Positions 1 to 64,000 of a stretch of DNA of 64,000 nt are shown here, piece by piece. Source of the stretch: a virus; the IMG/VR virus record IMGVR_UViG_3300033145_000274, positions 61,080 through 125,079 of that record; one strand, given 5' to 3'. Positions within the stretch are counted from its first letter, which is position 1, and each line of letters begins with the position of its first letter. Both the position numbers and the translations under genes were made by a program. The notes beneath the pieces were generated by a model, which did not search any database, was not told where the DNA came from, and worked only from the letters and a program-made list of their open reading frames with translations.

Positions 1-110
1 TAATATCGTAACACCACATGCTTATGTTGACGTAGACGCACAAGTGGGACCATGCACAACACGTGATGAGGCCATGACTAAAGCACTAAAACTTTTAAGG
101 GAACTGAAAA

Positions 111-398
111 ATGACGAGTAAGACCACGGTCTTTTTGCATGATATGATTACCACCTCTGTATTGATAGTCGTGGTAGTTGGTTCAATACTAACGGGTGCA
201 ATGTTTGGCTTTACCAAGGGCTATACTGATGCAACCCTAGAGGTTCAAACCCAAGCTATGCTCCATGAGTTTGCCGAATGTCCCACGAATGGCGAGTGGA
301 AGAGTAGACACACGGTAGCCTATGAGTATCTAGCTACTACCGAAGCTCCTCTATACGCAGAAGATGAACAATGGAACAAACCAGAGCAACCAAACTAA
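111..398 (+). CDS. hypothetical membrane protein
   Basis: ORF with N-terminal hydrophobic segment (LIVVVVGSILTGAMF). Confidence 0.6.
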   Translation: MTSKTTVFLHDMITTSVLIVVVVGSILTGAMFGFTKGYTDATLEVQTQAMLHEFAECPTNGEWKSRHTVAYEYLATTEAPLYAEDEQWNKPEQPN

Positions 399-607
399 CA
401 CAGTGGCATGTCGTCTATATACACCCAATCCATCACGATGGCGGCGTATGGAAGGTCATGGCGTCTTCAGCAGATGATACACTGCACAAGTTCAGGACTT
501 GGGTAGGTTGGAGTACCCACAGGCATCGTTGGGTACCACGTAAAGCCCGTGTGGTGTGCTGTACACAAGACTATGCATGGGCGTGTGTTCAATTACTAAC
601 AGGATGA
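371..607 (+). CDS. hypothetical protein
   Basis: ORF fills gap and abuts next start. Confidence 0.5.
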   Translation: MEQTRATKLTQWHVVYIHPIHHDGGVWKVMASSADDTLHKFRTWVGWSTHRHRWVPRKARVVCCTQDYAWACVQLLTG

Positions 608-1504
608 ATGATGATTACCAAAATGAAACGTTTTGACGGTGGTGAAGGTAACGTATGGAAGTACGTCGTCCATTTTGATAAGCCGACACCAGCCATTGCT
701 GAAGCCGTATTATATCGCTATGGTTCCTTCAACGAACGCACGGTTGCGTGTTGTAGCGTGCAAAGCGGTTGTCCGGTCGGTTGTACGTTCTGTGGTACAG
801 GCAAGAAGTTTATTCGCAATCTGTCTACTAGTGAGATAGTGCAGCAAGTCATTGAGGTTTTCAAAGACCAGGGCATTGCTGATATTAACGACAACTGCGC
901 CAAGCTACAGATTATGTTCATGTCTATGGGTGAGCCGTTTCTGAATTACAACAGCGTGAGCCTAGCCATAGAACAACTGCATGATTTGTATCCCAATGCC
1001 GAACTCCTGGTATCAACCATAGCTCCTATGAAACCCATGAACTTGAACGATTTCATCACTTTGTCTAAGCGATGCTCCAAGGTTGGCCTACAGTTTTCCA
1101 TTCATGCGTCCGATGATACAAAACGTAACGCACTAATTCCTTACAACAAGTTGTCGCTAGTTGAACTGAGGAATTATGGAACACAGTGGTGGCATAAGAC
1201 TGGGAGGAAGCCGTATATCAATTACTGTGTTACCGAAGACTTTAATTACTACGACATGCGGCGCCTGCATCAGTTATTTCCCACCAATGTGTTCAACGTA
1301 ACACTATCGGTGTTATGTTCTACAGAGGAAACCATGAAAGAGGCTGGTTATCGTGACATACAACGTATTCGTTGGATTGCCGACGAGTTTATGTCGTTAG
1401 GATACAATGTGCGTGTGTTTGACCCCGCTGGACAAGACGACATAGGTGGTGGTTGCGGCCAATTGTGGTATGTTCAACAACATCTACTAAGGAGCCAAGT
1501 ATGA
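608..1504 (+). CDS. rlmN: RlmN/Cfr-family radical SAM RNA methyltransferase
   Basis: CCSVQSGCPVGCTFC (CxxxCxxC plus preceding Cys), MSMGEP, FSIHAS, C-terminal DIGGGCGQL. Confidence 0.85.
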   Translation: MMITKMKRFDGGEGNVWKYVVHFDKPTPAIAEAVLYRYGSFNERTVACCSVQSGCPVGCTFCGTGKKFIRNLSTSEIVQQVIEVFKDQGIADINDNCAKLQIMFMSMGEPFLNYNSVSLAIEQLHDLYPNAELLVSTIAPMKPMNLNDFITLSKRCSKVGLQFSIHASDDTKRNALIPYNKLSLVELRNYGTQWWHKTGRKPYINYCVTEDFNYYDMRRLHQLFPTNVFNVTLSVLCSTEETMKEAGYRDIQRIRWIADEFMSLGYNVRVFDPAGQDDIGGGCGQLWYVQQHLLRSQV

Positions 1505-2160
1505 AAGACATGACTATTACGGCTGGTCCAGGTGATAAAGTTCGATTCTTCTTCATTGACGCAGGGCGTGATGATGATATCGAACACGCCATAAGCCACA
1601 ATTTACAGTTTGATAAGGTGTATACCATTACACGTGTTGTGGTACATAAATACACTACGCGCGTATGGCTTGATGGTATATCAACGCCCGTTGGCTTCAA
1701 TAGCGTGTTGTTTGTTGATGAACAAATTGACCGTGTTGCCTCTGCCGCTCGTCGGGCATACTACACAGACCAGGAACGTCGCACCGGCCTACCGTATGAT
1801 ACCGATAAGATAAACATCAAAGATACAATTTATGGTATTCGCGCCCTGGTGAAAGGCATCATATTTAATGACCCAATGTATGATGTACGAGATAACGAAT
1901 CATATGACATTGGCATTATGCTGATGTCGGCTCTGGTCGTTGGTCCATATTTACCAGCCCTTATTGAATTTACTGACCTGCTAGCAGAAGACCTGGCGTA
2001 TTACTTTCACATGGCCATGCAGTTCAATATATTTACGGATGATGATAAGATTGCATGTGCGTGGTTTGAGAGGGACGGCGCTATGGCTTTTCTAAGCGAC
2101 ATATGGTGTATCCAAGGTGTCCCACACAAACAATTGAGAAACGGAGGCGTAGTATTATGA
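1501..2160 (+). CDS. hypothetical protein
   Basis: ATGA overlap with upstream stop; long ORF. Confidence 0.6.
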   Translation: MKDMTITAGPGDKVRFFFIDAGRDDDIEHAISHNLQFDKVYTITRVVVHKYTTRVWLDGISTPVGFNSVLFVDEQIDRVASAARRAYYTDQERRTGLPYDTDKINIKDTIYGIRALVKGIIFNDPMYDVRDNESYDIGIMLMSALVVGPYLPALIEFTDLLAEDLAYYFHMAMQFNIFTDDDKIACAWFERDGAMAFLSDIWCIQGVPHKQLRNGGVVL

Positions 2161-2408
2161 AAATACGAAACGGTTTCGTAAGCAACAGCAGTAGTAGTAG
2201 CTTTATTGTTACAGATAAGAATCACCCATTGTGGTACTTTCTGATGGCGTTAAGCAAGGCAGGCTGTGCTGACTTTACTATTGATGAGCACAGAGTTGAC
2301 GACACATGTGATAATGGAGTATGGTTGGCTATTGGGCAGTTCAATGAGTTGGCTAACCGAAGCTTCGATTATACCGAGTTTCTCACACAAACTTCATTTA
2401 ATGGGTAA
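2157..2408 (+). CDS. FVSNSS-motif family protein (copy 1)
   Basis: N-terminus MKIRNGFVSNSSSSSF. Confidence 0.75.
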   Translation: MKIRNGFVSNSSSSSFIVTDKNHPLWYFLMALSKAGCADFTIDEHRVDDTCDNGVWLAIGQFNELANRSFDYTEFLTQTSFNG

Positions 2409-2489
2409 TGATATGAAGCGAACAAGAGCACGAAGATGAATCGTCGGACGTAGTTACTAACATGACAGTAATTTTAGAGGAGATAAACG

Positions 2490-3620
2490 ATGAGTAAAAT
2501 AGTTGTTAAAGTCTGTAAAATAGACGAAATCATACCGCATGGCAATGCCGATGCGTTAGAAGTAGCTTGTGTTGGTGCATGGACAACCTGTGTCAAGAAG
2601 GATGTATTTGCCGCAGGTGACCTGGTGGTCTTTATTCCTCCCGATGCTATTCTTCCAAAAGAATTACATGAGCATTTGGGTATCACTCAGTATTGTGGTG
2701 AAATGCCGCAGAGTAGTGGAGAAGCTGAGCAAGGAAAGAGACGTGTGCGAGCTACACGTTTGAGGGGAGTGCGGTCGTTCGGTACTCTAATGACCATAGC
2801 TGATGTAGTAGAATACTTCAGGTCGGTACATGGTCATCCTCCTTCTCATTGTTATCCTTTTATGGAGGGCAACGAACTTTCTGTGTTGCTTGGCATCACC
2901 AAATATGAACCACCAGAGAAGATTCGCCAGGGTGACCAAATGACCCCACATGCCTTGTTTCATAAGTACACAGACATAGAACGATATCAAAACTTTCCTT
3001 CCTTGCTTAAAGAAGGTGAGGAAGTGGTTATTTTGGAGAAAATCCATGGAACCAATTGTCGTGTTGGTCTGGTGATGACCGATGTGGGTCTTACGTTCAT
3101 GGCTGGTTCACACAATACACGTCGCAAAGCAGTGGATACCATAGGTCACAATTCGCTTTATTGGAAACCACTTGACGAATCTATTGCAGACATGAAGGGC
3201 TTATTGGAATATGAGCAGCATGAGCGAGAAGCCGTGTCTATCATAGTGTTCTGTGAAATTTATGGTCCTGGCATTCAGGATATGCAATACGCCGGATATT
3301 TAGCATACCGAGTATTTGATATTGCTGTCAATGGTGAATATCTAAACTGGGATGATGTAGAGCGCATCTGTAAGGCTCATGCCGTTCCAACAGTGCCGGT
3401 ACTCTATCAAGGTCCATTTAGTGAAGAGGTATTGATGGAACATACTGATGGCAATACTCAAGTATGCGAAGCCGTTACTGGTAAGTTCAAGGGTCGCGAA
3501 GGGTGTGTCGTAAAGCCCATTGTTGAACGACAGGATTTTGACATACCAAGTGGTCGAGTTATTCTCAAGAGTGTGGGTGCGGATTATCTCAACAGGAAAG
3601 GTGGTACGGATAACGCATGA
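2490..3620 (+). CDS. ATP-dependent RNA ligase (DRB0094/Rnl2-like) with N-terminal OB-type domain
   Basis: EKIHGTN adenylation motif, CEIYG, VFDI, REGCVVKP, ILKSV; N-terminal HGNADALE OB-like region. Confidence 0.85.
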   Translation: MSKIVVKVCKIDEIIPHGNADALEVACVGAWTTCVKKDVFAAGDLVVFIPPDAILPKELHEHLGITQYCGEMPQSSGEAEQGKRRVRATRLRGVRSFGTLMTIADVVEYFRSVHGHPPSHCYPFMEGNELSVLLGITKYEPPEKIRQGDQMTPHALFHKYTDIERYQNFPSLLKEGEEVVILEKIHGTNCRVGLVMTDVGLTFMAGSHNTRRKAVDTIGHNSLYWKPLDESIADMKGLLEYEQHEREAVSIIVFCEIYGPGIQDMQYAGYLAYRVFDIAVNGEYLNWDDVERICKAHAVPTVPVLYQGPFSEEVLMEHTDGNTQVCEAVTGKFKGREGCVVKPIVERQDFDIPSGRVILKSVGADYLNRKGGTDNA

Positions 3621-4000
3621 TGAATCTGTATAACAGGGCTGTATACTGGCCAGATGTAGTGGAGCGTGCTATAAATGAAGTGACTGCCGAAGCTCAGCTT
3701 CATCGCTGTTATTATGGCGACCATGCTAAAGCAGAAGCGCAACAAGACCGTTTTGGTCGTATCGTGTTGCCGTTACATTTGCCCGTGGTAAGTGAGGATA
3801 TATTTGAAGCAGAACTCACTGGTGGGGGTAGGTTACATAAATTCCTGACGCGAATACCCCTAGACCAAAGTCGAGATATTGTTATGGTGTTAGTGCCACG
3901 TGGACCTGGTCACCTGTTTTGTAAGACCGTGTGGATAAATCATACGTATGACCACCACCAGACTCTCAAGCGCGAGCACTATATTCAAGAACCGGCTTGA
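3617..4000 (+). CDS. hypothetical protein
   Basis: ORF coupled to ligase stop. Confidence 0.6.
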   Translation: MMNLYNRAVYWPDVVERAINEVTAEAQLHRCYYGDHAKAEAQQDRFGRIVLPLHLPVVSEDIFEAELTGGGRLHKFLTRIPLDQSRDIVMVLVPRGPGHLFCKTVWINHTYDHHQTLKREHYIQEPA

Positions 4001-4024
4001 CAAAGTCGAAAAATATGCTACAAT
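3997..4024 (+). promoter_or_regulatory. sigma70-like promoter
   Basis: TTGACA-16nt-TACAAT with TGn extension. Confidence 0.75.
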
Positions 4025-4033
4025 GGAGAAGTT

Positions 4034-4459
4034 ATGAAACAACGAAACGGTTTTGTTAGCAACTCGTCATCGGCTGCTTATGTCCTTAGCAAAGATGTAT
4101 ACCCAACTATTTGGGACGTGGCTATCGTCATGCTAACCACAAGAGACGTGGACCATGACGAGACACTTGGCAAGGACCATGGTTTCGACGATGGTGAATT
4201 GGAACGTGCAGTACGTAACTTAGATACGGGTGTCAATGCAACAGCCATTACATTCTCAACGTGTAACTTTGCAACATACATTTGGGACGCAGGAGATTCG
4301 TGGTGGGTAAGTACCTGTACTAATCATCCATTCTATCAACTGTTTTGTGATGACGGGGCGTTTACATCAACTACTGTGCCATCACCATATGTAGATTACG
4401 ACGTAATGGGTTTTATCGAGTTCAAACTAGAAGACTATTGGGACTTTGTTGAGGTTTAA
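4034..4459 (+). CDS. FVSNSS-motif family protein (copy 2)
   Basis: MKQRNGFVSNSSSAAY. Confidence 0.75.
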   Translation: MKQRNGFVSNSSSAAYVLSKDVYPTIWDVAIVMLTTRDVDHDETLGKDHGFDDGELERAVRNLDTGVNATAITFSTCNFATYIWDAGDSWWVSTCTNHPFYQLFCDDGAFTSTTVPSPYVDYDVMGFIEFKLEDYWDFVEV

Positions 4460-4461
4460 TC

Positions 4462-4860
4462 ATGCGTACACGACACGGTTTTGTAAGTAACTCATCTGTC
4501 ACCAGTTTCATTATTGGTATCAAACGGGTAGCCGAGGTATGTCCCAGTTGTGGGCGTGGTGGTGAAGACTTGCTAAAGATATTAGATAGACACAACCATG
4601 AAGAAACAACGATGGAGTGGTCGGATGTTGATGCACACATTGCACAGCTACGTGCTAACATTAAACATTGCAGGTGGCAGGGCTGGGTTGATGAGGCTAA
4701 CGCATACCAGCAGACAGTAGATATGTTAGTTGAAGCTCAACAGCGTGATTTTCTTCAAATCATAGGTGTAGACATAAGTCATCACGACCCAGTCATGGAT
4801 AAAACACTTGATGACATGAAGCGCAGTGGTGATATTACAATTCTACAAGGAGACGAGTGA
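4462..4860 (+). CDS. FVSNSS-motif family protein (copy 3)
   Basis: MRTRHGFVSNSSVTSF; CPSC motif. Confidence 0.75.
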   Translation: MRTRHGFVSNSSVTSFIIGIKRVAEVCPSCGRGGEDLLKILDRHNHEETTMEWSDVDAHIAQLRANIKHCRWQGWVDEANAYQQTVDMLVEAQQRDFLQIIGVDISHHDPVMDKTLDDMKRSGDITILQGDE

Positions 4861-5960
4861 TGATGTATCCATATATGATACAGGATGATGAGCAGGTTAA
4901 AAACCTATGTAGCCCTGACTACTCGTTTCATTTCAACAAGCAAACCGGCTTCTTTGCCAGGTGGGGTAAAACCATTAACAAAGCCGATGACCCACAATGG
5001 AGTCCGTATGGTCCCGAGATTCTTGATTTAGAAATTTCTACTGGAGAATGTAAGGGGCGATGTAAGTTCTGTTACAAAGAGAACGGGCAGCCAAAGGCTG
5101 CAACCCAACACATGACGTTTGCTACATTCAAAGATATTCTGAGTAGAATGCCACCCACCTTGACGCAGATAGCATTAGGAATTACTGACGTAAAAGGTAA
5201 TCCAGATTTCTTTAGAATCATGAGACATACTCGTGAGCAAGGAATCATCCCTAATTACACGACACATGGGCTAGATATGGACACATACGATGCAGACTTG
5301 ACTGCTGAACTGTGTGGTGCAACGGCGGTTTCGATTGTTAATAAAGAAAAGGCATACGATACCATAAAGATGCTCACTGACCGTGGTATGGACCAGGTTA
5401 ATATCCATTGGATGTTATCAGCCGAACGTATTGACGCCGCTATGGCATTGATAGATGACATTAAAAGCGACCCTAGATTGGCGAAGCTCAATGCGGTTGT
5501 TTTTCTGCAATATAAACCTAAGGGTAGTAACGCTGACTCATTCAGTACGCCGTCTATGACGCGCTTCAAAGAACTGATTGAATACTGTGACGAACATGAG
5601 GTTAGGTATGGCTTTGACAGTTGTACTGCACCAATGTACATGCGTGCCATCCAGGGACATCCCGATGCCGAACAATTAGAACAGTGTGTTGAGCCTTGTG
5701 AGAGCGGGTTGTTTTCGTCGTACATCAATGTTAATGGCGATTTCTTTGCTTGCTCATTTTGTGAAGGCGAAGCCGGTTGGACTGAGGGTATCAGCGTATT
5801 GGATTATGACAACTTTGTGGACCTGTGGCGTTTGCCGCGACTGGATGAGTGGAGAAAAATCCTACTCGCCAATCAACGCGCTTGTCCCATGTATGTACTA
5901 GGAGATGGTTCCAGTGGAAAACTATACGGTGTGGCGTTATCCGATAAAGCTAACGTCTAA
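4857..5960 (+). CDS. radical SAM protein with C-terminal SPASM/Twitch-like Cys cluster
   Basis: CKGRCKFCY; YTTHG; C-terminal CESG..YINVNGDFFACSFC..CPMY. Confidence 0.85.
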   Translation: MMMYPYMIQDDEQVKNLCSPDYSFHFNKQTGFFARWGKTINKADDPQWSPYGPEILDLEISTGECKGRCKFCYKENGQPKAATQHMTFATFKDILSRMPPTLTQIALGITDVKGNPDFFRIMRHTREQGIIPNYTTHGLDMDTYDADLTAELCGATAVSIVNKEKAYDTIKMLTDRGMDQVNIHWMLSAERIDAAMALIDDIKSDPRLAKLNAVVFLQYKPKGSNADSFSTPSMTRFKELIEYCDEHEVRYGFDSCTAPMYMRAIQGHPDAEQLEQCVEPCESGLFSSYINVNGDFFACSFCEGEAGWTEGISVLDYDNFVDLWRLPRLDEWRKILLANQRACPMYVLGDGSSGKLYGVALSDKANV

Positions 5961-6240
5961 GATTGCACGCGCACAGAAATCCGTAATGCTTAAAGTGCCA
6001 ACCGGTGCAAAGCTGTTGTCTGTGGGATTAACTCCATGGCAATACAACGCAGTCCAACTATGGTTCATGGTAAATTCAGAAGTAACATCAACCACATTTG
6101 TGGAAGTGTTGATTATGGAAACTGGCGTGGCCATGGTATCAAAAGAAATGATGGAGCGATTGACGTTTGTGGGGACAGTAACAACCGTTGCTAAAAAGGT
6201 GTATCACGTGTTTACCGTATGTACAGAAGAAAGAATATGA
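5905..6240 (+). CDS. hypothetical protein
   Basis: ORF overlapping neighbours. Confidence 0.55.
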   Translation: MVPVENYTVWRYPIKLTSKIARAQKSVMLKVPTGAKLLSVGLTPWQYNAVQLWFMVNSEVTSTTFVEVLIMETGVAMVSKEMMERLTFVGTVTTVAKKVYHVFTVCTEERI

Positions 6241-6689
6241 TGAAAATACGACATGGCTTCGTAAGCAATAGCAGTAGCAGTGGATTTGTGGTGCGCATGT
6301 GTGGTTGGTTGACCACGAAAGAACGTTTTCTTACACCTGAGCAAGAAAGCATGTTACGTGAATATGGTTTTCAGCCCTCAAGATATTCGTATGCTAGTCA
6401 AGTAGAAGCGTCGCAGGGAGATGCTAAAGCCCCGACGCCATTGGATAGCGATGCACTGTTCTATTATGTAGTGTGTAATGAGCAAAGCGTAATAGCGTGG
6501 TTGGTTAAAAATCGTATTCCGTTTCACGCCTCGACACACTACAGTCATCAGACTATCATATATGATGGCAAGGGTACAAAGATTACCGAGATTCCTAACT
6601 ATGGACTGTTAGCTGAAATGCATGGCATAGAGCACTTAACCGAAGAGTTTCCAGACAAAGACCTTAACATAGAAAGTTATGAACCATGA
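6237..6689 (+). CDS. FVSNSS-motif family protein (copy 4)
   Basis: MMKIRHGFVSNSSSSGF. Confidence 0.75.
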   Translation: MMKIRHGFVSNSSSSGFVVRMCGWLTTKERFLTPEQESMLREYGFQPSRYSYASQVEASQGDAKAPTPLDSDALFYYVVCNEQSVIAWLVKNRIPFHASTHYSHQTIIYDGKGTKITEIPNYGLLAEMHGIEHLTEEFPDKDLNIESYEP

Positions 6690-6961
6690 AAGCATTAGTA
6701 AAGTATGTGCGTGGCAGTAAGAACAGTCGAGTCGGTGTTGTTGTGGCCATTGGCCGAGGTCAGGTCGGTTGGAGCCGGTGTAATAATCGCCTGGATACCT
6801 TCGACAAACAACGTGGACTAGTTATCGCCATGGGCAGAGCAGGTGCGTATTGCAATGTCGCCATGACTGCCTTGGAGACCATACCTTCCAGCATGAGAGA
6901 TGCTGTTATGGACATGCACAATAGGTCTCAACGTTACTACAAAGAAGGAGCACAGTCGTGA
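6686..6961 (+). CDS. hypothetical phage protein
   Basis: ATGA-coupled ORF. Confidence 0.6.
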   Translation: MKALVKYVRGSKNSRVGVVVAIGRGQVGWSRCNNRLDTFDKQRGLVIAMGRAGAYCNVAMTALETIPSSMRDAVMDMHNRSQRYYKEGAQS

Positions 6962-7368
6962 AAATTCGCCATGGTTTCGTAAGCAATAGTAGCTCCAATA
7001 GCTTCACATGTGATATCAGTGGTCGTACCAAATCGGGTTGGGACTTCAGCCTAGACGATGCTGATATGTATATCTGTGAAAAGGGTCATGTTATGTGTGG
7101 GCATTACGTACGTGACTTCATTACGGACTTAGTAGCCAAGGGTGATGTTGACGCTGTTATACAAAGCATTGAAGGACTACGTATCGTGCCAACCAGCATG
7201 TGTCCCATATGTCAACTCAAGTATATATCGGAGGAGAATATACTGCGCTACCTATGTGCGCGTCGGGGCCAAACATATGATGAAGTGCGCCAGGCCATTG
7301 GAGATGATTACGGTGATGCGCCCGAGGAATTTTACGAGTTTATCGACATTGTTGAAAAACGGCCTTGA
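6958..7368 (+). CDS. FVSNSS-motif family protein (copy 5)
   Basis: GTG start, KIRHGFVSNSSSNSF; CxxxH..C and CPIC motifs. Confidence 0.75.
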   Translation: MKIRHGFVSNSSSNSFTCDISGRTKSGWDFSLDDADMYICEKGHVMCGHYVRDFITDLVAKGDVDAVIQSIEGLRIVPTSMCPICQLKYISEENILRYLCARRGQTYDEVRQAIGDDYGDAPEEFYEFIDIVEKRP

Positions 7369-7393
7369 CAAAATTCAAGTCGTATGCTAGAAT
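7365..7393 (+). promoter_or_regulatory. sigma70-like promoter
   Basis: TTGACA-17nt-TAGAAT, TGn. Confidence 0.75.
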
Positions 7394-7447
7394 GGTCGAT
7401 AACACGGGTGAGCACTAACTTTCAAACTTTTGTTGAAGGACACAAGA

Positions 7448-9595
7448 ATGATAACCAAACCCAAACACTTTGTTCAAAGAGATGGTGGTAAGTTTGTACG
7501 AAAAGAATTTACAATTGCCGCCACACCAGAAGCCTTCAGAATACTTAGTGACGGCTTGTATTCTAAAAAAATTGAAGCCGTAATACGTGAACTCAGTACA
7601 AACGCCGTCGATGCACACATCGTGGCTGAAAATGATGATGTATTTGAGGTTCACCTACCGTCGTTTGAAGAACCCTGGTTTGTCGTTCGAGATTACGGCA
7701 CGGGCATGTCACATGATGATGTGATGGACCTTTATTCCACGTATTTTGGAACTAATAAGGCAGACGACCTAAACACGACCGGATGTTTGGGTCTTGGGTC
7801 CAAGTCTCCACTGGCTAAGGTGCGGTCCTTCACCGTTGTATCGCGTTTTGACGGCATGGAACGTCACTATATCGTAACACTCAATGAAGACCGTATTCCC
7901 GAAGTTGACCACCTGGTTGAACAATCCAAGCCCACTACCGATAGCGGCATGGAGATTCAGATGGCCGTGGCAACCAGTGATATTTCTGAGTATATTCGCA
8001 AAGCTGCTCAGGTATACTTCCATTTTGATGCTCAGCAACGACCACGTATTATCAATGGGCGTAGTTATGAGTTGTCCAAACCAGAGATTCTAATCGAAGG
8101 TACTGGATGGCGCATGTATAAGGGTGCGGGTACTCCCGTGGCCGTACAAGGTAGTGTTGGTTATCCAATTGCATCTGCACAAATCAAACACATCAAGCCC
8201 CATCATGAAATGGTCTTGTCGTGCAATCTGGAGATTGATTTTCCCAATGGTAGTGTTCACTTCACTCCATCACGTGAGCATCTGTCGTATGATAAAACCA
8301 CATGTCGGTCATTGACCAGTCGTTTGGATAAAATTGTAAGCGAAGTCAACGACATGATTGGTAAACGTTTCGACACATGTACCACATTGTGGGAAGCGCG
8401 TACGTTAGCCTATGATATGTTTTGGACCAATAGTGCCGACCTGCGTCATCTACACTCACTGGCTGAGACTGGTGAGATTACTTGGAAGGGTCAAAAGATT
8501 GCTGGAAAACAGTTGTCTTTCAGTGACATACAAGGAGTGGCGGGTTGGTCGTTTGAAACACGACGAAATCGTAATAACTATTGGGATAAAAACACCAAGG
8601 TATCACGAAATGAACGTAGCATTTTCACCCCACGTGGTAATGTGGTGTGGTGCGAAACAGATATCCCGCGTGGTAGCTATTCCCGATGTCATCAATACAT
8701 ACAAGACCATCAAGATACGTGTATATACCTGGTAAGTTTCAGTGCGCCCAAGGCACGCCAAGAGTTCTGTGACGAAATGGGACTTGACGGCACGGAGTTC
8801 ATTAAAACCTCTACCATGCCAAAGCCTGTTAGCACACGCAGTGGCAGCGGTAAGCTGCATCGGTCCACCTCGTTGGTCTACAAACATATAGGAGGCGTCC
8901 ATCGTACCCGTTTGTATCAGTATTGGAAGAAAACCGAAGTAGACCTGGATAACGGTGAGGGTGGTGTATATGTCGAGATGAAAAACAACAAGGTTGTCAA
9001 CCCTCAAGGTCACCGGGTTGAGCCCACTGTGGTTTCCACGTTGGTAAGCCTACTCGATGACGTTGGACAAGAACATATTGAGGTTATCGGCGTACGTCCC
9101 CAGGTTGCCAAACGGTTTCGTAAGTCGGACGACTGGGTAGACCTCTTTACATACGCACGCCACGTTGTTGAGATTGAAGTTGTGCAAAAGCAGTTGGCAC
9201 AACATATCGTCAATGCCGAACATTTGCGTGATTTGACCAACAGCAGCATATGGTGTTCAATGATGCAGAAAGCAGATGCACTTGGTAAGCTAGACAAGAC
9301 CATGGCTTTGCATAAGCTCATTGAAGACCTACAACACATGCAGAAGTCCAATGATGCCTGTCGTGCTTATTCGCATTGGCGCACACTAGCCACAGAATGT
9401 GGTGTTAGTTTGGACGACGTAGAACCCGAACGTTATATCAGCGTGTCAATTGAAAACATGTATAGTCAGTATCCTATGTTGGAACTGATTCTGGATATAA
9501 AAACCTCTAATTACCATCATCATCCTTTTCAAACCAATGAACTTCAACACATACGGCATTACGTAAGTTTGGTAGAATCTCAGAATTGCGGTTGA
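7448..9595 (+). CDS. rIIA: rIIA-like protein (N-terminal GHKL/HATPase domain)
   Basis: LSDGLYS..IRELSTNAVDAH, VRDYGTGMS, STYFGTNK, GLGLGSKSP-like motif, FTPSREHLSY; precedes rIIB-like gene. Confidence 0.8.
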   Translation: MITKPKHFVQRDGGKFVRKEFTIAATPEAFRILSDGLYSKKIEAVIRELSTNAVDAHIVAENDDVFEVHLPSFEEPWFVVRDYGTGMSHDDVMDLYSTYFGTNKADDLNTTGCLGLGSKSPLAKVRSFTVVSRFDGMERHYIVTLNEDRIPEVDHLVEQSKPTTDSGMEIQMAVATSDISEYIRKAAQVYFHFDAQQRPRIINGRSYELSKPEILIEGTGWRMYKGAGTPVAVQGSVGYPIASAQIKHIKPHHEMVLSCNLEIDFPNGSVHFTPSREHLSYDKTTCRSLTSRLDKIVSEVNDMIGKRFDTCTTLWEARTLAYDMFWTNSADLRHLHSLAETGEITWKGQKIAGKQLSFSDIQGVAGWSFETRRNRNNYWDKNTKVSRNERSIFTPRGNVVWCETDIPRGSYSRCHQYIQDHQDTCIYLVSFSAPKARQEFCDEMGLDGTEFIKTSTMPKPVSTRSGSGKLHRSTSLVYKHIGGVHRTRLYQYWKKTEVDLDNGEGGVYVEMKNNKVVNPQGHRVEPTVVSTLVSLLDDVGQEHIEVIGVRPQVAKRFRKSDDWVDLFTYARHVVEIEVVQKQLAQHIVNAEHLRDLTNSSIWCSMMQKADALGKLDKTMALHKLIEDLQHMQKSNDACRAYSHWRTLATECGVSLDDVEPERYISVSIENMYSQYPMLELILDIKTSNYHHHPFQTNELQHIRHYVSLVESQNCG

Positions 9596-9619
9596 CTTTT
9601 GCAATCTACATGCTATAAT
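9592..9619 (+). promoter_or_regulatory. sigma70-like promoter
   Basis: TTGACT-16nt-TATAAT, TGn. Confidence 0.75.
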
Positions 9620-9667
9620 CTATAGAACGGGTGATGACCAGTCACCCATCGAACCCCTGATAGGAGA

Positions 9668-10699
9668 ATGAACATGTCTTCAATTCACTCAATTATGTCT
9701 GGCGATGGTACTATCTGTTTGGTTGTGGATGGTAAGCACTACACTGTGTCTGTCACTCACCCATCATACCACGAGATGCGTGAACTGATACTCGCTAGAC
9801 CTCTTAACGAGCCAGCCTTGTTACAAACGTTGAACATCACCGACAAGATTGCCCACTTGCTGGAGGGTAAGGTACGTGTTGATTTGGAAGAGGGCAAGGT
9901 CTGGTACAACGATACTGAGTTTCACGACCCGGCATTCTGTGAACGCATACTACGACTTATGTCGGAAGGTCAGGATGTATCCTACTTGGTTAACTTCTTG
10001 AACAACCTTGGCCAGAACCCTGAGTTCCGTGCCATTATGGAAACCTTCAAGTTCATCTGTCAGGAAGGTATGCCCATTACTCCCGACGGCTGTTTCCTGG
10101 GCTACAAGGGCGTGCGTGATGACTTCTATGATGAGTGGAGTGGGACCATAGACAATACCCCTGACGGTCGTCGTGTAGAGTATGACCGGGCCAAGGTCTG
10201 TAACAATCCTAACAATTCTTGTGCTCAGGGATTGCACGTTGGGTCTCATCGCTATGCTAGTAACTGGTCACAGCGCGTAGTTCTCGTAAAGGTTAATCCC
10301 AAGGACGTTGTTAGTGTTCCTAACCATGATTGCGAAAAGATGCGTGTTTGTGGTTATTGGATACTGAAGGAGTTCGGTAAAGACCGTGATGTCCTCAAGG
10401 GTGAAGTTTATGACTCGACCGGACAACGTGTTGAGGGTTCTGTATTTACAGAACTGGAGGAACGCGGTCAGTTCGACCATGATGTGGCTTCACACTGGGA
10501 TGACGAAGAGGGTCGTACGTACGCCGATGGCCTGGAAGACGGGCGTGATGACGATATCGAGCCCGAACCTGAGTTCTGCGATGAATGTCGTGAACTGGTT
10601 GAAGACTGCATATGCGAGGACTTATGTCCAACGTGTGGTATGCTGGATTGTGAGTGTGATGATAACTACGACCCTTGGGGAAAAGACGACGATGACTAA
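9668..10699 (+). CDS. rIIB: rIIB-like protein with acidic Cys-rich tail
   Basis: ITPDGCFLGYKGV, CAQGLHVGS..YA, VKVNPKDVVSVP, KMRVCGY. Confidence 0.8.
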   Translation: MNMSSIHSIMSGDGTICLVVDGKHYTVSVTHPSYHEMRELILARPLNEPALLQTLNITDKIAHLLEGKVRVDLEEGKVWYNDTEFHDPAFCERILRLMSEGQDVSYLVNFLNNLGQNPEFRAIMETFKFICQEGMPITPDGCFLGYKGVRDDFYDEWSGTIDNTPDGRRVEYDRAKVCNNPNNSCAQGLHVGSHRYASNWSQRVVLVKVNPKDVVSVPNHDCEKMRVCGYWILKEFGKDRDVLKGEVYDSTGQRVEGSVFTELEERGQFDHDVASHWDDEEGRTYADGLEDGRDDDIEPEPEFCDECRELVEDCICEDLCPTCGMLDCECDDNYDPWGKDDDD

Positions 10700-10868
10700 G
10701 GATTATGTAAGTCGTAAACTTCAGGTTGGTGATGACGTAGTCTTTATACAATCGAGCTACAGACACTTTCAACGTGGTGTTATTACGAAGATAGGTCTTG
10801 TGATGCTTACCATTAAAACCGTGGGGGGTACCACCACACGATTTCCAGAACGAGTTATAAAGGTGTAA
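10692..10868 (+). CDS. small hypothetical protein (KOW/SH3-like)
   Basis: LQVGDDVVF pattern; overlaps rIIB stop. Confidence 0.5.
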   Translation: MTKDYVSRKLQVGDDVVFIQSSYRHFQRGVITKIGLVMLTIKTVGGTTTRFPERVIKV

Positions 10869-10935
10869 TTTGGAATGAATCGGCCACACAAGTGCTGCAT
10901 GAATTCAAATTGAAGCTTCAGATAGAGGTATAGTC

Positions 10936-11457
10936 ATGCCTAGAGGACAAAAGACCTGCGCTAGCTGCGGAAAAATCGTCGGCCCCAGAACATGGCAATG
11001 TCCAGCGTGTGGCCTAGGTTTCACGTTGAGGGGCATTAAAAAGCCTGACATAGATGTGACAGCCAAGCCTGCCAGGTCCAAAGCCGCACCGTCAGACCGT
11101 CTGTGGAGCTTGGTAGAGCTTTACGATGGAGATGATGAGCTTGACGTGCGCAAACGATACGCTATGGAGGGCCAAACCTGGCAATCCAAGTGCGGGCGAT
11201 ATCGCATACGTGAGCAATTTACCTTTATGCGCGTGCGCCTAACTGACCACTTCTCCAAGTGTGTGTATCTCTTTAGGCTTGATAATGCCCGGTGGAATAT
11301 CGTGAGACCGAAGGGTAGGTTTAGGACTCCGCTGGCGGCTATCAGAAGGATGATGAAAGATAGCAGTGGGCTAAAAGTCAAAGCAACTACGCGCTTAGAA
11401 AAGCTACAGGTTAGAGTTGCAGCGTTACAGAAACAGAAATCAACCCTGACAATATAG
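10936..11457 (+). CDS. hypothetical protein with N-terminal zinc ribbon
   Basis: KTCASCG..CPACG; RBS gaggt upstream. Confidence 0.65.
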   Translation: MPRGQKTCASCGKIVGPRTWQCPACGLGFTLRGIKKPDIDVTAKPARSKAAPSDRLWSLVELYDGDDELDVRKRYAMEGQTWQSKCGRYRIREQFTFMRVRLTDHFSKCVYLFRLDNARWNIVRPKGRFRTPLAAIRRMMKDSSGLKVKATTRLEKLQVRVAALQKQKSTLTI

Positions 11458-11565
11458 GAACTCACCATGCTATCAGCCGATGCACGAACCATTTTCTATC
11501 TTCGTGGTCGCGTTACACTACTCATGGCTCAACTACGCGCCGCCAAAGAACAGGTCATAACATAA

Positions 11566-11934
11566 ATGAAGATAAAGCCCCTGCGGATTGAGATTGATTG
11601 TGTATATACCTGTCCGTCTTGCAAAGCTGATACGTGGTATACAATTCGTGAGTTGAAGTACCGCAAACACCTTACATGTGTGTGTGGAAAGCAAACGCTA
11701 TTGGAACCAGTGCGGTGTGTTGAAGTAAGATATGCAGGAAAGGCAATTGAACAGTTGGATAAGTCTGGCCAACGAGTATCGCCAGCATTTCCACTGGAGG
11801 ACTTTGTGGTCACTTTGACTACACTTGGGTACACCAAATCCAATGCGCGACAGTTGGTGCTGCAACATCAACACGAATATCGGGACAATGACAGTGAATT
11901 CCTCGCCTTTTTACTTCAACAAGGAGTATTATAG
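11566..11934 (+). CDS. hypothetical zinc-ribbon protein
   Basis: CPSC..CVCG; C-terminal LTTLGY helix resembling RuvA C-terminal domain. Confidence 0.55.
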   Translation: MKIKPLRIEIDCVYTCPSCKADTWYTIRELKYRKHLTCVCGKQTLLEPVRCVEVRYAGKAIEQLDKSGQRVSPAFPLEDFVVTLTTLGYTKSNARQLVLQHQHEYRDNDSEFLAFLLQQGVL

Positions 11935-12096
11935 ATGCAATGGTTGATTTTCGCATGTATCATACTGGGTTGTGTTGAGGCTTTTGCATTGGCTCATAAT
12001 GGCATCAATGCTCAGCATGATAGCAGAAAAGACGCTAGTATGGGGCATCATTATCAGCGTGATAAGATTTTTCACGATATGATGGGGTTATAGTGG

Positions 12097-12124
12097 TTGA
12101 CAATCGGCCCGTACGGTGTATAAT
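12097..12124 (+). promoter_or_regulatory. sigma70-like promoter of Ro60 gene
   Basis: TTGACA-16nt-TATAAT. Confidence 0.8.
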
Positions 12125-12186
12125 TAAGGGCTTAGGAACCTTCCTTGTCGTGATTTTTTTTGACACGAATAACCGGAGACAAACCA

Positions 12187-13830
12187 ATGAACAAGAATCT
12201 ATTTCAGAATCGTGGTATTCAGCGTGGCGTTCCTACGACAGACAGCCTGAACGCAGCCGGTGGAGCCGCCTACCGTTTGGACGACAAGAGCGCCCTAGCG
12301 CAATACGCGGTCACAGGGACGTTTCAGGACACCTTTTATGTGGGTGCTCAGGACCATTTGCATAATGTCGAGGCATTGGCAGCAGGTTGCGAAGCTGAGT
12401 TTATTGCCAAGCTCGCCGTCTACGCACGCGAACGAGGTAAAATGAAGGACATGCCAGCGTATCTCTTGGCTGTCCTAGCCGCGCGTGGCGAAACCGACCT
12501 GGTAAAGCGTATCTTTTCGCGTGTGTGTAACAATAGCAAGGTGCTATTAGGTTTTGCTCGTATCATTCGTTCGGGCGCCACTGGTCGTAGTTCGTTCGGT
12601 ACTGCTATGAAGCGACTAATCCAAGATTGGATTACAGACAAGAGTAATAAAGGTCTGTATGTATCTAGTATTGGTCATAGCAATCCGTCAATGGCGGACC
12701 TTATCAAAATGGTACATCCACGACCACGGGATAATGAGCAGTCGGCGATGTTCTCCTACCTTTTGGGTAGGGAATGTGACCACGACCTGTTGCCCGAAGA
12801 TATTCAGATATTTGAAAGGCTAAAGCGTGGCGAAGCCATGCGCGGTGGCACGTCATTCGGACCATCCGACAAGATGCCCGACATTCCATTTCGAGCGCTT
12901 ACAAATTGCGACCTCAGCGCAGCACAATGGCGCGATATTGCTCTGAACATGCCCTGGAACACCCTGCGTCAATCCCTCAACCTTTTGAGTCGTCGCGGCG
13001 TATTTGATGACCTGGGTGTTGTGCGCAACTTGGCCGTGAAACTAGCCGATGAAGAAAACGTGATGCAATACAATGCTTTTCCGTTTGAACTACTGGCAAC
13101 GTGGAAGGCCACAAAGGACCAGGTACCGGTAGAGATTTCTAATGCTCTACAAGAAGCCATGGAAGTAGCTACGCGCAATGTGCCGAAGCTTCCTGGTGAA
13201 ACCCTGTTGGCAGTAGATGTTTCTGGCTCCATGTGTGGTGCTGCCATTACCGGACGTAGCGCCAAGCCATCCATCGTAACGGTTGTAGAATGTGCGTCTC
13301 TTATTGCGTGTGCCCTGCTACGCAACAACAAGTCGGCCTCGTTGATTGGATTTGACAGTGCTCGATATCCGTCTTATCGTCCCAAGGGTCGCTTGGCCGG
13401 CGAGGGTGGTATCTATGTTATGGACCACATCAATCCGTTTGATAGTGTGATGACTAACGTGTCAAAAATGAATCATAGTGGGGGTGGCACTGACTGTTCA
13501 CTACCATTTCAATACTTGTTGGCTAACACTCGTGCCGTAGACAACATCATCATATTGTCAGACTATGAGAGTTGGACTTCGACCTATCGTACCGCTGGTG
13601 GTGCCGCAAGCTGTGAACAATGGCATAGATATTCGGCCAATCACAAGAAAACCAAGTTGGCCTGTGTGGACCTACAACCACAAGATACAACGCAAGTGCC
13701 CGACCAACCAGGTCGTGTAATTAACATCGGCGGCTGGAATGACCCCATGTTTCGTGTATTGGGCGATTTCTTTAACCGTAACGACAACATTGACTTCGTG
13801 ACCGTGATTGAAGACAGTGTTGAACTTTAG
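12187..13830 (+). CDS. rsr: Ro60/Rsr TROVE-domain RNA-binding protein with C-terminal vWA domain
   Basis: NAAGGAAY, GTFQDTFY, MKDMPAYLLA, vWA MIDAS DVSGSM, GGGTDCSLP, IILSDYESW. Confidence 0.9.
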   Translation: MNKNLFQNRGIQRGVPTTDSLNAAGGAAYRLDDKSALAQYAVTGTFQDTFYVGAQDHLHNVEALAAGCEAEFIAKLAVYARERGKMKDMPAYLLAVLAARGETDLVKRIFSRVCNNSKVLLGFARIIRSGATGRSSFGTAMKRLIQDWITDKSNKGLYVSSIGHSNPSMADLIKMVHPRPRDNEQSAMFSYLLGRECDHDLLPEDIQIFERLKRGEAMRGGTSFGPSDKMPDIPFRALTNCDLSAAQWRDIALNMPWNTLRQSLNLLSRRGVFDDLGVVRNLAVKLADEENVMQYNAFPFELLATWKATKDQVPVEISNALQEAMEVATRNVPKLPGETLLAVDVSGSMCGAAITGRSAKPSIVTVVECASLIACALLRNNKSASLIGFDSARYPSYRPKGRLAGEGGIYVMDHINPFDSVMTNVSKMNHSGGGTDCSLPFQYLLANTRAVDNIIILSDYESWTSTYRTAGGAASCEQWHRYSANHKKTKLACVDLQPQDTTQVPDQPGRVINIGGWNDPMFRVLGDFFNRNDNIDFVTVIEDSVEL

Positions 13831-13880
13831 TTCTCGCTAATAAGCAAGAAAGGCATGTCTCGTTTCTTGCTTATTGAGAA
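13831..13880 (+). terminator. long hairpin after Ro60 (terminator or processing stem)
   Basis: AATAAGCAAGAAA/TTTCTTGCTTATT 13-bp perfect stem plus TTCTC/GAGAA. Confidence 0.55.
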
Positions 13881-13882
13881 CA

Positions 13883-14012
13883 AGGCAAATGCAGTAAAGC
13901 ATACATGATGAATGTGATGTTTTGGGGGTGTCGGACGCAAGTCCTAGTCCCCCGCGCTGGCTGATGACCTAAGTATGTAGCCGCAATTAGCGCTTTGCAT
14001 TATTTGTTGCCT
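13883..14012 (+). ncRNA. candidate Y RNA 1 (adjacent to Ro60)
   Basis: 5' AGGCAAATGCAGTAAAGCATACATG pairs with 3' GCTTTGCATTATTTGTTGCCT; same terminal architecture as three other loci. Confidence 0.7.
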
Positions 14013-14080
14013 AAAATAAATACCGAGGATGACTATTGTGGTCATCTACGAGACAGACAACAAGGGTCATCGGTCGGTTT

Positions 14081-14154
14081 CTACTAGGCACGCCTGGGCG
14101 TGATAGAAGAATAGCATATGCCTTTTATCAGGAGTTCGACTCTCCTCTAGTAGG
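14081..14154 (+). ncRNA. atypical tRNA-like RNA
   Basis: CTACTAG/CTAGTAG acceptor, CACGC-CTGG-GCGTG hairpin, GATAGAAG/CTTTTATC stem with 12-nt loop, AGGAG-TTCGACT-CTCCT T arm. Confidence 0.55.
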
Positions 14155-14167
14155 TTTGGAGTGATAC

Positions 14168-14845
14168 ATGATACGTCATTTTTCGTTTGCCGGAATGCAG
14201 CGCGTGGGTAACCATGCTATTATCAACTGGTGGCTTTCACATTTTGATGGTTATGTTTGTCGTAATAACATCTTGGGTTTATCTTGCAAAGACCAAAGTG
14301 CTCAATTATCCATCAAGGGTAAACCAGCAACACAGATACGATTAGACTCATGGGAAAACTATGACCCGGAACTCATTCAAATCTCTCCACGTAGCGAGCC
14401 GCTTATCATTCTTGTGCGTGACCCATATAATTGGTGGGCGTCCTGGTTTGGCTATACCATTCCCAATCCAGTAGTTCATAACATGTTCCGGCAAGATACT
14501 ATTCCAATGTATTTGGCCTACATAAAGTATATTCGTGAGCACCCCAATGCTTGTATCATTTTCAATCATTGGTTTTCCTCATCGGAATATCGTCGTGAAA
14601 TAGAATCGCACTATGAACTTGGTCCACCAGTAGACACATCCCTGAATTGTGTAACAACGGTTGGAGCAAGTACCTTTGATGCCATATATGAGTATCAAGG
14701 ACGTGCGCAGGACATGGCCGTGTTGACTCGTTACGAACAGGTTAGACACCAACCAGACTATTATGAACCACTGCGTCAATATCCTGAGTTGGCTGATATT
14801 GCCCGTGAGGTTTTTGATTTTGAGCCCCCAGCAGGATTACACTAA
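14168..14845 (+). CDS. putative sulfotransferase-like protein
   Basis: GMQRVGNHAI P-loop-like start; ILVRDPYNWWAS. Confidence 0.45.
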   Translation: MIRHFSFAGMQRVGNHAIINWWLSHFDGYVCRNNILGLSCKDQSAQLSIKGKPATQIRLDSWENYDPELIQISPRSEPLIILVRDPYNWWASWFGYTIPNPVVHNMFRQDTIPMYLAYIKYIREHPNACIIFNHWFSSSEYRREIESHYELGPPVDTSLNCVTTVGASTFDAIYEYQGRAQDMAVLTRYEQVRHQPDYYEPLRQYPELADIAREVFDFEPPAGLH

Positions 14846-15417
14846 TGGATATCGATGTATATGAAGCAATTGCTGAACGCGAGCAAGAAAATGAATATCG
14901 CTTACAAGTGCTCGAACAACTGTTGATAGCCGACATGGTGCTACCATTCAAGAGGTTGCACGAAGACGCAAGGCTACCGTTCAAATCTGGCGAGTTGGAA
15001 GCATGTTATGATATGACATGTGTAGAAGATGATAGTTTTCGGTCATTTGATTGTTATATGGGCCTAGACCACTGCGTGCGGGAGAACTTCAAACCTCTTA
15101 AACCTGGTCAGAGCCACATATTTCACACCGGTGTAGCCTGTGCCATACCACAGGGTCGCGTGTTGTTCCTTTGGGACCGCAGTGGCATGGGAGCCAAACG
15201 AAACATTCACAGACTGGCCGGTGTAATTGATTGCACATACCGTGGTGAGATAATGGTGTGTTTAACCAACCTAAGTAAGGATGTTCAGATAATTGAAGCA
15301 GGAGATAAAATTATCCAAGGTCACCTTGCACTAGTGTTACCAGGTACACCAAAGTGGGTAGTTGAATTGCCTAGCTCTTATCGTGGAGAAGCTGGCTTTG
15401 GTTCAACAGGAAAATGA
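14845..15417 (+). CDS. dut: dUTPase
   Basis: DRSGMG, GVIDCTYRGEI, RGEAGFGSTG. Confidence 0.92.
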   Translation: MDIDVYEAIAEREQENEYRLQVLEQLLIADMVLPFKRLHEDARLPFKSGELEACYDMTCVEDDSFRSFDCYMGLDHCVRENFKPLKPGQSHIFHTGVACAIPQGRVLFLWDRSGMGAKRNIHRLAGVIDCTYRGEIMVCLTNLSKDVQIIEAGDKIIQGHLALVLPGTPKWVVELPSSYRGEAGFGSTGK

Positions 15418-15427
15418 GGAGAATCTA

Positions 15428-16075
15428 ATGGCGCAACCAGGTCTACCACCACCAGCAATACATAGTCGTTTGTGGGGCATGAGAGCGTATCTAATAGGCG
15501 CAATGGACCGTGCGCCCGATGCAGGTGTCGAGTGGAGACGACGTATTACGCCCTTCCTGGCTAAGCTGGGCGTGGTTGTATTAGACCCGACCGACAAACC
15601 CATTGATATTGGTCTGGAGCGCAGCGAGGACCGTGAGTATCGTCAGAATCTCAAAGCGCTTGGGTGTTACGATGAATTGTCCAAAGAAATCAGGGCATTG
15701 CGCGTAGTTGACCTGGGCATGGTAGACATGAGTGATTTTCTTATAGTCCACATCGACACAGATATTCATGCGTGTGGTACGTATGAAGAAATCTCATGGG
15801 CAAATCGTATGAAAAACCCCATACTTGTTCATTGTGAGCAAGGAAAGGATGGCGTGTCGGACTGGTTATATGGCATGATTCCACATCAACATATGTTTTC
15901 CACATGGGTAGACATGTGTAAGTATTTATGGGAAGTACATACGGCACCGGCAGTAGAACACTACAAGCGATGGATGTTTTTCAATTATCAACAAATGGTT
16001 CCCCAAGTAACACCTGATGAATCACGTGCTTATCGGTGGGAATGGGACTCTTTAGCAAAGGAATTAGACAGATGA
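15428..16075 (+). CDS. nucleoside 2-deoxyribosyltransferase-like protein
   Basis: YLIGAMD, MVDMSDFLIV, CGTYEEISWA. Confidence 0.65.
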   Translation: MAQPGLPPPAIHSRLWGMRAYLIGAMDRAPDAGVEWRRRITPFLAKLGVVVLDPTDKPIDIGLERSEDREYRQNLKALGCYDELSKEIRALRVVDLGMVDMSDFLIVHIDTDIHACGTYEEISWANRMKNPILVHCEQGKDGVSDWLYGMIPHQHMFSTWVDMCKYLWEVHTAPAVEHYKRWMFFNYQQMVPQVTPDESRAYRWEWDSLAKELDR

Positions 16076-16263
16076 GTTTATTCGCATTTTTCTCACCTGG
16101 ACCTGCGGAAATTGCTATTATTTGTGTCATTGGCGTGATACTGTTCGGTACGCAATTGCCGAAGATAGCGCGTTCACTTGGACAATCCATTCCGGCCTTC
16201 AAAAATGGCCTAAAAGACATAAATGACGAAGTGAAAGACATACAGCAAGAACTCAAAACTTAA
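16072..16263 (+). CDS. tatA: twin-arginine translocase subunit TatA/E
   Basis: PGPAEIAIICVIGVILFG-TQLPKIARSLGQSIPAFKNGL: TM helix, FG hinge, amphipathic helix. Confidence 0.9.
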   Translation: MSLFAFFSPGPAEIAIICVIGVILFGTQLPKIARSLGQSIPAFKNGLKDINDEVKDIQQELKT

Positions 16264-16316
16264 TTGCATCGGTGTATATTAGAGTAGACTCATACACCAC
16301 TTAGGGGGAGCATATC

Positions 16317-16838
16317 GTGCGATTATTCATTTGTGTTATCTTGTTGTTGTTAAGCAGCGTCAACATTGCGTTTGGGGTAAATTATCCTGAAGGCACGGTT
16401 ATAGTATGGGAAAACGGCACGTATCTAAACGCCGTGCAACGCCAAACCGGTAGTAATAAGACACATGTTGGTATCATTTTGTATGATGGAGTACAGCCGT
16501 GGGTATATGAGGCATCGCGCCCTGACGTTCACCGCTACACATTCCAGGACTATGTCAAACGTGTTGATATACTTCATAAACAGCTACCTAAGCTACGCAT
16601 ACATTTTTTGACGCCTTTCACACCATATCATCCTACTCAGATAGTAGCGATGAAACGCTATGCACATGCTCAATTAGGGCGTCAATTTGGACTCAAGAGT
16701 TATATGCTGGGACGACCAATGGCAACACTTCATTGTTGTGAATACATTGGTAATATCCTGGCGCAGACAGGACGTTTTAGGACTATCGGACCAAGGGAAA
16801 CCCCAAAGACCATTTACGAAAAGGCCAGGAAACTATGA
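16317..16838 (+). CDS. permuted papain-like (YaeF/YiiX) amidase-like protein, secreted
   Basis: signal peptide; THVGI before LHCCEYI (His-before-Cys order). Confidence 0.65.
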   Translation: MRLFICVILLLLSSVNIAFGVNYPEGTVIVWENGTYLNAVQRQTGSNKTHVGIILYDGVQPWVYEASRPDVHRYTFQDYVKRVDILHKQLPKLRIHFLTPFTPYHPTQIVAMKRYAHAQLGRQFGLKSYMLGRPMATLHCCEYIGNILAQTGRFRTIGPRETPKTIYEKARKL

Positions 16839-17353
16839 CACCGCAACCACCAGCAAAAGTGTATGAATATCTATATCCCATGCCATCAATAGTCACAGAT
16901 ATAGTGGTGACTGTACTGTCTGATGATAAAGATGGAATCGAGCTATTGTTGATAGAACGCAAAAATGAACCATGGAAAGGTTGCTTGGCATTACCGGGTG
17001 GCTTTGTCGAGCCCAACGAACTCGTCATGGACGCCGCCAAGCGCGAATTGTTGGAAGAAACAGGTGTGGTGGCTCGGGATTTGGCATTCGTAGGATGGTA
17101 TGATGAACCCGACCGTGACCCACGAGACCGTATTATTTCCATGGCTTTTCTCATGTGTTGTGGTCATAACAAGCCAGAAGCTAAAGGCATGGATGATGTT
17201 TGTAATGCACAATGGGTGACAAAAGAACAGTTTGAAAATCTACCAGCAGAGCGCATAGCGTGTGACCATGCTACTGTTATTGGTGACGCAACGGGTTGGG
17301 GCAAATCACGTAGTGCAGTAAGACTATCTTGGGGTGGGGGTCATCAAACATGA
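16835..17353 (+). CDS. Nudix hydrolase (ADP-ribose pyrophosphatase-like)
   Basis: LPGGFVEPNE..AAKRELLEETG Nudix box; RDPRDR. Confidence 0.9.
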   Translation: MTPQPPAKVYEYLYPMPSIVTDIVVTVLSDDKDGIELLLIERKNEPWKGCLALPGGFVEPNELVMDAAKRELLEETGVVARDLAFVGWYDEPDRDPRDRIISMAFLMCCGHNKPEAKGMDDVCNAQWVTKEQFENLPAERIACDHATVIGDATGWGKSRSAVRLSWGGGHQT

Positions 17354-17736
17354 TATCACTAGAAAACGCCGCTCAACGAGTTGCCACGAACGATGACTCC
17401 GAAGTGTTCGTTGACCCACTGACACTTATGCTTATTTGCTCCATTCTTTCCACTGTTTTTAATGCCTTGCGCATGTGGTGTCAATGGAAGCAGAATCAAA
17501 AAGCCGATGGAAATACCATCAAAGAAGTATGTGCAAATCCACCCCTACGAATAAGACGTAGATTACACAGAGTTGTGCGCCAGCAAATGGGCGATGAGCA
17601 ATATAGGCGAGACGGAGATAGGGTGGTGACTAACATTCTAAAAGCTGGTGCTGATGCCTTTCCTGCTGAGCTTGAGTATTTGGCAAACCAGAATGTCTAT
17701 GTTAATCAGTGGGGTGAAACAGAACAGGAGATTTGA
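17350..17736 (+). CDS. hypothetical protein
   Basis: ORF with VDPLTLMLI hydrophobic segment. Confidence 0.55.
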   Translation: MISLENAAQRVATNDDSEVFVDPLTLMLICSILSTVFNALRMWCQWKQNQKADGNTIKEVCANPPLRIRRRLHRVVRQQMGDEQYRRDGDRVVTNILKAGADAFPAELEYLANQNVYVNQWGETEQEI

Positions 17737-17737
17737 C

Positions 17738-17932
17738 ATGGAAGCCGAAACCAGGGCTCGCAAGGGTGAGGTTATCAAAACTGTGATAGGTGGGGGTCAT
17801 TGCTGTATTGAACCACCACTGACCAAGTACCACAGGGTAGTTGATGAACGTGGACACGGTGGGTTTAACGGCAGAAAGACGGTTGTTGAGACAGATTATG
17901 ATGATTATAAACAAAATGGAGTATCACGATAA
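17738..17932 (+). CDS. hypothetical protein
   Basis: short ORF with upstream ggag. Confidence 0.45.
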   Translation: MEAETRARKGEVIKTVIGGGHCCIEPPLTKYHRVVDERGHGGFNGRKTVVETDYDDYKQNGVSR

Positions 17933-17937
17933 TTGAA

Positions 17938-18280
17938 GGGCCTGTCATGGTTTCGACAGGATATTGGAGTTTGTGATTGCGTGTCGTGGTTTACCGAATG
18001 GCCACGAAAAAAATCGGTAAAAAACCTTTAATTGGCAATAACATTGTCGAAGGCTTCGCAGTAGCCGGGTTCGCCTCTCAAAAGGCCCCCAACGCTGCCC
18101 CTCAGTTCAGCTTTGTTTAACGACAAGTTATCTGAGGCGACGGCTTAATCTTGTGCCATAACAAGAGCATATCATATTTAGAGACAGTTTTGTTTGTTGT
18201 ACAGCTTAACAACAAACTACACACGTAGACGTTGCTTAATAAGGTATCGCTGGAAATGGGTTCGACTCCCATCAGGTCCA
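17938..18280 (+). ncRNA. ssrA: tmRNA
   Basis: GGGCCTG/CAGGTCC-A acceptor with G3.U70, 5' GGTTTCGACAGG, T arm GGGTTCGACTCCC, internal tag ORF 18034-18120. Confidence 0.9.
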
Positions 18281-18315
18281 CTTATTTCATACTATTGAAA
18301 ATTCACATGTGAAAC

Positions 18316-18345
18316 TGGACAATGGGATAGTTTTCCGTGTATAAT
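18316..18345 (+). promoter_or_regulatory. sigma70-like promoter
   Basis: TGGACA-18nt-TATAAT. Confidence 0.55.
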
Positions 18346-18389
18346 AGTATGGGTAGACGTTAATTTTCAATACATTAGGGGAGAGAGAA

Positions 18390-20198
18390 ATGAAAAAGTG
18401 GCTTATTACAACCGTAGCTATGTTAGCTATGCTGTTTAGCACAGTTGCTCTCGCCCGACCGCTGACACTTAACGAGATTTCGGAAGCCGTTTGTCGTGTC
18501 AAGATGGGTCCGTTTGTAGGCAAGCAAAACGCCGGAACGGGAACGTGCATCGGTGAAACACCAGACGGTCAAAACTACTATGTTTTGACAAATGCACATG
18601 TGGTCGGACAGCACAGCCAAGGTACTGTTGAATTCTTCAAGGGTGGTTATAAGACCAGGCCGTTGCCCGCTACCGTTGTGTGGCGAGCGTATAATAAAGG
18701 TAGTGACGTAGATTTTGCTATTGTTATGGTGTCCAAGGCGATATTTGGTGATTATCCCCCCAGGGTAATTCCATTGGCTCCCGCTGGATATCGTCCAACC
18801 ACCGGCAATTATATTGCTACTGTTGGATGTCCCAACGCTCGTTGGGCTCAGGCTTGGGAAGGTCGTATTACGGTTGAACGGCAATCTCGCGTGTTATTTG
18901 TCCCTGCACCCGTTGGTGGTCAAAGTGGTAGTGGTATCACTGTATTGATTCAGGATAAAGATGGTATATGGCATACGCGCGTTGGTGCCGTACTCACCTG
19001 GCGATTGGGTGACAACATGGGTAATTTCCATGGTGGTGCAATTCCAGTCAGCACACTATATAATGTTTTAGCTGGAACTCATGTGGCGTATCAAGTACCA
19101 GTACATTACACCGAAGTATCCACTGTTGATACTGGTAAGTGGGCCATGGGTAGTAACCAAAGGTTGTATAGGGTTTATTCGGTTAATGGTAATAATACTG
19201 TTAATTTTGGCCAGGGACCCCACGTACGAATCTTAACATGGGATTACTACAAGACTGGGTGTTGTCCTCCGTCATTTGGTAGTGGTAGCGGTAGTTGTCC
19301 ACCGTCCTTTGGTAGTGGTCCTAGTCCGTGGCGTGGACCCAGTCCACAGCCCCAACCACGTCCGAGCCCAGGCGTACCCCCATATAGTCAGCAACCCCCC
19401 AATGGTGGTGGTAATCCATATGGTGTCAAACCGCCTAGTATTGGCGCGCCGTGGCCAGGTATCACTCCAGAAGCACCCAAGGCCGAGGCCGAGGAAGAAA
19501 AGCCACCCTTGCCACCTTTGAGTGATGAACTGCAAGACTTGGGTGATAAGTACAATGTGTTGTCCGCAGATAAGAAAAAGTTAGAAGACCAGATTGCGGA
19601 GCTAGAAGACCAAATTTTGGTTCAAGCTGATGCCGATATTGCAAAAGCTAAAGCTGAGGCTGACGCCAAGGCTGAAGCCGAACAACAAGCCGTTGAGCAG
19701 GAAAGTGAGACCGCTATAACCGATGTTGGTCTATGGCAGAGATTCAAAACTAACGTGAATGGATTCTTTGGTGGCATCCTTATGGGTGCTGGTATTGGTC
19801 TGCTTATTTTTGTGTGGAATAAGTTTTTGAAGAAGAGGGTTATACAGCGAGTGGATTCCCTACAAGATTATCTTGAAAACAAAATCAAAGGTAAGTGGGG
19901 TCCCGAATTGGCTGGGGAAGCCCGAGATGTAATGGAGGGCGTTGAAGACGCGCTGCTGGGCTTTGCAGACGACTTCTTGGAAGACATACAGGCTCGCAAG
20001 CAAGTGGCTAAATCCGTCGCCAAGGGCCAGCCCGCCGCACGTGTGGTGAATGGTTCACGTAGGTCTAATGTGTCTGAAATCCTCGAAGCCGTACGAGAAG
20101 CCTCCCGCGAGGTCGGTGATGAAAATGTCACCACAGAAGTACCCCGCAGGGTGGATGAAATCTTGGCGCAGGTAGCCAAGGACAAATTGAAAAACTAA
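18390..20198 (+). CDS. secreted trypsin-like serine protease with Pro-rich linker, coiled coil and TM segment
   Basis: signal peptide; LTNAHVV, DFAIV, GGQSGSG triad; CPPSFGSG repeat; FFGGILMGAGIGLLIFVW. Confidence 0.8.
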   Translation: MKKWLITTVAMLAMLFSTVALARPLTLNEISEAVCRVKMGPFVGKQNAGTGTCIGETPDGQNYYVLTNAHVVGQHSQGTVEFFKGGYKTRPLPATVVWRAYNKGSDVDFAIVMVSKAIFGDYPPRVIPLAPAGYRPTTGNYIATVGCPNARWAQAWEGRITVERQSRVLFVPAPVGGQSGSGITVLIQDKDGIWHTRVGAVLTWRLGDNMGNFHGGAIPVSTLYNVLAGTHVAYQVPVHYTEVSTVDTGKWAMGSNQRLYRVYSVNGNNTVNFGQGPHVRILTWDYYKTGCCPPSFGSGSGSCPPSFGSGPSPWRGPSPQPQPRPSPGVPPYSQQPPNGGGNPYGVKPPSIGAPWPGITPEAPKAEAEEEKPPLPPLSDELQDLGDKYNVLSADKKKLEDQIAELEDQILVQADADIAKAKAEADAKAEAEQQAVEQESETAITDVGLWQRFKTNVNGFFGGILMGAGIGLLIFVWNKFLKKRVIQRVDSLQDYLENKIKGKWGPELAGEARDVMEGVEDALLGFADDFLEDIQARKQVAKSVAKGQPAARVVNGSRRSNVSEILEAVREASREVGDENVTTEVPRRVDEILAQVAKDKLKN

Positions 20199-20199
20199 G

Positions 20200-20258
20200 C
20201 TGAGATAGCGTTGCCCAAGGGCGGTCTCAGGGTTTCCTGAAATCGCTCTTTTTTTTTG
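20200..20258 (+). terminator. intrinsic terminator
   Basis: GC-rich stems followed by a long T run. Confidence 0.65.
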
Positions 20259-20259
20259 G

Positions 20260-20287
20260 TTGACAATAAATTTTCTTGGTGTATAAT
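20260..20287 (+). promoter_or_regulatory. sigma70-like promoter of RNA cluster
   Basis: TTGACA-16nt-TATAAT. Confidence 0.8.
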
Positions 20288-20293
20288 ACAAGT

Positions 20294-20356
20294 GAGGCGA
20301 ATGAATTAGCGCTTACATGTCCAAAAATGAACGGCGCTGAAAATCCTTGTCGCTTC
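20294..20356 (+). ncRNA. candidate minimal Y RNA 2
   Basis: GAGGCGAATGAATTAGCGCTTACATGTCC...GGCGCTGAAAATCCTTGTCGCTTC; begins 6-7 nt after -10 box. Confidence 0.65.
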
Positions 20357-20362
20357 TTGTGT

Positions 20363-20448
20363 TCCGTGGGGGCAACTGTTGGAAGTTGCGGGCGTCTGTT
20401 AAACGTCTATGGGTAACACCTACGCTGGTTCGATTCCAGCCTGCGGAG
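20363..20448 (+). tRNA. tRNA-Asn(GTT), long variable arm
   Basis: TCCGTGG/CTGCGGA-G, anticodon arm GGCGT-CTGTTAA-ACGTC, 16-nt variable region. Confidence 0.85.
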
Positions 20449-20489
20449 CTTATGTGATTTACTTAGGATTCTTGTGAAGGAAAAGTGCT

Positions 20490-20831
20490 TTGAGCAAAAA
20501 CAAAGAACGTCAGTTTAAGTTGCTTCGTCTTGTTAGCGGCAGTACGGTATTAGCCAATGTGTTATATCAACGTGAAAACACAGGACAAGAATACGAGTTG
20601 ACGAAGCCGATGGAAGTAATTGTCATGCCTGACCGGTCGGGCCAAACGATGATTACTCTCATGGATTTTATTCCCGCAAGCCGACAAGAGGTTATTCGTA
20701 TTGGTAAGGCCCACGTAATGTGTTCCGCCGTACCCGATGATAAAGTAGCGGCTTTGTATCAACAGGCCACTAATCCGAGTGCCGTGATAGCACCGCCTGA
20801 GCAAAAGCTGGCGTTGCCGCCAGGAGTATAA
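20490..20831 (+). CDS. hypothetical phage protein
   Basis: TTG start with gaagga RBS; LLRLVSGSTVLA. Confidence 0.6.
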   Translation: MSKNKERQFKLLRLVSGSTVLANVLYQRENTGQEYELTKPMEVIVMPDRSGQTMITLMDFIPASRQEVIRIGKAHVMCSAVPDDKVAALYQQATNPSAVIAPPEQKLALPPGV

Positions 20832-20834
20832 TAT

Positions 20835-20908
20835 AGGGCTGAGGGCTTGATGGTAAGCCGCCTGGTTTGGGACCAGGAGTTGTGTGGGTTCGACTCCCAC
20901 CTGCCCTA
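20835..20908 (+). tRNA. tRNA-Pro(TGG)
   Basis: CCTGG-TTTGGGA-CCAGG; GTGGG-TTCGACT-CCCAC. Confidence 0.9.
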
Positions 20909-20919
20909 CTGACAATCAT

Positions 20920-21006
20920 AGCGCAGGGTTCTCTGTTGGTAATGGGTGCCCAGACTTTCAATCTGGGGGTCGTAAGGCCACGCGGGTTCAATTCCCGTCT
21001 GCGTTA
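20920..21006 (+). tRNA. tRNA-Glu(TTC), long variable arm
   Basis: CCAGA-CTTTCAA-TCTGG; variable hairpin GGTC-GTAA-GGCC. Confidence 0.85.
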
Positions 21007-21014
21007 CTTATAAT

Positions 21015-21089
21015 GGGGGATGGTTCACTGTTGGGAGTGTTGCTTGGTTTGCAACCAAGTTGTCGTGGGTTCGATTCCCATATCCTCCA
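21015..21089 (+). tRNA. tRNA-Ala(TGC)
   Basis: G3.U70; CTTGG-TTTGCAA-CCAAG. Confidence 0.92.
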
Positions 21090-21091
21090 CT

Positions 21092-21178
21092 GCGTACGAG
21101 TCGGATATTAGTTGGCCGAGCCTGACTGTGAATCAGGAGGCTATTAAAGCCATGCGGGTGCAATTCCCGTCGTTCGCC
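21092..21178 (+). tRNA. tRNA-His(GTG), long variable arm
   Basis: CCTGA-CTGTGAA-TCAGG; variable hairpin GGCT-ATTAA-AGCC; C73; genomic -1 base is T. Confidence 0.85.
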
Positions 21179-21336
21179 CTTGAGGTTCTGTGTCATAGGA
21201 GACCCGCGCACCCTCTTATTACCAGTCGATACAACATGGCGTGCGGAATAGCCGGATACGTTCGTATGGTCTTGTGTTGTTTAGGTTAAAGCGACTTATA
21301 ATCGTGGCGAGCCTCAAATTTATAAGGATTTATTTT

Positions 21337-21600
21337 ATGAGTCTTTTTGGACATTGGGAATGCCCCAACTGTGGAACGACTTGGACTGGTAGTATAGGTT
21401 GGCAACCCCCAACAGATGAAGAAGAGTTAAAGAACATGCTACACAATATGTGTGGTTGTAGTGGACCAATCGAGGGTGCTCAAACACCTGTTATGAGTGC
21501 ATCTGTGATGAATGTTAAGCTTTCAGACAAGCGATTGGCAATGAATCTTGATATTGATAAACCACGCGAAGGTGACGCCGAAAGCGCCGGGCGCAACTAA
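21337..21600 (+). CDS. hypothetical zinc-ribbon protein
   Basis: HWECPNCG..CGC; 3' end overlaps tRNA-Trp. Confidence 0.5.
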   Translation: MSLFGHWECPNCGTTWTGSIGWQPPTDEEELKNMLHNMCGCSGPIEGAQTPVMSASVMNVKLSDKRLAMNLDIDKPREGDAESAGRN

Positions 21601-21643
21601 CTCTCCAAAGGTTAGATAAGGGGTTCGACTCCCTCGTTGCCTG
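21570..21643 (+). tRNA. tRNA-Trp(CCA), atypical D arm
   Basis: CTAACT-CTCCAAA-GGTTAG; T loop TTCGACT; AGGTGAC/GTTGCCT-G. Confidence 0.7.
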
Positions 21644-21752
21644 CTAGAAGGTAGGACATCATGTTGCAAATATCTCCAGAAGAAAAAGAACTAAAACTAG
21701 AGCAATAAGTAGTCGTTTCAGCCAGGACTCAGAAAACTTTTTGGAGACACGC

Positions 21753-22241
21753 ATGGACTTTGTTCTGGGATTTGATGGTGGCAACGCCCAAAATCTTGCA
21801 TGTTATGGCTATGTCATCTGGACCGTCTCCGACAAAGAAATAACTACAGTGGGCGAGGGCTACGGCAAATGTCACGACGACCTACAAACTAGCAATGTGG
21901 CTGAGTGGTCAGCGCTCATGTATGGTTTAATGGCGGTGTTACCGCAGATTGTAACCATAAAACGCGAACACAAGATTGCGAAGCTGTTCTTGCACGGCGA
22001 CAGCCAGTTGGTCCTGCGACAATTGACAGGAGAATACGGCGTGACCCAACCTCACCTAAAGTTTTACTATGGTAAGTGTCGAAAAATAGTACAGAGGATT
22101 GAGCAAGAAGGTGTTGAGGTCATAACCCATTGGGAGGGGCGCGACAATAACGATGGACCAGACAAACTTACACATTTAGCCCGTAAGAGGTATCTTGATG
22201 TGCGACGAAGAAAGCGCGGTACTAAATCTGTCACCAGGTAA
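21753..22241 (+). CDS. rnhA: ribonuclease HI-like protein
   Basis: FDGG, TSNVAEWSAL, GDSQLV, NDGPDKL. Confidence 0.85.
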   Translation: MDFVLGFDGGNAQNLACYGYVIWTVSDKEITTVGEGYGKCHDDLQTSNVAEWSALMYGLMAVLPQIVTIKREHKIAKLFLHGDSQLVLRQLTGEYGVTQPHLKFYYGKCRKIVQRIEQEGVEVITHWEGRDNNDGPDKLTHLARKRYLDVRRRKRGTKSVTR

Positions 22242-22407
22242 TAATCTGTCTGAGTTGGTAAACGCCAAGCCAATTGATGCACTGAATATACCTGATAACT
22301 TTACCGGTGAGATTCGTGTGATAGACAAGGAAGTGACTTTTGTTTATGAATTTGAAAAACACCAACTGAAATCTATTACGGTAAAATCTACCGTACAGGA
22401 GAAATGA
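22195..22407 (+). CDS. hypothetical protein
   Basis: short ORF. Confidence 0.4.
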   Translation: MMCDEESAVLNLSPGNNLSELVNAKPIDALNIPDNFTGEIRVIDKEVTFVYEFEKHQLKSITVKSTVQEK

Positions 22408-22584
22408 GATGTTTGTTGTATTTTCAAGCAACGATGAAATAATTATAACCACTCCAGAGTTGGAAACACAAGTCCTAGACGATTTTTTCATAAATGGTGG
22501 TAGGGTTATGGAAGATTACGACCGAGAGGAAGTAGACGAAGTTGGAGTGGAAGTTTCCAGTCGTGTGATGTGGGAATAATACGT

Positions 22585-22667
22585 GGGAGGGTTGAGCAGG
22601 TGGTGTGCTTAGCGGACTGTAAATCCGTGCCCTTTTGGGATTGCAGGTTCGATTCCTGTCTCTCCCA
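22585..22667 (+). tRNA. tRNA-Tyr(GTA)
   Basis: GCGGA-CTGTAAA-TCCGT; long variable arm as expected. Confidence 0.9.
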
Positions 22668-22800
22668 CTTGTGTTCAGTCAGTTTGCGCTTATATAGTCT
22701 GGTTAGTTACTGACGAAAAATAAAGAACAGCGCCAGCCGTGGTCAATCACTCCACGAAAATCAGTGATGGTGGCTCGGTTCGACCCCCACGCCACAACTT

Positions 22801-22871
22801 GCGCCTGTGATGTAGTGGTAGCCTATCAGCTTGCCATGCTGAATGTGTGGATTCGATTTCCACCAGGCGCT
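22801..22871 (+). tRNA. tRNA-Gly(GCC)
   Basis: GCGCCTG/CAGGCGC-T; TCAGC-TTGCCAT-GCTGA. Confidence 0.9.
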
Positions 22872-22905
22872 CTTAAATATGACGTTATAACTCAAAGGAA
22901 TTACC

Positions 22906-23160
22906 ATGAAGAAAAAGAGTATGAGTATTGGTACGCTGTCCATGTTGATTGGCTTTGCCCTGTGTATTATTAAAGCCAGCGGACTTGGATTAGTCACATG
23001 GCCATGGTGGGTTGTTACCGCGCCTGTGTGGGGACCATTTGCTATCTTTGCCATCTTCATGCTGTTTGTGTATATGTTGGTGGGCACCCGCATAAGTGTA
23101 GATGCCGCAGCAGAAATAACATTTGATGCCGATGGTAAACCAAACAACCAGGGCAAATAA
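22906..23160 (+). CDS. small membrane protein
   Basis: two hydrophobic segments, WPWWVVTAPVW. Confidence 0.7.
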   Translation: MKKKSMSIGTLSMLIGFALCIIKASGLGLVTWPWWVVTAPVWGPFAIFAIFMLFVYMLVGTRISVDAAAEITFDADGKPNNQGK

Positions 23161-23164
23161 TGCT

Positions 23165-24394
23165 ATGAATGACATTCTTTGTATCATACCCTACTATGAT
23201 TTTCATGGCAATGAACGCCTACCAACGAATCATTATACGGGTGTGAAATCACTACAAGAACAGGGTGTTGATACGTTGGCTATTGAGGCCGTATATGATA
23301 ATCAGCCACGACTATCGGGTGATAACACGGTACAAATTGATGTACAACATCCATTGTGGTACAAGGAAAACCTGATTAACTTAGGCATACAAGAGTTTCG
23401 TGACCAGTATAAATACATCGGCTGGATTGACTCGGGGTTGTTGCTTAATGATGGGTGGGTAGAGTTAGCCCTGGACAAATTACACCACGTAGACCTCATA
23501 CAGTGTTTTCGGTCGGGCAATTGGTTCAATGAACACGGCATGATTGAATACATAACAGATGGTTATATTTATACACAAGTAATGGATGTGAGATTTCCCA
23601 ATCGTCCTTCTCCGGGAGGCGCGTGGGTTGCACGGTCCAGTGTATTATCGGATAACTTTTTGTATGACCGCAACATTGTGGGTGGTGGAGATTCCCTGCT
23701 GGCATATACAGTGTTACGTAACGGAGCAGTACATTCAGAACTTAAACACTACACACAGGAACACGGCGAACACTATTTAGAATGGCACGAACAACTATCA
23801 CAACGCAACTTAACATGTTCATACATTCGAGGTAGCTTTACGCACCTGTGGCACGCCACCCTAAAACAACGACAACACATACAACGACATCAAATTCTCA
23901 AACAGTATAACTACAATCCAGTGCGAGACCTGTTATACGACCCAAGTGGTCTGCTAACTTACAGTCCCGACGTAAATACTGACTTGCCCGATGCAATACA
24001 TAAGTATTTGGTGCATAGAACTAAATTCACACCACAAAACGCCACATCATCACGACCAGCGTCCGTTAGGTTTCTTTGTAACATAGACCTGCCTGTATTA
24101 CACAAGGGCCATGAGCGCATAGTACATTTTAATGCTGGTGATACACATCCAGCAATCAGAATTGAAGTGCATGATGGTAACCAAAATGATATTTACAAAC
24201 CAGATGGTAGTGTAATTTTGGATGTTGCAGATGACATGTTTGAAAACGGGTGCAATCGTGTTCTTGTAACACATGGTGTGCCCGTACGCCAACCAATGCC
24301 AGTTACATCAAAGATAGACGACTTTAGAACCGGACCGCCTACCAATCCCACACGAATGTCCTATGCTATGGGCGGGAAACCACACACAAAATGA
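23165..24394 (+). CDS. glycosyltransferase-like protein (paralog of 43282-44256)
   Basis: LWYKENLIN, WIDSGL, PGGAWVAR, NIVGGGDSLL, HLWH shared with paralog. Confidence 0.6.
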   Translation: MNDILCIIPYYDFHGNERLPTNHYTGVKSLQEQGVDTLAIEAVYDNQPRLSGDNTVQIDVQHPLWYKENLINLGIQEFRDQYKYIGWIDSGLLLNDGWVELALDKLHHVDLIQCFRSGNWFNEHGMIEYITDGYIYTQVMDVRFPNRPSPGGAWVARSSVLSDNFLYDRNIVGGGDSLLAYTVLRNGAVHSELKHYTQEHGEHYLEWHEQLSQRNLTCSYIRGSFTHLWHATLKQRQHIQRHQILKQYNYNPVRDLLYDPSGLLTYSPDVNTDLPDAIHKYLVHRTKFTPQNATSSRPASVRFLCNIDLPVLHKGHERIVHFNAGDTHPAIRIEVHDGNQNDIYKPDGSVILDVADDMFENGCNRVLVTHGVPVRQPMPVTSKIDDFRTGPPTNPTRMSYAMGGKPHTK

Positions 24395-24897
24395 TATTTA
24401 CCACACAGCGAAAACTAGTTGAATTAGCCGAGAAGGATATGTATTGGCATCCGTGGAACATACGCTGGGAATATATGCTGGTCACCATGGCATGGCTACA
24501 AGATATTCAACCTACGACTATCCTAGAAGCAGGCACCAATGGACTTACAGTGTGTGAGGATAGTGATACGATTGGTTTAGGCAAAGCAGATACAATTCAC
24601 GACCTGCGATGTACACCATGGCCATTTGAAGACAAACAATACGATGTATTCATTGCATTACAGGTATGGGAACATCTTACATATAAGCAGGAAAGTGCAT
24701 TCACCGAGGCTAGTCGCATTGCTAAACACATCATCATGAGCTTTCCGTATATGTGGGACTACGCCAATGGACATTGTCATAATGGCATAGACGAAGACAC
24801 AATCAATGAGTGGGCCGGTAGCCAACCCGACAAAGCACTATTGGTCAATGATTCTTATACACGTTCACGCCTGGTATGTTATTGGAACAAGACATGA
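24391..24897 (+). CDS. SAM-dependent methyltransferase-like protein
   Basis: ILEAGTNG, PFEDKQYDVFIALQVWEHL. Confidence 0.65.
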   Translation: MIFTTQRKLVELAEKDMYWHPWNIRWEYMLVTMAWLQDIQPTTILEAGTNGLTVCEDSDTIGLGKADTIHDLRCTPWPFEDKQYDVFIALQVWEHLTYKQESAFTEASRIAKHIIMSFPYMWDYANGHCHNGIDEDTINEWAGSQPDKALLVNDSYTRSRLVCYWNKT

Positions 24898-25298
24898 AAG
24901 TCATCATAGCGGGATGCCGTTGGATTGAAAATTACGACATAGTCTGTGAAGCCATTGAGGACAGCGGTTTTACGGTCACGGAAGTGGTGTCGGGCACAGC
25001 CAATGGAGTGGATACGTTGGGGGAAAACTGGGCAGAGGCACACGATATTCCTATTAAGCACTTTCCTGCTAATTGGAAAAACCTCAAGGTTAAGGGCGCT
25101 GTCATCCGAAAGAATAGGTATGGGAAGTACAACGCCGCCGCCGGACATGTGCGCAACGAACAAATGGCAGAGTATGGTGATGCTCTGGTGGCTATTTGGG
25201 ACCAAAAATCACGAGGTACCGCCAATATGATTGAGTTGGCACGTAAACATGGATTGAAAGTACACATTTTTCTAGTAGAAGCAAAGGATGAACGATAA
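24894..25298 (+). CDS. SLOG/YspA-like (DUF2493-type) protein
   Basis: VIIAGCR, VVSGTANGVD, AAGHVRNEQMA, SRGTANM. Confidence 0.8.
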   Translation: MKVIIAGCRWIENYDIVCEAIEDSGFTVTEVVSGTANGVDTLGENWAEAHDIPIKHFPANWKNLKVKGAVIRKNRYGKYNAAAGHVRNEQMAEYGDALVAIWDQKSRGTANMIELARKHGLKVHIFLVEAKDER

Positions 25299-25361
25299 TG
25301 AGAACTCATTCTTACATTCTCCATAGGTTTAGTATGCTTTAATATAGCACTACTTTAACCT

Positions 25362-25982
25362 ATGGAGTTGCAAATGCGTGACAAAACCAAACACCCAACT
25401 TATCGACGTGAGCCTCGTACGACCCAGGAACGTCGGGCTAACGGCAAGCGCAGCGAATGGGGACGTGGCAGGCGCAATCAAAGCAATTTGGTTGATGCTT
25501 ATAGTGACCGTCCGGTGACCATCCAGAAGACCTGGAAGGTTAAGCGTCGTCACCAATACCGTGAGCGTAGCCGTGGACAGCAGCACACAATCTTCCTGCC
25601 GAATGGCAGCGGGCCAAGTTGGCGCTTCTGGATAAACATCTGGGAGTTGGAACAGTGGTTCAATAACCACGACATTCCGTGCTGTGTTGAAAAGGTGGAG
25701 AAAATTGAGACGCGAATTGAAACACATCGACGTGAGTACAGGGCGATTGGATGGGAATCGTATACCTATGTCCGCCCCGTGCGTCCGCGTAAGAAGGGCG
25801 CAAAGAAAACCCTGACCCGATATGAGACCAAGACCTCATGGCGTAATGTCTGCGGTTGGGTGAAGATAAAGCTACCTAAGCCACGTGTGAGTCATTGGTC
25901 TACCTTGATAGGCTACAACGTAACGTGGTGGAGTGGCAAGGACATTGGTATTGAACGTGTTTTGCAACGTAGTGTTAGGTAA
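25362..25982 (+). CDS. basic hypothetical phage protein
   Basis: Arg-rich ORF of 206 aa. Confidence 0.6.
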   Translation: MELQMRDKTKHPTYRREPRTTQERRANGKRSEWGRGRRNQSNLVDAYSDRPVTIQKTWKVKRRHQYRERSRGQQHTIFLPNGSGPSWRFWINIWELEQWFNNHDIPCCVEKVEKIETRIETHRREYRAIGWESYTYVRPVRPRKKGAKKTLTRYETKTSWRNVCGWVKIKLPKPRVSHWSTLIGYNVTWWSGKDIGIERVLQRSVR

Positions 25983-26211
25983 AGTGGTCATTTGAATATC
26001 TTTATTCAACAAATTTTTGGACTTGATTACACACGTGGGAATTGGGACGATTAGTAGGCCCCTTAATCAGAAATGCTCACTGCCGTTGGCGCTGAGTTCC
26101 CACGTTTTTGATACACTCAGCCCTAGTTGGCAAGGGTGCGGCGAGCGCTAGTCGCTAAGTGGTGATGGTTGACAACGAGCCATAATCGTTGATGGGATTT
26201 GCCATCCCTAT

Positions 26212-26287
26212 GGAGGTCTGGTGTAGCTGGTGCGCACGGTAGTCTGAAGAACTACAGGACTTGACGGTTCGATTCCGTGGGCCTCCA
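26212..26287 (+). tRNA. tRNA-Phe(GAA)
   Basis: GTAGT-CTGAAGA-ACTAC; GGAGGTC/GGCCTCC-A. Confidence 0.88.
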
Positions 26288-26289
26288 CT

Positions 26290-26412
26290 GGTGAATGCAG
26301 TGAGACTTACATGCATTTTAAGCCGTAGTTGCGAGTGCAAGACTCGTCCACGCCTAGCGTGGTAGCTTAATTAGTAAAGCAACGCCAATTTGTCTTACGT
26401 ACCTTGTCACCA
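26290..26412 (+). ncRNA. YrlA-type Y RNA 3 (circularly permuted tRNA mimic)
   Basis: order: T arm GCGAG-TGCAAGA-CTCGT, closed acceptor CCACGC-CTA-GCGTGG, D arm TAGCTTAATTAGTAAAGC; closed by GGTGA/TCACC stem; T8 follows. Confidence 0.85.
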
Positions 26413-26421
26413 TTTTTTTTA

Positions 26422-26494
26422 CCTGCCTAGCCCATCCGGTGGTGGGGGCTGGCTGTCAACCAGTTTGTGGCGAGTTCGACTCTCGTAGGTGGGG
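26422..26494 (+). tRNA. tRNA-Asp(GTC)
   Basis: GCTGG-CTGTCAA-CCAGT; G73. Confidence 0.88.
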
Positions 26495-26554
26495 CTAAAC
26501 GGTCGGGCGACACGCTATTAAGCATCGCCCAATTGCTAGGGCCGTTTTTTAGAC

Positions 26555-26582
26555 TTGACATTTCTCATTTTGGTCGTAAAAT
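26555..26582 (+). promoter_or_regulatory. sigma70-like promoter upstream of Y RNA 4
   Basis: TTGACA-16nt-TAAAAT. Confidence 0.7.
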
Positions 26583-26629
26583 AAAAGTGAGTGGTGGAGG
26601 TGGGGAGCGAAAGCTCCCGTCTGTATCTT

Positions 26630-26761
26630 GGCGAATGTAATAAGACTTACATGTCCCGTTGTATGTTGCGAGTTCAAATCTCGTCCGTGCCGCTTTGTGG
26701 TGCGGTAGCTCAATTGGCAGAGCGACGACCCTAAAAAACGGTCTTATGTTGTTAGTCGCCA
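26630..26761 (+). ncRNA. YrlA-type Y RNA 4 (circularly permuted tRNA mimic)
   Basis: GGCGAATG 5' motif; T arm GCGAG-TTCAAAT-CTCGT, closed acceptor CCGTGCCGC-TTT-GTGGTGCGG, D arm TAGCTCAATTGGCAGAGC; GGCGA/TCGCC closure. Confidence 0.9.
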
Positions 26762-26796
26762 TTTAATTTGTTAAGGTGAGTAAAGGAAATAGGAAA

Positions 26797-27156
26797 ATGA
26801 AAACTTTTGGATTGGTAATTGGTGGACTGGTTTCTTTTGTTGGATTGGTTATTCTCTTGGGCGCATTGGGCCTCGGGGGAAGATGGGTCAACATGAAAGT
26901 CGAAGCCTGGTTTGCACCACGAGAGCAGAACATTCAACGTGAGGTCTTCGAGAATACGAAGTCATATAACGAAGCCAAGGAACAAGAGCTTGTTAAGCAC
27001 AAGTTTGAGTGGGAAAAAGCAAAGGGAAAAGATGACGTTGGCACTATGAAAGCTGTTGAGTCTGCCGTGCGTCATAAGTTTGCGGATTACGAGGATAATC
27101 GTTTGTCTCCTGAACTTCAGGAGTTTGTTCGTCACTGTAAATATGGAGGATTGTAA
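26797..27156 (+). CDS. membrane-anchored hypothetical protein
   Basis: N-terminal TM; RBS aggaaa. Confidence 0.7.
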   Translation: MKTFGLVIGGLVSFVGLVILLGALGLGGRWVNMKVEAWFAPREQNIQREVFENTKSYNEAKEQELVKHKFEWEKAKGKDDVGTMKAVESAVRHKFADYEDNRLSPELQEFVRHCKYGGL

Positions 27157-27158
27157 GG

Positions 27159-27722
27159 ATGAAGTGTGTACTGGATAACCTATTTCGATTGGTGGTACTA
27201 ACCCTGGTAATTGGTTGCCTGAGCGGCTGCGCAGCCGATAAACGACCGGCTCAAGATGCTGACCTGATTCAGCAAAAGGCAACTGCACAGTCGATGGCTG
27301 AAGCCCAACGTCAAATTGGAATGCCAGCTATCAAAAACTTCCAAGAAAAGAAATTGGCAAAGATGATTTTCGAGTTGCGTGACCAGGAGGACTACATATG
27401 TCATGCATACCTGATGAATCAGATGACTGGTAACATTGGTCAGTACCTTGGCAAATGCCTGGGTTATGGCTTGCCGTACTCAGTACAGTTTACAAACCCG
27501 GAAAAACCCGAGTTTGTTGACGGTGGTCAGTATGGAGCAATCAATCCATATACATTGCCACAAGCTGACCCCAATGGCTTGTTCATGCCTTCCGGCCTGA
27601 GTGCCACGTGGATTATGTTGTATGACAAGGAAAAAGAGGACTTTCGACCCGTTTATGTCGAGCCTTTAATCATTGTTAGTCCCTTCCCATTGGAAACTGG
27701 TATGTCAATGGAACCTACGTAA
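27159..27722 (+). CDS. putative lipoprotein
   Basis: lipobox LSGC after hydrophobic signal; GYGLPYSVQFTNP, DPNGLF. Confidence 0.75.
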   Translation: MKCVLDNLFRLVVLTLVIGCLSGCAADKRPAQDADLIQQKATAQSMAEAQRQIGMPAIKNFQEKKLAKMIFELRDQEDYICHAYLMNQMTGNIGQYLGKCLGYGLPYSVQFTNPEKPEFVDGGQYGAINPYTLPQADPNGLFMPSGLSATWIMLYDKEKEDFRPVYVEPLIIVSPFPLETGMSMEPT

Positions 27723-27723
27723 T

Positions 27724-27797
27724 GGGCGCTTAGCTCAGGGGTTTAGAGCATCACGTTGACATCGTGAAAGTCGCTGGTTCGATTCCAGTAGTGCCCA
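27724..27797 (+). tRNA. tRNA-Val(GAC)
   Basis: TCACG-TTGACAT-CGTGA. Confidence 0.93.
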
Positions 27798-27964
27798 CTG
27801 TGAATAACCCGACGACCGTTAATCTGAGGGTTCGGTTGAAGCTGGCCTGTTGGACGCAATTAGCCCGACATTACATGTAGTGTCTAAACCAGCCGCAACA
27901 CACGGAGAAGTCTGATATTTTGCTGGCTTTCAAACTCCGTTACCAAAGTCGAAAACCAGCGCGC

Positions 27965-28035
27965 GGGCGTGTAGTATAATGGAAGTGCATCTGGCTTACA
28001 TCCAGAAAGCGGGGGTTCAATTCCCTTCATGCCCA
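27965..28035 (+). tRNA. tRNA-Val(TAC)
   Basis: TCTGG-CTTACAT-CCAGA. Confidence 0.92.
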
Positions 28036-28060
28036 CTAAGCAGGATGCCCACTAAGCAGG
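28029..28060 (+). repeat. 16-bp tandem duplication overlapping tRNA-Val 3' end
   Basis: ATGCCCACTAAGCAGG x2. Confidence 0.9.
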
Positions 28061-28069
28061 AAAGCAAAC

Positions 28070-28285
28070 ATGATTAAATTTACCAGAGCCGAGTGCCTAC
28101 AACGCGAGCGTGACTGTACACACGCGCGTAGTCTCACATGCCTTCCAGGCTCAGGTAGTTATTATTTTTGTGATGATTGTGGTACTTACTTCTCCATGTT
28201 TGACTATCCAAAAACTACTCCGATGCGCATAGGCAAATGGAGTGACCACCTATTGGGGCGTGATAATGCCCGTAGACTTTGGTGA
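28070..28285 (+). CDS. small zinc-binding protein (paralog of 39912-40277)
   Basis: CTH..TCLPGSGSYYFCDDCG. Confidence 0.6.
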   Translation: MIKFTRAECLQRERDCTHARSLTCLPGSGSYYFCDDCGTYFSMFDYPKTTPMRIGKWSDHLLGRDNARRLW

Positions 28286-28530
28286 GAGTGGCCAAAATGA
28301 CAGATGACCCAGTTCAACGCGACGAACGTATCAAAAAGGGCGTGGTGCTGTCCACAGAACGTGGTCAGCTTTACGTAGCACAAGGACGTTATTATAGAAA
28401 GTGTGATGGGACCTCAAATGGCTGGTACGGCATGGGCTTTAATGGGGAGCGTGTGAAGGCCGATGTACCTGAGTTTGTAGCGTCTACCATAAATGCTTAT
28501 ATAACTAGTACATATGGAAGTGAGGATTAG
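28279..28530 (+). CDS. hypothetical protein
   Basis: ORF overlapping neighbours. Confidence 0.5.
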   Translation: MVRVAKMTDDPVQRDERIKKGVVLSTERGQLYVAQGRYYRKCDGTSNGWYGMGFNGERVKADVPEFVASTINAYITSTYGSED

Positions 28531-28964
28531 TGATGTTAAGGACTTTATTGTTTGCGCTAGTATTAACGTTGGGTTTTGCTAACCAATCATTAGCCATCGA
28601 GCCACTGATACTAATGCGCTATGGTGATGCCTACCATGCAATACAAAAGTATAATGTGAATGGTATCTTTGTTTTTACGGCCTCATGGTGTGAGCCGTGC
28701 AAAAAAATGAAGAAGGATACATGGACACCCTTGATGTCACAAATCAAGACCAAGTACATTATTTATTTTGTGGATGTAGAAGCTGAACCAGATATTGTTA
28801 AGAAATGGCAAGCCATGGGTATGGTTCAAAACATACCGGCATACGCCTTGACAACCAGGGGTGGGACGCGCATTATTTCATATGACGCTGGTTACCGCAA
28901 CAAAAGTAACCTAATGAAGTGGGTCAATGATGGTATTCTGTCATTGAAAAAGAGACGACGATAG
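28530..28964 (+). CDS. secreted thioredoxin-like protein
   Basis: signal peptide; FTASWCEPCKKM; NIPAY. Confidence 0.85.
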   Translation: MMLRTLLFALVLTLGFANQSLAIEPLILMRYGDAYHAIQKYNVNGIFVFTASWCEPCKKMKKDTWTPLMSQIKTKYIIYFVDVEAEPDIVKKWQAMGMVQNIPAYALTTRGGTRIISYDAGYRNKSNLMKWVNDGILSLKKRRR

Positions 28965-28967
28965 TAT

Positions 28968-29039
28968 TGTCCTGTAGTGTAATTGGTAGCACGAGACACT
29001 CTGAATGTTTTAGTTTTGGTTCGAGTCCAAACAGGATAG
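28968..29039 (+). tRNA. tRNA-Gln(CTG)
   Basis: AGACA-CTCTGAA-TGTTT. Confidence 0.9.
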
Positions 29040-29045
29040 CTTGCT

Positions 29046-29116
29046 TGCTCTATGGTGTAATGGTAGCACATGTGCTTTTGGCGCACAGAGTCCGAGTTCA
29101 AATCTTGGTGGAGCAT
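29046..29116 (+). tRNA. tRNA-Gln(TTG)
   Basis: TGTGC-TTTTGGC-GCACA. Confidence 0.9.
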
Positions 29117-29190
29117 CTTTAGTCTAACTTAAAAGATTTTGGTTGTCTTGGGTTCGATTTGGTGTATGGTATTATATAGGAGATAATACT

Positions 29191-29919
29191 ATGCGAAAAA
29201 AAACCAGCCCAATCTGGCAAGTGTCCAAGGCAAAGTTGATAACTTATGTCAATGCTAGCAAAACTTTTACTGAGGTGTTGGAAAAATTTGGATTACAATT
29301 GAAGGGCAATAATAACCAAACACTAAAGCAAAGATTACATAAAGACAACATAGACTATGGTCACATAACACCGACACATAAATACGAAGGTGTTCCCATA
29401 GCAGCTAAACCACTTGAGAACATACTGGTTGAAAACTCTCAGTATAATAGATGCCACCTAAAAAACAGACTCATAAAGGAGGGTATTCTACAATATCATT
29501 GTGCTTCGTGTGGGTGTGATACATGGCTTGACAAACCACTAATGTTGCAACTTGACCACATCAATGGCATTAGTAATGACAATAGAATAGAAAACTTACG
29601 ATTATTGTGTCCTAATTGTCATAGTCAAACAAATACCTTTGGTGGTAAGAATAAAAAGACATCCGTGGGTTCTGGTCGTGGTAGATATTTTACAAATAGT
29701 TGCAAAGATTGTGGAACACCCATATTAAACAACTCAACTAGATGTAAAAAATGTGCAGCTAATAATCGAACAGACAATCGCAAGGTTCTGAATAGACCAT
29801 CATTGCAACAACTATTGTTGGATGTAAAACAACTGGGTTATGTCGGTGCTGGAAAAAAATATGGAGTGTCTGACAATTCTATCCGTAAATGGATAAAAAA
29901 ATACCAGACGTTGCCGTAA
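29191..29919 (+). mobile_element. free-standing HNH homing endonuclease
   Basis: CASCG..LQLDHINGISNDNRIENLRLLCPNCHSQT; C-terminal zinc finger and HTH (YGVSDNSIRKW). Confidence 0.9.
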
Positions 29920-30001
29920 TTAGAAGTGGTATCGAATCCTGGAATAAGGTTGGTCTTGCGCTGGCTCGACTCCCTACGTCGCTGCTTTATAGGAGAACCG
30001 T

Positions 30002-30577
30002 ATGCATAACTACACACCGCGTAGATTTTTTAACCACCGTGCTGGTGTACAGTACATTGAGATGCCCAAGGTAGCATCCAATTCTATTCAACAAGCTCTG
30101 CGACATGACGTAAAACCACATAGACCACGGTCCAAACTTGTGTTTACTTTTATTCGACATCCATTAGCCAGGCTAGTATCGGCGTACGTAGAAAAAATAC
30201 AAACTGGTAAGGTTAAATACCTGGTCGGCGCCACAATGGCCAAGGACCTACCACCAAGTATAACATTGGATGCATTTATAGACTTCCTACTAAACTTCTC
30301 ATCACACAAGAAGTATGGCGCGGAACAAATCAACAATCACTTTTGTCCACAGTCATGGATATTGGAACACGAAGTTGATATAGATTTCATTGGACAACTG
30401 GAAAGCATAGATGAAGACTGGCAGATACTTGTTAAACGAGGACTACCGTTCCTATCACATAAACATCCAACTGAAGGTATTCAACATTGGTCGGAAATGT
30501 TAACTTCAGACATGGAGGACCGAGCCAGACATTTTTATCAGGATGACTTTGAACGATGGGCGGGTTGGTGGGATTAA
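30002..30577 (+). CDS. sulfotransferase family 2 protein
   Basis: MPKVASNSI, FTFIRHPLARLVSAY, HFCPQ, DFIGQLE. Confidence 0.85.
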   Translation: MHNYTPRRFFNHRAGVQYIEMPKVASNSIQQALRHDVKPHRPRSKLVFTFIRHPLARLVSAYVEKIQTGKVKYLVGATMAKDLPPSITLDAFIDFLLNFSSHKKYGAEQINNHFCPQSWILEHEVDIDFIGQLESIDEDWQILVKRGLPFLSHKHPTEGIQHWSEMLTSDMEDRARHFYQDDFERWAGWWD

Positions 30578-30581
30578 ATAC

Positions 30582-30650
30582 GGTGCGGGGTCCGGTGACC
30601 GAATGACTCTTATAAGGCCGTTTAGCTGGGTTCAACTCCCAGACGCACTA
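30582..30650 (+). tRNA. tRNA-Ile(TAT), short D arm
   Basis: loop CTTATAA; CTGGG-TTCAACT-CCCAG; 69 nt with mismatches. Confidence 0.65.
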
Positions 30651-30676
30651 CTGACTACAGATAAGCAGGAAAGGCA

Positions 30677-31294
30677 ATGGATATGAATGCACAACCGACA
30701 TTCGAGCAATGGTTCCGTAACGCTCAATATGATTTGGAACATGCCCATGGTGGTGACATAGAACAAATTCGTGCGATTGCGAAGACAGCATACGACCTGG
30801 GTAAAAAAAGCCCAGATTCCCTGGCCCTCCGAGTGTGTAAAACACTTGAGGGATTAGCGATGTTGGAAGAGAAGATAAACTCTTCTTTCCCCCACTGGAG
30901 TGATGTGGTTTATAGGTTTTGTCATATTGCACGCTGTGAGTGTAAGAATCCACATTTAGATTGGATGAAACAGTTTGAAGAGATGGAAGCCGAGATACAT
31001 GAGGCGTGTGCCGCTCCCGCTGATAAGAAAAAAAAACATTATGACAGCATTGAAGTGGGCAAGAAATACTGGATAACATACGACGACCCAGATTATCCAT
31101 GTGATTGTCCATGTCATACGTCTGAAGGGGCTATCAGACATTGTATACCATGTTGTCGTGACAATAGTTACACTGGAGAAGCAGTGTGTGTTCAGAAACG
31201 TGATGACCAACAACTATGTATATTTGAAGACCCAAGAAACTCATTGCATAAGTATGCACTGGACCCATATTCAGTACATGAGATAATAACATGA
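30677..31294 (+). CDS. hypothetical protein with Cys/His clusters
   Basis: CHIARCEC; CDCPCH..HCIPCC. Confidence 0.6.
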   Translation: MDMNAQPTFEQWFRNAQYDLEHAHGGDIEQIRAIAKTAYDLGKKSPDSLALRVCKTLEGLAMLEEKINSSFPHWSDVVYRFCHIARCECKNPHLDWMKQFEEMEAEIHEACAAPADKKKKHYDSIEVGKKYWITYDDPDYPCDCPCHTSEGAIRHCIPCCRDNSYTGEAVCVQKRDDQQLCIFEDPRNSLHKYALDPYSVHEIIT

Positions 31295-31352
31295 AGAATG
31301 GCACACTTCCTTGCTCAAATTGGAATACTTACAGAAGCTATTACATGGGCAA

Positions 31353-31420
31353 GCCGGTGAAGGTGGTCCAAACGACTCACTCGTAATGAATTGTTCCGAG
31401 TTCGATTCTCGGCGCTGGCT
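31353..31420 (+). tRNA. tRNA-Thr(CGT), reduced D arm
   Basis: ACTCA-CTCGTAA-TGAAT; CCGAG-TTCGATT-CTCGG. Confidence 0.7.
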
Positions 31421-31432
31421 CTTTCTGAAAGG

Positions 31433-31678
31433 ATGATTATGATTGTTTGTCGAAGAAAGGAGAGAGAAAACAATGCTTTAATTGTGATTGATGCACGGAC
31501 AACCTCTGAAGCACACGAGGTGTTACGGTCGGTGGGTCTGAACCCTAGTGATTACCTAAGTCCATTCACTGTTATAGCAAGTGTATCAAGATTTGTTACC
31601 CCACAAGGAAACTCGACAGTATGTTGGGCCAGAGAAGTTAAGTCGGATGACCTGCCCAACCCATATGCGGAGTGTTGA
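31433..31678 (+). CDS. hypothetical protein
   Basis: ORF between tRNAs. Confidence 0.45.
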   Translation: MIMIVCRRKERENNALIVIDARTTSEAHEVLRSVGLNPSDYLSPFTVIASVSRFVTPQGNSTVCWAREVKSDDLPNPYAEC

Positions 31679-31681
31679 GAT

Positions 31682-31766
31682 AGAGGAGATTGCAGTTGGC
31701 TTGCAAAGCGCTCTCGAAAAGCGTATCCGGTAAACCCGGACGGGGGTTCAATTCCCTCCTCCTCTG
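31682..31766 (+). tRNA. tRNA-Ser(CGA)
   Basis: GCGCT-CTCGAAA-AGCGT; long variable arm; G73. Confidence 0.9.
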
Positions 31767-31841
31767 CTGCCGTGATTTCTACCAGTGGTAGGTGTCCTGT
31801 AAAGGGCTGCGCAGTCCCAGCCTGGCAAAACTGCGCTATAC

Positions 31842-31921
31842 AGAAGGTATCCGAATGGTTAGGAACCCGCTTGGAAAGCGGGCGGGCGAAAGCCTTGGGG
31901 GTTCGAGTCCCCTGCCTTCTG
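31842..31921 (+). tRNA. tRNA-Ser(GGA)
   Basis: CCCGC-TTGGAAA-GCGGG; G73. Confidence 0.9.
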
Positions 31922-31987
31922 CTGTAAGGGTGTTTTCTTACCGTTCATCCATAAACAAAAACGGTTACTCAAGAATTAAGGCACTAT

Positions 31988-33082
31988 ATGAATGCACAAT
32001 ATACCTGGCCACTCAATGATAATCATTTTTCATTGATAGATAAGCTACAAATTGCCTACTTTATTCTCAATCCAAAAAATAGATGGACAGAGGACAGGCG
32101 CGTACGACAATTAGAGAACGTCTGGGCAGATATTACTGGATATAAGTACGTTGTGGCCACTAACAGTGGCACATCTGCAATAGAATTGATGGCGCGTGTA
32201 TATAGAGAAATGCACGGTGTGGGAACAGTAGCGGTCCCCGCAGTAACATGGCCAACGTCTGTTACTCCATGGATACACGCTGGTTATACGCCTGTGTTTA
32301 TTGACATTGACCTCAAGACCCTGTGCATGTCCGAGACGGACTTAAAAAATAAACTGAATGGTCAGAAAGCAAAAGTCGTCTTTCCAACATCTGTGCTGGG
32401 CTCACACTGTGAGACAGCTACGCTAAAACCCTACGGCACATTGATAGGCGTAGATAATTGTGAGTCAAGCTTTAGTCTCGTAGATTGTCACGAGACATCC
32501 GTCACATCGTTATACTTTGGACATCAATTTACTACCGGCACAGAAGGTGGATTATTATTCACAAACTGCCAGGAAGAATGTAGATTAGCCGTTCATATGC
32601 GCGGACACGGTATGACCAGTTCGTGGGCTAAATATAACAATGAACCGTGTGAAAAATTTAAGTTTGCAGTTATGGGTTCAAACTATCGTAGTAATGACAT
32701 CGCAGCATACATGGGCCTGATGGACATGCGTAAGTTTGAACACAAACAACGACACAGGAATGCTTTGTATAATGTATTCTGTAGAAATATACGTAAGGAA
32801 TACCAGCTATTTAACTTGCGCGGCCCATTTGCTTTGCCAATCATAACTAGTGTAGTTCCACGCGCAAGCCTGATACGCACGGTTGAAGCATTCGGTATCG
32901 AAACTCGCCCCATTATTAGTGGTAATATACTGCGACAACCAGCATTTCAGCAGTATGATAATGGTTCCTGTCCCAATGCAAATTATATACATGACCATGG
33001 TTTTTATGTTGGACTACACGAGGGGGTACCAACGCGAGACATAGTCATGTTAACCGATGTGCTCAACGAAGCATTTTCATAG
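31988..33082 (+). CDS. DegT/DnrJ-family PLP enzyme, ColD-like 3-dehydratase
   Basis: TNSGTSA, DNCES, SLYFGHQFTTGTEGG (His at the usual PLP Lys position), ETRPIISGN. Confidence 0.8.
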   Translation: MNAQYTWPLNDNHFSLIDKLQIAYFILNPKNRWTEDRRVRQLENVWADITGYKYVVATNSGTSAIELMARVYREMHGVGTVAVPAVTWPTSVTPWIHAGYTPVFIDIDLKTLCMSETDLKNKLNGQKAKVVFPTSVLGSHCETATLKPYGTLIGVDNCESSFSLVDCHETSVTSLYFGHQFTTGTEGGLLFTNCQEECRLAVHMRGHGMTSSWAKYNNEPCEKFKFAVMGSNYRSNDIAAYMGLMDMRKFEHKQRHRNALYNVFCRNIRKEYQLFNLRGPFALPIITSVVPRASLIRTVEAFGIETRPIISGNILRQPAFQQYDNGSCPNANYIHDHGFYVGLHEGVPTRDIVMLTDVLNEAFS

Positions 33083-33163
33083 AGGGTCAAGCCAACCGGT
33101 GATGGCACTTGATTTGAAATCAAGCGAGCGCAAGCCTTGAGGGTTCGATTCCCTCACCCTCTG
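33081..33163 (+). tRNA. tRNA-Ser(TGA)
   Basis: CTTGA-TTTGAAA-TCAAG; G73. Confidence 0.92.
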
Positions 33164-33185
33164 CCTTTTATTTAAGGATACACAC

Positions 33186-34097
33186 ATGAACGTATTAGTT
33201 ACAGGACACACTGGTTTCGTTGGAAGAAACCTAATGGAGTATTTGACTCAGCCCACAGATAAAAGTTACCATTTGTGTCAACCCAGCCGACATAATTTGC
33301 TAGACCCGATAGACACGCATCGCATGTTTGCCGAACACCTACCAGACGTTGTGGTTCATCTGGCCGCGCGCGTTGGTGGAATTAAGGACAACATGGAGAA
33401 TCCCGTTGATTTTTTCCTTGATAATATACAAATGGGCATGAATGTATTTAGTGCCTGTCACAAACATAAGGCATACTGTATTTTAGTCGGCACCGTGTGT
33501 AGTTATCCACGTGATTGTCCCATCCCATTTACAGAGATAGACCTGTGGAACGGAGACCCAGAACCTACAAATGGTGCGTACGCCGCAGCCAAGCGTGGAT
33601 TATACAAACTACTCGGGGCATATAACCAACAGCATGGCCTACGGGGCACCATACTACTTCCAACTAATATGTATGGCAAGTACAACAACTTTGACCCAGA
33701 TACTAGCCATGTGATACCAGCAATGATACGTAAGTTCAATGCGGGCACCGATGAAGTGGTTTTGTGGGGCACAGGACAGGCTACACGAGAGTTTCTACAT
33801 GTGACAGATTTTTGTCGTGCAGTATTGCATACCATACACACATGTCCAGATTATCCATTGCCAATGAATATCACTGGTGGTAGTGAAGTTTCCATGATGG
33901 AGTTGGCCTATATGATTGCGGATATAACTGGATTTATTGGTAAAATTAAGTTTGACCCAAGTAAACCCGATGGTCAACCACGTCGCAAGTCTAATGGAAG
34001 ACTTGCTAGAGATATGATACAGTATCAACCTACACACAATCTATATGATGGCATTACAGAACTAAACAAGTGGTATAAATCAGAGGTAAGCGCATGA
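33186..34097 (+). CDS. fcl: GDP-L-fucose synthase/ColC-like epimerase-reductase
   Basis: VTGHTGFVG, HLAARVGGI, YAAAK, PTNMYG, SHVIPAMIRKF, WGTGQATREFLHV, KPDGQPRR. Confidence 0.88.
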   Translation: MNVLVTGHTGFVGRNLMEYLTQPTDKSYHLCQPSRHNLLDPIDTHRMFAEHLPDVVVHLAARVGGIKDNMENPVDFFLDNIQMGMNVFSACHKHKAYCILVGTVCSYPRDCPIPFTEIDLWNGDPEPTNGAYAAAKRGLYKLLGAYNQQHGLRGTILLPTNMYGKYNNFDPDTSHVIPAMIRKFNAGTDEVVLWGTGQATREFLHVTDFCRAVLHTIHTCPDYPLPMNITGGSEVSMMELAYMIADITGFIGKIKFDPSKPDGQPRRKSNGRLARDMIQYQPTHNLYDGITELNKWYKSEVSA

Positions 34098-34291
34098 TAA
34101 CACGTAGACAAGCCATGTTGAGCGGGCTGGGTGCAACCCTAGCGCTGCCGTTTATGGGCATGGGTACGAGTGTTAGCCCAGAGTACCAGAACTTCTTGGG
34201 CGATAATCCGCAAACCTCCGATGTTGAATTGATTGTTGGTCTGGACCTGCGCACTAACGATACCATTGTTGTTAACCATCCCGTACTTTGA
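34094..34291 (+). CDS. small protein with twin-arginine-like signal
   Basis: MITRRQAMLSGLGATLAL. Confidence 0.55.
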   Translation: MITRRQAMLSGLGATLALPFMGMGTSVSPEYQNFLGDNPQTSDVELIVGLDLRTNDTIVVNHPVL

Positions 34292-34299
34292 GACGATAA

Positions 34300-34491
34300 A
34301 TGACACAATGCATTACCGCTATTGAAGGACCGATAGATATAGTACGTCGCTTGAACGACATGGGAGTGTACATTGGTCAAACCATACGTTCAATAGGTCC
34401 TGGATTGTGGCGTGTTGGCAATCAGTTTACATTGGTATATCGTTTACCTGATAGCGTAGTTATTAGTACAGAATGTAGCTCAGCTTGGTAG
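34300..34491 (+). CDS. small FeoA-like protein
   Basis: RRLNDMGVYIGQTI; overlaps tRNA-Pro start. Confidence 0.45.
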   Translation: MTQCITAIEGPIDIVRRLNDMGVYIGQTIRSIGPGLWRVGNQFTLVYRLPDSVVISTECSSAW

Positions 34492-34542
34492 AGCGCCTGG
34501 TCGGGGGCCAGGAGGTCGCTGGTTCAAATCCAGTCATCCTGA
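34469..34542 (+). tRNA. tRNA-Pro(GGG)
   Basis: CCTGG-TCGGGGG-CCAGG; canonical D loop. Confidence 0.9.
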
Positions 34543-34548
34543 CTCAAT

Positions 34549-34639
34549 AGAAGGTAGCCGAATACTGGTTCGTCGGAACTGATTGCTAATCAGTGCCGCA
34601 TCGCAAGGTGCGGTGAGGGTTCGATTCCCTTGCCTTCTG
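34549..34639 (+). tRNA. tRNA-Ser(GCT)
   Basis: ACTGA-TTGCTAA-TCAGT; long variable arm. Confidence 0.9.
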
Positions 34640-34663
34640 CTTATTGAGGGAAAGGTACAGTAT

Positions 34664-35239
34664 ATGAAACGCATTGCTATAGTAAGTAACAATCCACGGC
34701 AAAGCAATACGGCTAGCTTTGTAGATAGTTGTGATGAAGTTATACGCTTCTCTAATTGTGTAACACATGAGGGTTTTACTGGAAACAAAATTACTGCATG
34801 GGTAACACGTAGTAGATGTAATCATACCAATAGTATATATTCCCTGTATGCTGGGATAATGAAACGCGCAGTTTCACACGTCAACGTAGCATTTATAACA
34901 CATGGATTTCCAGAGTATAGTGGCGACGGTAAACTTATTGGTCCCGAAATTGTACCATATGATACATTTCCAGTGCAACAGCTTTGTTCATTAGACACAA
35001 TTCGATGCATACCTATAAACGCACGTGGTCTCACCTTGCTGCATCCAGGATTAAACCCAACTGTAGGATTTGTGTTTCTATGGAACATCCTACATCAACA
35101 ATGGTTCAAAAACTATGAAATTCATCTGATTGGTTGGGATTTTGTTGGTATTGACGACCCACATAAGATTGCATGGGAAGAACAAATTACTCGGACCTGG
35201 ATAAAACATGGATACTTTCAGTGTAACACGGGGGAATGA
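34664..35239 (+). CDS. GT29/sialyltransferase-like protein (paralog of 36676-37296)
   Basis: IAIVSN..FVDSCDEVIRFSN..GNKIT; NPTVG; LIGWDF. Confidence 0.55.
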   Translation: MKRIAIVSNNPRQSNTASFVDSCDEVIRFSNCVTHEGFTGNKITAWVTRSRCNHTNSIYSLYAGIMKRAVSHVNVAFITHGFPEYSGDGKLIGPEIVPYDTFPVQQLCSLDTIRCIPINARGLTLLHPGLNPTVGFVFLWNILHQQWFKNYEIHLIGWDFVGIDDPHKIAWEEQITRTWIKHGYFQCNTGE

Positions 35240-35243
35240 CCAC

Positions 35244-35984
35244 ATGCGTTGGTTCAATAAGGTGGTGTTAGAAGTAAACTCGGACTGTAACCGTAGCTGC
35301 TCTTTTTGTAATCGTCATGGTGATAGTAAAGACAGGTTTTTTACATCTCAGGGAATGCGTATTAGTAAGTTCATGCCCATGAAATTTATCGAGAGTATTT
35401 GTCAACAACTCCAACAGCTTAAATGGCATGGTGATATATTTTTTGGTCATATGAGTGAGCCCACACTGGACCCCCGTATTGTTAAAGTCGTATCTATATT
35501 CCACAGTGCCGGGTTTCCAATTACATTTCATACCAATGGAGATGTGCTGAAAAAAAACAAGAAATTGTGTCGAGCACTCAGCCAGATAGTTGATAGATTT
35601 GTTGTAGGCATCTATGATGTAAAAAACAAACGTGACATTGTTGTGCTAAAAAACTGGTGGACACAACGACTAGCCCCGGCATTAACTATATTTTCAGTCG
35701 CTACCACTAGATTTCAACGGCGGTTTTCATTAGGGGATGACAAACATATTGGATATCCCACGAGCCGTTGCGATTTACCCAATAATAACCTAGTAATCTA
35801 CTACGACGGCCAGGTAGCATTATGCTGCGAAGATATTAACTGCGACTTTAACCTGGGCAATGTATTTGAAACACCCATCGTGGATATTTGGACATCTCCA
35901 TATCGTCTGGAACTAGTACAGAAACTTAAAGCACGTCGCGCAAATCACCCCATATGTACAGCCTGTCCCATTGTACCAAACTAA
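35244..35984 (+). CDS. radical SAM/SPASM protein
   Basis: CNRSCSFC; SEPTLD; HTNG; C..VIYYDGQVALCCED..LGN..CTAC. Confidence 0.85.
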   Translation: MRWFNKVVLEVNSDCNRSCSFCNRHGDSKDRFFTSQGMRISKFMPMKFIESICQQLQQLKWHGDIFFGHMSEPTLDPRIVKVVSIFHSAGFPITFHTNGDVLKKNKKLCRALSQIVDRFVVGIYDVKNKRDIVVLKNWWTQRLAPALTIFSVATTRFQRRFSLGDDKHIGYPTSRCDLPNNNLVIYYDGQVALCCEDINCDFNLGNVFETPIVDIWTSPYRLELVQKLKARRANHPICTACPIVPN

Positions 35985-35999
35985 TGGAAATGTTTAGAC

Positions 36000-36662
36000 A
36001 TGAAACTCGCCGTAGTTGTACCACTGAAAGCAAACAGTGAAAGATTGCCCAATAAAAACTTTTTAATGCTAGCGCACAAACCATTGTATCGCTGGGCGCT
36101 AGACAAGTTGGTAGCCTTACAATATCAGTGTGATATAGATGTATATATTTATTGTGATAACAATACTTGGACTTTAATTAACACAGAGGTCAAAAACCTT
36201 GGAGTCACACAGATAATTGAAGACACAGCCAGTAGTCGCACAGACAGCAATGGATTCTTTCAAGATATAGCTAGCAACCTAAGAAATTATCAAGGCATTA
36301 TGTATGCCAATGTTACATCTCCCTTTGTTAAGCTAAGCACTTACAAACACTGTATATCCATATACAAACAAGATAACCAATTTGATTCTGTAGTAACGGC
36401 CATTCCTATTTATGGCAGGGTATGGAATAGTGATGCCCAGGCATTAAACCACAACCCCACAACCTGTCCACGTACTCAATCACAAGAGCCCGTGTGGATT
36501 GAATCAGATGCACTGTGGATATTAGATATAGAAATGATGCTAAGATTTAGTCGGCGCATTGGTATACATCCATACTTTCATACAGTAGACCTAATGGAAC
36601 AACATGATATTAATACGGTGGCAGATTTTCACATGGCAGAAACACTAGTCGGGTCCACTTAA
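36000..36662 (+). CDS. CMP-sialic acid/KDO synthetase-like cytidylyltransferase
   Basis: VVPLKANSERLPNKNF, TSPF, DINTVADF. Confidence 0.85.
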   Translation: MKLAVVVPLKANSERLPNKNFLMLAHKPLYRWALDKLVALQYQCDIDVYIYCDNNTWTLINTEVKNLGVTQIIEDTASSRTDSNGFFQDIASNLRNYQGIMYANVTSPFVKLSTYKHCISIYKQDNQFDSVVTAIPIYGRVWNSDAQALNHNPTTCPRTQSQEPVWIESDALWILDIEMMLRFSRRIGIHPYFHTVDLMEQHDINTVADFHMAETLVGST

Positions 36663-36675
36663 CGTTCAATAAAAT

Positions 36676-37296
36676 ATGACACGCAAAGCAGTAATCGTAG
36701 GACACAGCACCACCACACTCTGTGACCATAGACAGTTCATTGATAGCTGTGACGAAGTCATAAGATTTTCGTGTTGTTATGGTCTAGGGGGGCGGAACGG
36801 AATAAAAACTACCCGGTGGGTCACTCGTAGTTATTGTATACATACGGCACGACCAGGATATCCTTTTTGGTGGGGTGGTGAACCCAAAGAAATACTCAAG
36901 TCTTTAAGCACTATATCGACGGCATATGTTACGTATGGTTTTGCTGAATGGAACATAGAGAATGGAGAGCCCGTAAAATACGACCAACATATCGTATCTA
37001 ATCTTCTGTGTATAGACAACATATCATGCATACCACTAAACATGAAGGATTTAGCCTGTTTACATCCCAATCGCAATCCAACCAACGGGCTTATGTTCCT
37101 GTGGGAGATATTGCGTTCTCAATTGTTCATTGATTATGAAATCTTTTTGGTTGGGTTTAACTTTGACGAAATATGTAGTACACACAATCCAGATTGGGAA
37201 CAACCAATTATTCAACGATGGATAAAACATGGATACTTTACATCAGTAATGTGTACCAGTCCATTAACATGTCAATGTCACATTAACACACAGTAG
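36676..37296 (+). CDS. GT29/sialyltransferase-like protein
   Basis: AVIVGH..FIDSCDEVIRFS; NPTNG; LVGFNF. Confidence 0.55.
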   Translation: MTRKAVIVGHSTTTLCDHRQFIDSCDEVIRFSCCYGLGGRNGIKTTRWVTRSYCIHTARPGYPFWWGGEPKEILKSLSTISTAYVTYGFAEWNIENGEPVKYDQHIVSNLLCIDNISCIPLNMKDLACLHPNRNPTNGLMFLWEILRSQLFIDYEIFLVGFNFDEICSTHNPDWEQPIIQRWIKHGYFTSVMCTSPLTCQCHINTQ

Positions 37297-37300
37297 GCCC

Positions 37301-37771
37301 ATGGATGAAGAAAAACCCATTCGTATGCTTTTGCGCCACATACGTAACGTGCAAGACGAGTGTGAACTTTTATCAGAACGGTTAATTGAGCAAGGAAAGC
37401 ACAGTCTGGCCAGGGCTCTCCTTGCTAATGGTATGCTGCACGACAATAGTAAATTTCGCGGCGTAGAATGGGACTATCTGGGCGAGGCCGCCAAAAACAA
37501 CCACCCCGACCAGTTTAAGGCCGCTGTTCAACAACACACACGCACAAACATGCATCATCCGGAATACTGGTGTGGCATTGATAACATGCCTGGTGTGTAC
37601 ATGGCTGAAATGGTATGTGATTGGAAAGCTCGGAGTGCAGAGTTTGGTACGGATTTGCGCGAATGGATAAAAGATAAAGCTACAAAGCGCTGGGACTTTA
37701 CATCTAAGGGTCGTGTTTATAAAGACCTGAAGGAATACCTAGACCTGCTGCTTGACCAGAAGTTCACATGA
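37301..37771 (+). CDS. HD-like phosphohydrolase (DUF5662-type)
   Basis: HIRNV, LHDNSKF, HHPEYW, EMVCDWKA. Confidence 0.7.
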   Translation: MDEEKPIRMLLRHIRNVQDECELLSERLIEQGKHSLARALLANGMLHDNSKFRGVEWDYLGEAAKNNHPDQFKAAVQQHTRTNMHHPEYWCGIDNMPGVYMAEMVCDWKARSAEFGTDLREWIKDKATKRWDFTSKGRVYKDLKEYLDLLLDQKFT

Positions 37772-38343
37772 AAACCCCCAAGGTCTTTTGTATTGGCTTT
37801 CATAAAACTGGCACCACCAGTATGCACTGGGCACTGCATCGTTTAGGCTATAGGGTGGCATCTTGTTATGGTGATGCCTTAAACCAAGTTGATACAAAAA
37901 TCCTGACTGATATAGCGGATAAGAGGTTAAAGTGCTTTGATGCATTTGAAGACCAACCATGGCCCGTGCTATACAAATACCTAGATGTGAAATGTCCTGG
38001 TAGTAAGTTCATCTTAACCGTGCGTGACTCAAGGTCGTGGTTAGGAAGCATGGAGCGACAATTTCGTTCCAGATGTATATGCTTACATGAGTACATATAT
38101 CAAGTCAAATCCGTTCGGGGAAACCAGGATGCGTATGTAGCGAGATTTGAACGACACAATGCTGAAGTAACGGATTACTTTCGATTAAGGCCCAACGACT
38201 TATTGTCACTAGATTTATCACATGGTAATACTTGGGAAAAGATATGTGGATTCTTAAACATACACACAATACCAACGAAACCATTTCCGCACGCTAATAA
38301 AAGGTTATGTGGCCAAGCATTGCCATGGTTTAAGGGGTTGTAG
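37768..38343 (+). CDS. sulfotransferase-like P-loop protein
   Basis: KVFCIGFHKTGTTSM; KFILTVRD..WL.SM. Confidence 0.8.
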   Translation: MKTPKVFCIGFHKTGTTSMHWALHRLGYRVASCYGDALNQVDTKILTDIADKRLKCFDAFEDQPWPVLYKYLDVKCPGSKFILTVRDSRSWLGSMERQFRSRCICLHEYIYQVKSVRGNQDAYVARFERHNAEVTDYFRLRPNDLLSLDLSHGNTWEKICGFLNIHTIPTKPFPHANKRLCGQALPWFKGL

Positions 38344-38406
38344 CTCAATTGGGAGAGCGTTTGACCGGCAGTCAAGAGGTTGTGGGTTCAAGTCCCATCA
38401 ACTCCG
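38334..38406 (+). tRNA. tRNA-Ala(GGC)
   Basis: G3.U70; TTTGA-CCGGCAG-TCAAG; G73 instead of A. Confidence 0.9.
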
Positions 38407-38420
38407 CTAAGGAAATAATT

Positions 38421-38738
38421 ATGTGGTATTACTGGTGGGTGCCCATCGTCATAGCGTCGTCAACTTGGTATGCGTATGCCTCCAAGTGTGCCAATGATAA
38501 TCCCAGTAGTATGCAACCGATGTATGTGATGTATGGTCTCCAATGCCTGTGTGTGTGGCCTATCGCCGCCCGATATTCCAAGAGTTTATTATTTGATGGC
38601 ATGTTATATGATGGCCTAATGATGTTGGCGTACTACCTATGTCTAATATATCTAGGAACGGCAGCGGGCTTTACACCACTACAGTGGGTAGGAACCGTGG
38701 CGGTACTAATCGGGATGTTAATGATAAAAATAGGTTGA
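38421..38738 (+). CDS. small multi-pass membrane protein
   Basis: four hydrophobic segments. Confidence 0.65.
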   Translation: MWYYWWVPIVIASSTWYAYASKCANDNPSSMQPMYVMYGLQCLCVWPIAARYSKSLLFDGMLYDGLMMLAYYLCLIYLGTAAGFTPLQWVGTVAVLIGMLMIKIG

Positions 38739-38762
38739 CGGGGGGGGAAATAAGTGTATAAT
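38735..38762 (+). promoter_or_regulatory. sigma70-like promoter
   Basis: TTGACG-16nt-TATAAT. Confidence 0.65.
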
Positions 38763-39464
38763 ATACTAAGGCTCATATGCCTCTGGACAATATGGATATC
38801 GTGTACCTGCGCTCAAGCTCAGTGGTACCAAGCGCCCGCCTTGCGGTACGCCAGTAATTACTCCGGTGTGCTCGGTGAGGTTGAGGAGAGGATGCCCGCT
38901 CAACATATTTATCGTGACACCGACAAGATAACCCACGTGCATGAAACTACTCATGGACTTAACTCACGATTGCGAGTCAAGTACGGTGGTAACTGTGCAT
39001 ATATTGTAAACACTGGTGGATTGTTCATCATGTTACAAGAACCATCAGTTACATTGACGCAAATTGCAGCCAGGGTGCCATCACAGTTACGTGACAACAT
39101 ATATCAGTTATACCTAGTGGAACAATGTCAGCATTGGAACGAGCAACCGCTGTACGTCTTGGATGAATTTTCAAGCTATTATAATGGTACGGTGTATGGT
39201 ATAGAGAAATACAATCCCAAGGTTGGTAATGCCCGACGAGTACAAAGCTCCATAACTGGCACACTGAAGTTTTTGTACTACTCCCTGATATTGGTCGAAC
39301 TTGCTCCACAAGAACCACAACTACAAAAAGTCGTCGATTGTCTTGGTAGACATACACAGGCATGTATAGTACAACCTGCATGTGACAAGGGATTGTTTGG
39401 TACAGAGCAACACGGGCTGTGGAAATTGTGTTGTGATAAGGCGCGCAACGCGCCCCTAAAGTGA
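38754..39464 (+). CDS. secreted protein with HExxH motif
   Basis: signal-like N-terminus; HVHETTHG; LDEFSSY. Confidence 0.55.
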   Translation: MYNILRLICLWTIWISCTCAQAQWYQAPALRYASNYSGVLGEVEERMPAQHIYRDTDKITHVHETTHGLNSRLRVKYGGNCAYIVNTGGLFIMLQEPSVTLTQIAARVPSQLRDNIYQLYLVEQCQHWNEQPLYVLDEFSSYYNGTVYGIEKYNPKVGNARRVQSSITGTLKFLYYSLILVELAPQEPQLQKVVDCLGRHTQACIVQPACDKGLFGTEQHGLWKLCCDKARNAPLK

Positions 39465-39524
39465 TAATGGTTAGCACACATCCTTGGTAAGGATGGAGAG
39501 TGGGTTCGATTCCCACTAGGGGCT
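39452..39524 (+). tRNA. tRNA-Thr(GGT)
   Basis: CATCC-TTGGTAA-GGATG. Confidence 0.92.
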
Positions 39525-39528
39525 CTGG

Positions 39529-39610
39529 GTCGGAGTGGTGGAACGGTAGACACGCCAGTTTTAGGAACTGGTGCCCAATGGGCGTGAGGGTTCGACTCCC
39601 TCCTCCGATA
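39529..39610 (+). tRNA. tRNA-Leu(TAG)
   Basis: CCAGT-TTTAGGA-ACTGG; A73. Confidence 0.92.
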
Positions 39611-39639
39611 CTTATTACGTCAGTATTAAAAGGTGAAAC

Positions 39640-39912
39640 ATGAAACGACGAGGCTTTCTAAAAGCGTTGGGTTTGGGTGCTACAACGGCAGCCACAGTAC
39701 CAATGCGTGACCTTTTAGAATCAGAAACACACCGAATACGAAGAACTAATCCGGAATCTACACGGGGCATGGCTACATACGTAGCTAAGAGTAAGCAACG
39801 CGACGACAAAGCCAAGGTTATTCAGCCTGGTACTGGAAAAGATTACGTTGCCTATGACATAACTTGTAGCGGCGTTATGCCATGGCCAAAACATGAATTA
39901 CAGGTGTTGTAA
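39640..39912 (+). CDS. protein with twin-arginine signal
   Basis: MKRRGFLKALGLGATTAA. Confidence 0.7.
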   Translation: MKRRGFLKALGLGATTAATVPMRDLLESETHRIRRTNPESTRGMATYVAKSKQRDDKAKVIQPGTGKDYVAYDITCSGVMPWPKHELQVL

Positions 39913-40277
39913 TGTTCGATAGACGCAGATTTCTGAAAGCTATAGGATTAAGCGTACCGGCGATTGCCATTATACCATTGGTAACGCTTGAATCCACACC
40001 GTGTCAACACGACAGACACATTACCTGCATTCCTGGCTCCGGTAGCGCGTTTTTCTGTACTGACTGTGGTGAACACGTAGATGAAATGAAGTATTTGGAT
40101 GTTACTCATCGGACTCTCAAGGTTTTAGACGACAAGTTTGGTGTTAAAGTCAGGGAAGAAAACTTTACTAAAATAGTGACTTCCTTTCAGCGTCCATGTT
40201 ATGGTCGTGATGCACGTAAACTCGTAACAGAATACTGGGAATCTGATTACAAAGCTACCGGTTTTGGAGATTGCTGA
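39912..40277 (+). CDS. protein with twin-arginine signal and zinc motif
   Basis: MFDRRRFLKAIGL; CQH..TCIPGSGSAFFCTDCG. Confidence 0.7.
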   Translation: MFDRRRFLKAIGLSVPAIAIIPLVTLESTPCQHDRHITCIPGSGSAFFCTDCGEHVDEMKYLDVTHRTLKVLDDKFGVKVREENFTKIVTSFQRPCYGRDARKLVTEYWESDYKATGFGDC

Positions 40278-40483
40278 AGACCCTGGCCCGTCATACCCAT
40301 TAGACATAAGTAAAGTAATCTGTAGCCCGGAGCACATAACACATGAGTGATTTTGACCTAGCCGACCCAACCACATCACAGCCAGTACCAGAATTGTGTG
40401 ATGGACGATGGGCGGAATTAGAGGCACGTCGAGTTGCCCAAGAACGCTTAGAGCGTATGTTTGGGTGCCTACAACAACTACCT

Positions 40484-40567
40484 GGTGGAGTGGCGCAAAT
40501 GGTTGACGCAGGAGTCTTAAAAGCTCCCGAGCAATAGCTCATGCGGGTTCGACTCCCGTCTCCACTA
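40484..40567 (+). tRNA. tRNA-Leu(TAA)
   Basis: GGAGT-CTTAAAA-GCTCC; A73. Confidence 0.92.
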
Positions 40568-40576
40568 CTTATTGGG

Positions 40577-40604
40577 TTGACAAACAGCATTTCCGTGCTA
40601 AAAT
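40577..40604 (+). promoter_or_regulatory. sigma70-like promoter
   Basis: TTGACA-16nt-TAAAAT, TGn. Confidence 0.75.
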
Positions 40605-40619
40605 AGAGGTACACACGAC

Positions 40620-40820
40620 ATGGATTCTAAGTGGCCGGGATTTACAGTGCTCGACTATCGCCTTGGCACTTCAGAAACCGAGTTAGAATGTACACACTGT
40701 GGTCATATATTTGCAGTGGATTTAGATACAGAAGAAAACATGACATATGTATGTTGTGTCGTGCCAGTACCACAATGCCCAGAGTGTGGATGGCATATAA
40801 TGCAGAGTGTTATAGATTAG
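40620..40820 (+). CDS. small zinc-ribbon protein
   Basis: CTHCG..CPECG; RBS gaggt. Confidence 0.6.
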   Translation: MDSKWPGFTVLDYRLGTSETELECTHCGHIFAVDLDTEENMTYVCCVVPVPQCPECGWHIMQSVID

Positions 40821-41166
40821 GCTACCAAAACGGACCACCTGACAGGTTGCTACTGTCTTTATTGTAGGTGGTGGGTTGACACAAGCTGTTCCTTAGCCAA
40901 GAGTAAATGTGAAAATTATTATACTTAGAGGCGGCGCTTGCAAACCGTCCGTTGTAACAAGCAGGGTGTCCTTTCTATAAGCAGGGAAAGCAGTTCATCC
41001 GATTCAATCTTGTTTAGTAGCTGAGTGCCGTACCCAACCATGAACAGCGAACAGTTGATTGAACTTTGACGAGTAGGTATCTGGTACATTTTATGGGTTC
41101 GACTCCCGTTGCTCGTCCTGTTTTTATGTAATGTAATGTATCTTTATCTCAATTGGAGGAAGAAGT

Positions 41167-41604
41167 ATGGCTGGAAGTTTTAACAAAGTCATCTTAATGG
41201 GCAACATAACTCGTGACATAGAACTCAGATACACCCCTGGTGGTACTGCGGTAACTGACATGGGTTTGGCTGTTAACGAGAAACGAAAAAACGCCAGTGG
41301 AGACCTGGTAGAAGACACAACTTTCGTGGACGTGACCCTTTGGGGTCGCAATGCTGAGGTTGCAGTAGAATACCTCGGTAAGGGCTCACCGGTTTTGGTT
41401 GAGGGTCGCTTGAAGCTCGACCAATGGGAAACCGACGATGGTGAAAAACGTCAGAAGCTCAAGGTGGTATGCGACCGTATGCAAATGGTCGGTTCTAAGC
41501 GTGACAATGGTAATGGTAACGGCAATAACAAGCCTGCTTCCGCTCCCACGCCCGCATCAGATTCAGATGCACCCGACGCCGACCCTGATAAAGTGCCATT
41601 CTGA
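41167..41604 (+). CDS. ssb: single-stranded DNA-binding protein
   Basis: [25 protein letters not shown], acidic C-terminus ending VPF. Confidence 0.95.
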
Positions 41605-41679
41605 TTGTGTCAAACGGAATAATTATGAGTGGCATAGACTTGATGTTTGTGTCACTTATTTTTTTTGCTGGACATACAT

Positions 41680-42420
41680 ATGAAAGCCAAAGTTGCCTAT
41701 CTGTTTTTGACCTATGGTGATATTAACCATCCTCGTCTGTGGGAACGTTATTTCCAGGGACATGATGACACTACGGTAATTTGTTGTCATGCAGCAGATA
41801 GAGATAGTGTGTCTACTCCCTTCTTAAAGGACAACTTAATACCATATTGGGTATCTACAGATTGGGGTAAAATCGGCCTGGTCATTGCGCAGCTTGAACT
41901 GACACGCCACGCTTTGCGTGACCCACTCGTAGAACGCCTGGTGTTGTGCTCTGGGTCGTGTGTACCAATCAAAACTTATTCACGTGCATACGATTCCCTA
42001 TTCGAGCACGATAAGTCTTGGCTTACCATGCATCGTCAGTATATTGCACGCATGTCTAAGGTAACACACCTGGACCAGGCTAGTCATCGTAAGAATTCTC
42101 AATGGGTAATGCTAACTCGCCAACATGCCATGATGCTGGTGAGGTGTAATTACATATCTGATTTTACTCGGTGTGTGATTCCGGATGAACATTATGTCGG
42201 GTCGGTATTGGTACACATGGGACAACAAGAACACATTCTGCAACGTGAACAAACGTGCGCGCGTTGGCATACGATTTCACCAGTGCAAATGACACCTACG
42301 GAACATAGTATATTGACAAGCCATGATATACAATTCTTTAGGAATAGCTCGTCTATTTTAGCCCGTAAATTCAAAGCAGATAGTGATATTTCTGAACGCT
42401 GGAATGATATAGTAGCATAG
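41680..42420 (+). CDS. core-2/I-branching (GT14-like) glycosyltransferase
   Basis: KVAYLFLT, LCSGSCVPIK, SQWVML, PDEHYV, LARKF. Confidence 0.8.
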   Translation: MKAKVAYLFLTYGDINHPRLWERYFQGHDDTTVICCHAADRDSVSTPFLKDNLIPYWVSTDWGKIGLVIAQLELTRHALRDPLVERLVLCSGSCVPIKTYSRAYDSLFEHDKSWLTMHRQYIARMSKVTHLDQASHRKNSQWVMLTRQHAMMLVRCNYISDFTRCVIPDEHYVGSVLVHMGQQEHILQREQTCARWHTISPVQMTPTEHSILTSHDIQFFRNSSSILARKFKADSDISERWNDIVA

Positions 42421-42431
42421 GAGACTCCCGC

Positions 42432-43295
42432 ATGGGATTTATTAGTAGGGTACACGAACGTCTCAAAAGCGTTGAAAAATATAGCGTATTCAAAGATTTA
42501 CTGGCAGCCTATCAAACAGTATCGCAAGTGGGTGTACCGCGCCCAAAATTATATCTTAGCTTAACCAGACAGGACATACGTGATTTGGATTGGGCCAACA
42601 TTAGTCGTCGTGTACCAAATATATTCGTTATACGACCTAACATATTCTTAAATGCATCGCATGACTACTTCTTGAGAGACGACGGAAGTCACTTGTTGAT
42701 GAACTTTACAACGGGGACTCAGCAAACACGTATGGCCACCCTGGAACAACAAGTTAAAAATCTGGAACGGTTTCCAGCATCCGCTCGTCTCTTGTTTGAA
42801 GAATTTCCCTTAACTGCTTCTAACACATTACATTATCCAGCACATTATCGTGTACATGCCTTTCACGATACCATTGGCATGATACAGGTATCAACACCAG
42901 ACAATGTTTTCTGGATGGATGTCACTGGTCAGATATTAGATTTCACTAACGATAAAGATGTAAGTCACTTAGTACCAGAAACAAAAACACTAGAAGATTT
43001 ACGAGCCGCCGCCAAGACCATATCTATCGTCACGGAGTTACCATACATACGTATAGATTTTGTGTTGTCTACCAGAGGAGCGCTGTTTCGCAGCCTGGCC
43101 TGTATTCCTGGTGATGTTAGGTCAGAGGCATTTGCATGGCTATACTCTAAACATGACGAAACCATGGAAACACTATGGACACAAGCAGAAGATAAAATCA
43201 AAATTAGAAAGAACAATCGTGTCGTCAAACCACAACATGACAATAGTCAACGACCCAACCAAACCAACATCACCACGCCGGATGACAACGCCTGA
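42432..43295 (+). CDS. TupA-like ATP-grasp protein
   Basis: LFEEF, YRVHAFHD..IQV, LPYIRIDF. Confidence 0.5.
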   Translation: MGFISRVHERLKSVEKYSVFKDLLAAYQTVSQVGVPRPKLYLSLTRQDIRDLDWANISRRVPNIFVIRPNIFLNASHDYFLRDDGSHLLMNFTTGTQQTRMATLEQQVKNLERFPASARLLFEEFPLTASNTLHYPAHYRVHAFHDTIGMIQVSTPDNVFWMDVTGQILDFTNDKDVSHLVPETKTLEDLRAAAKTISIVTELPYIRIDFVLSTRGALFRSLACIPGDVRSEAFAWLYSKHDETMETLWTQAEDKIKIRKNNRVVKPQHDNSQRPNQTNITTPDDNA

Positions 43296-44256
43296 GATAG
43301 ACTCTAAGCCCCTGAATGGTTCGCTTTATTGTATATCGGCGTATTTTAATCCAATGGGGTTGTCCAATCGTTATGAAAATTTTTGTGTATTTTATCAACG
43401 CATGATGCAACATGATGCTAATGTGTTATTTGCTGAAATGGCACTGCACGAACGTGGCTTTGAATTACCTAAAGTCGTCAATGATAATCAGCTACCCGTA
43501 CAGGTATGCACAAAACATATCTTGTGGCAAAAAGAAAACCTGTTGTCGTTGTTGTTAAAACACTTGCCGGACGACTGTGATAAAGTATGTTGGGTAGACT
43601 CCGATATACTATTTCAACACCCAGACTGGCAAGCTGAAATACATGCGGCCCTACAAAAGTACCGAGTAATACAAGGTTATTCATTTGCCGCCATGCTACC
43701 CAAGGGCGTTGAGTTTGTAGATACTATTGAAATTGATAGTTTTCCAACGCGCTTTGACGATTGCGGTAAGGTGTATGGCTATATGTGCGGCATGTTACAT
43801 CCTAAAATTCAACAATGGAATGGTCATCCTGGGTTTGTGTGGGCGGCACGGCGTGAGGAATTAGAAAAAATCAACTTCTACAACGAATCTATCATCGGTG
43901 GTGGTGATTTGTTAATGGCCCGTGCCTCTACATACCATCATTATTCTGCTGATATTTGTGAACGCAATAGTCGTTTCCAACTAGCAAGCTATTTTCCATG
44001 GGCACAACGATGGTGTGATACCATGGGGTTTAGTGTTGGCTTTGCTAACAACTCAATTTATCATTTGTATCATGGCAAAATTAGCAACCGACACCTTGAT
44101 GCACGTCTGGAAACGTTGAAAAACCTAGACTTTGACCCATCACGCGACCTCATAATGCAAGATAACGGACTATGGTCAGTAACCGACGAGGGAGAACGGT
44201 TGTTGACCCCCGTACGACTATATTTTTCTAGTCGTCAAGAGGATGCCATAAGATGA
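43282..44256 (+). CDS. glycosyltransferase-like protein
   Basis: LWQKENLL, WVDSDILF, HPGFVWAAR, IIGGGDLL, YHLYHG. Confidence 0.6.
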   Translation: MTTPEIDSKPLNGSLYCISAYFNPMGLSNRYENFCVFYQRMMQHDANVLFAEMALHERGFELPKVVNDNQLPVQVCTKHILWQKENLLSLLLKHLPDDCDKVCWVDSDILFQHPDWQAEIHAALQKYRVIQGYSFAAMLPKGVEFVDTIEIDSFPTRFDDCGKVYGYMCGMLHPKIQQWNGHPGFVWAARREELEKINFYNESIIGGGDLLMARASTYHHYSADICERNSRFQLASYFPWAQRWCDTMGFSVGFANNSIYHLYHGKISNRHLDARLETLKNLDFDPSRDLIMQDNGLWSVTDEGERLLTPVRLYFSSRQEDAIR

Positions 44257-44798
44257 TACCCAACGACATTTGGTTTACAGCCGACACACATGCATGGCAT
44301 ACTAACATTATTGGTTATTGCACCAGGCCATGGACCGATTCCAATATCATGACACACGACCTGGCTGATAATATCAATGACCACGTTCCTGCTAATGCTA
44401 CATTATATCATTTGGGTGATTGGTCTTGGGGCAATGTCTTGTGGGTGGAGGGTTTTCGGTCAATGATTAACTGTAAGAATATCATATTGATATTGGGTAA
44501 TCATGACAAGCTCATTCGACAACAGGTATCCCTACAACGTTTATTTGTAAGCACTTCGGACCTTATAGAACTTAATTTATCACAGCGTCACAAAATTGTA
44601 ATGTGTCATTATGCCATGCGAGTGTGGAATGCATCATTTCATAGGTCATGGCATCTCTATGGTCATAGTCATGGAACACTACCTGATGACCCGCAGTCAC
44701 TAAGCTTTGATGTTGGTATAGACTGTTGGGACTATAAGCCCATTTCGTTAGACCAAGTTTATGATAAAATGAAAGGTAAAGCCAAGCATGTGTCGTGA
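44253..44798 (+). CDS. calcineurin-like metallophosphoesterase
   Basis: FTADTHAWH, YHLGD, GNHD, HLYGHSH, DVGID. Confidence 0.9.
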   Translation: MIPNDIWFTADTHAWHTNIIGYCTRPWTDSNIMTHDLADNINDHVPANATLYHLGDWSWGNVLWVEGFRSMINCKNIILILGNHDKLIRQQVSLQRLFVSTSDLIELNLSQRHKIVMCHYAMRVWNASFHRSWHLYGHSHGTLPDDPQSLSFDVGIDCWDYKPISLDQVYDKMKGKAKHVS

Positions 44799-45900
44799 TA
44801 CTATTGAGGCGTTGATACGTAAGGGTATACCAACTGTGTTTTATATAACCGGTGGTGGTTCAGGTGCTATCTATGAACTATTGCGATATGGTGGAGCATC
44901 ATCGTTTTTTCTGGAAGCTCAAGTACCATACGATAACCAATGCGTAACGGAATTACTGGGCGGATATAAGCCAGATAAATTCTGTGCGCAAAGTACGGCT
45001 AGCATGTTGGCGACCTGCGCCTATAAACGTGCCACTACCCTGACTGGCACACACTCCGTGATAGGTGTTGGGTCTACAGCCAAGCTACAAAAAATAGGTA
45101 CAGAACGTGATGGTAGAGAGCACATATTATACATAGCTATTCATAGCAAAAATCGTACTCTTACTTCACAGTTGAGGTTTTGTAATATGGTACGTGACCG
45201 TAGAGAAGAAGAAGAAACTGCCATGGGTATGATTGTCAAGGAATACTGCTACTTCCTTGGCATTCCATGCTTTACACCATCATTATATCAATCAGAGCAA
45301 CCATTGGTTGAAGACGTAACATCACCCTGGCACATGACTCCACATGTACAACCATTTGATATGGGCGCCATTACTTATAATCCACTCACTACTAAAAATC
45401 CGGTGATTTTTCCTGGTTCGTTCGACCCAGTACATAGTGGTCACATCAAGATGGCCGAACATGCCTATAAAATAACCAACAAGGCCGTGTGGTTTGAAAT
45501 CTCATTGACAAATTGTTCTAAGCCACCCATAGACTGGGTTTCACTCGTAAAACGCTGTGGTTACTTTGATGCACACAAAGATAATCCAGCATTTGCGGGT
45601 TTGATATTCACCGATGCCCCATTGTTTATGCACAAGGCACGTTTGTTTTACGAACCCATATTCATTACTGGACATGACACCGTATTACGCATTGACAACC
45701 CAAGATATTATAGTAGTAACATTGCTCATTGCGATTCCATCAATGATTTAATACAACAACGTGTACAATTTCTAGTATTTGACCGTAAGGGTTCTATGAA
45801 CGTGCCATTCCGACACCTGGGAATGGAAACTCTTTGTACTAACGTGATAGAGTATTTTGACGCAGGTGAAAATTCTACTGATTTAAGAGGAGGAACATAA
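44788..45900 (+). CDS. CinA-like/NadD-type nucleotidyltransferase fusion
   Basis: N-terminal TGGGSGA..EAQVPY (CinA-C-like); C-terminal FPGSFDPVHSGH and TGHDTVLRI. Confidence 0.8.
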   Translation: MCRDTIEALIRKGIPTVFYITGGGSGAIYELLRYGGASSFFLEAQVPYDNQCVTELLGGYKPDKFCAQSTASMLATCAYKRATTLTGTHSVIGVGSTAKLQKIGTERDGREHILYIAIHSKNRTLTSQLRFCNMVRDRREEEETAMGMIVKEYCYFLGIPCFTPSLYQSEQPLVEDVTSPWHMTPHVQPFDMGAITYNPLTTKNPVIFPGSFDPVHSGHIKMAEHAYKITNKAVWFEISLTNCSKPPIDWVSLVKRCGYFDAHKDNPAFAGLIFTDAPLFMHKARLFYEPIFITGHDTVLRIDNPRYYSSNIAHCDSINDLIQQRVQFLVFDRKGSMNVPFRHLGMETLCTNVIEYFDAGENSTDLRGGT

Positions 45901-45901
45901 A

Positions 45902-46507
45902 ATGGAAAGACGCAACTTTATCAAGTGGGTAGCCGCAATGTTGCCCGCTACGCTAGCTACTAAGATGGTGTCAAAACAAGCAGACGCGGCTCCGCAACCC
46001 ACACCAGCATCACAGGTGTACCCGAAGACTGTGAAAGCACCATCAATGTTGAAGGCTCGACGCCACACACAGATGGTGTACGACCAGGGCTTTTGTGACT
46101 GTCCGGCTGAACGTGGTATGGTCGTAGAATTTGCCAAGTTTATTCCCAGTCCTAGCGGCGGACAATATCCTATTGTAAGACCTGGCTCTCATAGCGGACA
46201 GCCGTTGGGGATATTATTGCAGGATGTAGTACACATAGATAATACAAAGTTGTGTAATGTAATATCAGACAGAATACCCGTTGGTGGACGGGTTGATATA
46301 GGCATAGACGGCTGGGTTATAGTTGGGCAATTTGATAAGCCCGTAGAAGACGGTGAACGGATATTTTATGATAGGGTAGGACGTTTAACCACCGTGTCAA
46401 CTGGACGACCTATTGGCGTGGCCATTGGTCCTAGTGATGCAGATAACTTTGTCAAAGTAAAGATACAACTCTATGTCAACACAAATGCCGAACTGCCCAG
46501 ACCTTAA
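45902..46507 (+). CDS. twin-arginine-signal protein with capsid-decoration-like domain
   Basis: MERRNFIKW; PLGILLQDVVHID, GGRVDIG, GRLT, DADNFVKVKI. Confidence 0.5.
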   Translation: MERRNFIKWVAAMLPATLATKMVSKQADAAPQPTPASQVYPKTVKAPSMLKARRHTQMVYDQGFCDCPAERGMVVEFAKFIPSPSGGQYPIVRPGSHSGQPLGILLQDVVHIDNTKLCNVISDRIPVGGRVDIGIDGWVIVGQFDKPVEDGERIFYDRVGRLTTVSTGRPIGVAIGPSDADNFVKVKIQLYVNTNAELPRP

Positions 46508-47579
46508 TTATACCGCACCCATCAACTCACTAGGATATGGCGTGGCGGGTTTGAATATCTTGCTAGCCTTAGCAGAGAAGGGTGTGAAGGTCAAATTATG
46601 GCCAATAGGACAGATAGACGCACATCCAAAGCACACGCTCGTATTACAGGAAGCCCTGGATACTCGTCATTGTTATCGAATCGACGCCCCCAGCTTACGT
46701 ATCTGGCATCAATATGACTTGGCACAACATGTAGGTAGCGGTGTCCGTGTGGGATTTCCTATATTTGAACTAGATAAATTTAATGCAATAGAACATGCGG
46801 AACTCTGTGCCATGGATGTCTTATGTGTGTGTTCAAACTGGGCTAAGGGCGTGGTGTTGAGAAACTGTCCAGAGATTCCCCAATTTGCTATTATCGTAAC
46901 ACCGCTGGGGGTGGACAGAACTACTTTTCATCACGAAAATGCTGGAGTATCGGACCCCAAATGGACGACGTTCTTAAATATCGGCAAGTGGGAATATCGT
47001 AAGGGGCATGACATTCTCATAGAGGCATTCAACAAAGCGTTCGAGCCCAAGGATAGAGTACGCCTCTGGATGATGAATCATAATCCATTCTTATCGAAAC
47101 AACAAACCAAAGAGTGGGAAGACCTGTATACCAAATCCAAAATGGGACATCGTGTGAGTATCCTACCACGGGTACAAGACCATGCCGAGGTGGCTAAGGT
47201 TATGTCCGAAGCTGATTGTGGTGTATTTCCATCACGTGCCGAGGGCTGGAATTTAGAGTTGCTTGAAATGATGTCAATGGGTAAACAAGTTATTACCACC
47301 AACTACTCTGCTCATACTGAATTTTGTACTACAGATAATGCACATCTCATTCCTATTGACGAATTAGAACATGCATATGATGGTCACTTTTTTACTGACG
47401 ACGACGCCGGTCAATGGGCGACTCTCGGTAGTACCCATGTGGATTGTTTAGTAGACCACATGCGCAACATTCACAAAAACAAACAGCAGATTAACCACAG
47501 TGGCATTGCTACCGCCAAGGAGTTTTCATGGGCAGCCACCGCACAAAAAATTCTAACAGTGGACCAAATTTGGGCTTGA
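46473..47579 (+). CDS. GT4-family glycosyltransferase
   Basis: GKWEYRKGHDIL, FPSRAEGWNLELLEMM. Confidence 0.88.
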   Translation: MSTQMPNCPDLNYTAPINSLGYGVAGLNILLALAEKGVKVKLWPIGQIDAHPKHTLVLQEALDTRHCYRIDAPSLRIWHQYDLAQHVGSGVRVGFPIFELDKFNAIEHAELCAMDVLCVCSNWAKGVVLRNCPEIPQFAIIVTPLGVDRTTFHHENAGVSDPKWTTFLNIGKWEYRKGHDILIEAFNKAFEPKDRVRLWMMNHNPFLSKQQTKEWEDLYTKSKMGHRVSILPRVQDHAEVAKVMSEADCGVFPSRAEGWNLELLEMMSMGKQVITTNYSAHTEFCTTDNAHLIPIDELEHAYDGHFFTDDDAGQWATLGSTHVDCLVDHMRNIHKNKQQINHSGIATAKEFSWAATAQKILTVDQIWA

Positions 47580-47603
47580 CATAGCCAAAAAATGGTGTAT
47601 AAT
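47576..47603 (+). promoter_or_regulatory. sigma70-like promoter
   Basis: TTGACA-16nt-TATAAT. Confidence 0.8.
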
Positions 47604-47838
47604 GCAGTAGATGCTTTACAACAATCCTTTTTTTCACAGGAAATGCCATGTTTGAACTGGACCGAACGCGCTCCAAGCAAAGTGTCCAACAACTCAGCAG
47701 CCAAGAGTTTCGCGTAGTGGATACCAATGGACATGTTTGTATTGTCAATGATACCAATAACACCTATTGGATGAGTGTTCCTCTTGCTAATCATGTAGAC
47801 CTATATCCCATGCGAGCCATATAACGTAGGAGATTACC

Positions 47839-48525
47839 ATGACCATCAAAATGTATCTTGTTGGTGGTGCTGTACGAGACCAGATTCTTGGTATTCCATC
47901 CAATGACCTAGACTTTGCCGTAGAAGCCCCGTCGTATGAAGCCATGAGGGCTGAGATTGAACGACGTGGCGGAACCATCTTTTTAGAGAAGCCAGAGTAC
48001 CTAACGATTCGTGCTCGCATACCTGAACTAGGTGCTGCGGACTATGTATTGTGTCGTAAGGACGGCTCCTACATTGATGGACGACGACCAGAAGACGTGG
48101 AGCCCGGTACGTTGATAGACGACCTATCCCGTCGTGACTTCACCATGAACGCTATTGCCATGACTGAAGATGGTGAATATATTGACCCGTTTAATGGTCG
48201 TCAGTCTATGGACGGGGATATCATTCACTGTGTTGGAGACACATACAAGCGGTTTGAGGAGGACTATCTACGTATGCTGAGAGCAATTCGGTTCTCGATT
48301 ACCAAAGATATGACAATGTCCCCACAAATTTTTGCATGTCTTGAACACCCTGAAATGGTACGACACATACGACGTGTGGCGACCGAACGTGTTCGAGAGG
48401 AAATGCTCAAGTGTTTCCATTGTGATACGTTAAAGACGCTCAAAATACTAGAGTGTCTGCCCTTGGTACGTGATGCTATCTTTGACCACGGGGCTTTGTG
48501 GCTGAAGCCGACGTTGGAAAAGTAA
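47839..48525 (+). CDS. cca: class II tRNA nucleotidyltransferase (CCA-adding enzyme, short form)
   Basis: YLVGGAVRD, DLDFAV, DDLSRRDFTMNA, EDYLRMLRAIRF, ERVREE. Confidence 0.9.
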   Translation: MTIKMYLVGGAVRDQILGIPSNDLDFAVEAPSYEAMRAEIERRGGTIFLEKPEYLTIRARIPELGAADYVLCRKDGSYIDGRRPEDVEPGTLIDDLSRRDFTMNAIAMTEDGEYIDPFNGRQSMDGDIIHCVGDTYKRFEEDYLRMLRAIRFSITKDMTMSPQIFACLEHPEMVRHIRRVATERVREEMLKCFHCDTLKTLKILECLPLVRDAIFDHGALWLKPTLEK

Positions 48526-49112
48526 TGCAACAAATTGTGCCATTCAGAACGAACGAACCAGACGTTTGGCGTTCATCTGATGGGTTGCGTGATTTGGTAC
48601 GTTTTACCCAACTCACCAACTTTAATATGGCAGAGCTTGGTAGTTATTCTGGTGATAGTACCGAAGTGTTTTTAGAATTCCCCATACAACGATTATATGT
48701 GGTAGATAGTTGGTTACCTCAAGAAGATATCGACACGTATAATCCACGTATGGCGGAAGTCATTTTCGATAGACGATTAGCCTGGTGGCGTACCCACAGT
48801 AGTTGTGATATAGTCAAACTCAAAATGGATACCAGTGATGCAGTACATCACATTCCAGACAACTCACTTGACTTAATTTACTTAGACACAGAGCATACAT
48901 ATGAGTGTGTAATGCAAACAGTACAACTATGGACATGTAAACTCAAGGACGATGGATTTTTTGCTGGACATGATTACTCGCAGGGCTGGGCTGGTGTTAT
49001 GTTGGCGGTTGACCAATTAGCGTCACAATTTGGACCATTTGAAACATTTCAAGATACCAGTTGGGCATTTCAAATACATAAAGCTATAGATACAGTTATC
49101 ATATGTCTGTAG
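48525..49112 (+). CDS. class I SAM methyltransferase (Methyltransf_24-like)
   Basis: ELGSYSGDS, DLIYLDTEHTYE, FAGHDY. Confidence 0.8.
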   Translation: MQQIVPFRTNEPDVWRSSDGLRDLVRFTQLTNFNMAELGSYSGDSTEVFLEFPIQRLYVVDSWLPQEDIDTYNPRMAEVIFDRRLAWWRTHSSCDIVKLKMDTSDAVHHIPDNSLDLIYLDTEHTYECVMQTVQLWTCKLKDDGFFAGHDYSQGWAGVMLAVDQLASQFGPFETFQDTSWAFQIHKAIDTVIICL

Positions 49113-49128
49113 ACAGGAGCACAAACCC

Positions 49129-50547
49129 ATGGATTTCAATAATAACATTTGCATGTTGACAGATTCCTACAAAATGACCCACTGGAGACAATACCCACCA
49201 GGTACCACCAACGTATACTCTTATTTTGAGAGTCGTGATGGTGCTCGCTGGCGCAAGACGGTATTCTTTGGCCTGCAATACTTCTTGCAACGTTATCTAG
49301 TTGGTCAGGTCGTAACAGTTGATATGGTCGAGGATGCGGCCCGATATGCCAAGTTACACTTTGGTGCTCAGTTGTTTAACTATGATGGCTGGATGGACAT
49401 TGCTAAGACCCACAAGGGCCGCCTGCCCCTGTGTATTAAAGCCGTCCCAGAAGGCACGCCTGTTCCCGTTAGTAACGTAATGATGACCATTGAGGCTACC
49501 GACCCAGACCACGCATGGCTAACCAACTACATGGAGACGCTGTTGGTTAATGTATGGTATCCTTGTACGGTGGCTACTCAGAGCCGTGAGATGAAAAAGA
49601 TATGGCTACGCTACCTACAAGAGACCGGCGACCCACAAACAATTGATTTCAAACTACATGATTTTGGTTGTCGTGGTGTGACATGTCCCGAACAAGCCGG
49701 TTTGGGTGGCGCGGCCCACTTGGTAAATTTCAAGGGCACCGATACTCTGCCAGCAATCGTATTGCTTGACCAGTATTACGATGAAGAAATGGCTGGTTTT
49801 TCCATCCCCGCCAGTGAACACTCAACCATTACAAGTTGGGGCAAAGACAATGAAATAGACGCCATGCGTAATATGCTTCGGGCCTATCCAGAAGTCCCAC
49901 TAATTGCATGTGTAAGTGATAGCTATGATATTTGGGATGCCTGTGCCAATAAATGGGGTGGGGTACTCAAGGATGAAGTGTTAAGCAGGAAAGGCACACT
50001 GGTAATACGACCAGATTCGGGTGACCCCCCATCGACGGTCAAGCGTGTAATTACTACGCTTATGAAAGCCTTTGGGTATGAAACCAACGACAAGGGATAT
50101 GACGTATTGCCTCCACAAGTACGAGTAATTCAGGGTGATGGGATTGACTTTGAAATGATGCCCCGTATCCTAGAAACCATGAAAGAAGATGGACTGTCGG
50201 CTGATAATCTGGCTATGGGCTCTGGTGGTGGGCTTTTGCAAAAACTCAATCGTGATACACAAAGGTTTGCATTCAAGTGCTCGGCTATTGAGGTCAATAA
50301 CCAGTGGCGAGATGTCTATAAAGACCCGGTAACTGACGCTGGTAAAAGGTCCAAGCGTGGTAGAATGAAGTTAATCATGGAAAGAAGTAGTCATGGTTCA
50401 TGGCTTAGTACCACACCCGACCTAGACTCACGCACTGATATAATGCAAATTGTATTTCAAAACGGTCGTTTGAAGAAACAATATGACCTAGAAACCGTTA
50501 GAACAAACGCGACCATTCATCCGTGGGAGTTGACCGGAGTTCTCTGA
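49129..50547 (+). CDS. nadV: nicotinamide phosphoribosyltransferase
   Basis: TDSYKMTH, LHDFGCRG, PASEHST, VSDSYD, IRPDSGDP, IQGDG, GSGGGLLQK, KDPVTD.GKRSK. Confidence 0.95.
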   Translation: MDFNNNICMLTDSYKMTHWRQYPPGTTNVYSYFESRDGARWRKTVFFGLQYFLQRYLVGQVVTVDMVEDAARYAKLHFGAQLFNYDGWMDIAKTHKGRLPLCIKAVPEGTPVPVSNVMMTIEATDPDHAWLTNYMETLLVNVWYPCTVATQSREMKKIWLRYLQETGDPQTIDFKLHDFGCRGVTCPEQAGLGGAAHLVNFKGTDTLPAIVLLDQYYDEEMAGFSIPASEHSTITSWGKDNEIDAMRNMLRAYPEVPLIACVSDSYDIWDACANKWGGVLKDEVLSRKGTLVIRPDSGDPPSTVKRVITTLMKAFGYETNDKGYDVLPPQVRVIQGDGIDFEMMPRILETMKEDGLSADNLAMGSGGGLLQKLNRDTQRFAFKCSAIEVNNQWRDVYKDPVTDAGKRSKRGRMKLIMERSSHGSWLSTTPDLDSRTDIMQIVFQNGRLKKQYDLETVRTNATIHPWELTGVL

Positions 50548-50594
50548 AAAACGTGTAATTAGTAGTTGTTTTCTCAAAGTATAAGGAGCTTAGT

Positions 50595-51509
50595 ATGAGA
50601 AACTTATTTGGAATGATACTAGTAGCGTGTTTGCTGCTGGTGGGTACGACATTGGCAGATGAAGCATCTGTACATTGTCAACAGGTGTCGGTCATGGTAA
50701 AAAGTGACAGCGGTTCGGGTTCGGGTGTGCTCATCAAGAGAGATATCTCTATGAAGGATGGTACGGTAAGGCCGGTTACGTTTATTCTATCGGCGGCACA
50801 CGTTGTGGATAACACACGACATGTTCGCAGTGTGATTGTCAAGGGCAAGGAATTCAAGATTGTGGAGTTTGACGAGCTTGGCTTGATAAGAGAAGAACGT
50901 GAGGATGGACGACCGGTTGGTGAATCCAAGATGATTTGTAAGGTCATCAAGTACAGTGACGCCAACAATGAACGAGATGTAGTCGTGCTGATGATTCTCA
51001 AGAAAGACTTTGGTGATGCTTCTACTGAATTTTATCTGGACGAACAACTCCCTGAAGTTGGTTTGGATTTAATTCATTGTGGGTCATTGAAAGGACAACT
51101 GGGCGTGAATAGCATTACGAAAGGCCCATTGTCTCAAGTGGGGCGCGTACTCGACGAAAAAGTGTTTGACCAAACCGCCGTGCCTGCTTTTCCCGGTTCG
51201 TCTGGTGGTGGCGTGTGGATAGTACCAGATAAGAAAGGCGATAAGCCGAAGTATCTGGGCATGTTAACTCAGGGTTCTGGTGAAACTTTCAACTTCATCG
51301 TTCCCATACGCGAACTTATGAAGTGGGGCAAAGAAGCCGGTGTGGAGTGGTTGTTCAATCCAAGCGTGAAACCACCATCATGGGAAGACCTGACGAAGTT
51401 ACCCATTGAAGGAGCCGGTAGCAATATATCCGACGAGGAAGAAAGTAAGCCCAGTGGTAAGAACCACTTCTTTCTCTATACGTCTGATATGAGTCGGCCA
51501 CCCTGTTGA
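50595..51509 (+). CDS. secreted trypsin-like serine protease
   Basis: signal peptide; LSAAHVV, RDVVVL, FPGSSGGG. Confidence 0.85.
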   Translation: MRNLFGMILVACLLLVGTTLADEASVHCQQVSVMVKSDSGSGSGVLIKRDISMKDGTVRPVTFILSAAHVVDNTRHVRSVIVKGKEFKIVEFDELGLIREEREDGRPVGESKMICKVIKYSDANNERDVVVLMILKKDFGDASTEFYLDEQLPEVGLDLIHCGSLKGQLGVNSITKGPLSQVGRVLDEKVFDQTAVPAFPGSSGGGVWIVPDKKGDKPKYLGMLTQGSGETFNFIVPIRELMKWGKEAGVEWLFNPSVKPPSWEDLTKLPIEGAGSNISDEEESKPSGKNHFFLYTSDMSRPPC

Positions 51510-51521
51510 TAAGGAGCAACA

Positions 51522-51737
51522 ATGAAAGACGATGACAACCAAGAGCTAAATCCTGGTGATGATTTCGAGTTTGCAGGCCAAGTAGATGAATCCATAGATG
51601 CAGAGTTAGAAGAAGACAATGTATTGTATGCGGGAGAGTACATAGTTTATGTACCTCCAGGGCAGCGGGCTACGGTCCGCTATGAACTGGCACTAGATGC
51701 CAATAGCGACGTATTTAACGTCAATAAAGGAGAGTGA
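51522..51737 (+). CDS. acidic hypothetical protein
   Basis: RBS aaggag; D/E-rich. Confidence 0.55.
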   Translation: MKDDDNQELNPGDDFEFAGQVDESIDAELEEDNVLYAGEYIVYVPPGQRATVRYELALDANSDVFNVNKGE

Positions 51738-51740
51738 AAG

Positions 51741-52100
51741 ATGATTAAGGGATTACTACTCGCATTAGCACTATTGTGTGTTAACACCGTTGAAGCAGCG
51801 GAACATGTAGACCATGACCGAACCGTACAGGTGATGCCATACATGCCTACGTATCAGCTTCCGTACTACCCCTATCCGCCGCGATATTCTTATCGCCCCC
51901 AACCACGGCCACATCCCGTGTACCCACAACCCCCACGCCGTCATTGGCAATGGAATCCGTGGCCATCACATAACACACCGTCACCTGGTCGTGGCCAGGG
52001 CAAGGGACCTATGTATCGTTATTGGTACAGTCCTCATGGTGGATGGGGATTTAGTATCGGTCCTAATTGGAGTCCTCCCAATGCCAGACCCAGATACTAA
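51741..52100 (+). CDS. secreted Pro/Tyr-rich protein
   Basis: signal peptide; low-complexity PYYPYPP. Confidence 0.6.
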   Translation: MIKGLLLALALLCVNTVEAAEHVDHDRTVQVMPYMPTYQLPYYPYPPRYSYRPQPRPHPVYPQPPRRHWQWNPWPSHNTPSPGRGQGKGPMYRYWYSPHGGWGFSIGPNWSPPNARPRY

Positions 52101-52308
52101 TGTCGCATTAGAGCGTGCCAAAATTGCACTAAGAAACCTAACTATACTTGCTGACGACATGACATGTTACGGAATTTCTGTGGAGGATTTCGACCGGGAG
52201 TCACTTATCATTATGTTAAAACTTTCTCACCAAGAGAAGGAACACATGACATTACTACATAATGGCACATTAGAAATACTCACAGCCTGTACGAGGAAAA
52301 AACCATGA
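52081..52308 (+). CDS. hypothetical protein
   Basis: ORF fills gap. Confidence 0.45.
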   Translation: MPDPDTNVALERAKIALRNLTILADDMTCYGISVEDFDRESLIIMLKLSHQEKEHMTLLHNGTLEILTACTRKKP

Positions 52309-52568
52309 CACGTGTTGTACATTGTAGGCGTTCCAAATACGATGTATACATAGGGCGTGGCAGTCGTTGGGGCAATCCGTTTTTCATTGGACCAGACGGA
52401 ACACGAGAAGAAGTATGCGCCAAATACCTCAAGTATTTACTTGACAACAAAGAGTTGTTGGCCGCACTTCCCTCGCTAAGGGGCAAGGTGTTGGGATGTT
52501 ACTGTGCTCCCAAGTTATGCCACGGTGACATACTAATACATGTTATGCAACAAAGGAGAATCATATAG
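52305..52568 (+). CDS. DUF4326-family protein
   Basis: VYIGRGSRWGNPF, LRGKVLGCYCAPKLCHGDIL. Confidence 0.85.
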   Translation: MTRVVHCRRSKYDVYIGRGSRWGNPFFIGPDGTREEVCAKYLKYLLDNKELLAALPSLRGKVLGCYCAPKLCHGDILIHVMQQRRII

Positions 52569-52939
52569 TGGAACAATTTGACCTAAAAGCTGCCATACGC
52601 AAAGGCGTAGATGACGATATCATTGTTTTCAACGGTGAAAGTGACGATGATATGGATACACTAACTTTAAGACTTGTTTTTTTGATGTTCAACGTCGCCA
52701 AAGAAAAAGGCATGAATCTTTCACATATTATGGTTGGACAAGATGTGTTGCCTTACATAGTAGACAAAATAACTATCAACGGTGTGGACATTTGTGTATG
52801 TCCCGCACTTGACAGGGGTGGTAGTTTACAGAAACTTTACACGGACGAGCTACAGTGTAGGTATCCACCCTTGTGTGATAGTATGATTGTCGCCCTGTGC
52901 GCTGAATCTCCAGACGATGTTTTATTGGGAGGCGTATAA
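52568..52939 (+). CDS. hypothetical protein
   Basis: GTG start abutting upstream stop. Confidence 0.55.
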   Translation: MEQFDLKAAIRKGVDDDIIVFNGESDDDMDTLTLRLVFLMFNVAKEKGMNLSHIMVGQDVLPYIVDKITINGVDICVCPALDRGGSLQKLYTDELQCRYPPLCDSMIVALCAESPDDVLLGGV

Positions 52940-53374
52940 ATGAGTGAGTACGAAGTATCAATACCAATTAAAAATCAACGTGTGTTTAGTAAGGTGCTAC
53001 AGCAGCAGCTAAATTGGTTGGTATGGAATTGGCACAGCAAAGAAATGGCTGTAGAAACCCCGCCAGATAGACGGTGGTGGGAGTTTTGGAAGTTGGACAA
53101 GACTCGTCAAACTAGTCTGTTGGTCATTGGCCGATATTTGCTTGAGGGTATTGATGATTTTGTTCGTATTGCTAGCTCCAAAAGCAGTGGTAAGCCCGGC
53201 TATTATAAGTTAACCATTTTGGACGCCACGGGCTCTTTATACGATACTGTAATTAGGGACGCCAAGCTGCCGTGGTGGTCGAGGCCATTCGGTGGCTCCA
53301 TCAAAACACTATTCATCAATGTCATCGCTTCCTTGCTTATTGACTATATCATTAGGCATTCTACATCATCATAA
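52940..53374 (+). CDS. hypothetical protein
   Basis: ORF with RBS ggagg. Confidence 0.55.
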   Translation: MSEYEVSIPIKNQRVFSKVLQQQLNWLVWNWHSKEMAVETPPDRRWWEFWKLDKTRQTSLLVIGRYLLEGIDDFVRIASSKSSGKPGYYKLTILDATGSLYDTVIRDAKLPWWSRPFGGSIKTLFINVIASLLIDYIIRHSTSS

Positions 53375-53406
53375 TACATCACTTAATAAAACTCGAAAAA
53401 TCGCGG

Positions 53407-53434
53407 TTGACAACGAGGAAAAGTGGTGTATAAT
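53407..53434 (+). promoter_or_regulatory. sigma70-like promoter of RNA cluster
   Basis: TTGACA-16nt-TATAAT. Confidence 0.8.
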
Positions 53435-53527
53435 AAGTATAGCGCGGGTGACAGAGGGTAACAAATGCCTCACGCAATTCAAAGCGGCCCTCAGTAATTT
53501 GAGTAAAGTTGGGCAATCCCGTTCCTC

Positions 53528-53598
53528 GCAAGTGTCGTACAATGGTAGTACCTTTGACTTCCAATCAAAAGACGCCTGTTCGATTCAGGTCACTTGCA
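53528..53598 (+). tRNA. tRNA-Gly(TCC)
   Basis: GCAAGTG/CACTTGC; TTTGA-CTTCCAA-TCAAA. Confidence 0.92.
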
Positions 53599-53603
53599 CT
53601 GCC

Positions 53604-53675
53604 GGCTCTATAGTTCAACGGTCAGAATTGCTGACTTTTAATCAGCGGATTTCAGTTCGATTCTGAATGGGGCCA
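53604..53675 (+). tRNA. tRNA-Lys(TTT)
   Basis: GCTGA-CTTTTAA-TCAGC. Confidence 0.92.
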
Positions 53676-53676
53676 C

Positions 53677-53748
53677 GGCTCTTTGGTGTTAAGGTAGCAT
53701 TGCACTCTCTTAAAGTGACGGGTATGAGTTCGAGTCTCATAGGAGCCA
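53677..53748 (+). tRNA. tRNA-Lys(CTT)
   Basis: CACT-CTCTTAA-AGTG; ATGAG-TTCGAGT-CTCAT. Confidence 0.88.
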
Positions 53749-53781
53749 CTTACTAAAATAGGATTACTTAAAGGAGACGAC

Positions 53782-53994
53782 ATGGGATTTTTCAAAGCAT
53801 TTAATTCGCTTCAAATCACAGGACTATTCGCTGCATTTCCATTCTTGATTGGATGGCTATTTAGTACAGCAACGTTCCCTGGAGTGACTGCCGCAAGTTG
53901 GATAGCGGTAATCGTATACCTAATCTTTTTTGCTATTATGACTGGAACGGTTTGCCATTCCATGTTGGATGAAAGAACAAATTGGTGGACATGA
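53782..53994 (+). CDS. small membrane protein
   Basis: two TM segments; RBS aaggag. Confidence 0.65.
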   Translation: MGFFKAFNSLQITGLFAAFPFLIGWLFSTATFPGVTAASWIAVIVYLIFFAIMTGTVCHSMLDERTNWWT

Positions 53995-54260
53995 CAATAA
54001 CCTGGGGTGATGCGTGTCAGTGTATTGCTGATGTCTGGAACGGTGGCAAGTGTGAAGTTAAACTTACCGCCCAAGACATATGGGAGTTGCACCCCACGGG
54101 TGAGTTGTACTGGTTACCGTATCTCTACGAGGTTGCCAAAGAGGGAACGGAGATGCTAGAAGGTTTGCTGGTAACAGACGAGTTGTACGCTAAGTTATTT
54201 GTCAAGAAGATTGAGAGTAAAGTTGGTGACGCTAAAGTTACCGTTAGCGATTGTGATTAA
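53991..54260 (+). CDS. hypothetical protein
   Basis: ATGA-coupled ORF. Confidence 0.5.
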   Translation: MTITWGDACQCIADVWNGGKCEVKLTAQDIWELHPTGELYWLPYLYEVAKEGTEMLEGLLVTDELYAKLFVKKIESKVGDAKVTVSDCD

Positions 54261-54265
54261 CTACT

Positions 54266-54344
54266 GGCAAGAGAACTAATGTCGAGGGAATCGGCAGCGA
54301 GTTTGCAAAGCTCGTGTTTATGGGCTCGACTCCCACTTTTGCCT
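54266..54344 (+). tRNA. tRNA-Cys(GCA), expanded D region
   Basis: CGAGT-TTGCAAA-GCTCG; U73; T loop CTCGACT. Confidence 0.7.
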
Positions 54345-54960
54345 CTATGTACCCCTTGTCGCAGGGTTACTCAAAACTGAGTTGCTGTTCATGTTGGGGC
54401 GCTCAGGCGTGTTCTCGAATACGTATATGCGAAAGGCAGTTTGTTGTTCGTAGTACCCTCTACGGGCCAACAACAAGGTTGCCGGAACATAAAATGGTGG
54501 GGACCATTGAGAGTTCTAAGTAGCTGGATAGCAAGGGCCACATCCCCGTGTGGATTACTGCTTGTAAGGCATAGCGGTTTTTCTGTGTTTATCGGACGTA
54601 CCAACTAAGACATAACTAGTCAATAGTTTATTTGTCTTGGGAAAGAGCGTAAGCTCAAAGCGCAGTAGTGGTGTAAGGAAGTGTCTACGGGCGAAGCTGA
54701 AAGGCATCGTCGTCACACCCGAAAGGGACATAGTTCGGCCATCGCCCAAGGGTGGTAGAGTTGTGTGAGGCAAGCTAAAGGCATCTTGCAAATGTTCTTT
54801 AGTAACCTTAGAACGAGCACTGCTATAGTAACGTGCTGTTGCGTGGAGTAGCGTCCAACAACAGGGACAAAATTGGTGAAGCGGTTCGCAGCCGCGTGTA
54901 CAGACGGGCTACCATGAGAATGTGTCGCTATTAAACGCCCGGTCACCAGCCGTACCTAAG
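54345..54960 (+). ncRNA. candidate large structured ncRNA
   Basis: ~600 nt with no convincing ORF between tRNAs; multiple GNRA hairpins. Confidence 0.6.
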
Positions 54961-55028
54961 AACTTGTGCTTAAAGGTACTTTAATTATACAATGGCATAG
55001 TATCGGGGAACCGATACTATGTCGTTGC

Positions 55029-55099
55029 GGCCTCTCCGAGGGAATGCGGCACCGTGACTACGAATCATGGATGCGATGGTTCAACTCCATCAGGGGCTA
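55029..55099 (+). tRNA. tRNA-Arg(ACG)
   Basis: CGTGA-CTACGAA-TCATG; GATGG-TTCAACT-CCATC. Confidence 0.82.
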
Positions 55100-55103
55100 C
55101 TCT

Positions 55104-55176
55104 GGTACATGAGCACCGGTATGTGCTAGCAAAGCTGATAACTTTGCCGTGCAAGGTTCAACTCCTTGATGTACCA
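55104..55176 (+). tRNA. tRNA-Ile(GAT)
   Basis: CAAAG-CTGATAA-CTTTG; GGTACAT/ATGTACC. Confidence 0.9.
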
Positions 55177-55213
55177 CTTGTGTTTATCACGTTCAATAAG
55201 GGAAAATATACAC

Positions 55214-55435
55214 ATGAGACTTGATGAAAAAGACATTGATGCATTAGCTGGCGAACTCAAAGAACTAAATCATAGTGACACATCAGTGTCCGACCAACAT
55301 ATAGAGTATTGTATTCTTAAACTCAAGGTCAAAGCTTTTAGACGCCGATTGTTCTGGCGTCTCAGAGAGTATGGATTATTTTGGAGATTGAGACGACGTT
55401 CAGACCATATTGTAGGTTATCATTTTTCTAACTAA
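55214..55435 (+). CDS. hypothetical protein
   Basis: short ORF. Confidence 0.45.
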   Translation: MRLDEKDIDALAGELKELNHSDTSVSDQHIEYCILKLKVKAFRRRLFWRLREYGLFWRLRRRSDHIVGYHFSN

Positions 55436-55448
55436 GCAGGAGAGGCAC

Positions 55449-55739
55449 ATGCATATTAGATGTGGATTTGTGAGCAATAGCTCGACGACTAGCTTTTCTA
55501 TCTTTGGTTCTATCACTTCGTTGAGTGAGGACGAATGCGATTTGCTTGCCGAGGCTAAGAAGCTGGGATTGGAAGTACACCATGGCTATGAAAACACTTA
55601 CCTGGGTGTATCATGGCATGAAATTGGTGATGATGAAACGGGCCGACAATTCATGGATAGGGTTGCAACAGCCGTGAATGAGTTAGACCCACAGGCAGAT
55701 GAATGTGGACATTGTGAAGAAGCATTTAGGGATGGTTAA
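55449..55739 (+). CDS. FVSNSS-motif family protein (copy 6)
   Basis: MHIRCGFVSNSSTTSF. Confidence 0.75.
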   Translation: MHIRCGFVSNSSTTSFSIFGSITSLSEDECDLLAEAKKLGLEVHHGYENTYLGVSWHEIGDDETGRQFMDRVATAVNELDPQADECGHCEEAFRDG

Positions 55740-55741
55740 AT

Positions 55742-56785
55742 ATGGCGATATGGACACAAGAAGGCAATCGGGTTCTCTTACATGCCCCGCACCTACAACG
55801 TCAGAGCAAGTGTTATTTTGTAATGCCTGACAACTTTAAGCTTTCGGATGTGCATCCGGACTTACTGCGTCTGTGTGAATTCATTTTGATTCCACAAGAT
55901 AAACAGCCACATAAGTTTACTCGACAACCAGGTAAGGGAGTTGGAGTTGCATTTAGTGGAGGTACGGATTCGTCCGCTGCGTATTGTTTGCTGCGTGACC
56001 TGAATCCCCACCTGTTTTACTTGATGCGCGATGGCATAAAGCCGACTATTATGAAGCACGATAACCCACTAAAGGTTTTCAGTGATAATAATATAGATGT
56101 GCATTGTATGAAAACAAACAGTGAATTACTCAGACTCAACCATGCGCCAGAGGTGGGGTTTGTAACAGATTATCATGTATCCATACCATTGATATTGCTT
56201 GCTGACCAATATGACTTGGGTTGTATGTGTACTGGAACCATGTTGGGGTCTACGTTTCTATGGAAGGGCTACCAATATCGTGAGTTTGAAGAAACGGGAC
56301 ACTGGAAATACTGGGGGGGGCTTTTTAAGCAAGCTGGCTTACAAATGTTCATGCCGGTTATGCCATGTTCAGAAATTCTAACTAGCAGTATTGTACAACA
56401 AAGTGGATTTCAGTCGGAAAGTTGTGCCCGAGGTTGCGGCAAACCATGTTTGAAATGTTACAAGTGTTTCCGTAAACAAGCTATTAGTGGTATCAAACTG
56501 GATTCATATATTGGCACACCCATACAGGGCTCACTTAAACAGCGTCCTTTGAAACAGGGCGCTAGTATGATACAGGCCAATAACAAGTTTCATCTTGGTA
56601 TTGCTGAATTAAAAGAGTATGAGACTCTGGACATGTCATGGACTGAAAGATATTATGCCAGAGGCATAGAACTTGCACCAGAACGATATCAAAAGCATTT
56701 GACCGCCCGGCTAAATCAATATGCTGATGCAATGACTAGCGATGATATAGATAAACTACAACACTTTGATATTTCTGGTGATTGA
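55742..56785 (+). CDS. PP-loop/adenine-nucleotide alpha-hydrolase-like protein
   Basis: VAFSGGTDS; C-terminal SC..C..C.KC cluster. Confidence 0.7.
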   Translation: MAIWTQEGNRVLLHAPHLQRQSKCYFVMPDNFKLSDVHPDLLRLCEFILIPQDKQPHKFTRQPGKGVGVAFSGGTDSSAAYCLLRDLNPHLFYLMRDGIKPTIMKHDNPLKVFSDNNIDVHCMKTNSELLRLNHAPEVGFVTDYHVSIPLILLADQYDLGCMCTGTMLGSTFLWKGYQYREFEETGHWKYWGGLFKQAGLQMFMPVMPCSEILTSSIVQQSGFQSESCARGCGKPCLKCYKCFRKQAISGIKLDSYIGTPIQGSLKQRPLKQGASMIQANNKFHLGIAELKEYETLDMSWTERYYARGIELAPERYQKHLTARLNQYADAMTSDDIDKLQHFDISGD

Positions 56786-57341
56786 ACTAACTATGGAACA
56801 CTCTGCAACATTGCCAGCCGAAGTCATGCGTGAGTTTATTAACCATGCATTTGTGGAATGTGGCATAGGGCATAGTACGCTGTTGGTTTTAGCTAAAACA
56901 TTGGGTTTTGTACAACAGTACGGTATTGATATTGTAGACCAGTATTGTATGAGGGCACAACAAGATGCACCACAAGCCACTATCTACTGGGGGGACACGC
57001 GGGAATTCTTGCCGGTTGTGTTATACAAACTTAACGGACCTACTACATTTTGGTTGGATGCTCACACCAAAGAAGATAGCCCCCTGAAGGACGAATTGAA
57101 ATTCATCAGTGGTTTTAGACACTTGCGCGGTTCGGTTATATTGATTGATGACCTACGCATGATTAGAAGTGGTACGTACTGGGCCAAAGACTATCATACC
57201 TTAGAACAGGCTTCGTTTAGTACCTTTTTGAGTTACATTCATGCTATCTTTAAGAACTTTGACTTACACATTGGTTATCGCAACCGCCATGCAAATACCA
57301 CACAACATGTTGATGATATTATGGTAATCCAAATACAATGA
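56766..57341 (+). CDS. methyltransferase-like protein
   Basis: GDTREFL, FWLDAH, VILIDD. Confidence 0.55.
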   Translation: MIFLVIELTMEHSATLPAEVMREFINHAFVECGIGHSTLLVLAKTLGFVQQYGIDIVDQYCMRAQQDAPQATIYWGDTREFLPVVLYKLNGPTTFWLDAHTKEDSPLKDELKFISGFRHLRGSVILIDDLRMIRSGTYWAKDYHTLEQASFSTFLSYIHAIFKNFDLHIGYRNRHANTTQHVDDIMVIQIQ

Positions 57342-58339
57342 AACCCAAAATATACCACGATGTACCACGTGATAGCCACGCACTAGACCACACCCAGGTG
57401 GAATACGTTGAAAAAGAACAAGATGCTGATTTCTTATTGTGTTGTAGTACATTTCCAACACATCAAGACCCAACTAAAACCATTTTGTGGCAAAAGGAAA
57501 GTCCGATAACATCTCACAGGCGATGGACATACGACAACTTTCACTTATTTCATACGGTTGTTACACACCATCCCTTGGGTGATAATCAAATCCAGTTTAC
57601 TGACTACCCCGCAACATATCCATGGATGCCCGTACGTACCCCAATACACATACGTGAGAACACAACCATAACTAAACGCACAATATGTTACTTTGGTCAC
57701 GCAAATAAACACAATGCTGATTTAGAAGACCGGTGGGGAACCACCACACTATACGGAACCAGAACATATATCTCAGAAGACCTGTTGGACTGTGACCGCT
57801 ACGTAGTGTATGGTCCGACCACCGTACCAAAGTTCAAAATCCCTGGCGCTATCATGGGTGAATCTGCCAAGTATCACTATAAACATTGGCCAGGTATGAA
57901 TCCCGTTAGCAAATGGTCTGAGTTAGTTCCGAAGTGTGAACATTCATCACAGCCATCTCAATGGTTACCGAAGTTACATGATATCAATGCTTGTGGAGCA
58001 GACTTTATTTTGGTATTGGAGAATTGTCTACAGCCTAATCTCATAGCAGACAAGTTATTTGATGCAGTAGCCTCCGACCGGGTTATGTTGTATTTAGGAG
58101 AACCACACATTGAACGTCATGTACCACCCGAATGTTTCGTAGACTTACGACCCATATTTGATAGAACAACCAGACGTATTGATGCGCGAGCACTCTTGGC
58201 CATTACAGACAACATGACCCAACAAGAGTATGATGGATATATTTACGCCGCACGAGAATGGCGAAGCGCCTTTACAGAGTCCAGGTGGTATGAAGAACGC
58301 GCCAAGCTTACTGCTAGAATAGTAAAAAGACTAGTCTAA
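57338..58339 (+). CDS. GT10 (alpha-1,3-fucosyltransferase-like) protein
   Basis: FILVLENCLQPNLIADKLFDA..MLYLG. Confidence 0.7.
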   Translation: MKPKIYHDVPRDSHALDHTQVEYVEKEQDADFLLCCSTFPTHQDPTKTILWQKESPITSHRRWTYDNFHLFHTVVTHHPLGDNQIQFTDYPATYPWMPVRTPIHIRENTTITKRTICYFGHANKHNADLEDRWGTTTLYGTRTYISEDLLDCDRYVVYGPTTVPKFKIPGAIMGESAKYHYKHWPGMNPVSKWSELVPKCEHSSQPSQWLPKLHDINACGADFILVLENCLQPNLIADKLFDAVASDRVMLYLGEPHIERHVPPECFVDLRPIFDRTTRRIDARALLAITDNMTQQEYDGYIYAAREWRSAFTESRWYEERAKLTARIVKRLV

Positions 58340-59286
58340 TGAACCAATATACATCTGCCGAAATTATACCACATAAATTGATATCAAATCCTCGCGTGTT
58401 ATCCCGTTTGGTTGCACGACAATTAGTTCCAACATGCGTTCATCTAAGCCCAACTAATAAATGTAATCTACATTGTACATTTTGTAGTTGTGCTAATGTT
58501 GATAGACAGCAAGAACTACCGCTGAAGGATATTAAGACATTTTACAATAAATATCGTGCGTCAATTTTGGCCACATCACTTAGTGGTGGAGAACCATTGA
58601 TGTATCCAGATTTTGATGCATTGATAGAGTTTCTGGTTCAACGACGAATAGATATAGGTCTAACCACCAACGGACTATTGCTAAAGACCAAAGACAGTAA
58701 CATATTAAACGCACTTACCTGGACAAGAATATCTTTAAGTGATACATCACTACCACATCTAAAAGATTTTCACACTACGATTGATAACGCACCAAAGTGT
58801 GACTGGGCGTTTTCACTGGTGTGTGGAACTGACTTAGATACAAATTATGATATACTCTCAGCATATCTACATGAGTATGGCGATAAAATAACACACATGC
58901 GTGTGGTAAATGATATTCTGAATGTTGACGACCGTGTGTATAACTTGATAGAACAGGTCAAGTTCAGTGAGCTAGACACCAGCAAGGTTATATTTCAACC
59001 CAGGACACACCCAACACGAGGACATAAGCGTTGTAGACTCGGTGCATTAAAACCAGTCGTGGCCGCTACCGGTAAAATATACTCTTGTTGTGGTGCTCAG
59101 TATGCCATTAAGGGTAAGGAACGACAGCGTTGCGATGAATTACAAATTGGTCACATAGCAGATAACACATCTCTTTCCAACATAAGCTTTGATGGCACAG
59201 TTTGCGATGTTTGTTACTATAATCACTATAATGAACTTCTTGATTTGTTTTTTTTAGCCCATACTACGCATGACAATTTTATATAA
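58339..59286 (+). CDS. radical SAM protein with C-terminal Cys cluster
   Basis: CNLHCTFCSC, SGGEPLM, TTNG, C..GKIYSCC..CDVC. Confidence 0.88.
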   Translation: MNQYTSAEIIPHKLISNPRVLSRLVARQLVPTCVHLSPTNKCNLHCTFCSCANVDRQQELPLKDIKTFYNKYRASILATSLSGGEPLMYPDFDALIEFLVQRRIDIGLTTNGLLLKTKDSNILNALTWTRISLSDTSLPHLKDFHTTIDNAPKCDWAFSLVCGTDLDTNYDILSAYLHEYGDKITHMRVVNDILNVDDRVYNLIEQVKFSELDTSKVIFQPRTHPTRGHKRCRLGALKPVVAATGKIYSCCGAQYAIKGKERQRCDELQIGHIADNTSLSNISFDGTVCDVCYYNHYNELLDLFFLAHTTHDNFI

Positions 59287-59303
59287 CCACATGGAACTAT
59301 TGA

Positions 59304-60239
59304 ATGAAGCTTTGCACAACCAAAAAAGACACCATTGATGATACAATTGATGGCCTAGAGTTGGTAGACGAAGAAAGTTGTGCGGACTTTATGGTCTATG
59401 TCAGCACTTTTCCGCGCGACAAAGACCCATCGAAATGTATTTTGATACAACGAGAACCACCCATTACAAAACATCGACGTTGGACCTATGACAACTTCCA
59501 TCAGTTTCTAGTGGCTGCCGTGTACAATCCCACTGGAGATAACCAGGTGGCGCTCACCCATAATCCTGCTGTATATCCCTTTAGTCCTACACGAACAGTA
59601 TGCGCCAACAGACACGACACCACCATCACACAACGAATTATGTGTTTCTTTGGTCATAATGGTGATACAAGCGATAACCTGGTAGATAAGTGGCAGGCGT
59701 CATCACTATTAAAAGTTCGTAGTCAGTTATCCAACCAATTATTACATCACGATAGATACGTTGTATATGGTCCAATGACACCACCGTCTATTAAACTTGC
59801 TGGTTCTCGTTGTGGCGCATTTATCCGAGGTAAAACTAGTTGGTGGCCAGCCAAGTTACATGACTTAGACGCATGTGGTGCGGATTTTGTTTTGGCATTA
59901 GAAAACAGTATGCATCCAAACTTCATAACAGAAAAACTACATGATGCCTTAGCATCTGACCGCGTTGTGTTATACCTAGGGGAACCCAATATAGAACGAC
60001 ACATTCCGCCCTCGTGTTTCATTGACTTGCGCCCTATCTACAATACAACCACACGATGCTTGGATGTCCCAGCTTTACTAGATATAACAGCTAACATTAC
60101 TCAGGAAGAATACGATGGTTATATTCACGCGGCACGCGAATGGAGAAACTCACTATCTCCCGAATTATTTTTAACAGAACGTACCAACTTTACTCATAGA
60201 CTAGTGCAATGTATTAAAGAACGAGGGGTCGTAGCTTAG
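59304..60239 (+). CDS. GT10 (alpha-1,3-fucosyltransferase-like) protein, paralog
   Basis: FVLALENSMHPNFITEKLHDA..VLYLG. Confidence 0.75.
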   Translation: MKLCTTKKDTIDDTIDGLELVDEESCADFMVYVSTFPRDKDPSKCILIQREPPITKHRRWTYDNFHQFLVAAVYNPTGDNQVALTHNPAVYPFSPTRTVCANRHDTTITQRIMCFFGHNGDTSDNLVDKWQASSLLKVRSQLSNQLLHHDRYVVYGPMTPPSIKLAGSRCGAFIRGKTSWWPAKLHDLDACGADFVLALENSMHPNFITEKLHDALASDRVVLYLGEPNIERHIPPSCFIDLRPIYNTTTRCLDVPALLDITANITQEEYDGYIHAAREWRNSLSPELFLTERTNFTHRLVQCIKERGVVA

Positions 60240-60299
60240 CTGGCCTAAAGCATCCGCCTTTTAAGCGGAAAATCGTAAGTTCAAATCTCACCGGCCCTA
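60225..60299 (+). tRNA. tRNA-Lys(TTT), second copy
   Basis: TCCGC-CTTTTAA-GCGGA. Confidence 0.88.
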
Positions 60300-60302
60300 C
60301 TT

Positions 60303-60641
60303 TTAAGGCAATGTTCTAACCAATGTTCTAGGCAATACTATAAGAACAATCGAACCGAGCATAAAAAAGCAACCAGAAGACGCACGATTATTTGTGTTCA
60401 GCAAAACAGGGCTTGGATACTAAATCTAAAACAAGCTTCTGGATGTACACTGTGTACAGAAAATAATCCTTGCTGCTTAGACTTTCATCATGTGCAGCCA
60501 AATATCAAGGAAAAGGATATCAGTTGGCTCGCACATAATGGATATTCCAGGGCTAGATTACAAGTTGAAATAGATAAATGCATAATTGTTTGTGCTAATT
60601 GTCATAGGAAAATTCACGCAAATAACATGCATGTCCCCTGA
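60303..60641 (+). pseudogene. 5'-truncated HNH endonuclease
   Basis: open frame GCTLC..CLDFHH..EIDKCIIVCANCHRKIH with no upstream in-frame start before a stop inside the tRNA. Confidence 0.75.
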
Positions 60642-60703
60642 GTGTGACAGACGCACGATAGCCTCCTAAGCTATAAGAATAGGTGCAATTCCTATAGGGG
60701 ATA
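60633..60703 (+). tRNA. tRNA-Arg(CCT)
   Basis: ATAGC-CTCCTAA-GCTAT; T loop TGCAATT. Confidence 0.85.
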
Positions 60704-60723
60704 CTCACACAAGGAGCCCAACG

Positions 60724-61317
60724 GTGAAACTAAAACGACGTAAGTTTTTACAACTTGGTGGCTTGGCAACCTTTATGCCAGCGTGTGTGTGGTCTACCAA
60801 GGCTAAGACTAAAGTCAAACCTATCCAATCCAGAAAACACACGGCACTAAGCGTTCAGGTCGCAAAATCCCCCGTGTATCGTGGACCCAACATGGACCTT
60901 GGTCCCTATAAAGGCCACAGTGTAACCTATGACCCAACTGAATCCAACGACATGTGTCGTCGTTATTCCACATGGCCAGTCGTGGTAAACCTAATCATAA
61001 ATTATCAACACGGTGAAGAAACTTATGACACATTTGCATCTGGATTAACCGCAAAGGAAACCGTATCACGAGCCAATTTTTTGGTTAATCGCATAGGTTT
61101 TATGATGAGTCCTGACCAGTTATTTGCTGATGCACGGATTGACCCACTGTGTAAATATCGCCAAAGAGAAAAAGAATTCTACTGCGGTTTCTTACGTCAG
61201 AATTTGACACGACCATTGTTGTCTGACCTACACAACCTACATATTTTAGGACAAACATTCAAACTTTCCAGTATTGCACTACACAACCGTGATAAACAAA
61301 AAAGACCTAAAAATTGA
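60724..61317 (+). CDS. protein with twin-arginine signal
   Basis: KLKRRKFLQLGGLATF; RBS aaggag. Confidence 0.65.
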   Translation: MKLKRRKFLQLGGLATFMPACVWSTKAKTKVKPIQSRKHTALSVQVAKSPVYRGPNMDLGPYKGHSVTYDPTESNDMCRRYSTWPVVVNLIINYQHGEETYDTFASGLTAKETVSRANFLVNRIGFMMSPDQLFADARIDPLCKYRQREKEFYCGFLRQNLTRPLLSDLHNLHILGQTFKLSSIALHNRDKQKRPKN

Positions 61318-61741
61318 AACCATACGGGGTAAGGGACCCGGCGGTCAACACAAAAATAAGACCGATTCTATGGTGCGCATCACCCACATTCCGACTGGGA
61401 CTGTGGTAGCTGTAGATGGTAGACACCAGCACCGCAATCGTAAACGAGCCATCGCTGAGTTAGAACGTAGGCTTCGTGAGTTACAGTTGCAACAAAAAGC
61501 TGCACAGAAAAAGGCGCGTCGAGACGTTAAAATTCACGAGCACACCATTATTAGAACGTACGATTTTAGCAGAGGAGTAGTCAAGGACCATAGAACAGGT
61601 AAGACAGCCTCGTTAAAGAACATACTCCAAAAAGGAAAGCTAGGACTATTACATGACGACACCATTTCTGAAGGACGCGACCGTTCGCAAAAGAATCTTG
61701 CGTGTCCAAAGGTCGAAGAAGGACTTGCAGACGGTATATGA
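61289..61741 (+). CDS. short GGQ peptide-chain release factor homolog
   Basis: GPGGQHKNKTDSMVRITHIPTG; QHRNR..A; IRTYDF..VKDHRTG; lacks codon-recognition domains. Confidence 0.88.
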   Translation: MINKKDLKIETIRGKGPGGQHKNKTDSMVRITHIPTGTVVAVDGRHQHRNRKRAIAELERRLRELQLQQKAAQKKARRDVKIHEHTIIRTYDFSRGVVKDHRTGKTASLKNILQKGKLGLLHDDTISEGRDRSQKNLACPKVEEGLADGI

Positions 61742-61967
61742 CCGTGAAATGCGCAGATTAGATGCTGAGAAAGCTGATATTCAAGCTCGTTGTCCACACA
61801 CAGAAATTACATATCACGGTGACCCTTCTGGTGGGTCAGATGGTTACTACGAATGTACTACTTGTAGATATAACAGTAAATGGTATTTTGAAGCAGATGA
61901 ACAACGCGCCCGAGAAATAGTACAAAGAAACTCGACCCCTCGGGCACCGGCCCGGTCAATACAATGA
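61653..61967 (+). CDS. hypothetical protein with zinc motif
   Basis: CPH..DPSGGSD..CTTC. Confidence 0.55.
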   Translation: MTTPFLKDATVRKRILRVQRSKKDLQTVYDREMRRLDAEKADIQARCPHTEITYHGDPSGGSDGYYECTTCRYNSKWYFEADEQRAREIVQRNSTPRAPARSIQ

Positions 61968-62038
61968 GGCTCGCCTGACGGATTTCAGACCCGATTCTTC
62001 TAAAATTGGTGTGACAGGTTCGACTCCTGTGCGAGCTA
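61968..62038 (+). tRNA. tRNA-Arg(TCT)
   Basis: CCGATT-CTTCTAA-AATTGG; ACAGG-TTCGACT-CCTGT. Confidence 0.82.
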
Positions 62039-62051
62039 CTTGGAGACACAC

Positions 62052-63059
62052 ATGAAGATACTATTCACCGGCGAAAACGTGTTAGACCCACAAATCCATG
62101 GCATTGGGCGCATGTCTCGTTGTGTGTTGCGCGGCTTGATGGATATTGGTCACACTTGTATTGCGCGTGGTGTGTACGAAGACCTATTCGATGACCGTTT
62201 GCAAACCTCAACTGACATAAACGATGGTGATGTCCTATTGCTTCCTGCTAATGGCCTCGTGGGTGTAAATTCACAAACACGTGAGCTAATACGGTCATCT
62301 AAACTACCAATCGTATCATTGATATATGATATGATTCCATACATATTTCACCAAGACAAAAATCCCAACTACATTCATTGGATAGAAGAAACCATAGAGG
62401 TGTCTGACCACATCATAACCATATCCCATCACTCTGAATCAGATATTATTGAACATCTACAATGCAACAAGCCTATCACCGTAATACATCCTGGCGTACC
62501 CTTTGAGCCACCTGAATACGAACCGATTGAACCAGAGGATTACTTCTTGTCTGTTGGTGGCTATGGAGAACATAAGGGATACCACGAATTATTGCGAGCC
62601 ATATTACAAAACCAACAACAACTGATTATGGTAGGCATACCCTTTGGGTATGATTGGCCGAAAACATTTCAAGAAGAAACAAAAGCGCTAGTTAGTCAAG
62701 CTTGTAATCAAGGGCTATTGGTGGAGTTCCATGGTATTAGCGATGAGATGCTCATTGACCTATATCAACACGCACAGGCTCTGGTATATCCTACAAGGTA
62801 CGAGGGATTTGGTCTTCCAATTATTGAAGCCATGAGTTGTGGATGTCCTGTAATTACCACGGGATTAACTGCCACCTGCGAGGCTGCTGGAGGTGCTGCT
62901 TTATTCATTAAGCCCACCACGGAGGATATTGTTACAGCCATGCATTATGTTGTATCTCAGAGAACAGAACTTATACAATTGGGATTACAGCGCACGCGCG
63001 ATTGTGCTAATTGGCGTAAAATCGCCGCCCTTTACGCAAATGTGCTTGACAAAATCTAA
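62052..63059 (+). CDS. GT4-family glycosyltransferase
   Basis: IYDMIP, HKGYHELL, YPTRYEGFGLPIIEAMSCGCPV. Confidence 0.92.
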   Translation: MKILFTGENVLDPQIHGIGRMSRCVLRGLMDIGHTCIARGVYEDLFDDRLQTSTDINDGDVLLLPANGLVGVNSQTRELIRSSKLPIVSLIYDMIPYIFHQDKNPNYIHWIEETIEVSDHIITISHHSESDIIEHLQCNKPITVIHPGVPFEPPEYEPIEPEDYFLSVGGYGEHKGYHELLRAILQNQQQLIMVGIPFGYDWPKTFQEETKALVSQACNQGLLVEFHGISDEMLIDLYQHAQALVYPTRYEGFGLPIIEAMSCGCPVITTGLTATCEAAGGAALFIKPTTEDIVTAMHYVVSQRTELIQLGLQRTRDCANWRKIAALYANVLDKI

Positions 63060-63073
63060 ATTTATGTTAAGAT
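63046..63073 (+). promoter_or_regulatory. sigma70-like promoter
   Basis: TTGACA-16nt-TAAGAT, TGn. Confidence 0.7.
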
Positions 63074-63102
63074 AGTGGTGGGTAGCTGCCGATATCTTTT
63101 AT

Positions 63103-63174
63103 GCCTCACGAGTGTGCCGGAACGCACGGTGGTCTTCGGAATCACAAGACGGAGTTCAATTCTTCGGTGGGGTA
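63103..63174 (+). tRNA. tRNA-Arg(TCG)
   Basis: GTGGT-CTTCGGA-ATCAC. Confidence 0.85.
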
Positions 63175-63221
63175 CTATCGTTCACAATACGTAAATCTAA
63201 GTCATAACACTGGAGATAGAC

Positions 63222-63851
63222 ATGACTGTAGTTCTATGGGGTATTGATGCCAACAAACGTCGTAAAAACAATAGTCTTAACACCGTCAGTGCTCAGGACT
63301 GGACCCTGGAAGAATACTACGACGTAGCTCGGCGTTGTATTGGTGCTTTCGCAGTTGGTTCACTGGCACGGTCAATGCTACGCAACGAAGATGCAATATC
63401 CTTTGTGGCAGAACATCTCATGTATGCCGCATTTCGCTGGGACGCATCAAAAGGCAGAACACTTACCAGTTATCTTAATCAATGTGCTATTTGGAGCATT
63501 CATCGTTGGCTTGTCTTATCAAACAAATCAACCCAACAGTCTATGTCGTCACTCAATGTTAATGTATGTGATAATTCCAACACACAGTTGTATGAACTTA
63601 TTGAAGACACCACGGTGCAACCACCAGACGACATTGTGTCAGAACAAGAATACCTTGCATATGTGCTTGATGATGCTGGGTTAACTCAACGTCAACGCCA
63701 TTGTGTAGAGGTTGTATATATACAAGGACAAAGACCGTCAGACGTTGCCCGTGACCTGGGTATTAGCCGTCAGGCAGTAGACCAATGCTTAAAAAAAAGC
63801 ATTCATAAAATTAGGGTAGTAATTGATGACCAAAAATCGCTTTCTGTATGA
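63222..63851 (+). CDS. sigma70-family sigma factor-like protein
   Basis: region 2-like AAFRWDASKGRTLTSYL; region 4 LTQRQR..DVARDLGISRQAVDQ. Confidence 0.8.
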   Translation: MTVVLWGIDANKRRKNNSLNTVSAQDWTLEEYYDVARRCIGAFAVGSLARSMLRNEDAISFVAEHLMYAAFRWDASKGRTLTSYLNQCAIWSIHRWLVLSNKSTQQSMSSLNVNVCDNSNTQLYELIEDTTVQPPDDIVSEQEYLAYVLDDAGLTQRQRHCVEVVYIQGQRPSDVARDLGISRQAVDQCLKKSIHKIRVVIDDQKSLSV

Positions 63852-64000
63852 CCTGGCACGTGGAAGTAAAGCAGAACGACTGGTGTGCAAACTCTTTACG
63901 GCTGCTGGGCTGCCTAGTAAGGTTGACACTACGGTTCGGTCACGATGGGATATAATATCTAAACATGGTCAAGTCGATATTACTACTGAAGTCAAATATG
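63826..64000 (+). CDS. PD-(D/E)xK nuclease-like protein (3'-truncated by window)
   Basis: frame MTKNRFLYDLARGSKAE..WDII..TEVKY. Confidence 0.55.
   Translation, partial: MTKNRFLYDLARGSKAERLVCKLFTAAGLPSKVDTTVRSRWDIISKHGQVDITTEVKY

Follow-up and report, generated by a model that had tools for sequence, protein, structure and literature searches.

In a large uncultured phage, the tRNA genes for Asn, Glu and His code for tRNAs with a long extra arm, as we have confirmed from the sequence. They are found in the stretch of 64,000 nucleotides which was analyzed (the window). In bacteria, long variable arms are normally limited to the tRNAs for Leu, Ser, Tyr and Sec (the textbook class II). The tRNAs described here belong to a tRNA design of phages which is widespread and conserved and has apparently not been described before; we have found no publication on it. 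Judging from the sequences, the three tRNAs are quite probably functional, cognate representatives of this design. The explanation which we prefer as a whole, with somewhat more reserve, is that they are genuine, cognately charged tRNAs which carry a class II-style arm on a class I body.

ARAGORN places tRNA-Asn(gtt) at 20363-20449 (87 nt), tRNA-Glu(ttc) at 20920-21007 (88 nt) and tRNA-His(gtg) at 21092-21179 (88 nt); these coordinates extend one base (C) past the discriminator. According to ARAGORN and minimum free energy folds, the acceptor stem is 7 bp long in all three, while the T and anticodon stems are of 5 bp, each closed by a 7-nt loop; the anticodon loop includes U33 and a purine at position 37 (CUGUUAA in Asn, CUUUCAA in Glu, CUGUGAA in His). 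Unconstrained RNAfold predictions give a five-armed cloverleaf for Asn, Glu and His alike. The discriminators (G in Asn, A in Glu, C in His) are the cognate bases. The variable regions in Table 1 extend from the end of the anticodon stem to the start of the T stem, both taken as 5 bp. In tRNA-Asn, the arm stem has the pairs U-A, G.U, G-C, G-C and U-A. The arm of tRNA-Glu is a GGUC/GGCC stem with a GUAA tetraloop of the GNRA type, that of tRNA-His a GGCU/AGCC stem with an AUUAA loop, both with two unpaired bases on the 3' side. The T loop of tRNA-His has G55 in place of U55. A sequence-only reading of this DNA had described the same arms (16 nt in Asn, GGTC-GTAA-GGCC in Glu, GGCT-ATTAA-AGCC in His), G73 on tRNA-Asn and the lack of a genomic G-1 in tRNA-His; all of this agrees with our rereading, base 21091 being a T. 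Each of the three isotypes occurs once, with no other tRNA of these isotypes on the 125-kb contig.

Table 1. Position of the tRNA genes, their long arms and associated features in the window. L002 is a related viral locus.
Feature	Positions	Strand	Remarks
Sigma-70-type promoter	20260..20287	+	TTGACA-16-TATAAT, 12/12 consensus match
Predicted transcribed leader 5' of tRNA-Asn	20294..20362	+	GGCGAATG...GCTTACAT...GTCGCTTC; kept in L002
tRNA-Asn(GUU), positions 1-73	20363..20448	+	U1-A72, G8 G9 (no U8), extended D stem, G73
tRNA-Asn variable region	20408..20423	+	16 nt, TATGGGTAACACCTAC; 4-5 bp stem, small loop, one 3' base unpaired
113-aa ORF within the tRNA operon	20490..20831	+	phrog_527; kept in L002
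tRNA-Pro(UGG)	20835..20908	+	Usual short variable loop, A8 G9
tRNA-Glu(UUC), positions 1-73	20920..21006	+	A1-U72, G2.U71, G8 G9, A73
tRNA-Glu variable region	20967..20981	+	15 nt, GGGTCGTAAGGCCAC = GGTC-GTAA-GGCC
tRNA-Ala(UGC)	21015..21089	+	Short variable loop, G8 G9
tRNA-His position -1	21091..21091	+	T; no G-1 encoded in the genome
tRNA-His(GUG), positions 1-73	21092..21178	+	U4.U69 mismatch, A8 G9, T loop UGCAAUU, C73
tRNA-His variable region	21138..21153	+	16 nt, AGGCTATTAAAGCCAT = GGCT-ATTAA-AGCC
Nucleotidyltransferase, 228 aa	47839..48525	+	Poly(A) polymerase/CCA-adding head domain

The phage is a tailed phage, with a genome of about 180 kb by completeness estimate. A megablast search with 5 kb around the operon gave no match among cultured phages. 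A consensus scan for promoters on the + strand, positions 20100-21750, finds no second site besides the one in Table 1, so a single tRNA operon is plausible, as the sequence-only reading had assumed for the three tRNAs. Only two bases (C, T) separate the discriminator of tRNA-Ala from G1 of tRNA-His. None of the tRNA genes of the phage encodes CCA, and the 228-aa nucleotidyltransferase is the likely CCA-completing enzyme. The related locus L002 has an ordinary 74-nt tRNA-Asn in the same slot, behind a similar promoter and leader. It is the only related locus found when a neighbouring trypsin-like protein is used as query, and the 113-aa ORF as sole query finds no related viral loci. The long-arm tRNAs would be co-transcribed with tRNA-Pro and tRNA-Ala from one operon, matured by host RNase P and the phage CCA-type nucleotidyltransferase, and loaded by the Asn, Glu and His charging systems of the host.

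The three tRNAs score poorly with general models: None of them reaches the gathering threshold of the Rfam tRNA model (RF00005, 29 bits). With this model tRNA-His scores 21.4 bits. The best match of Asn (34.7 bits) and Glu (32.6 bits) is the tRNA-Sec model RF01852 (gathering threshold 47), above their fit to the tRNA model; nevertheless, they are not tRNA-Sec, as these scores stay below 47 bits and they have GUU and UUC as anticodons rather than UCA. A covariance model built from 18 viral long-arm tRNA-Glu gives 51.1 bits for the tRNA-Glu of the window and 58.4 bits for its tRNA-Leu(UAA), so this model is a measure of shape only and is not specific for an isotype.

The conserved core base U8 is also absent, with a G in Asn and Glu and an A in His at this position, and all five tRNAs of the operon lack it; His lacks U55 as well. 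The arm does not appear to be a general compensation for a missing U8 or a damaged core, since most long-arm tRNAs retain this base (90 of 96 in the case of tRNA-Asn). An eighth pair (8-65) is possible in each of the three tRNAs. In the subfamily of tRNA-Asn, positions 49-65 pair in 6/6 sequences, and 8-65 is unpairable in two of them, L040 (C8) and L355 (A8). Position 8 of these relatives favours a 7/5 branch and disfavours the 8/4 reading, which is that of the allo-tRNAs.

The arms exceed what is expected by chance, because they fold better than shuffled sequences and show compensatory changes in the homologs of other phages. Folding energies of the variable regions are -3.07 (Asn), -4.46 (Glu) and -2.07 (His) kcal/mol, compared with -0.85, -0.76 and -0.68 for shuffled sequences. 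Four of the four arm pairs are changed on both sides among 18 tRNA-Glu, three of four among 17 tRNA-Asn; two misregistered MAFFT alignments (A1, with all long tRNA-Glu, and A3, which includes the window) are left out of these counts. A His ortholog of 89 nt (L496) has a fully paired GUUUC/GAAAC arm in the same place, and its D and acceptor stems are also compensated with respect to the window. About 40% of Asn and Glu arms and a third of His arms have GNRA loops, and the loops of long-arm tRNAs are of the same types as those found in the Ser and Leu arms of phages. The D stems of long-arm class I tRNAs drift to 3 bp, as in class II tRNAs. On this comparative evidence, the arm is maintained by selection in phage tRNA arrays.

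This covariation largely refutes the idea that the three genes are decaying pseudogenes or artefacts of tRNA-finding programs, which we consider very improbable. Their Rfam scores below the threshold, the U.U mismatch in the acceptor stem of tRNA-His and the loss of its G-1 (position -1 is a G in the orthologs L496, L329 and L347, and a T in the window) might suggest decay. Nevertheless, every helix, including the extra arm, is maintained, as differences between the window and its relatives compensate each other. L329 has the U4.U69 mismatch and the UGCAA T loop as well, and the strong promoter and the tight layout of the operon are intact. The extra segments do not appear to be introns or other spliced segments either, an outcome which would have overturned the sequence-only reading: They are hairpins of 15-16 nt with the build of class II arms, conserved by covariation, with stems of 4-5 bp and GNRA caps.

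We have scanned IMG/VR with gapped patterns for long-arm Asn, Glu and His tRNAs; all counts refer to the matches listed. At least 104 distinct long-arm tRNA-Asn, 76 tRNA-Glu and 16 tRNA-His are found; for the His pattern, 17 long tRNA-His are present among the at least 120 loci listed. An exact 20-mer from the tRNA-Asn arm has no match in IMG/VR. In the same loci, long arms are also found on Thr, Met, Ile, Lys, Cys, Gln, Pro, Trp and Asp tRNAs, and at least 17 isotypes carry one in some case. About one in five tRNA-Asn is long-armed in the phage arrays surveyed, a sample picked for long-arm tRNAs, with smaller shares among Glu, His, Thr(UGU), Met, Ile, Lys, Cys and Gln tRNAs. The converse of this arm gain is also seen: Many viral tRNA-Leu and tRNA-Tyr are short-armed. 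Long and short copies are adjacent in many phages, including Streptomyces phage Mandalore, which with Erwinia phage Hena1 is a cultured carrier of a long-arm tRNA. The tRNA-Asn of Hena1 has 86 nt (NC_048828, 56718-56803), and Mandalore has neighbouring tRNA-Asn genes of 88 nt and 73 nt.

Viral DNA contains the long-arm design far more often than cellular DNA. Among the matches listed for the Asn pattern, 110 of 119 are real in viruses (92%), compared with 25 of 120 (21%) in 185,579 prokaryotic genomes. Of these 25, also among the matches listed, 11 sit in arrays of at least 10 tRNAs. Intron-like cases in the prokaryotic scan are limited to archaeal tRNA-Asn genes. The textbook rule for cells, on which the sequence-only reading relied, thus holds at least for Asn, and long arms are not common in the tRNA-Asn of prokaryotic genomes. 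That reading had also proposed a survey of related phage tRNAs, among which the long-arm Asn, Glu and His types do recur widely in IMG/VR. We have defined the group informally from this survey, with a variable region of at least 10 nt. The three tRNAs of the window fit in it: They have a class I anticodon, a cognate discriminator and body, and a covarying hairpin of at least 3 bp, and belong to a phage array. Each would combine a class I body of its own isotype with a built-in class II-style arm, a design which appears to recur in many unrelated phage arrays.

In order to compare the cores of these tRNAs, the anticodon, D arm and variable region were omitted, and about 2,750 distinct viral tRNAs were used. 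Among the best 30 neighbours, tRNAs of the same isotype are 20 for Asn, 20 for Glu and 14 for His. The nearest core to tRNA-Glu is another tRNA-Glu (L307), 91% identical. The genes are therefore not recruited Ser, Leu or Tyr genes, as outside the arm and anticodon their nearest cores belong to their own isotype. Discriminators of long-arm tRNAs in different phages (A in 63/71 Glu, C in 13/15 His, U in 8/10 Cys, A in 23/23 Ile) follow those of short-arm tRNAs of the same isotype, not those of Ser.

Glu identity in E. coli depends on U34 and U35, A37, the pairs 1-72 and 2-71, and an augmented D helix without nucleotide 47. The tRNA-Glu of the window has the anticodon and A37, but its A1-U72 and G2.U71 are unlike those of E. 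coli, and the arm replaces the short loop that the rule needs. Its acceptor resembles that of the phage long-arm Glu family, where G1.U72 is found in 15 of 18 sequences. Class II synthetases such as AsnRS and HisRS approach the tRNA with the variable loop toward the enzyme, as in the AspRS and SerRS complexes, so their tolerance of the arm is not self-evident.

Bacterial Asn identity requires G34 U35 U36 and G73, with U1-A72 for the amidotransferase route (PMC9976931), and tRNA-Asn has this complete set. The sequence-only reading had argued that SerRS might read the long arm together with G73. This argument is weak, as G73 and the anticodon are the ordinary identity of bacterial Asn (PMC9976931). 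For bacterial HisRS, the main determinant is G-1, paired with C73, together with the GUG anticodon (PMC9976931). In tRNA-His C73 and GUG are present, but position -1 is a T, so the bacterial set is incomplete. No Thg1 is found on the contig; T at -1 together with C73 is found in 26 of 94 tRNA-His of the viral sample.

The arms might still point to a switched or dual identity, with SerRS acting on the G73 tRNA-Asn and LeuRS or TyrRS on the A73 tRNA-Glu, which would place Ser at Asn codons and Leu at Glu codons. The Ser identity of bacteria includes a large variable region, G73, C72, G2-C71, R4-Y69, C11-G24 and G30-C40 (PMC9976931), and the tRNA-Asn of the window has the arm, with one unpaired 3' base (Ser mode), G73, G4-C69 (R4-Y69), C11-G24 and G30-C40. 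In tRNA-Glu the arm has two unpaired 3' bases (Leu mode), next to A73. The better fit of Asn and Glu to the tRNA-Sec model points in the same direction, and there are precedents: nematode nev-tRNAs are misacylated with Leu (PMC3333845, PMC4300185), and allo-tRNAs have a predicted Ser identity on non-Ser anticodons (PMC5389517). On the other hand, the bodies are cognate and not similar to those of Ser or Leu, and tRNA-Asn has A72 and C2-G71 in place of the Ser determinants C72 and G2-C71. Discriminators specific for the isotype, such as U73 in Cys and C73 in His, are only sensible under cognate charging. Most long-arm Asn, His, Thr and Lys tRNAs have three or four unpaired 3' arm bases, unlike Ser (one) or Leu (two). 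In addition, the contig encodes each of the three isotypes only once, and the close relative L002 has a normal tRNA-Asn in the same slot. We consider a changed identity unlikely. General cross-charging, as the sequence-only reading had put forward, is disfavoured by the cognate discriminators and bodies; a small chance of it is left for this particular tRNA-Asn and tRNA-Glu, with their Ser-like and Leu-like arm geometry. Judging from their identity elements, the three tRNAs are most likely charged by the cognate systems.

Compared with canonical class I Asn, Glu and His tRNAs, such as E. coli asnT and the tRNA-Asn of T5, the tRNAs of the window share the anticodon loops, probably the 7/5 branch, and the cognate G73, A73 (usual in phage tRNA-Glu) and C73, as well as U1-A72 in Asn. 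They differ in the variable region, 4-5 nt in the canonical tRNAs and 15-16 nt with a 4-5 bp hairpin here. They also lack U8, their D arms are extended or odd, and His has no G-1 and has G55. With class II tRNAs (Ser, Leu, Tyr) they share the length of the arm stem, GNRA/UUCG-type loops and the site between the anticodon and T stems, but the anticodons are GUU, UUC and GUG, with bodies which do not resemble those of Ser, Leu or Tyr tRNAs.

A close bacterial case is given by the allo-tRNAs (PMC5389517), which also have a long V-arm, a long D stem, a 6-bp anticodon stem, non-Ser anticodons and a tRNA-Sec-like shape. Like the (8/4) tRNA-Ser and tRNA-His described with them (Mukai et al. 2017, PMC5389517), they are also found in phage tRNA clusters. 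The phage (8/4) tRNA-His lacks G-1 too, but has A73 or U73, compared with C73 here (PMC5389517). An 8/4 or 9/3 branch defines the allo-tRNAs, which are thought to carry Ser (PMC5389517), whereas the Asn subfamily of the window favours 7/5 and our tRNAs keep cognate features. The nev-tRNAs (PMC3333845, PMC4300185) share the long arm and class I anticodons, and are conserved in their lineage; the eukaryotic nov-tRNAs (Hamashima et al. 2016) have the same combination of arm and anticodon, as far as they are cited in PMC5389517. Nev-tRNAs are eukaryotic and charged with Leu in vitro (PMC3333845, PMC4300185), while the phage tRNAs have cognate bodies and discriminators, represent many isotypes and belong to bacterial viruses.

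The distribution of long arms among anticodons is not uniform. In a sample which was selected for long-arm tRNAs and whose sequences are mutually related, long arms on Thr are found only with UGU (21/90, compared with 0/52 for GGU/CGU, p = 4e-5), and on Gln only with UUG (13/91, compared with 0/34 for CUG). PARIS AriB targets Lys(UUU), Thr(UGU) and Asn(GUU), cleaving between positions 40 and 41 (10.1101/2025.02.04.636281). Within Thr(UGU) of our sample, an AAUC motif at 37-40 is found in 11/21 long-arm and 15/69 short-arm tRNAs (p = 0.012). The change U39>A in tRNA-Lys(UUU) abolishes AriB cleavage (10.1101/2025.02.04.636281), and the tRNA-Asn of the window already has A39, which breaks the U36-A-A-U-C motif. 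Phage tRNAs which escape defences include the same isoacceptors, Asn GUU, Thr UGU and Lys UUU, but the known cases of escape depend on point changes in the anticodon stem-loop (PMC11464382, 10.1101/2025.02.04.636281, PMC10264068). The Asn, Thr and Lys tRNAs of T5 defeat PARIS (PMC11464382). T5 tRNA-Asn is an ordinary class I tRNA of 78 nt including CCA, with a short arm, so it is no experimental precedent, and the rescue from PARIS by T5 tRNAs says nothing about the arm. The AriB/PARIS literature which we have searched does not mention the variable arm, and the word "variable" is absent from the paper on AriB specificity (10.1101/2025.02.04.636281).

A role in evading tRNA-targeting defences of the host would fit this anticodon-specific spread of arms, a suggestion which we put forward tentatively; the blocking of nucleases, as proposed in the sequence-only reading, would fit it too. 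The arm adjoins the anticodon stem on its 3' strand, which is the place where nucleases of the PARIS AriB type cut (40/41). As its most likely benefit, it could alter the recognition of the tRNA by such defences (anticodon-arm nucleases, tRNA-modifying toxins), and translation would then persist when host tRNAs are destroyed. It is conceivable, although somewhat doubtful, that the arm acts as a steric shield beside this strand against anticodon-arm nucleases and tRNA-modifying toxins, while synthetases, EF-Tu and the ribosome still accept the tRNA. The targets of such a shield may be AriB-like, Schlafen-like, PrrC/RloC, colicin-like or MenT/AbiEii-like. In translation the arm would be cheap, since the ribosome, EF-Tu and the processing enzymes have to deal with class II tRNAs anyway.

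The arm may also have no role in defence. It could be a tolerated or mildly stabilizing insert on ordinary cognate tRNAs, spread by turnover and recombination of the arrays, with the stem kept because an unpaired insert at the hinge of the tRNA would harm folding. The arms look identical to class II arms, with the loop types of phage Ser and Leu tRNAs, they reach at least 17 isotypes, and the trait is bidirectional, as the short-armed viral tRNA-Leu and tRNA-Tyr indicate. L002 copes with a short-arm Asn in the same slot, and engineered V-arm hairpins in an allo-tRNA chassis are reported to stay active in E. coli (PMC7590224). The strong anticodon bias inside a single amino acid speaks against a neutral insert, as does the density of arms, which is much higher in viruses than in cells. 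Long and short copies of one isoacceptor often share an array, D stems are co-adapted, and the retention of U8 in most long-arm tRNAs also argues against it. We regard this alternative as possible, with a minority chance.

The possibility that the three RNAs are not used in translation at all is quite improbable. They would then be decoys or sponges which bind tRNA nucleases or toxins, or else they would act as clients or partners of the Ro60/Y-RNA system which the phage encodes close by. Low scores with the tRNA model, a tRNA-His with G55 and no G-1, and the absence of U8 throughout the operon would agree with this, and an inhibition of AriB by overexpressed viral tRNAs is considered possible in the PARIS study (10.1101/2025.02.04.636281). 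Nevertheless, the anticodon loops are canonical (U33, purine 37), the identity elements of the cognate synthetases are retained across hundreds of sequences, and the acceptor and T arms are intact and covary like those of working tRNAs. Moreover, they are the only tRNAs for Asn, Glu and His on the contig.

In summary, we favour a translational role for these tRNAs, with cognate charging. The division between class I and class II tRNAs is treated as fixed in bacteria, and the identity rules of synthetases rest on it. If our reading is true, synthetases such as AsnRS, HisRS and GluRS have to accommodate a large appendage, which SerRS and LeuRS have to refuse; rules of identity and anti-determinants could then be tested on a clean set of natural cases. 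It would also mean that tRNA-finding programs and Rfam thresholds miss or mislabel such genes. Long arms could serve as portable handles for engineered orthogonal tRNAs. Discovery of tRNA-cutting immunity (PARIS, retron-Septu, Schlafen, PrrC) is rapid, and the arm may represent a new kind of counter-defence, whose role can be directly tested in the cultured carriers Hena1 and Mandalore. If the arm is indeed a shield, its gain in class I tRNAs and its loss in tRNA-Leu and tRNA-Tyr would be two sides of a single arms race over tRNA shape.

The variable regions that the sequence-only reading had described for tRNA-Asn, tRNA-Glu and tRNA-His match the sequence exactly on re-reading. Folded without constraints, each of the three tRNAs forms a five-armed cloverleaf, and the discriminator bases are G, A and C, respectively. 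None of the three reaches the gathering score of the Rfam tRNA model: the tRNA-Sec model fits better for Asn (34.7 bits) and Glu (32.6 bits), and tRNA-His has 21.4 bits against the tRNA model. The IMG/VR viral contig has 125,079 bp and is estimated to be 69% complete, the window being its final 64 kb. ARAGORN finds 30 tRNA genes and one tmRNA in the window, all of them on the + strand. The leader is followed by tRNA-Asn(GUU), a 113-aa ORF, tRNA-Pro(UGG), tRNA-Glu(UUC), tRNA-Ala(UGC) and tRNA-His(GUG), in this order: promoter, leader, five tRNAs and ORF form one tight unit. No other Asn, Glu or His tRNA genes are found on the contig. The ORF is conserved in L002, the closest relative found (4363-4707), where it is placed after tRNA-Pro, while in the window it is placed before.

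Features of the tRNA operon and other RNA elements in the window
Feature	Positions	Strand	Remarks
tmRNA	17938-18283	+	113 bits; unusual tag peptide, ending in QFSFV
Sigma-70 promoter	20260-20287	+	perfect; heads the tRNA operon
Leader	20294-20362	+	about 70 nt, between promoter and tRNA-Asn; contains GGCGAATG ... GCTTACAT ... GTCGCTTC
tRNA-Asn variable region	20408-20423	+	TATGGGTAACACCTAC, read from sequence
113-aa ORF	20490-20831	+	phrog_527; between tRNA genes
tRNA-Glu variable region	20967-20981	+	GGGTCGTAAGGCCAC, read from sequence
tRNA-His variable region	21138-21153	+	AGGCTATTAAAGCCAT, read from sequence
tRNA-His T loop	21159-21165	+	UGCAA type
tRNA-like element	21571-21659		perfect GGGGUUCGACUCCC T arm; overlaps ORF end; weak tRNA-Sec and Tymovirus tRNA-like matches (about 20 bits each); uncalled by ARAGORN
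tRNA	26422-26495		74 nt; tRNA-Leu(caa) by ARAGORN
tRNA	31353-31420		30.6 bits, above Rfam threshold; uncalled by ARAGORN
CCA-adding/poly(A) polymerase head domain	47839-48525	+	228-aa phage-encoded nucleotidyltransferase
tRNA	60633-60703		44.8 bits, above Rfam threshold; uncalled by ARAGORN

The gene called tRNA-Leu(caa) has no Rfam match at gathering. It reads better as tRNA-Asp(GUC), because its CUGUCAA loop then has C32, U33, A37, A38 and a canonical position 34, together with G73.

All five operon tRNAs (20363-21179) lack U8, their positions 8-9 being GG or AG. A (U)GUUGG-type D loop with an extended D stem (as long as 6 bp in tRNA-Asn) is common to four of them, Pro being the exception. 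The same style is found in tRNAs of other loci gathered for comparison (L008, L010, L355, L284, L351) and of Streptomyces phage Mandalore. Since 90 of the 96 long-arm tRNA-Asn in the wider sample retain U8, its loss is a separate lineage trait. The T loop of tRNA-His is UGCAAUU, with G55, and its acceptor stem contains a U4.U69 mismatch. Among six tRNA-Asn of the window's subfamily, 49-65 pairs in all six and 8-65 cannot pair in two, which makes a 7/5 acceptor/T branch the most likely, rather than the 8/4 branch of allo-tRNAs.

In order to find similar genes, IMG/VR was scanned with gapped patterns combining the anticodon loop, the T loop and a spacing which is only possible with a long variable region. 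Counting as long the ARAGORN calls of 81 nt or more, we found at least 110 long genes for Asn (at least 119 loci, at least 104 distinct sequences), at least 86 for Glu (at least 119 loci, at least 76 distinct) and at least 17 for His (at least 120 loci, at least 16 distinct). Among the matches listed, the variable regions fold far better than shuffled ones: -3.07 against -0.85 kcal/mol for Asn, -4.46 against -0.76 for Glu and -2.07 against -0.68 for His. GNRA loops cap about 40% of these Asn and Glu arms and one in three His arms, as often as they do the arms of phage tRNA-Ser and tRNA-Leu.

In 18 long tRNA-Glu in register, all four arm pairs have changes at both positions, and the paired share of cells is 86%; three arm pairs of 17 long tRNA-Asn are paired in every sequence, and each of these occurs in three or four pair types. 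Both sets were selected on arm length and register, which in part predetermines the pairing percentage but not the variety of pair types. Whole-structure covariation for the 18 tRNA-Glu is 0.809, against 0.211 when shuffled, and none of 500 shuffles was as high. For His, a metagenome scan with the unusual T loop of the window gene gave 20 contigs. One of them (L496) has an 89-nt ortholog which equals the window gene in A8 G9, D loop, anticodon arm and T arm, with compensatory changes in the D and acceptor stems; its arm, at the same position, is GUUUC/GAAAC in place of GGCU/AGCC. The Asn, Glu and His genes of the window are real tRNA genes under selection, with a recurrent, phage-specific architecture.

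The Asn pattern was also run on 185,579 prokaryotic species, one genome each. A long tRNA-Asn was called in 25 of the 120 loci listed: 11 lie within arrays of 10 or more tRNAs per 8 kb; about five are intron-containing genes of archaea. Common long arms in host tRNAs, which the sequence-only reading had named as a refutation, are thus not seen for Asn. A rough estimate, based on assumed database sizes and allowing for chance matches, puts the viral density at tens of times that in prokaryotic genomes. In viral loci gathered for other isotypes, long arms are present on 10 of 55 Asn, 3 of 83 Glu and 5 of 72 His genes. Three or more class I isotypes with long arms are present in 35 of 269 viral loci: the window belongs to the upper tail without being unique. 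Cultured phages also have such genes. Next to a canonical tRNA-Asn, Streptomyces phage Mandalore has one of 88 nt with G8 G9 and a long D stem, as in the window; an 86-nt gene of Erwinia phage Hena1 is annotated as plain tRNA-Asn. Many viral tRNA-Ile(UAU) calls of 88-95 nt have a long arm closed by a CAGAUUA loop or a close variant (L003, L017, L038, L072 and L329, for example), and look like a distinct conserved form.

No description of this design came up in full-text searches that paired phages with long variable arms, with V-arms or with class II tRNAs. The nearest cases are allo-tRNAs and 8/4 tRNA-His/Ser (PMC5389517), the nev-tRNAs of nematodes (PMC3333845, PMC4300185) and escape mutations in the anticodon loop (PMC10264068, PMC11464382).

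A long arm might recruit another synthetase, and the sequence-only reading had cited G73 of tRNA-Asn as something that SerRS reads. This argument carries little weight, because G73 and the anticodon are the ordinary bacterial Asn identity set (PMC9976931). When about 2,750 distinct viral tRNAs were compared leaving out anticodon triplet, D arm and variable region, the 30 nearest neighbours included 20 of the same isotype for Asn, 20 for Glu (the best 91% identical) and 14 for His. Discriminators of long-arm tRNAs in the viral sample match those of short-arm tRNAs of their own isotype, with no convergence on the Ser type: A in 63/71 Glu, C in 13/15 His, U in 8/10 Cys, A in 23/23 Ile, G in 7/7 Trp and G in 93/107 Asn. 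L002 (58-64% protein identity) keeps the promoter and the leader (3455-3521), followed there by a different, ordinary 74-nt tRNA-Asn: long and short forms fill one functional slot.

Canonical class II tRNAs of the viral sample (L003-L355) differ, as expected, in how many bases are unpaired 3' of the arm, the modes being 1 (Ser), 2 (Leu) and 3 (Tyr). For long-arm tRNAs of other isotypes, this number is mostly 3-4 (Asn, His, Thr, Lys, Cys) or 1-2 (Glu). Counts of 3-4 may keep SerRS and LeuRS off long-arm Asn, His, Thr and Lys. The window genes have 1 (Asn, with G73) and 2 (Glu, with A73), so that, as far as computation goes, these two in particular might be mischarged. On the other hand, the Ser determinants C72 and G2-C71 are absent from the window tRNA-Asn. 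The three tRNAs are most probably still cognate.

CCA is not encoded by any tRNA gene of the window; the next base is C in almost all of them, usually with T after it. tRNA-His lacks a genomic G-1, as previously noted from the sequence: the preceding base is T. No Thg1-like enzyme was found on the contig. The orthologs in L496, L329 and L347 do encode G-1. Among 94 distinct viral tRNA-His (L003-L355), C73 goes with T at -1 in 26 and with G-1 in 53; a further 8 have A73 and G-1. The UGCAA T loop, with G55 for the near-universal U55, marks a phage tRNA-His family (L478-L497, L329 and the window), whose variable loops are mostly short in the 20 metagenome contigs. About 1% of the viral tRNAs sampled have T loops of the TGC type.

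Defence evasion is the leading idea for the purpose of the arm: several observations suggest a conflict over tRNAs, in which the arm may serve to evade host defence. Long arms on tRNA-Thr are confined to UGU (21/90, against 0/52 for GGU and CGU, p = 4e-5), and those on tRNA-Gln to UUG (13/91 against 0/34). The host-defence nuclease PARIS AriB targets Lys(UUU), Thr(UGU) and Asn(GUU) in E. coli, recognizing U36-A-A-U-C and cutting between 40 and 41 (10.1101/2025.02.04.636281), within a few nucleotides of the base of the arm. AAUC at 37-40 is present in 11/21 long-arm Thr(UGU) against 15/69 short-arm ones (p = 0.012); Lys shows a weaker trend of this kind, and Asn none. Many arrays contain long and short copies of one isoacceptor. 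Short variable loops are found on 130 distinct tRNA-Leu and 40 tRNA-Tyr calls (L003-L355), although the anticodons of some may be miscalled; L109 has short-loop tRNA-Leu CAA, CAG, UAA and GAG of 74-76 nt. Since phage tRNA-Leu and tRNA-Tyr are often without an arm, arm status is fluid both ways. Against the defence reading, the long-arm sample is biased and made up of related sequences, tRNA-Asn of T5, the experimental model, is short-armed, and the window tRNA-Asn already has A39; U39>A in tRNA-Lys(UUU) abolishes AriB cutting (10.1101/2025.02.04.636281).

What the first reader, a model, noticed from the sequence alone, without database searches (positions are those of the whole stretch)
26290..26761. 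Two YrlA-type circularly permuted tRNA mimics within a tRNA cluster
Both show T arm, then hairpin-closed acceptor stem, then D arm. This is a tRNA permuted at the anticodon, matching the established YrlA architecture. Y RNA 4 has a textbook D loop (AGCTCAATTGGCAGAGC) and T loop (TTCAAAT). Y RNA 3 has a variant TGCAAGA T loop. They flank tRNA-Asp, and standard tRNA callers would likely miss them.
Basis: partly seen in the sequence, partly recalled or inferred. Interest (0 to 1): 0.75.

Follow-up and report, generated by a model that had tools for sequence, protein, structure and literature searches.

The report
Two phage Y RNAs mimicking tRNA
Two small RNA genes in the tRNA cluster of an uncultured large phage are genuine "inside-out tRNA" Y RNAs, the known partner RNAs of the Ro60 ring protein that this phage also encodes, so they are new members of a described RNA class and not a new kind of element.

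Summary

**What is there**
- Window 26288-26416 and 26628-26765 (+) both match Rfam YrlA (RF02553) over its full length. E-values are 1.4e-10 and 6.2e-7, at 58 and 45 bits, below the curated 69-bit cut-off.
- An accepted mycobacteriophage YrlA scores only 37 bits, so that cut-off does not exclude them.
- Each RNA has a terminal stem carrying the Ro-binding motif. Then come a second helix, a YUACAUG motif, a T arm, a loop-closed acceptor stem and a D arm.

**Support from relatives**
- All five helices covary in 27 to 85 homologues from Ro60-encoding phage contigs.
- Two tRNA tertiary pairs, 15:48 and 18:55, covary as well.
- The odd T loop of RNA "3" (G55) always comes with A18 in the D loop.

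**Link to Ro60**
- An intact Ro60/Rsr gene lies 12.5 kb upstream on the same strand.
- Model hits occur in 59 of 80 Ro60-encoding phage records. Among 26 phage records chosen without regard to Ro60, only one has a hit, and it is the only one encoding Ro60.

**Biogenesis**
- RNA "3" is wedged between tRNA-Phe and tRNA-Asp. RNA "4" has its own strong promoter.

Phage YrlA RNAs have been published since 2014. This scan has also noted similar RNAs on other phage DNA.

The parts
26288..26416 (+). Y RNA '3', YrlA type, about 125-129 nt. Elements: terminal stem 26289-26294/26407-26412; motif GGUGAAUG 26290-26297; helix 2 26300-26306/26392-26398; UUACAUG 26307-26313; V insert with AUUUUAA loop 26313-26323; 3-bp anticodon-stem remnant 26324-26326/26382-26384; T arm 26331-26347 (loop UGCAAGA); closed acceptor hairpin 26348-26362; D arm 26365-26380 (loop AAUUAGUA).
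   Evidence: Rfam RF02553 58.2 bits, E 1.5e-12 local and 1.4e-10 whole window, model 1-114. MFE fold. Covariation. Coordinates.
26628..26765 (+). Y RNA '4', YrlA type, about 133-138 nt. Elements: terminal stem 26629-26634/26756-26761; motif GGCGAAUG 26630-26637; helix 2 26640-26646/26741-26747; UUACAUG 26647-26653; 5-bp anticodon-type stem 26658-26662/26725-26729; variable loop AUGUU; T arm 26668-26684 (loop UUCAAAU); closed acceptor hairpin 26685-26705; D arm 26708-26723 (loop AAUUGGCA).
   Evidence: Rfam RF02553 45.5 bits, E 6.8e-9 local and 6.2e-7 whole window, model 1-114. MFE fold. Covariation. Coordinates.
26212..26288 (+). tRNA-Phe(GAA). Its discriminator base is 26287, two bases before the terminal stem of Y RNA '3'. 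No CCA is encoded.
   Evidence: ARAGORN. Rfam tRNA 42.3 bits.
26422..26495 (+). tRNA-Asp(GUC). It starts 9 nt (UUUUUUUUA) after the terminal stem of Y RNA '3'. ARAGORN miscalls it Leu-CAA.
   Evidence: ARAGORN output and manual cloverleaf. Rfam gives only 35.6 bits to tRNA-Sec.
26497..26550 (+). Branched hairpin followed by U6, terminator-like. It would end the tRNA-Phe / Y RNA '3' / tRNA-Asp unit.
   Evidence: Fold -21.1 kcal/mol, z -2.8. The simple terminator scan did not call it.
26555..26582 (+). Sigma-70-type promoter TTGACA-16 nt-TAAAAT, 11 of 12 consensus positions, upstream of Y RNA '4'.
   Evidence: Promoter scan.
26593..26627 (+). Leader hairpin with a GAAA loop, between the predicted transcription start and Y RNA '4'.
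   Evidence: Fold -18.7 kcal/mol, z -3.4, 0 of 200 shuffles as stable.
12187..13830 (+). Ro60/Rsr orthologue (TROVE plus Ro60 vWA domain, 547 aa; the longest ORF starts at 12160). Presumed protein partner, 12.5 kb upstream on the same strand.
   Evidence: Pfam vWA_Ro60 6.5e-13 and TROVE 6.8e-6. PDB 2nvo, D. radiodurans Rsr, 1.3e-12, with the DVSGSM MIDAS motif aligned. Homologues named 60 kDa SS-A/Ro.
13882..14016 (+). Sister Y RNA '1'. It shares the handle (GGCAAAUG, helix 2, AUACAUG) but has a different middle domain. Listed as context only.
   Evidence: Motif search found 4 sites against 0.06 expected. Weak R1 hit of 28.4 bits.
20294..20359 (+). Sister Y RNA '2'. A short handle-only form (YrlB-like) with its own promoter, directly upstream of tRNA-Asn. 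Listed as context only.
   Evidence: Motif search. R1 hit of 25.6 bits. Sequence read.

Best explanation
Both elements are genes for YrlA-class Y RNAs.

Structure (shown here):
- A terminal handle is formed by the 5' and 3' ends. It comprises a 6-bp stem with the GNCGAA(U)G-type motif, a second 7-bp helix and a conserved YUACAUG.
- The middle of each RNA folds like the upper part of a tRNA, in the order T arm, loop-closed acceptor stem, D arm.
- The two loops dock to form the tRNA elbow.

Function (inferred from characterised systems):
- The handle presumably docks onto the phage's own Ro60/Rsr ring protein (12187-13830).
- The tRNA-shaped module then presents an elbow to a second factor, most likely host polynucleotide phosphorylase or another elbow-binding protein.
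- The phage would thereby build its own Ro60 particles that retarget RNA decay or RNA surveillance during infection.

Biogenesis (inferred from the gene layout):
- RNA '3' is made as part of a tRNA-Phe / Y / tRNA-Asp precursor. Its ends would be set by the 3' trimming of tRNA-Phe and by RNase P cutting in front of tRNA-Asp.
- RNA '4' is transcribed from its own strong host-type promoter, behind a leader hairpin.

Ro60 binding, the effector and the processing steps are inferred and have not been tested.
For: 1. Rfam YrlA matches both RNAs end to end.
2. On 27 homologues, 97.3% of cells are paired against about 45% when partners are slid, and 26 of 28 pairs show double changes.
3. An independent MAFFT plus RNAalifold run on 21 sequences finds the same five helices, with 30 of 32 pairs compensated.
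4. Y '3' and Y '4' differ from each other by compensatory changes in the terminal stem, helix 2, the acceptor stem and the D stem.
5. Tertiary pairs covary in 85 homologues. For 15:48 the counts are G:C 38, A:U 30, A:C 0 and G:U 2. For 18:55 they are G:U 63, A:G 11-12 and G:G at most 1. Both Y '3' and Y '4' have U8, A14, A15:U48, G19:C56 and U54/A58.
6. An intact Ro60 gene lies on the same strand.
7. Co-occurrence: hits of model R2 occur in 59 of 80 Ro60-encoding IMG/VR records, and in 19 of 22 of those at least 90% complete. In 26 records picked through an unrelated neighbouring protein, only G098 has an R2 hit, and it is the only one with a Ro60 homologue.
8. 52 of 85 homologues abut a same-strand tRNA or another Y RNA within 15 nt.
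9. Published precedent: YrlA in 254 bacteria and 22 phages, and the D. radiodurans Yrn2-tRNAAsp-Yrn1 precursor (PMC4201824); the YrlA crystal structure (10.1101/312249); Thermus phage phiLo Ro60 binding two phage Y-like RNAs and host PNPase (PMC12135203).
Against: Both Rfam scores (58.2 and 45.5 bits) are below the curated 69-bit gathering score. The Ro60 gene is 12.5 kb away, outside the 4-kb window used to define confident YrlA genes in Chen et al. 2014. Y '3' carries U instead of C in the GNCGAA motif, compensated on the other strand, and G55/A18 instead of the canonical U55/G18. There is no transcript, binding or processing datum for this phage. No terminator follows Y '4', so its 3' end is undefined. 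The covariation counts are not corrected for phylogeny, and the larger alignments were fitted to my own model.
Confidence: 0.85

Rival explanations
1. Ro60-independent tRNA mimics. The RNAs act on their own as decoys or competitors for host proteins that recognise the tRNA elbow or acceptor stem, such as tRNA-targeting defence nucleases, modification enzymes or RNase P. The handle would only stabilise them.
For: They sit in a tRNA array and follow tRNA tertiary rules, including the same A18/G55 variant seen in 12 real phage tRNAs of these genomes. The Ro60 gene is not adjacent (12.5 kb away). M. smegmatis YrlA is an RNase P and CCA-adding substrate (PMC4201824).
Against: The handle carries the conserved Ro-binding-type motif and covaries. 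Model hits track the presence of Ro60 across 106 phage records: 59 of 80 with Ro60, against 1 of 26, the one with Ro60. Neither RNA has a real anticodon arm to bait anticodon nucleases.
Confidence: 0.08
2. Y RNA '4' is mainly a cis-acting 5' leader of the downstream membrane or lipoprotein genes (ATG at 26798, then 27159-27722), and not a free small RNA.
For: A strong promoter at 26555-26582 precedes it. No terminator lies between 26765 and the ribosome-binding site and ATG at 26798.
Against: It has the full YrlA architecture and is the third-best hit of the family model, at 110 bits. Homologues in other phages lie between tRNAs and not in front of this gene. Relatives of the downstream protein lack the RNA.
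Confidence: 0.04
3. Genuinely permuted or split tRNA genes that are processed, for example through circular intermediates, into working tRNAs.
For: The order T arm, acceptor, D arm is that of a permuted tRNA. Y '4' has a 7-bp acceptor stem. The phage encodes a CCA-adding enzyme.
Against: In Y '3' the acceptor is a 6-bp hairpin closed by 3 nt, with no discriminator or room for two cuts. Y '4' has no anticodon loop at all. Both are clamped by a Ro-type handle that tRNAs lack.
Confidence: 0.02
4. Chance or decay product: a covariance-model false positive from a T arm and a D arm of neighbouring or decayed tandem tRNAs.
For: RF02553 gives sub-threshold hits in 6 of 14 control genomes, most of them lacking Ro60. 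Chen et al. warn about tandem tRNAs. Partial hits, model positions 44-100, of that kind occur in my searches.
Against: Both hits here are full length and include the handle. They do not overlap called tRNAs. They have many homologues with compensatory changes in every helix. Model R2 gave no hit at E<=1e-8 in 25 tRNA-bearing phage records without Ro60.
Confidence: 0.01

Closest known systems
Salmonella Typhimurium YrlA (Rfam RF02553; crystal structure PDB 6CU1, described in 10.1101/312249)
   Same: Same order of parts: terminal stem with GNCGAAN0-1G, second helix, YUAY, T arm, loop-closed acceptor stem, UA linker, D arm. Y '3' has the same 6-bp acceptor with a 3-nt loop. The same elbow and Levitt-pair nucleotides are present.
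   Different: Encoded in a phage tRNA array 12.5 kb from Ro60, instead of within the rsr-yrlBA-rtcBA operon. No RtcB was found in the 125-kb record. Scores are below the Rfam cut-off. Y '3' has A18/G55.
[quoted passage not shown] 2014, PMC4201824, as summarised in PMC12135203)
   Same: Phage-encoded Ro60 plus a tRNA-like Y RNA. These also score below the Rfam cut-off: 37.4 bits for phage BackyardAgain, next to its Ro gene.
   Different: Those RNAs were accepted only within 4 kb of Ro60. Here there are two YrlA-type copies plus two other handle-bearing RNAs dispersed over 13 kb among tRNAs. The lineage is different: the closest cultured Ro60 is Myxococcus phage Mx1, at 37% identity.
Thermus phage phiLo Ro60 with Yrl1 and Yrl2 (PMC12135203)
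   Same: A phage Ro60 with more than one phage-encoded Y-like RNA. That paper demonstrates binding and a ternary complex with host PNPase, which is the best experimental model for the mechanism proposed here.
   Different: As described in that paper, phiLo Yrl RNAs are stem-bulge-stem RNAs next to the Ro60 gene, identified by a CGAA motif. A tRNA-like module is not reported for them.
Deinococcus radiodurans Yrn2 - tRNA-Asp - Yrn1 precursor (PMC4201824)
   Same: Y RNAs co-transcribed with a tRNA. Here too the two Y RNAs flank a tRNA-Asp.
   Different: Yrn1 has a different arm order and only partial D-loop features. In this phage a terminator-like hairpin and a promoter separate tRNA-Asp from Y '4'.
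Permuted tRNA genes of the red alga Cyanidioschyzon merolae (from my own knowledge, not checked here)
   Same: The 3' half of the tRNA precedes the 5' half in the gene.
   Different: Those are matured into normal, chargeable tRNAs. The RNAs here have a sealed acceptor end and a Ro-type handle.

Membership tests
YrlA (Y RNA-like A, Rfam RF02553) | Statistically significant, full-length match to the family covariance model | tested here: met
   58.2 bits with E 1.4e-10, and 45.5 bits with E 6.2e-7, for the whole 64-kb window against all 4227 families. Both cover model positions 1-114.
YrlA (Y RNA-like A, Rfam RF02553) | Score at or above Rfam's curated gathering score (69 bits). This is an annotation threshold, not a biological feature. 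| tested here: inconclusive
   Not reached (58.2 and 45.5 bits). It is also not reached by any of 50 Ro60-encoding phage records, nor by the YrlA next to Ro60 in a mycobacteriophage of the group accepted by Chen et al. (37.4 bits). The threshold therefore does not discriminate for phage members.
YrlA (Y RNA-like A, Rfam RF02553) | GNCGAAN0-1G motif near the 5' end, inside a stem formed by the 5' and 3' ends | tested here: met
   Y '4' has GGCGAAUG at 26630-26637, an exact match. Y '3' has GGUGAAUG at 26290-26297, C to U, with the pairing partner changed from G to A. The terminal stem is paired in 98% of cells, with double changes at all 6 pairs.
YrlA (Y RNA-like A, Rfam RF02553) | tRNA-like module in the order T arm, loop-closed acceptor-type stem, D arm, with the nucleotides for tRNA tertiary contacts | tested here: met
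   All three hairpins are found by the covariance model, by MFE folding and by RNAalifold. U8, A14, A15:U48, G19:C56 and U54/A58 are present in both. The 15:48 and 18:55 pairs covary in 85 homologues. Y '3' uses the A18:G55 variant.
YrlA (Y RNA-like A, Rfam RF02553) | Encoded with a Ro60/Rsr orthologue, on the same strand (within 4 kb in Chen et al. 2014) | tested here: inconclusive
   An intact Ro60 gene is on the same strand, but 12.5 kb upstream. The 4-kb criterion is not met. Genome-level co-occurrence is strong: 59 of 80 records with Ro60, against 1 of 26 records chosen without regard to Ro60, that one having Ro60.
YrlA (Y RNA-like A, Rfam RF02553) | Bound and stabilised by Rsr/Ro60 in vivo | not testable with these tools
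   Needs immunoprecipitation or gel-shift experiments.
YrlA (Y RNA-like A, Rfam RF02553) | Carries tRNA-type modifications (pseudouridine 55, dihydrouridine) and is a substrate of tRNA enzymes | not testable with these tools
   Sequence only. Y '3' has G at position 55 and so cannot carry pseudouridine 55.

The most novel reading that the evidence does not exclude
The phage builds several differently aimed Ro60 particles. Y '4' presents a canonical G18/U55 tRNA elbow. Y '3' belongs to a recurrent A18/G55 subclass, found in at least 9 phage records, that cannot receive pseudouridine 55. That subclass may recruit, or evade, a different elbow-binding factor. These Y RNAs would also be integral cistrons of phage tRNA operons, matured by RNase P and tRNA 3' processing. 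Many keep an anticodon-arm-like hairpin of the form NU-NNN-RA: 15 of 85 against 0.7 expected. That would be direct sequence evidence for the proposed birth of YrlA from tRNA dimers.
Probability: 0.2. Interest if true: 0.55.

Novelty: new member of a known kind. Interest (0 to 1): 0.35.

Why it matters
The practical points are these.

- **Unannotated genes.** Standard tRNA callers and Rfam at its default threshold miss these genes. About three quarters of the Ro60-encoding phage contigs examined carry them, often in several copies and far from the Ro60 gene. Searches restricted to the Ro60 neighbourhood therefore undercount phage Y RNAs.
- **A cultured test system.** The cultured Myxococcus phage Mx1 has an unannotated homologue. 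What phage Ro60 particles do during infection is an open question for this class, and it could be tested in that system.
- **Fold evidence from sequence.** Covariation of two tertiary pairs, including an A18:G55 alternative shared with real phage tRNAs, shows from sequence alone that the tRNA elbow forms.

None of this changes the known picture of Y RNAs. It extends that picture to a new phage lineage.

Tried and rejected
- Megablast of 24000-30000 against cultured phages found no match.
- A scan of IMG/VR with the handle motif returned 72 loci, almost all chance matches. Only L016 was a real, short Y-like RNA.
- Relatives of the upstream ORF 25362-25982: none found.
- Relatives of the downstream ORF 27159-27722: 26 loci, but no Y RNA within 4 kb or anywhere in 25 of those records. 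The RNAs are therefore not syntenic with that gene.
- A search of viral contigs with the single Ro60 protein found nothing. An alignment of 26 Ro60 homologues was needed.
- RtcB, the operon partner in Salmonella, is absent from the 125-kb record. The record is only about 69% complete.
- ARAGORN's tRNA-Leu(CAA) reading of 26422-26495 was rejected in favour of Asp(GUC).
- I noticed that Y '3', Y '4' and tRNA-Asp share the same T stem (GCGAG/CUCGU). I did not pursue this as a sign of local duplication, because the other arms are unrelated and the YrlA consensus has a similar stem.
- The 230-nt spacer upstream of tRNA-Phe shows no significant fold.

Full report
**Setting.** The window is the right-hand 64 kb of a 125-kb IMG/VR virus record estimated to be about 69% complete. 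It carries 30 tRNA genes and a tmRNA, all on the + strand. No cultured phage matches it at the DNA level.

- Rfam's YrlA model (RF02553) matches 26288-26416 at 58.2 bits and 26628-26765 at 45.5 bits. Both matches cover model positions 1-114.
- E-values are 1.5e-12 and 6.8e-9 for the local search, and 1.4e-10 and 6.2e-7 for the whole window against all 4227 families.
- These are the only YrlA hits at E<=0.01 in the window. A model built from the two finds no third copy in the whole record.
- Thermodynamic folding alone gives the terminal stem and three consecutive hairpins in both.
- Element coordinates come and are listed under parts.

**Y RNA '4'** is a textbook case.
- It has a 5-bp anticodon-type stem (GUUGU/ACGAC) and a 5-nt variable loop.
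- The T arm is 5 bp with loop UUCAAAU.
- The acceptor stem is 7 bp, extended by two pairs and sealed by UUU.
- The U8-A9 linker is followed by a 4-bp D stem with loop AAUUGGCA.

**Y RNA '3'** matches the Rfam consensus acceptor, 6 bp with a 3-nt loop. It has T loop UGCAAGA and D loop AAUUAGUA. It also has a 13-nt insert between the handle and the T arm.

**The gene between them is tRNA-Asp.** The canonical cloverleaf has anticodon loop CUGUCAA, a 5-bp stem and G73. ARAGORN's Leu(CAA) fold needs a U-U mismatch and a pyrimidine at position 37.

**Homologues.**
- An alignment of 26 Ro60 homologues retrieved 80 Ro60-encoding IMG/VR loci.
- Rfam YrlA hits 25 of the first 50 records at E<=1e-3. No record reaches the 69-bit gathering score, and many have several hits.
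- A model built from Y '3' and Y '4' recovered 27 full-length homologues. On that alignment 97.3% of cells are paired, against 39-52% when partners are slid by 1-3 columns. 26 of 28 pairs show changes on both sides, and every helix covaries.
- That alignment is fitted to the model, so I also ran MAFFT plus RNAalifold on 21 sequences. It predicts the same five helices, and 30 of 32 pairs have compensatory changes.
- Y '3' and Y '4' themselves differ by compensatory changes in four helices.
- Conserved single-stranded motifs are GAAUGC after the terminal stem, YUACA(U) after helix 2 and YUUGUC on the 3' strand. These correspond to the GNCGAAN0-1G and YUAY motifs of Chen et al. 2014 (PMC4201824).

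**Tertiary structure.** A broader model gave 85 distinct homologues.
- The Levitt pair 15:48 is G:C in 38 and A:U in 30. The mixed forms are A:C in 0 and G:U in 2.
- The 18:55 contact is G:U in 63 and A:G in 11 or 12 (one row is ambiguous). A:U occurs in 4.
- The 'variant' T loop of Y '3' (G55) is therefore one half of a recurrent covarying pair with A18.
- Twelve ordinary tRNAs in these phage loci have the same UGC T loop. The D loops I inspected by eye also carry AG in place of GG. One of the twelve is the window's tRNA-His at 21092-21179.
- These counts are not corrected for shared ancestry.

**Link to Ro60.**
- The ORF at 12187-13830 (+) matches Pfam vWA_Ro60 (6.5e-13) and TROVE (6.8e-6). 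It aligns over about 445 residues with D. radiodurans Rsr (PDB 2nvo, 1.3e-12), including the DVSGSM metal-site motif.
- It lies 12.5 kb upstream of Y '3', beyond the 4-kb criterion of Chen et al.
- Model R2 hits 59 of 80 Ro60-encoding records at E<=1e-5, and 19 of 22 of those at least 90% complete.
- As a control I used 26 phage records picked through the unrelated protein at 27159-27722. Only one (G098) has a hit at E<=1e-8. It is also the only one with a Ro60 homologue, which lies 1.2 kb from the RNA.
- The other 25 records have neither. Eight of them are at least 90% complete.

**Biogenesis.**
- The discriminator of tRNA-Phe is at 26287, and the terminal stem of Y '3' starts at 26289. That stem ends at 26412, and tRNA-Asp starts at 26422 after UUUUUUUUA.
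- Among the 85 homologues, 52 abut a same-strand tRNA or another Y RNA within 15 nt on at least one side, and 20 do so on both sides. Tandem arrays of up to five occur.
- I therefore infer that tRNA end-processing enzymes release Y '3'. This parallels the D. radiodurans Yrn2-tRNAAsp-Yrn1 precursor (PMC4201824).
- After tRNA-Asp come a branched hairpin with a U6 tail (26497-26550) and a TTGACA-16-TAAAAT promoter (26555-26582). A GAAA-loop leader hairpin (26593-26627) follows, and then Y '4'.
- No terminator follows Y '4', so its 3' end is unknown.
- The phage encodes a CCA-adding-type nucleotidyltransferase. No RtcB was found.

**Comparison with the literature.** All of the following are published:
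- tRNA-like Y RNAs in 254 bacteria and 22 phages, with a less conserved 'V' stem-loop upstream of the T arm and a covarying Levitt pair (PMC4201824).
- The description of YrlA as a circularly permuted tRNA with a closed acceptor stem, its origin from tRNA dimers, and the note that Y RNA genes lie next to tRNAs in some bacteria (10.1101/312249).
- A phage Ro60 that binds two phage Y-like RNAs and host PNPase (PMC12135203).

As a calibration, the YrlA beside the Ro60 gene of mycobacteriophage BackyardAgain scores only 37.4 bits in Rfam. Failure to reach 69 bits is therefore normal for phage members.

**Extras.**
- The cultured Myxococcus phage Mx1 carries the closest cultured Ro60, at 37% identity. 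It has an unannotated YrlA-type RNA at 45169-45297 (78.9 bits with R2).
- A second handle-bearing RNA lies at 45521-45627, under a 40-codon 'hypothetical protein'. Both are in its tRNA cluster, 11.6 kb from its Ro60 gene.
- In the 85 homologues, the stretch between YUACA and the T arm forms a hairpin with a 7-nt loop in 33 cases, against a shuffle mean of 14. In 15 cases the loop has the anticodon-loop pattern NU-NNN-RA, against a shuffle mean of 0.7 and a maximum of 4.
- Y '3' has the loop AUUUUAA on only a 2-bp stem, and Y '4' has no such hairpin.
- This fits the published tRNA-dimer origin model, but it is my reading and has not been tested further.

**Verdict.** They are new members of a known kind, in a phage lineage where they had not been annotated. 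Earlier notes of this scan report similar tRNA-mimic Y-like RNAs in the tRNA operons of other phages, and four handle-bearing RNAs in this same genome. I confirmed the four sites with a motif search: 4 found against 0.06 expected.

Noticed in passing
window 26422-26495: ARAGORN calls this tRNA Leu(CAA) using a mismatched anticodon stem. The canonical cloverleaf gives Asp(GUC) with U33, A37 and G73. It has A instead of U at position 8, and the Rfam tRNA model does not reach its cut-off on it.
   Followed up: yes
window 21092-21179 and 11 tRNAs in L195, L168, L104, L105, L111, L117: Ordinary phage tRNAs with T loop UGC (G55 instead of U55). By eye, the D loops show AG in place of GG, the same A18:G55 alternative elbow contact as in Y RNA '3'.
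   Followed up: partly
L261 (Myxococcus phage Mx1, OR576727.2 45169-45297, 45521-45627 and 45299-45372): The cultured phage Mx1 has an unannotated YrlA-type RNA. A second handle-bearing RNA overlaps a 40-codon 'hypothetical protein'. An unannotated tRNA (Rfam 47.7 bits) lies directly after the first RNA.
   Followed up: partly
L185 1188-1911 (IMG/VR record G043, complete with terminal repeats): Five Y-type RNAs lie head to tail with 2-7 nt spacers. Other records have up to 12 model hits (G007) or 9-10 (G014, G026, G027, G052, G069).
   Followed up: partly
A6 alignment, stretch between YUACA and the T arm: The 'V' hairpin of many phage YrlA-type RNAs looks like an anticodon arm: 3-5 bp with a 7-nt loop NU-NNN-RA, in 15 of 85 against 0.7 expected from shuffles. 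This is as expected if these RNAs arose from tRNA dimers.
   Followed up: partly
window 26497-26582 and 20210-20290: A stem-loop with a T run lies immediately before a near-consensus sigma-70 promoter, in front of Y RNA '4' and of Y RNA '2'. The layout resembles the promoter-early stem-loop cassettes another note reports for this genome.
   Followed up: no
window 47851-48222: CCA-adding or poly(A) polymerase family nucleotidyltransferase (Pfam PolyA_pol, 78.7 bits). This is consistent with the phage tRNA genes not encoding CCA.
   Followed up: no
records G008, G017, G022-G024, G040, G046 and others: Many hits of 60-75 nt span the whole model with the tRNA-like middle deleted. These are handle-only, YrlB-like short Y RNAs, often in tandem pairs, like window 20294-20359.
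   Followed up: no
G098:C1:15582-16187: The Ro60 homologue of this record has one in-frame TAG inside the match. This could be a broken gene, a sequencing error or a recoded stop. A strong Y RNA hit lies 1.2 kb upstream.
   Followed up: no

Follow-up and report, generated by a model that had tools for sequence, protein, structure and literature searches.

Background

To our knowledge, few non-coding RNAs of bacteria and phages that are longer than 500 nt and adopt elaborate conserved folds are known. Non-tRNA products of phage tRNA clusters are exemplified by the species 1 and 2 RNAs of phage T4, which are about 140 nt long, have simple folds, are co-transcribed with the phage tRNAs and are freed by tRNA-processing enzymes. 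The closest described systems, ROOL and GOLLD, are large, ornate RNAs of phages and prophages, the genes of which often lie close to tRNA islands; both assemble into cages made of RNA only (Kretsch et al., bioRxiv 10.1101/2024.12.08.627333). A described GOLLD example is located 3′ of tRNA-Met, and tRNAs are sometimes found inside GOLLD (Kretsch et al., bioRxiv 10.1101/2024.12.08.627333). ROOL has been described from rumen samples and Firmicutes. It measures about 0.6 kb, with many helices and pseudoknots, and lacks a partner protein gene (Kretsch et al., bioRxiv 10.1101/2024.12.08.627333; see also Weinberg et al., 2017, PMC5737381). A survey of structured RNAs in IMG/VR yielded only motifs of 29–151 nt (PMC10690425).

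The locus described here resides in a window of 64,000 nt (the whole stretch of DNA analysed), which makes up the 3′ half of IMGVR_UViG_3300033145_000274, an IMG/VR record of 125 kb that derives from an uncultured phage and is estimated to be 69 % complete. A large ornate non-coding RNA had been predicted in this window by inspection of the sequence; comparison with homologs confirmed this original prediction and revealed that the tRNA strand of the phage tRNA array encodes a conserved RNA of about 625 nt with covarying pairs, a size and setting in agreement with the likeness to GOLLD and ROOL proposed at that time. Judging from the aligned homologs, an RNA family of about 625 nt exists almost certainly at positions 54351–54990 of the window, and the locus as a whole very probably represents one non-coding RNA of about 625 nt belonging to a previously uncatalogued family. 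A description of this large RNA was not found in the literature.

Results and discussion

Genomic context and coding potential

Overall, 30 tRNA genes and one tmRNA gene were identified by ARAGORN. The large terminase shares at most 25 % identity with any terminase of cultured phages, indicating that the lineage is poorly sampled. At its 3′ side the unit is bounded by the genes for tRNA-Arg(ACG) and tRNA-Ile(GAU) (55029..55177, + strand; tRNA-Ile starts at 55104), and tRNA-Arg/tRNA-Ile also follow the large RNA in L117, L119 and G003 (see below for these loci). Further downstream, positions 55742–56785 encode a 347-aa protein with an SGGTDS PP-loop-like motif, the sole match of which was DUF6395 (E = 5e-25); 3′ of this gene, a radical SAM protein and then three glycosyltransferase-like genes are encoded. 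A 70-aa protein encoded upstream had three matches in the homolog search. With a G+C content of 48 % as compared to about 43 %, the region is only slightly enriched, and composition is, therefore, no useful signal.

The absence of a convincing ORF, noted from the beginning, could be substantiated: on neither strand do positions 54344–55028 contain an ORF exceeding 78 aa, and no short ORF is kept in all homologs. Stop-free frames of 80–117 codons are present across the copies of the large RNA. Variable sites are distributed over the three codon positions without 3-base periodicity (40/78, 32/77 and 36/77, respectively), and indels among the copies comprise 1–2 nt. In the alignment of all six copies, variability is higher in paired (64 %) than in unpaired (47 %) columns, as is typical of an RNA in which compensating changes let the stems diverge but junctions and loops stay constant. 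A small protein could be considered as an alternative product, e.g., of 77 aa from an antisense ORF at 54713–54946, since the window and L116 both keep this frame open and L117 and G003 contain a comparable open frame. The frame is, however, interrupted in L119 and L122, the indels of 1–2 nt and the even spread of variable sites over codon positions in the region disagree with translation, and the same columns carry compensating base-pair changes on the + strand, leaving the coding alternative with a practically negligible probability.

Homologous copies and their distribution

Five further distinct copies of the large RNA were detected (69–86 % identity), of which two stem from phage records of IMG/VR and three from contigs of metagenomes; every copy is located on the tRNA strand directly 3′ of tRNA-Cys(GCA). 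A terminase search yielded 519 related IMG/VR contigs, and when the 19 longest records of these terminase relatives were searched with the region by blastn, a syntenic copy with 70 % identity was retrieved in G003, a complete genome of 173 kb in which the large RNA is situated between tRNA-Cys and tRNA-Ile. Blocks conserved between the window and G003 served as scan patterns, and true copies were verified with R1, a 3′-domain covariance model which finds all copies of the large RNA at 133–177 bits. Confirmed by R1 were L116 (86 % identity), L117 (75 %), L119 (69 %) and L122, while L121 (identical to L119) and L118 (the G003 sequence truncated at its 5′ end) were not counted as distinct. The comparative set comprises six sequences from about four lineages.

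Two more IMG/VR patterns drawn from other domains retrieved only G003 and L122 as true copies. Several candidates were rejected: a 22-nt match in G005 is located in coding-looking sequence and attributed to chance, the scan with the 17-mer CCAACAACAGGGACAAA produced 18 chance matches besides G003, and two out of seven metagenome pattern matches (L115 and L120) as well as both GTDB pattern matches (L123 and L124) failed the R1 model, as did every other pattern match apart from the copies named above.

Neither blastn of the region nor tblastn of the 347-aa neighbour protein returned a match among 50,697 cultured phage records, and a search for related loci using two neighbouring proteins retrieved nothing. 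Likewise, no copy was detected by blastn and R1 in the 18 other terminase relatives (four of them at least 90 % complete), and no paralogs of the large RNA were found within the window. The family is rare and so far restricted to a small set of large uncultured phages rich in tRNA genes, and its absence from the 18 terminase relatives and from cultured phages implies that the large RNA is dispensable for the lineage. It seems to travel with large tRNA arrays, as the tRNA model matched 20 times in G000 and 26 times in G003 versus 0–3 times in G001, G002 and G004–G009. Within that set, the large RNA and large tRNA arrays occur in the same two genomes, G000 and G003.

The immediate surroundings of the copies differ in detail. 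In L117, the large RNA abuts tRNA-Cys at one end and tRNA-Arg at the other. In L116 only, a 136-aa HNH-type endonuclease ORF (motif CANCHRKIH; L116:2828–3238, + strand), which probably encodes a homing endonuclease, is inserted between the large RNA and tRNA-Arg; its position just past the 3′ end of the large RNA marks the boundary of the latter.

Conservation of the fold

The six distinct copies were aligned with MAFFT on the basis of sequence only, without structural input (alignment A6), and the RNAalifold consensus of A6 comprises 165 pairs in 26 helices. As controls, pairing partners were either shuffled among the sequences (500 times) or slid by 1–3 columns. In A6, 95.1 % of the cells are paired compared to 82.4 ± 0.7 % with shuffled partners (the observed value was reached in none of the 500 shuffles) and 37–44 % with slid partners. 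Changes on both sides affect 78 of the 165 pairs (34 shuffled, 10–20 slid), and the covariation score amounts to 0.524 (0.262 shuffled, about 0.1 slid). The homolog alignment suggested together with the original prediction thus placed pairing in all six copies clearly above both controls.

Since RNAalifold rewards covariation, a held-out test was additionally run: the minimum-energy fold computed from the window copy only keeps 71–87 % of its pairs in the five other copies, as compared to 35–45 % when slid, and among the held-out cells in which both bases differ from those of the window, 111 out of 150 are still paired. The single-sequence fold is also more stable than that of shuffled sequences, a comparison likewise suggested beforehand, with z scores of −3.2 (+ strand) and −3.7 (− strand). 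As the fold is stable on both strands, these z scores alone are suggestive but leave the strand undecided; it is the comparison among homologs that sets the fold apart from chance. The + strand is the RNA strand: the alifold energy amounts to −179.8 kcal/mol on the + strand versus −115.5 kcal/mol for the reverse complement, the covariation term to 26.3 versus 11.0, and the flanking tRNAs are located on the strand of the large RNA in all six loci.

Domain architecture

The large structured RNA (54351..54990, + strand), as delineated from A6, the consensus fold, the pair-count controls and the held-out test, possesses a conserved core that begins with ACCC at 54351 and ends at 54973 with the 3′ strand of the closing helix; a short tail rich in U and A then extends to about 54990. 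Across the copies, the ACCC at the core start is located 7–21 nt past tRNA-Cys, and at the 3′ end CUUGUG is followed in all copies by a hairpin, which is short and weak, and by a U-rich tract. Closure of the 5′ and 3′ ends by helix P1 (54355..54365 with 54963–54973, + strand; 95 % of cells paired) is a plausible prediction rather than one proven by covariation, as its changes are one-sided only (G-U to A-U, G-C to G-U) and double covariation amounts to zero.

The 5′ domain (54377..54517, + strand; helices 2 and 4–9), in which 27 out of 40 pairs changed on both sides, is composed of the hairpins 54377–406 and 54407–24, a branched stem (54435–83; helices 5–7) and a last stem (54484–517) with the apical hairpin 54493–508. 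The second domain (54523..54570, + strand) consists of the stacked helices 10–12 with a CCCC loop at its end. The third domain (54583..54665, + strand; helices 13–15) is closed by 54583–90/54658–65 and contains a variable stem (54606–39) and a GNRA-type hairpin (54645–56); helix 14 is the weakest (83 % paired, zero double changes). The fourth domain (54666..54825, + strand; helices 16–22) represents a multi-helix junction closed by 54666–74/54817–25, which holds the invariant GGAAGUGUCUACGG, two GAAA hairpins, a long stem (54728–66) and the stem 54768–809 capped by the loop CUUGCAA. The 3′ domain (54833..54950, + strand; helices 23–26) contains the stem 54833–68 with a GUAGCG loop and the stem 54872–79/54943–50 enclosing the hairpin 54881–95 and the stem 54905–09/54937–41, the conserved loop of which measures 27 nt in the window and 27–30 nt in the other copies. 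Overall, conservation is highest in junctions and loops, and stems vary by compensating changes.

Several short stems recognized at the outset are retained in this architecture. Covariation in the six homologs was observed for the stem TTGTTG/CAACAA (54441–45/54469–73), the hairpins GAGC-GTAA-GCTC (54645–56) and GCT-GAAA-GGC (54696–705), and the stem GCGG..CCGC (54881–95), while CCC-GAAA-GGG (54718–27) and ACCC/GGGT (54351–67) are invariant across the six homologs and thus uninformative about pairing. Two other proposals had to be abandoned. The arms of the presumed hairpin TGC-GAAA-GGCA are unable to pair in G003, and GGCAG pairs with TTGCC at 54479–83 instead. A long-range helix had been envisaged between about 54679 and about 54936; GCCCG (54937–41), however, pairs with CGGGC at 54905–09 with 5 out of 5 pairs covarying, and at the CAC end of the envisaged helix TCACC pairs with GGTGA at 54875–79 instead.

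A further hairpin is located at 54990..55027 (+ strand), one base 5′ of tRNA-Arg; its stem measures 17 bp, a few of them G-U, and its loop reads GGAA. It is genome-specific, being absent from all homologs and situated outside the conserved RNA, and may represent a processing site or an insertion remnant.

Long-range contacts and integrity of the RNA

Beyond the nested helices, several candidate pairings connect distant segments. The pseudoknot PK1 (54393..54397 with 54601–54605, + strand; 97 % of cells paired) would tie the 5′ domain to the third domain; 3 of its 5 pairs change on both sides, with GUUGG/CCAAC in the window being replaced by ACCGG/CCGGU in the majority of the more distant copies. 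A putative loop-loop contact connects GGGG (54499..54502) with CCCC (54544–54547, + strand) and reads GAGG/CCUC in L116 (A-U for G-C). The pseudoknot PK3 pairs GCGG (54574..54577) with the loop UCGC (54886–54889, + strand) about 310 nt apart, with 100 % of the cells paired and one pair changed from C-G to U-A or U-G, and would tie the junction of the second and third domains to the 3′ domain. Additional candidates are the loop-loop pairing PK4 of UAGCG (54849..54853) with the complementary CGCUA (54926–54930, + strand), which is invariant except for one change of G-C to G-U, and a pairing of 54517–54520 with the loop 54785–88 (+ strand), changed on both sides in L119. These tertiary pairings were chosen for complementarity and each rests on one to three events in six sequences; they are good candidates, not proofs. 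As judged from the alignment, at least three such candidate pseudoknots or loop-loop contacts with covariation would join the domains over long range. The domains are present in unchanged order in six out of six copies, with none missing, duplicated or reordered, and the interdomain contacts together with this constant order favour a single globular RNA.

Alternatively, the region could consist of several small RNA modules or tRNA-like cassettes which fold independently of each other and are merely adjacent in the tRNA array, as would be compatible with each of the five domains being self-closed in the consensus fold and with a 5′–3′ closing helix devoid of double covariation. Such an assembly is quite unlikely, since the covarying pairs 54393–97/54601–05 and 54574–77/54886–89 bridge domains across 200–310 nt, no copy has lost, duplicated or rearranged a domain, no part resembles a tRNA or a small RNA family in Rfam, and the domains adjoin without spacers.

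The upstream tRNA-Cys

The gene directly upstream of the large RNA (54266..54343, + strand) codes for a non-canonical tRNA-Cys(GCA), which has U73 as discriminator and in which the acceptor stem comprises 8 bp and the T stem 4 bp; although it is missed by ARAGORN, its GCA anticodon and its fold with an 8-bp acceptor stem agree with the earlier assignment as tRNA-Cys. On the tRNA-Sec model of Rfam, which cross-matches ordinary tRNAs when applied to the relatives, it scores 22.5 bits and its homologs score 31–45 bits, in each case better than on the tRNA model. The homologous genes are located at L116:2043–2113, L117:1186–1256(−), L084:2145–2216(−), L119:1208–1285(−) and L122:2329–2401(−). In all six phages the tRNA-Cys is non-canonical, with an acceptor stem of 8 bp and a T stem of 3–4 bp; the linker between acceptor and D stem measures 5–8 nt in three of the six copies, and ARAGORN misses four of the six. 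Phage 8/4 tRNAs have been described for Ser and His, and delta-proteobacteria possess such tRNAs for Cys (Mukai et al., PMC5389517). A report of an 8/4 tRNA-Cys in phages was not found in the literature.

Transcription and release

A promoter-like site (53407..53434, + strand) with the arrangement TTGACA-16-TATAAT matches the sigma-70 consensus in 12 out of 12 positions and is located ahead of a tRNA-Gly/Lys/Lys cluster; by its sequence it is a candidate promoter of the tRNA/RNA transcription unit. No promoter-like site was found between tRNA-Cys and the large RNA, and from this together with the sigma-70 consensus at 53407–34 we infer co-transcription with the tRNAs. Judging from its position, the large RNA would be transcribed as part of the tRNA array, processing of the 3′ end of tRNA-Cys would cut just 5′ of it, and cleavage by RNase P at the next downstream tRNA would free its 3′ side. 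Release of the large RNA by tRNA processing, as suggested by this arrangement, is reasonably likely.

The position within the tRNA transcription unit, the lack of a detectable promoter of its own, and the short hairpin with U-rich tract past the core in all copies would also fit a long leader or spacer which acts in cis on the tRNA operon, e.g. as a processing or attenuation element, instead of a stable trans-acting RNA. A 625-nt fold that comprises about 25 helices, pseudoknots and conserved junctions, however, far exceeds the needs of known processing or attenuation signals, relatives without the large RNA still process their tRNAs, and the downstream tRNA varies (Arg or Ile), with an HNH gene in between in L116; a cis-acting role is, therefore, hardly credible. 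By analogy with ROOL and GOLLD, the large RNA may act as a free, self-folding and possibly self-assembling molecule during infection.

Relation to known RNA families

Searches against Rfam 15 with filters laxer than default gave no match at E ≤ 10 for the copies of the window and G003 and none at E ≤ 1 for those of L116, L117, L119 and L122; these searches cover ROOL (RF03087), GOLLD (RF01998), OLE, RNase P (RF00010 and RF00011) and group I/II introns. The statement that the family cannot be assigned by eye thus extends to the covariance models, none of which matched any of the six copies. The size and the setting resemble those of ROOL and GOLLD near phage tRNA islands, and the short stretch ACAGACGGGCUA may resemble the CR-V motif of RNase P, so that a highly divergent GOLLD, ROOL, RNase P RNA or group I/II intron overlooked by the Rfam models might be envisaged. 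Next to the missing Rfam matches (E ≤ 10 for window and G003, E ≤ 1 for the other four), this is contradicted for RNase P by the CGGGC following ACAGA, which pairs locally with GCCCG (helix 26, 5/5 covarying), unlike in the P4 helix, a pseudoknot joining CR-I with CR-V, and for introns by the flanking tRNAs, which are complete and thus reveal no interrupted gene; in particular, exon halves are absent because the upstream tRNA-Cys is complete. A divergent member of these families is, therefore, highly improbable, and the large RNA constitutes a family of its own, which is of the same general type as ROOL and GOLLD but belongs to neither.

With respect to function, a connection with the translation or tRNA toolkit of the phage appears probable by analogy, and the constant presence of an unusual tRNA-Cys, the abundance of tRNA genes in these genomes and the tmRNA point loosely in the same direction. 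Self-assembly in the manner of ROOL and GOLLD, the foremost guess as to function, is, by the same kind of analogy, possible but doubtful. A conceivable site of contact is the loop CUUGCAA of helix 22 (54785..54791, + strand), which contains the 6-nt palindrome UUGCAA (54786–54791). In L119 this loop reads UUAGCUG, with 4 of 7 bases changed, and is again self-complementary when G-U is allowed (UAGCUG). The first four bases of the loop may, however, also pair with 54517–54520, where an A to U change at 54518 matches a U to A change of the loop in L119, so that the changes in L119 would fit both palindromic self-pairing and intramolecular pairing, which are inseparable with six sequences. A third, unrelated class of RNA-only self-assembling particles, with UUGCAA as intermolecular kissing site and with a functional tie to the 8/4 tRNA-Cys, must be regarded as rather unlikely.

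An independent family of the same size, in the same tRNA-island setting and likewise lacking a partner gene would demonstrate that such RNAs were invented repeatedly by phages, and the large RNA would provide a third case for asking what RNAs of the ROOL/GOLLD kind do. Its clean comparative structure, defined ends and constant tRNA neighbour render it usable for in-vitro transcription, probing and cryo-EM.

In comparison to the species 1 and 2 RNAs of T4, the large RNA is likewise a non-tRNA RNA of a phage tRNA cluster, with co-transcription and release presumed from its position, but it is more than four times longer and predicted to be pseudoknotted. With GOLLD it shares the nature of a large ornate phage RNA tied to tRNA genes, in its case always following tRNA-Cys; GOLLD, however, exceeds 800 nt and combines a conserved 3′ half with a variable 5′ half, whereas the large RNA measures 625 nt and is conserved throughout. 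The likeness to ROOL comprises the length of about 0.6 kb, the many helices, the (here predicted) pseudoknots, the phage or prophage origin, the proximity to tRNAs and the lack of a partner protein gene. In contrast to the large RNA, which is known from six uncultured phage contigs only, ROOL was described from rumen samples and Firmicutes. ROOL forms a homo-oligomeric RNA-only nanocage, as the large RNA might do.
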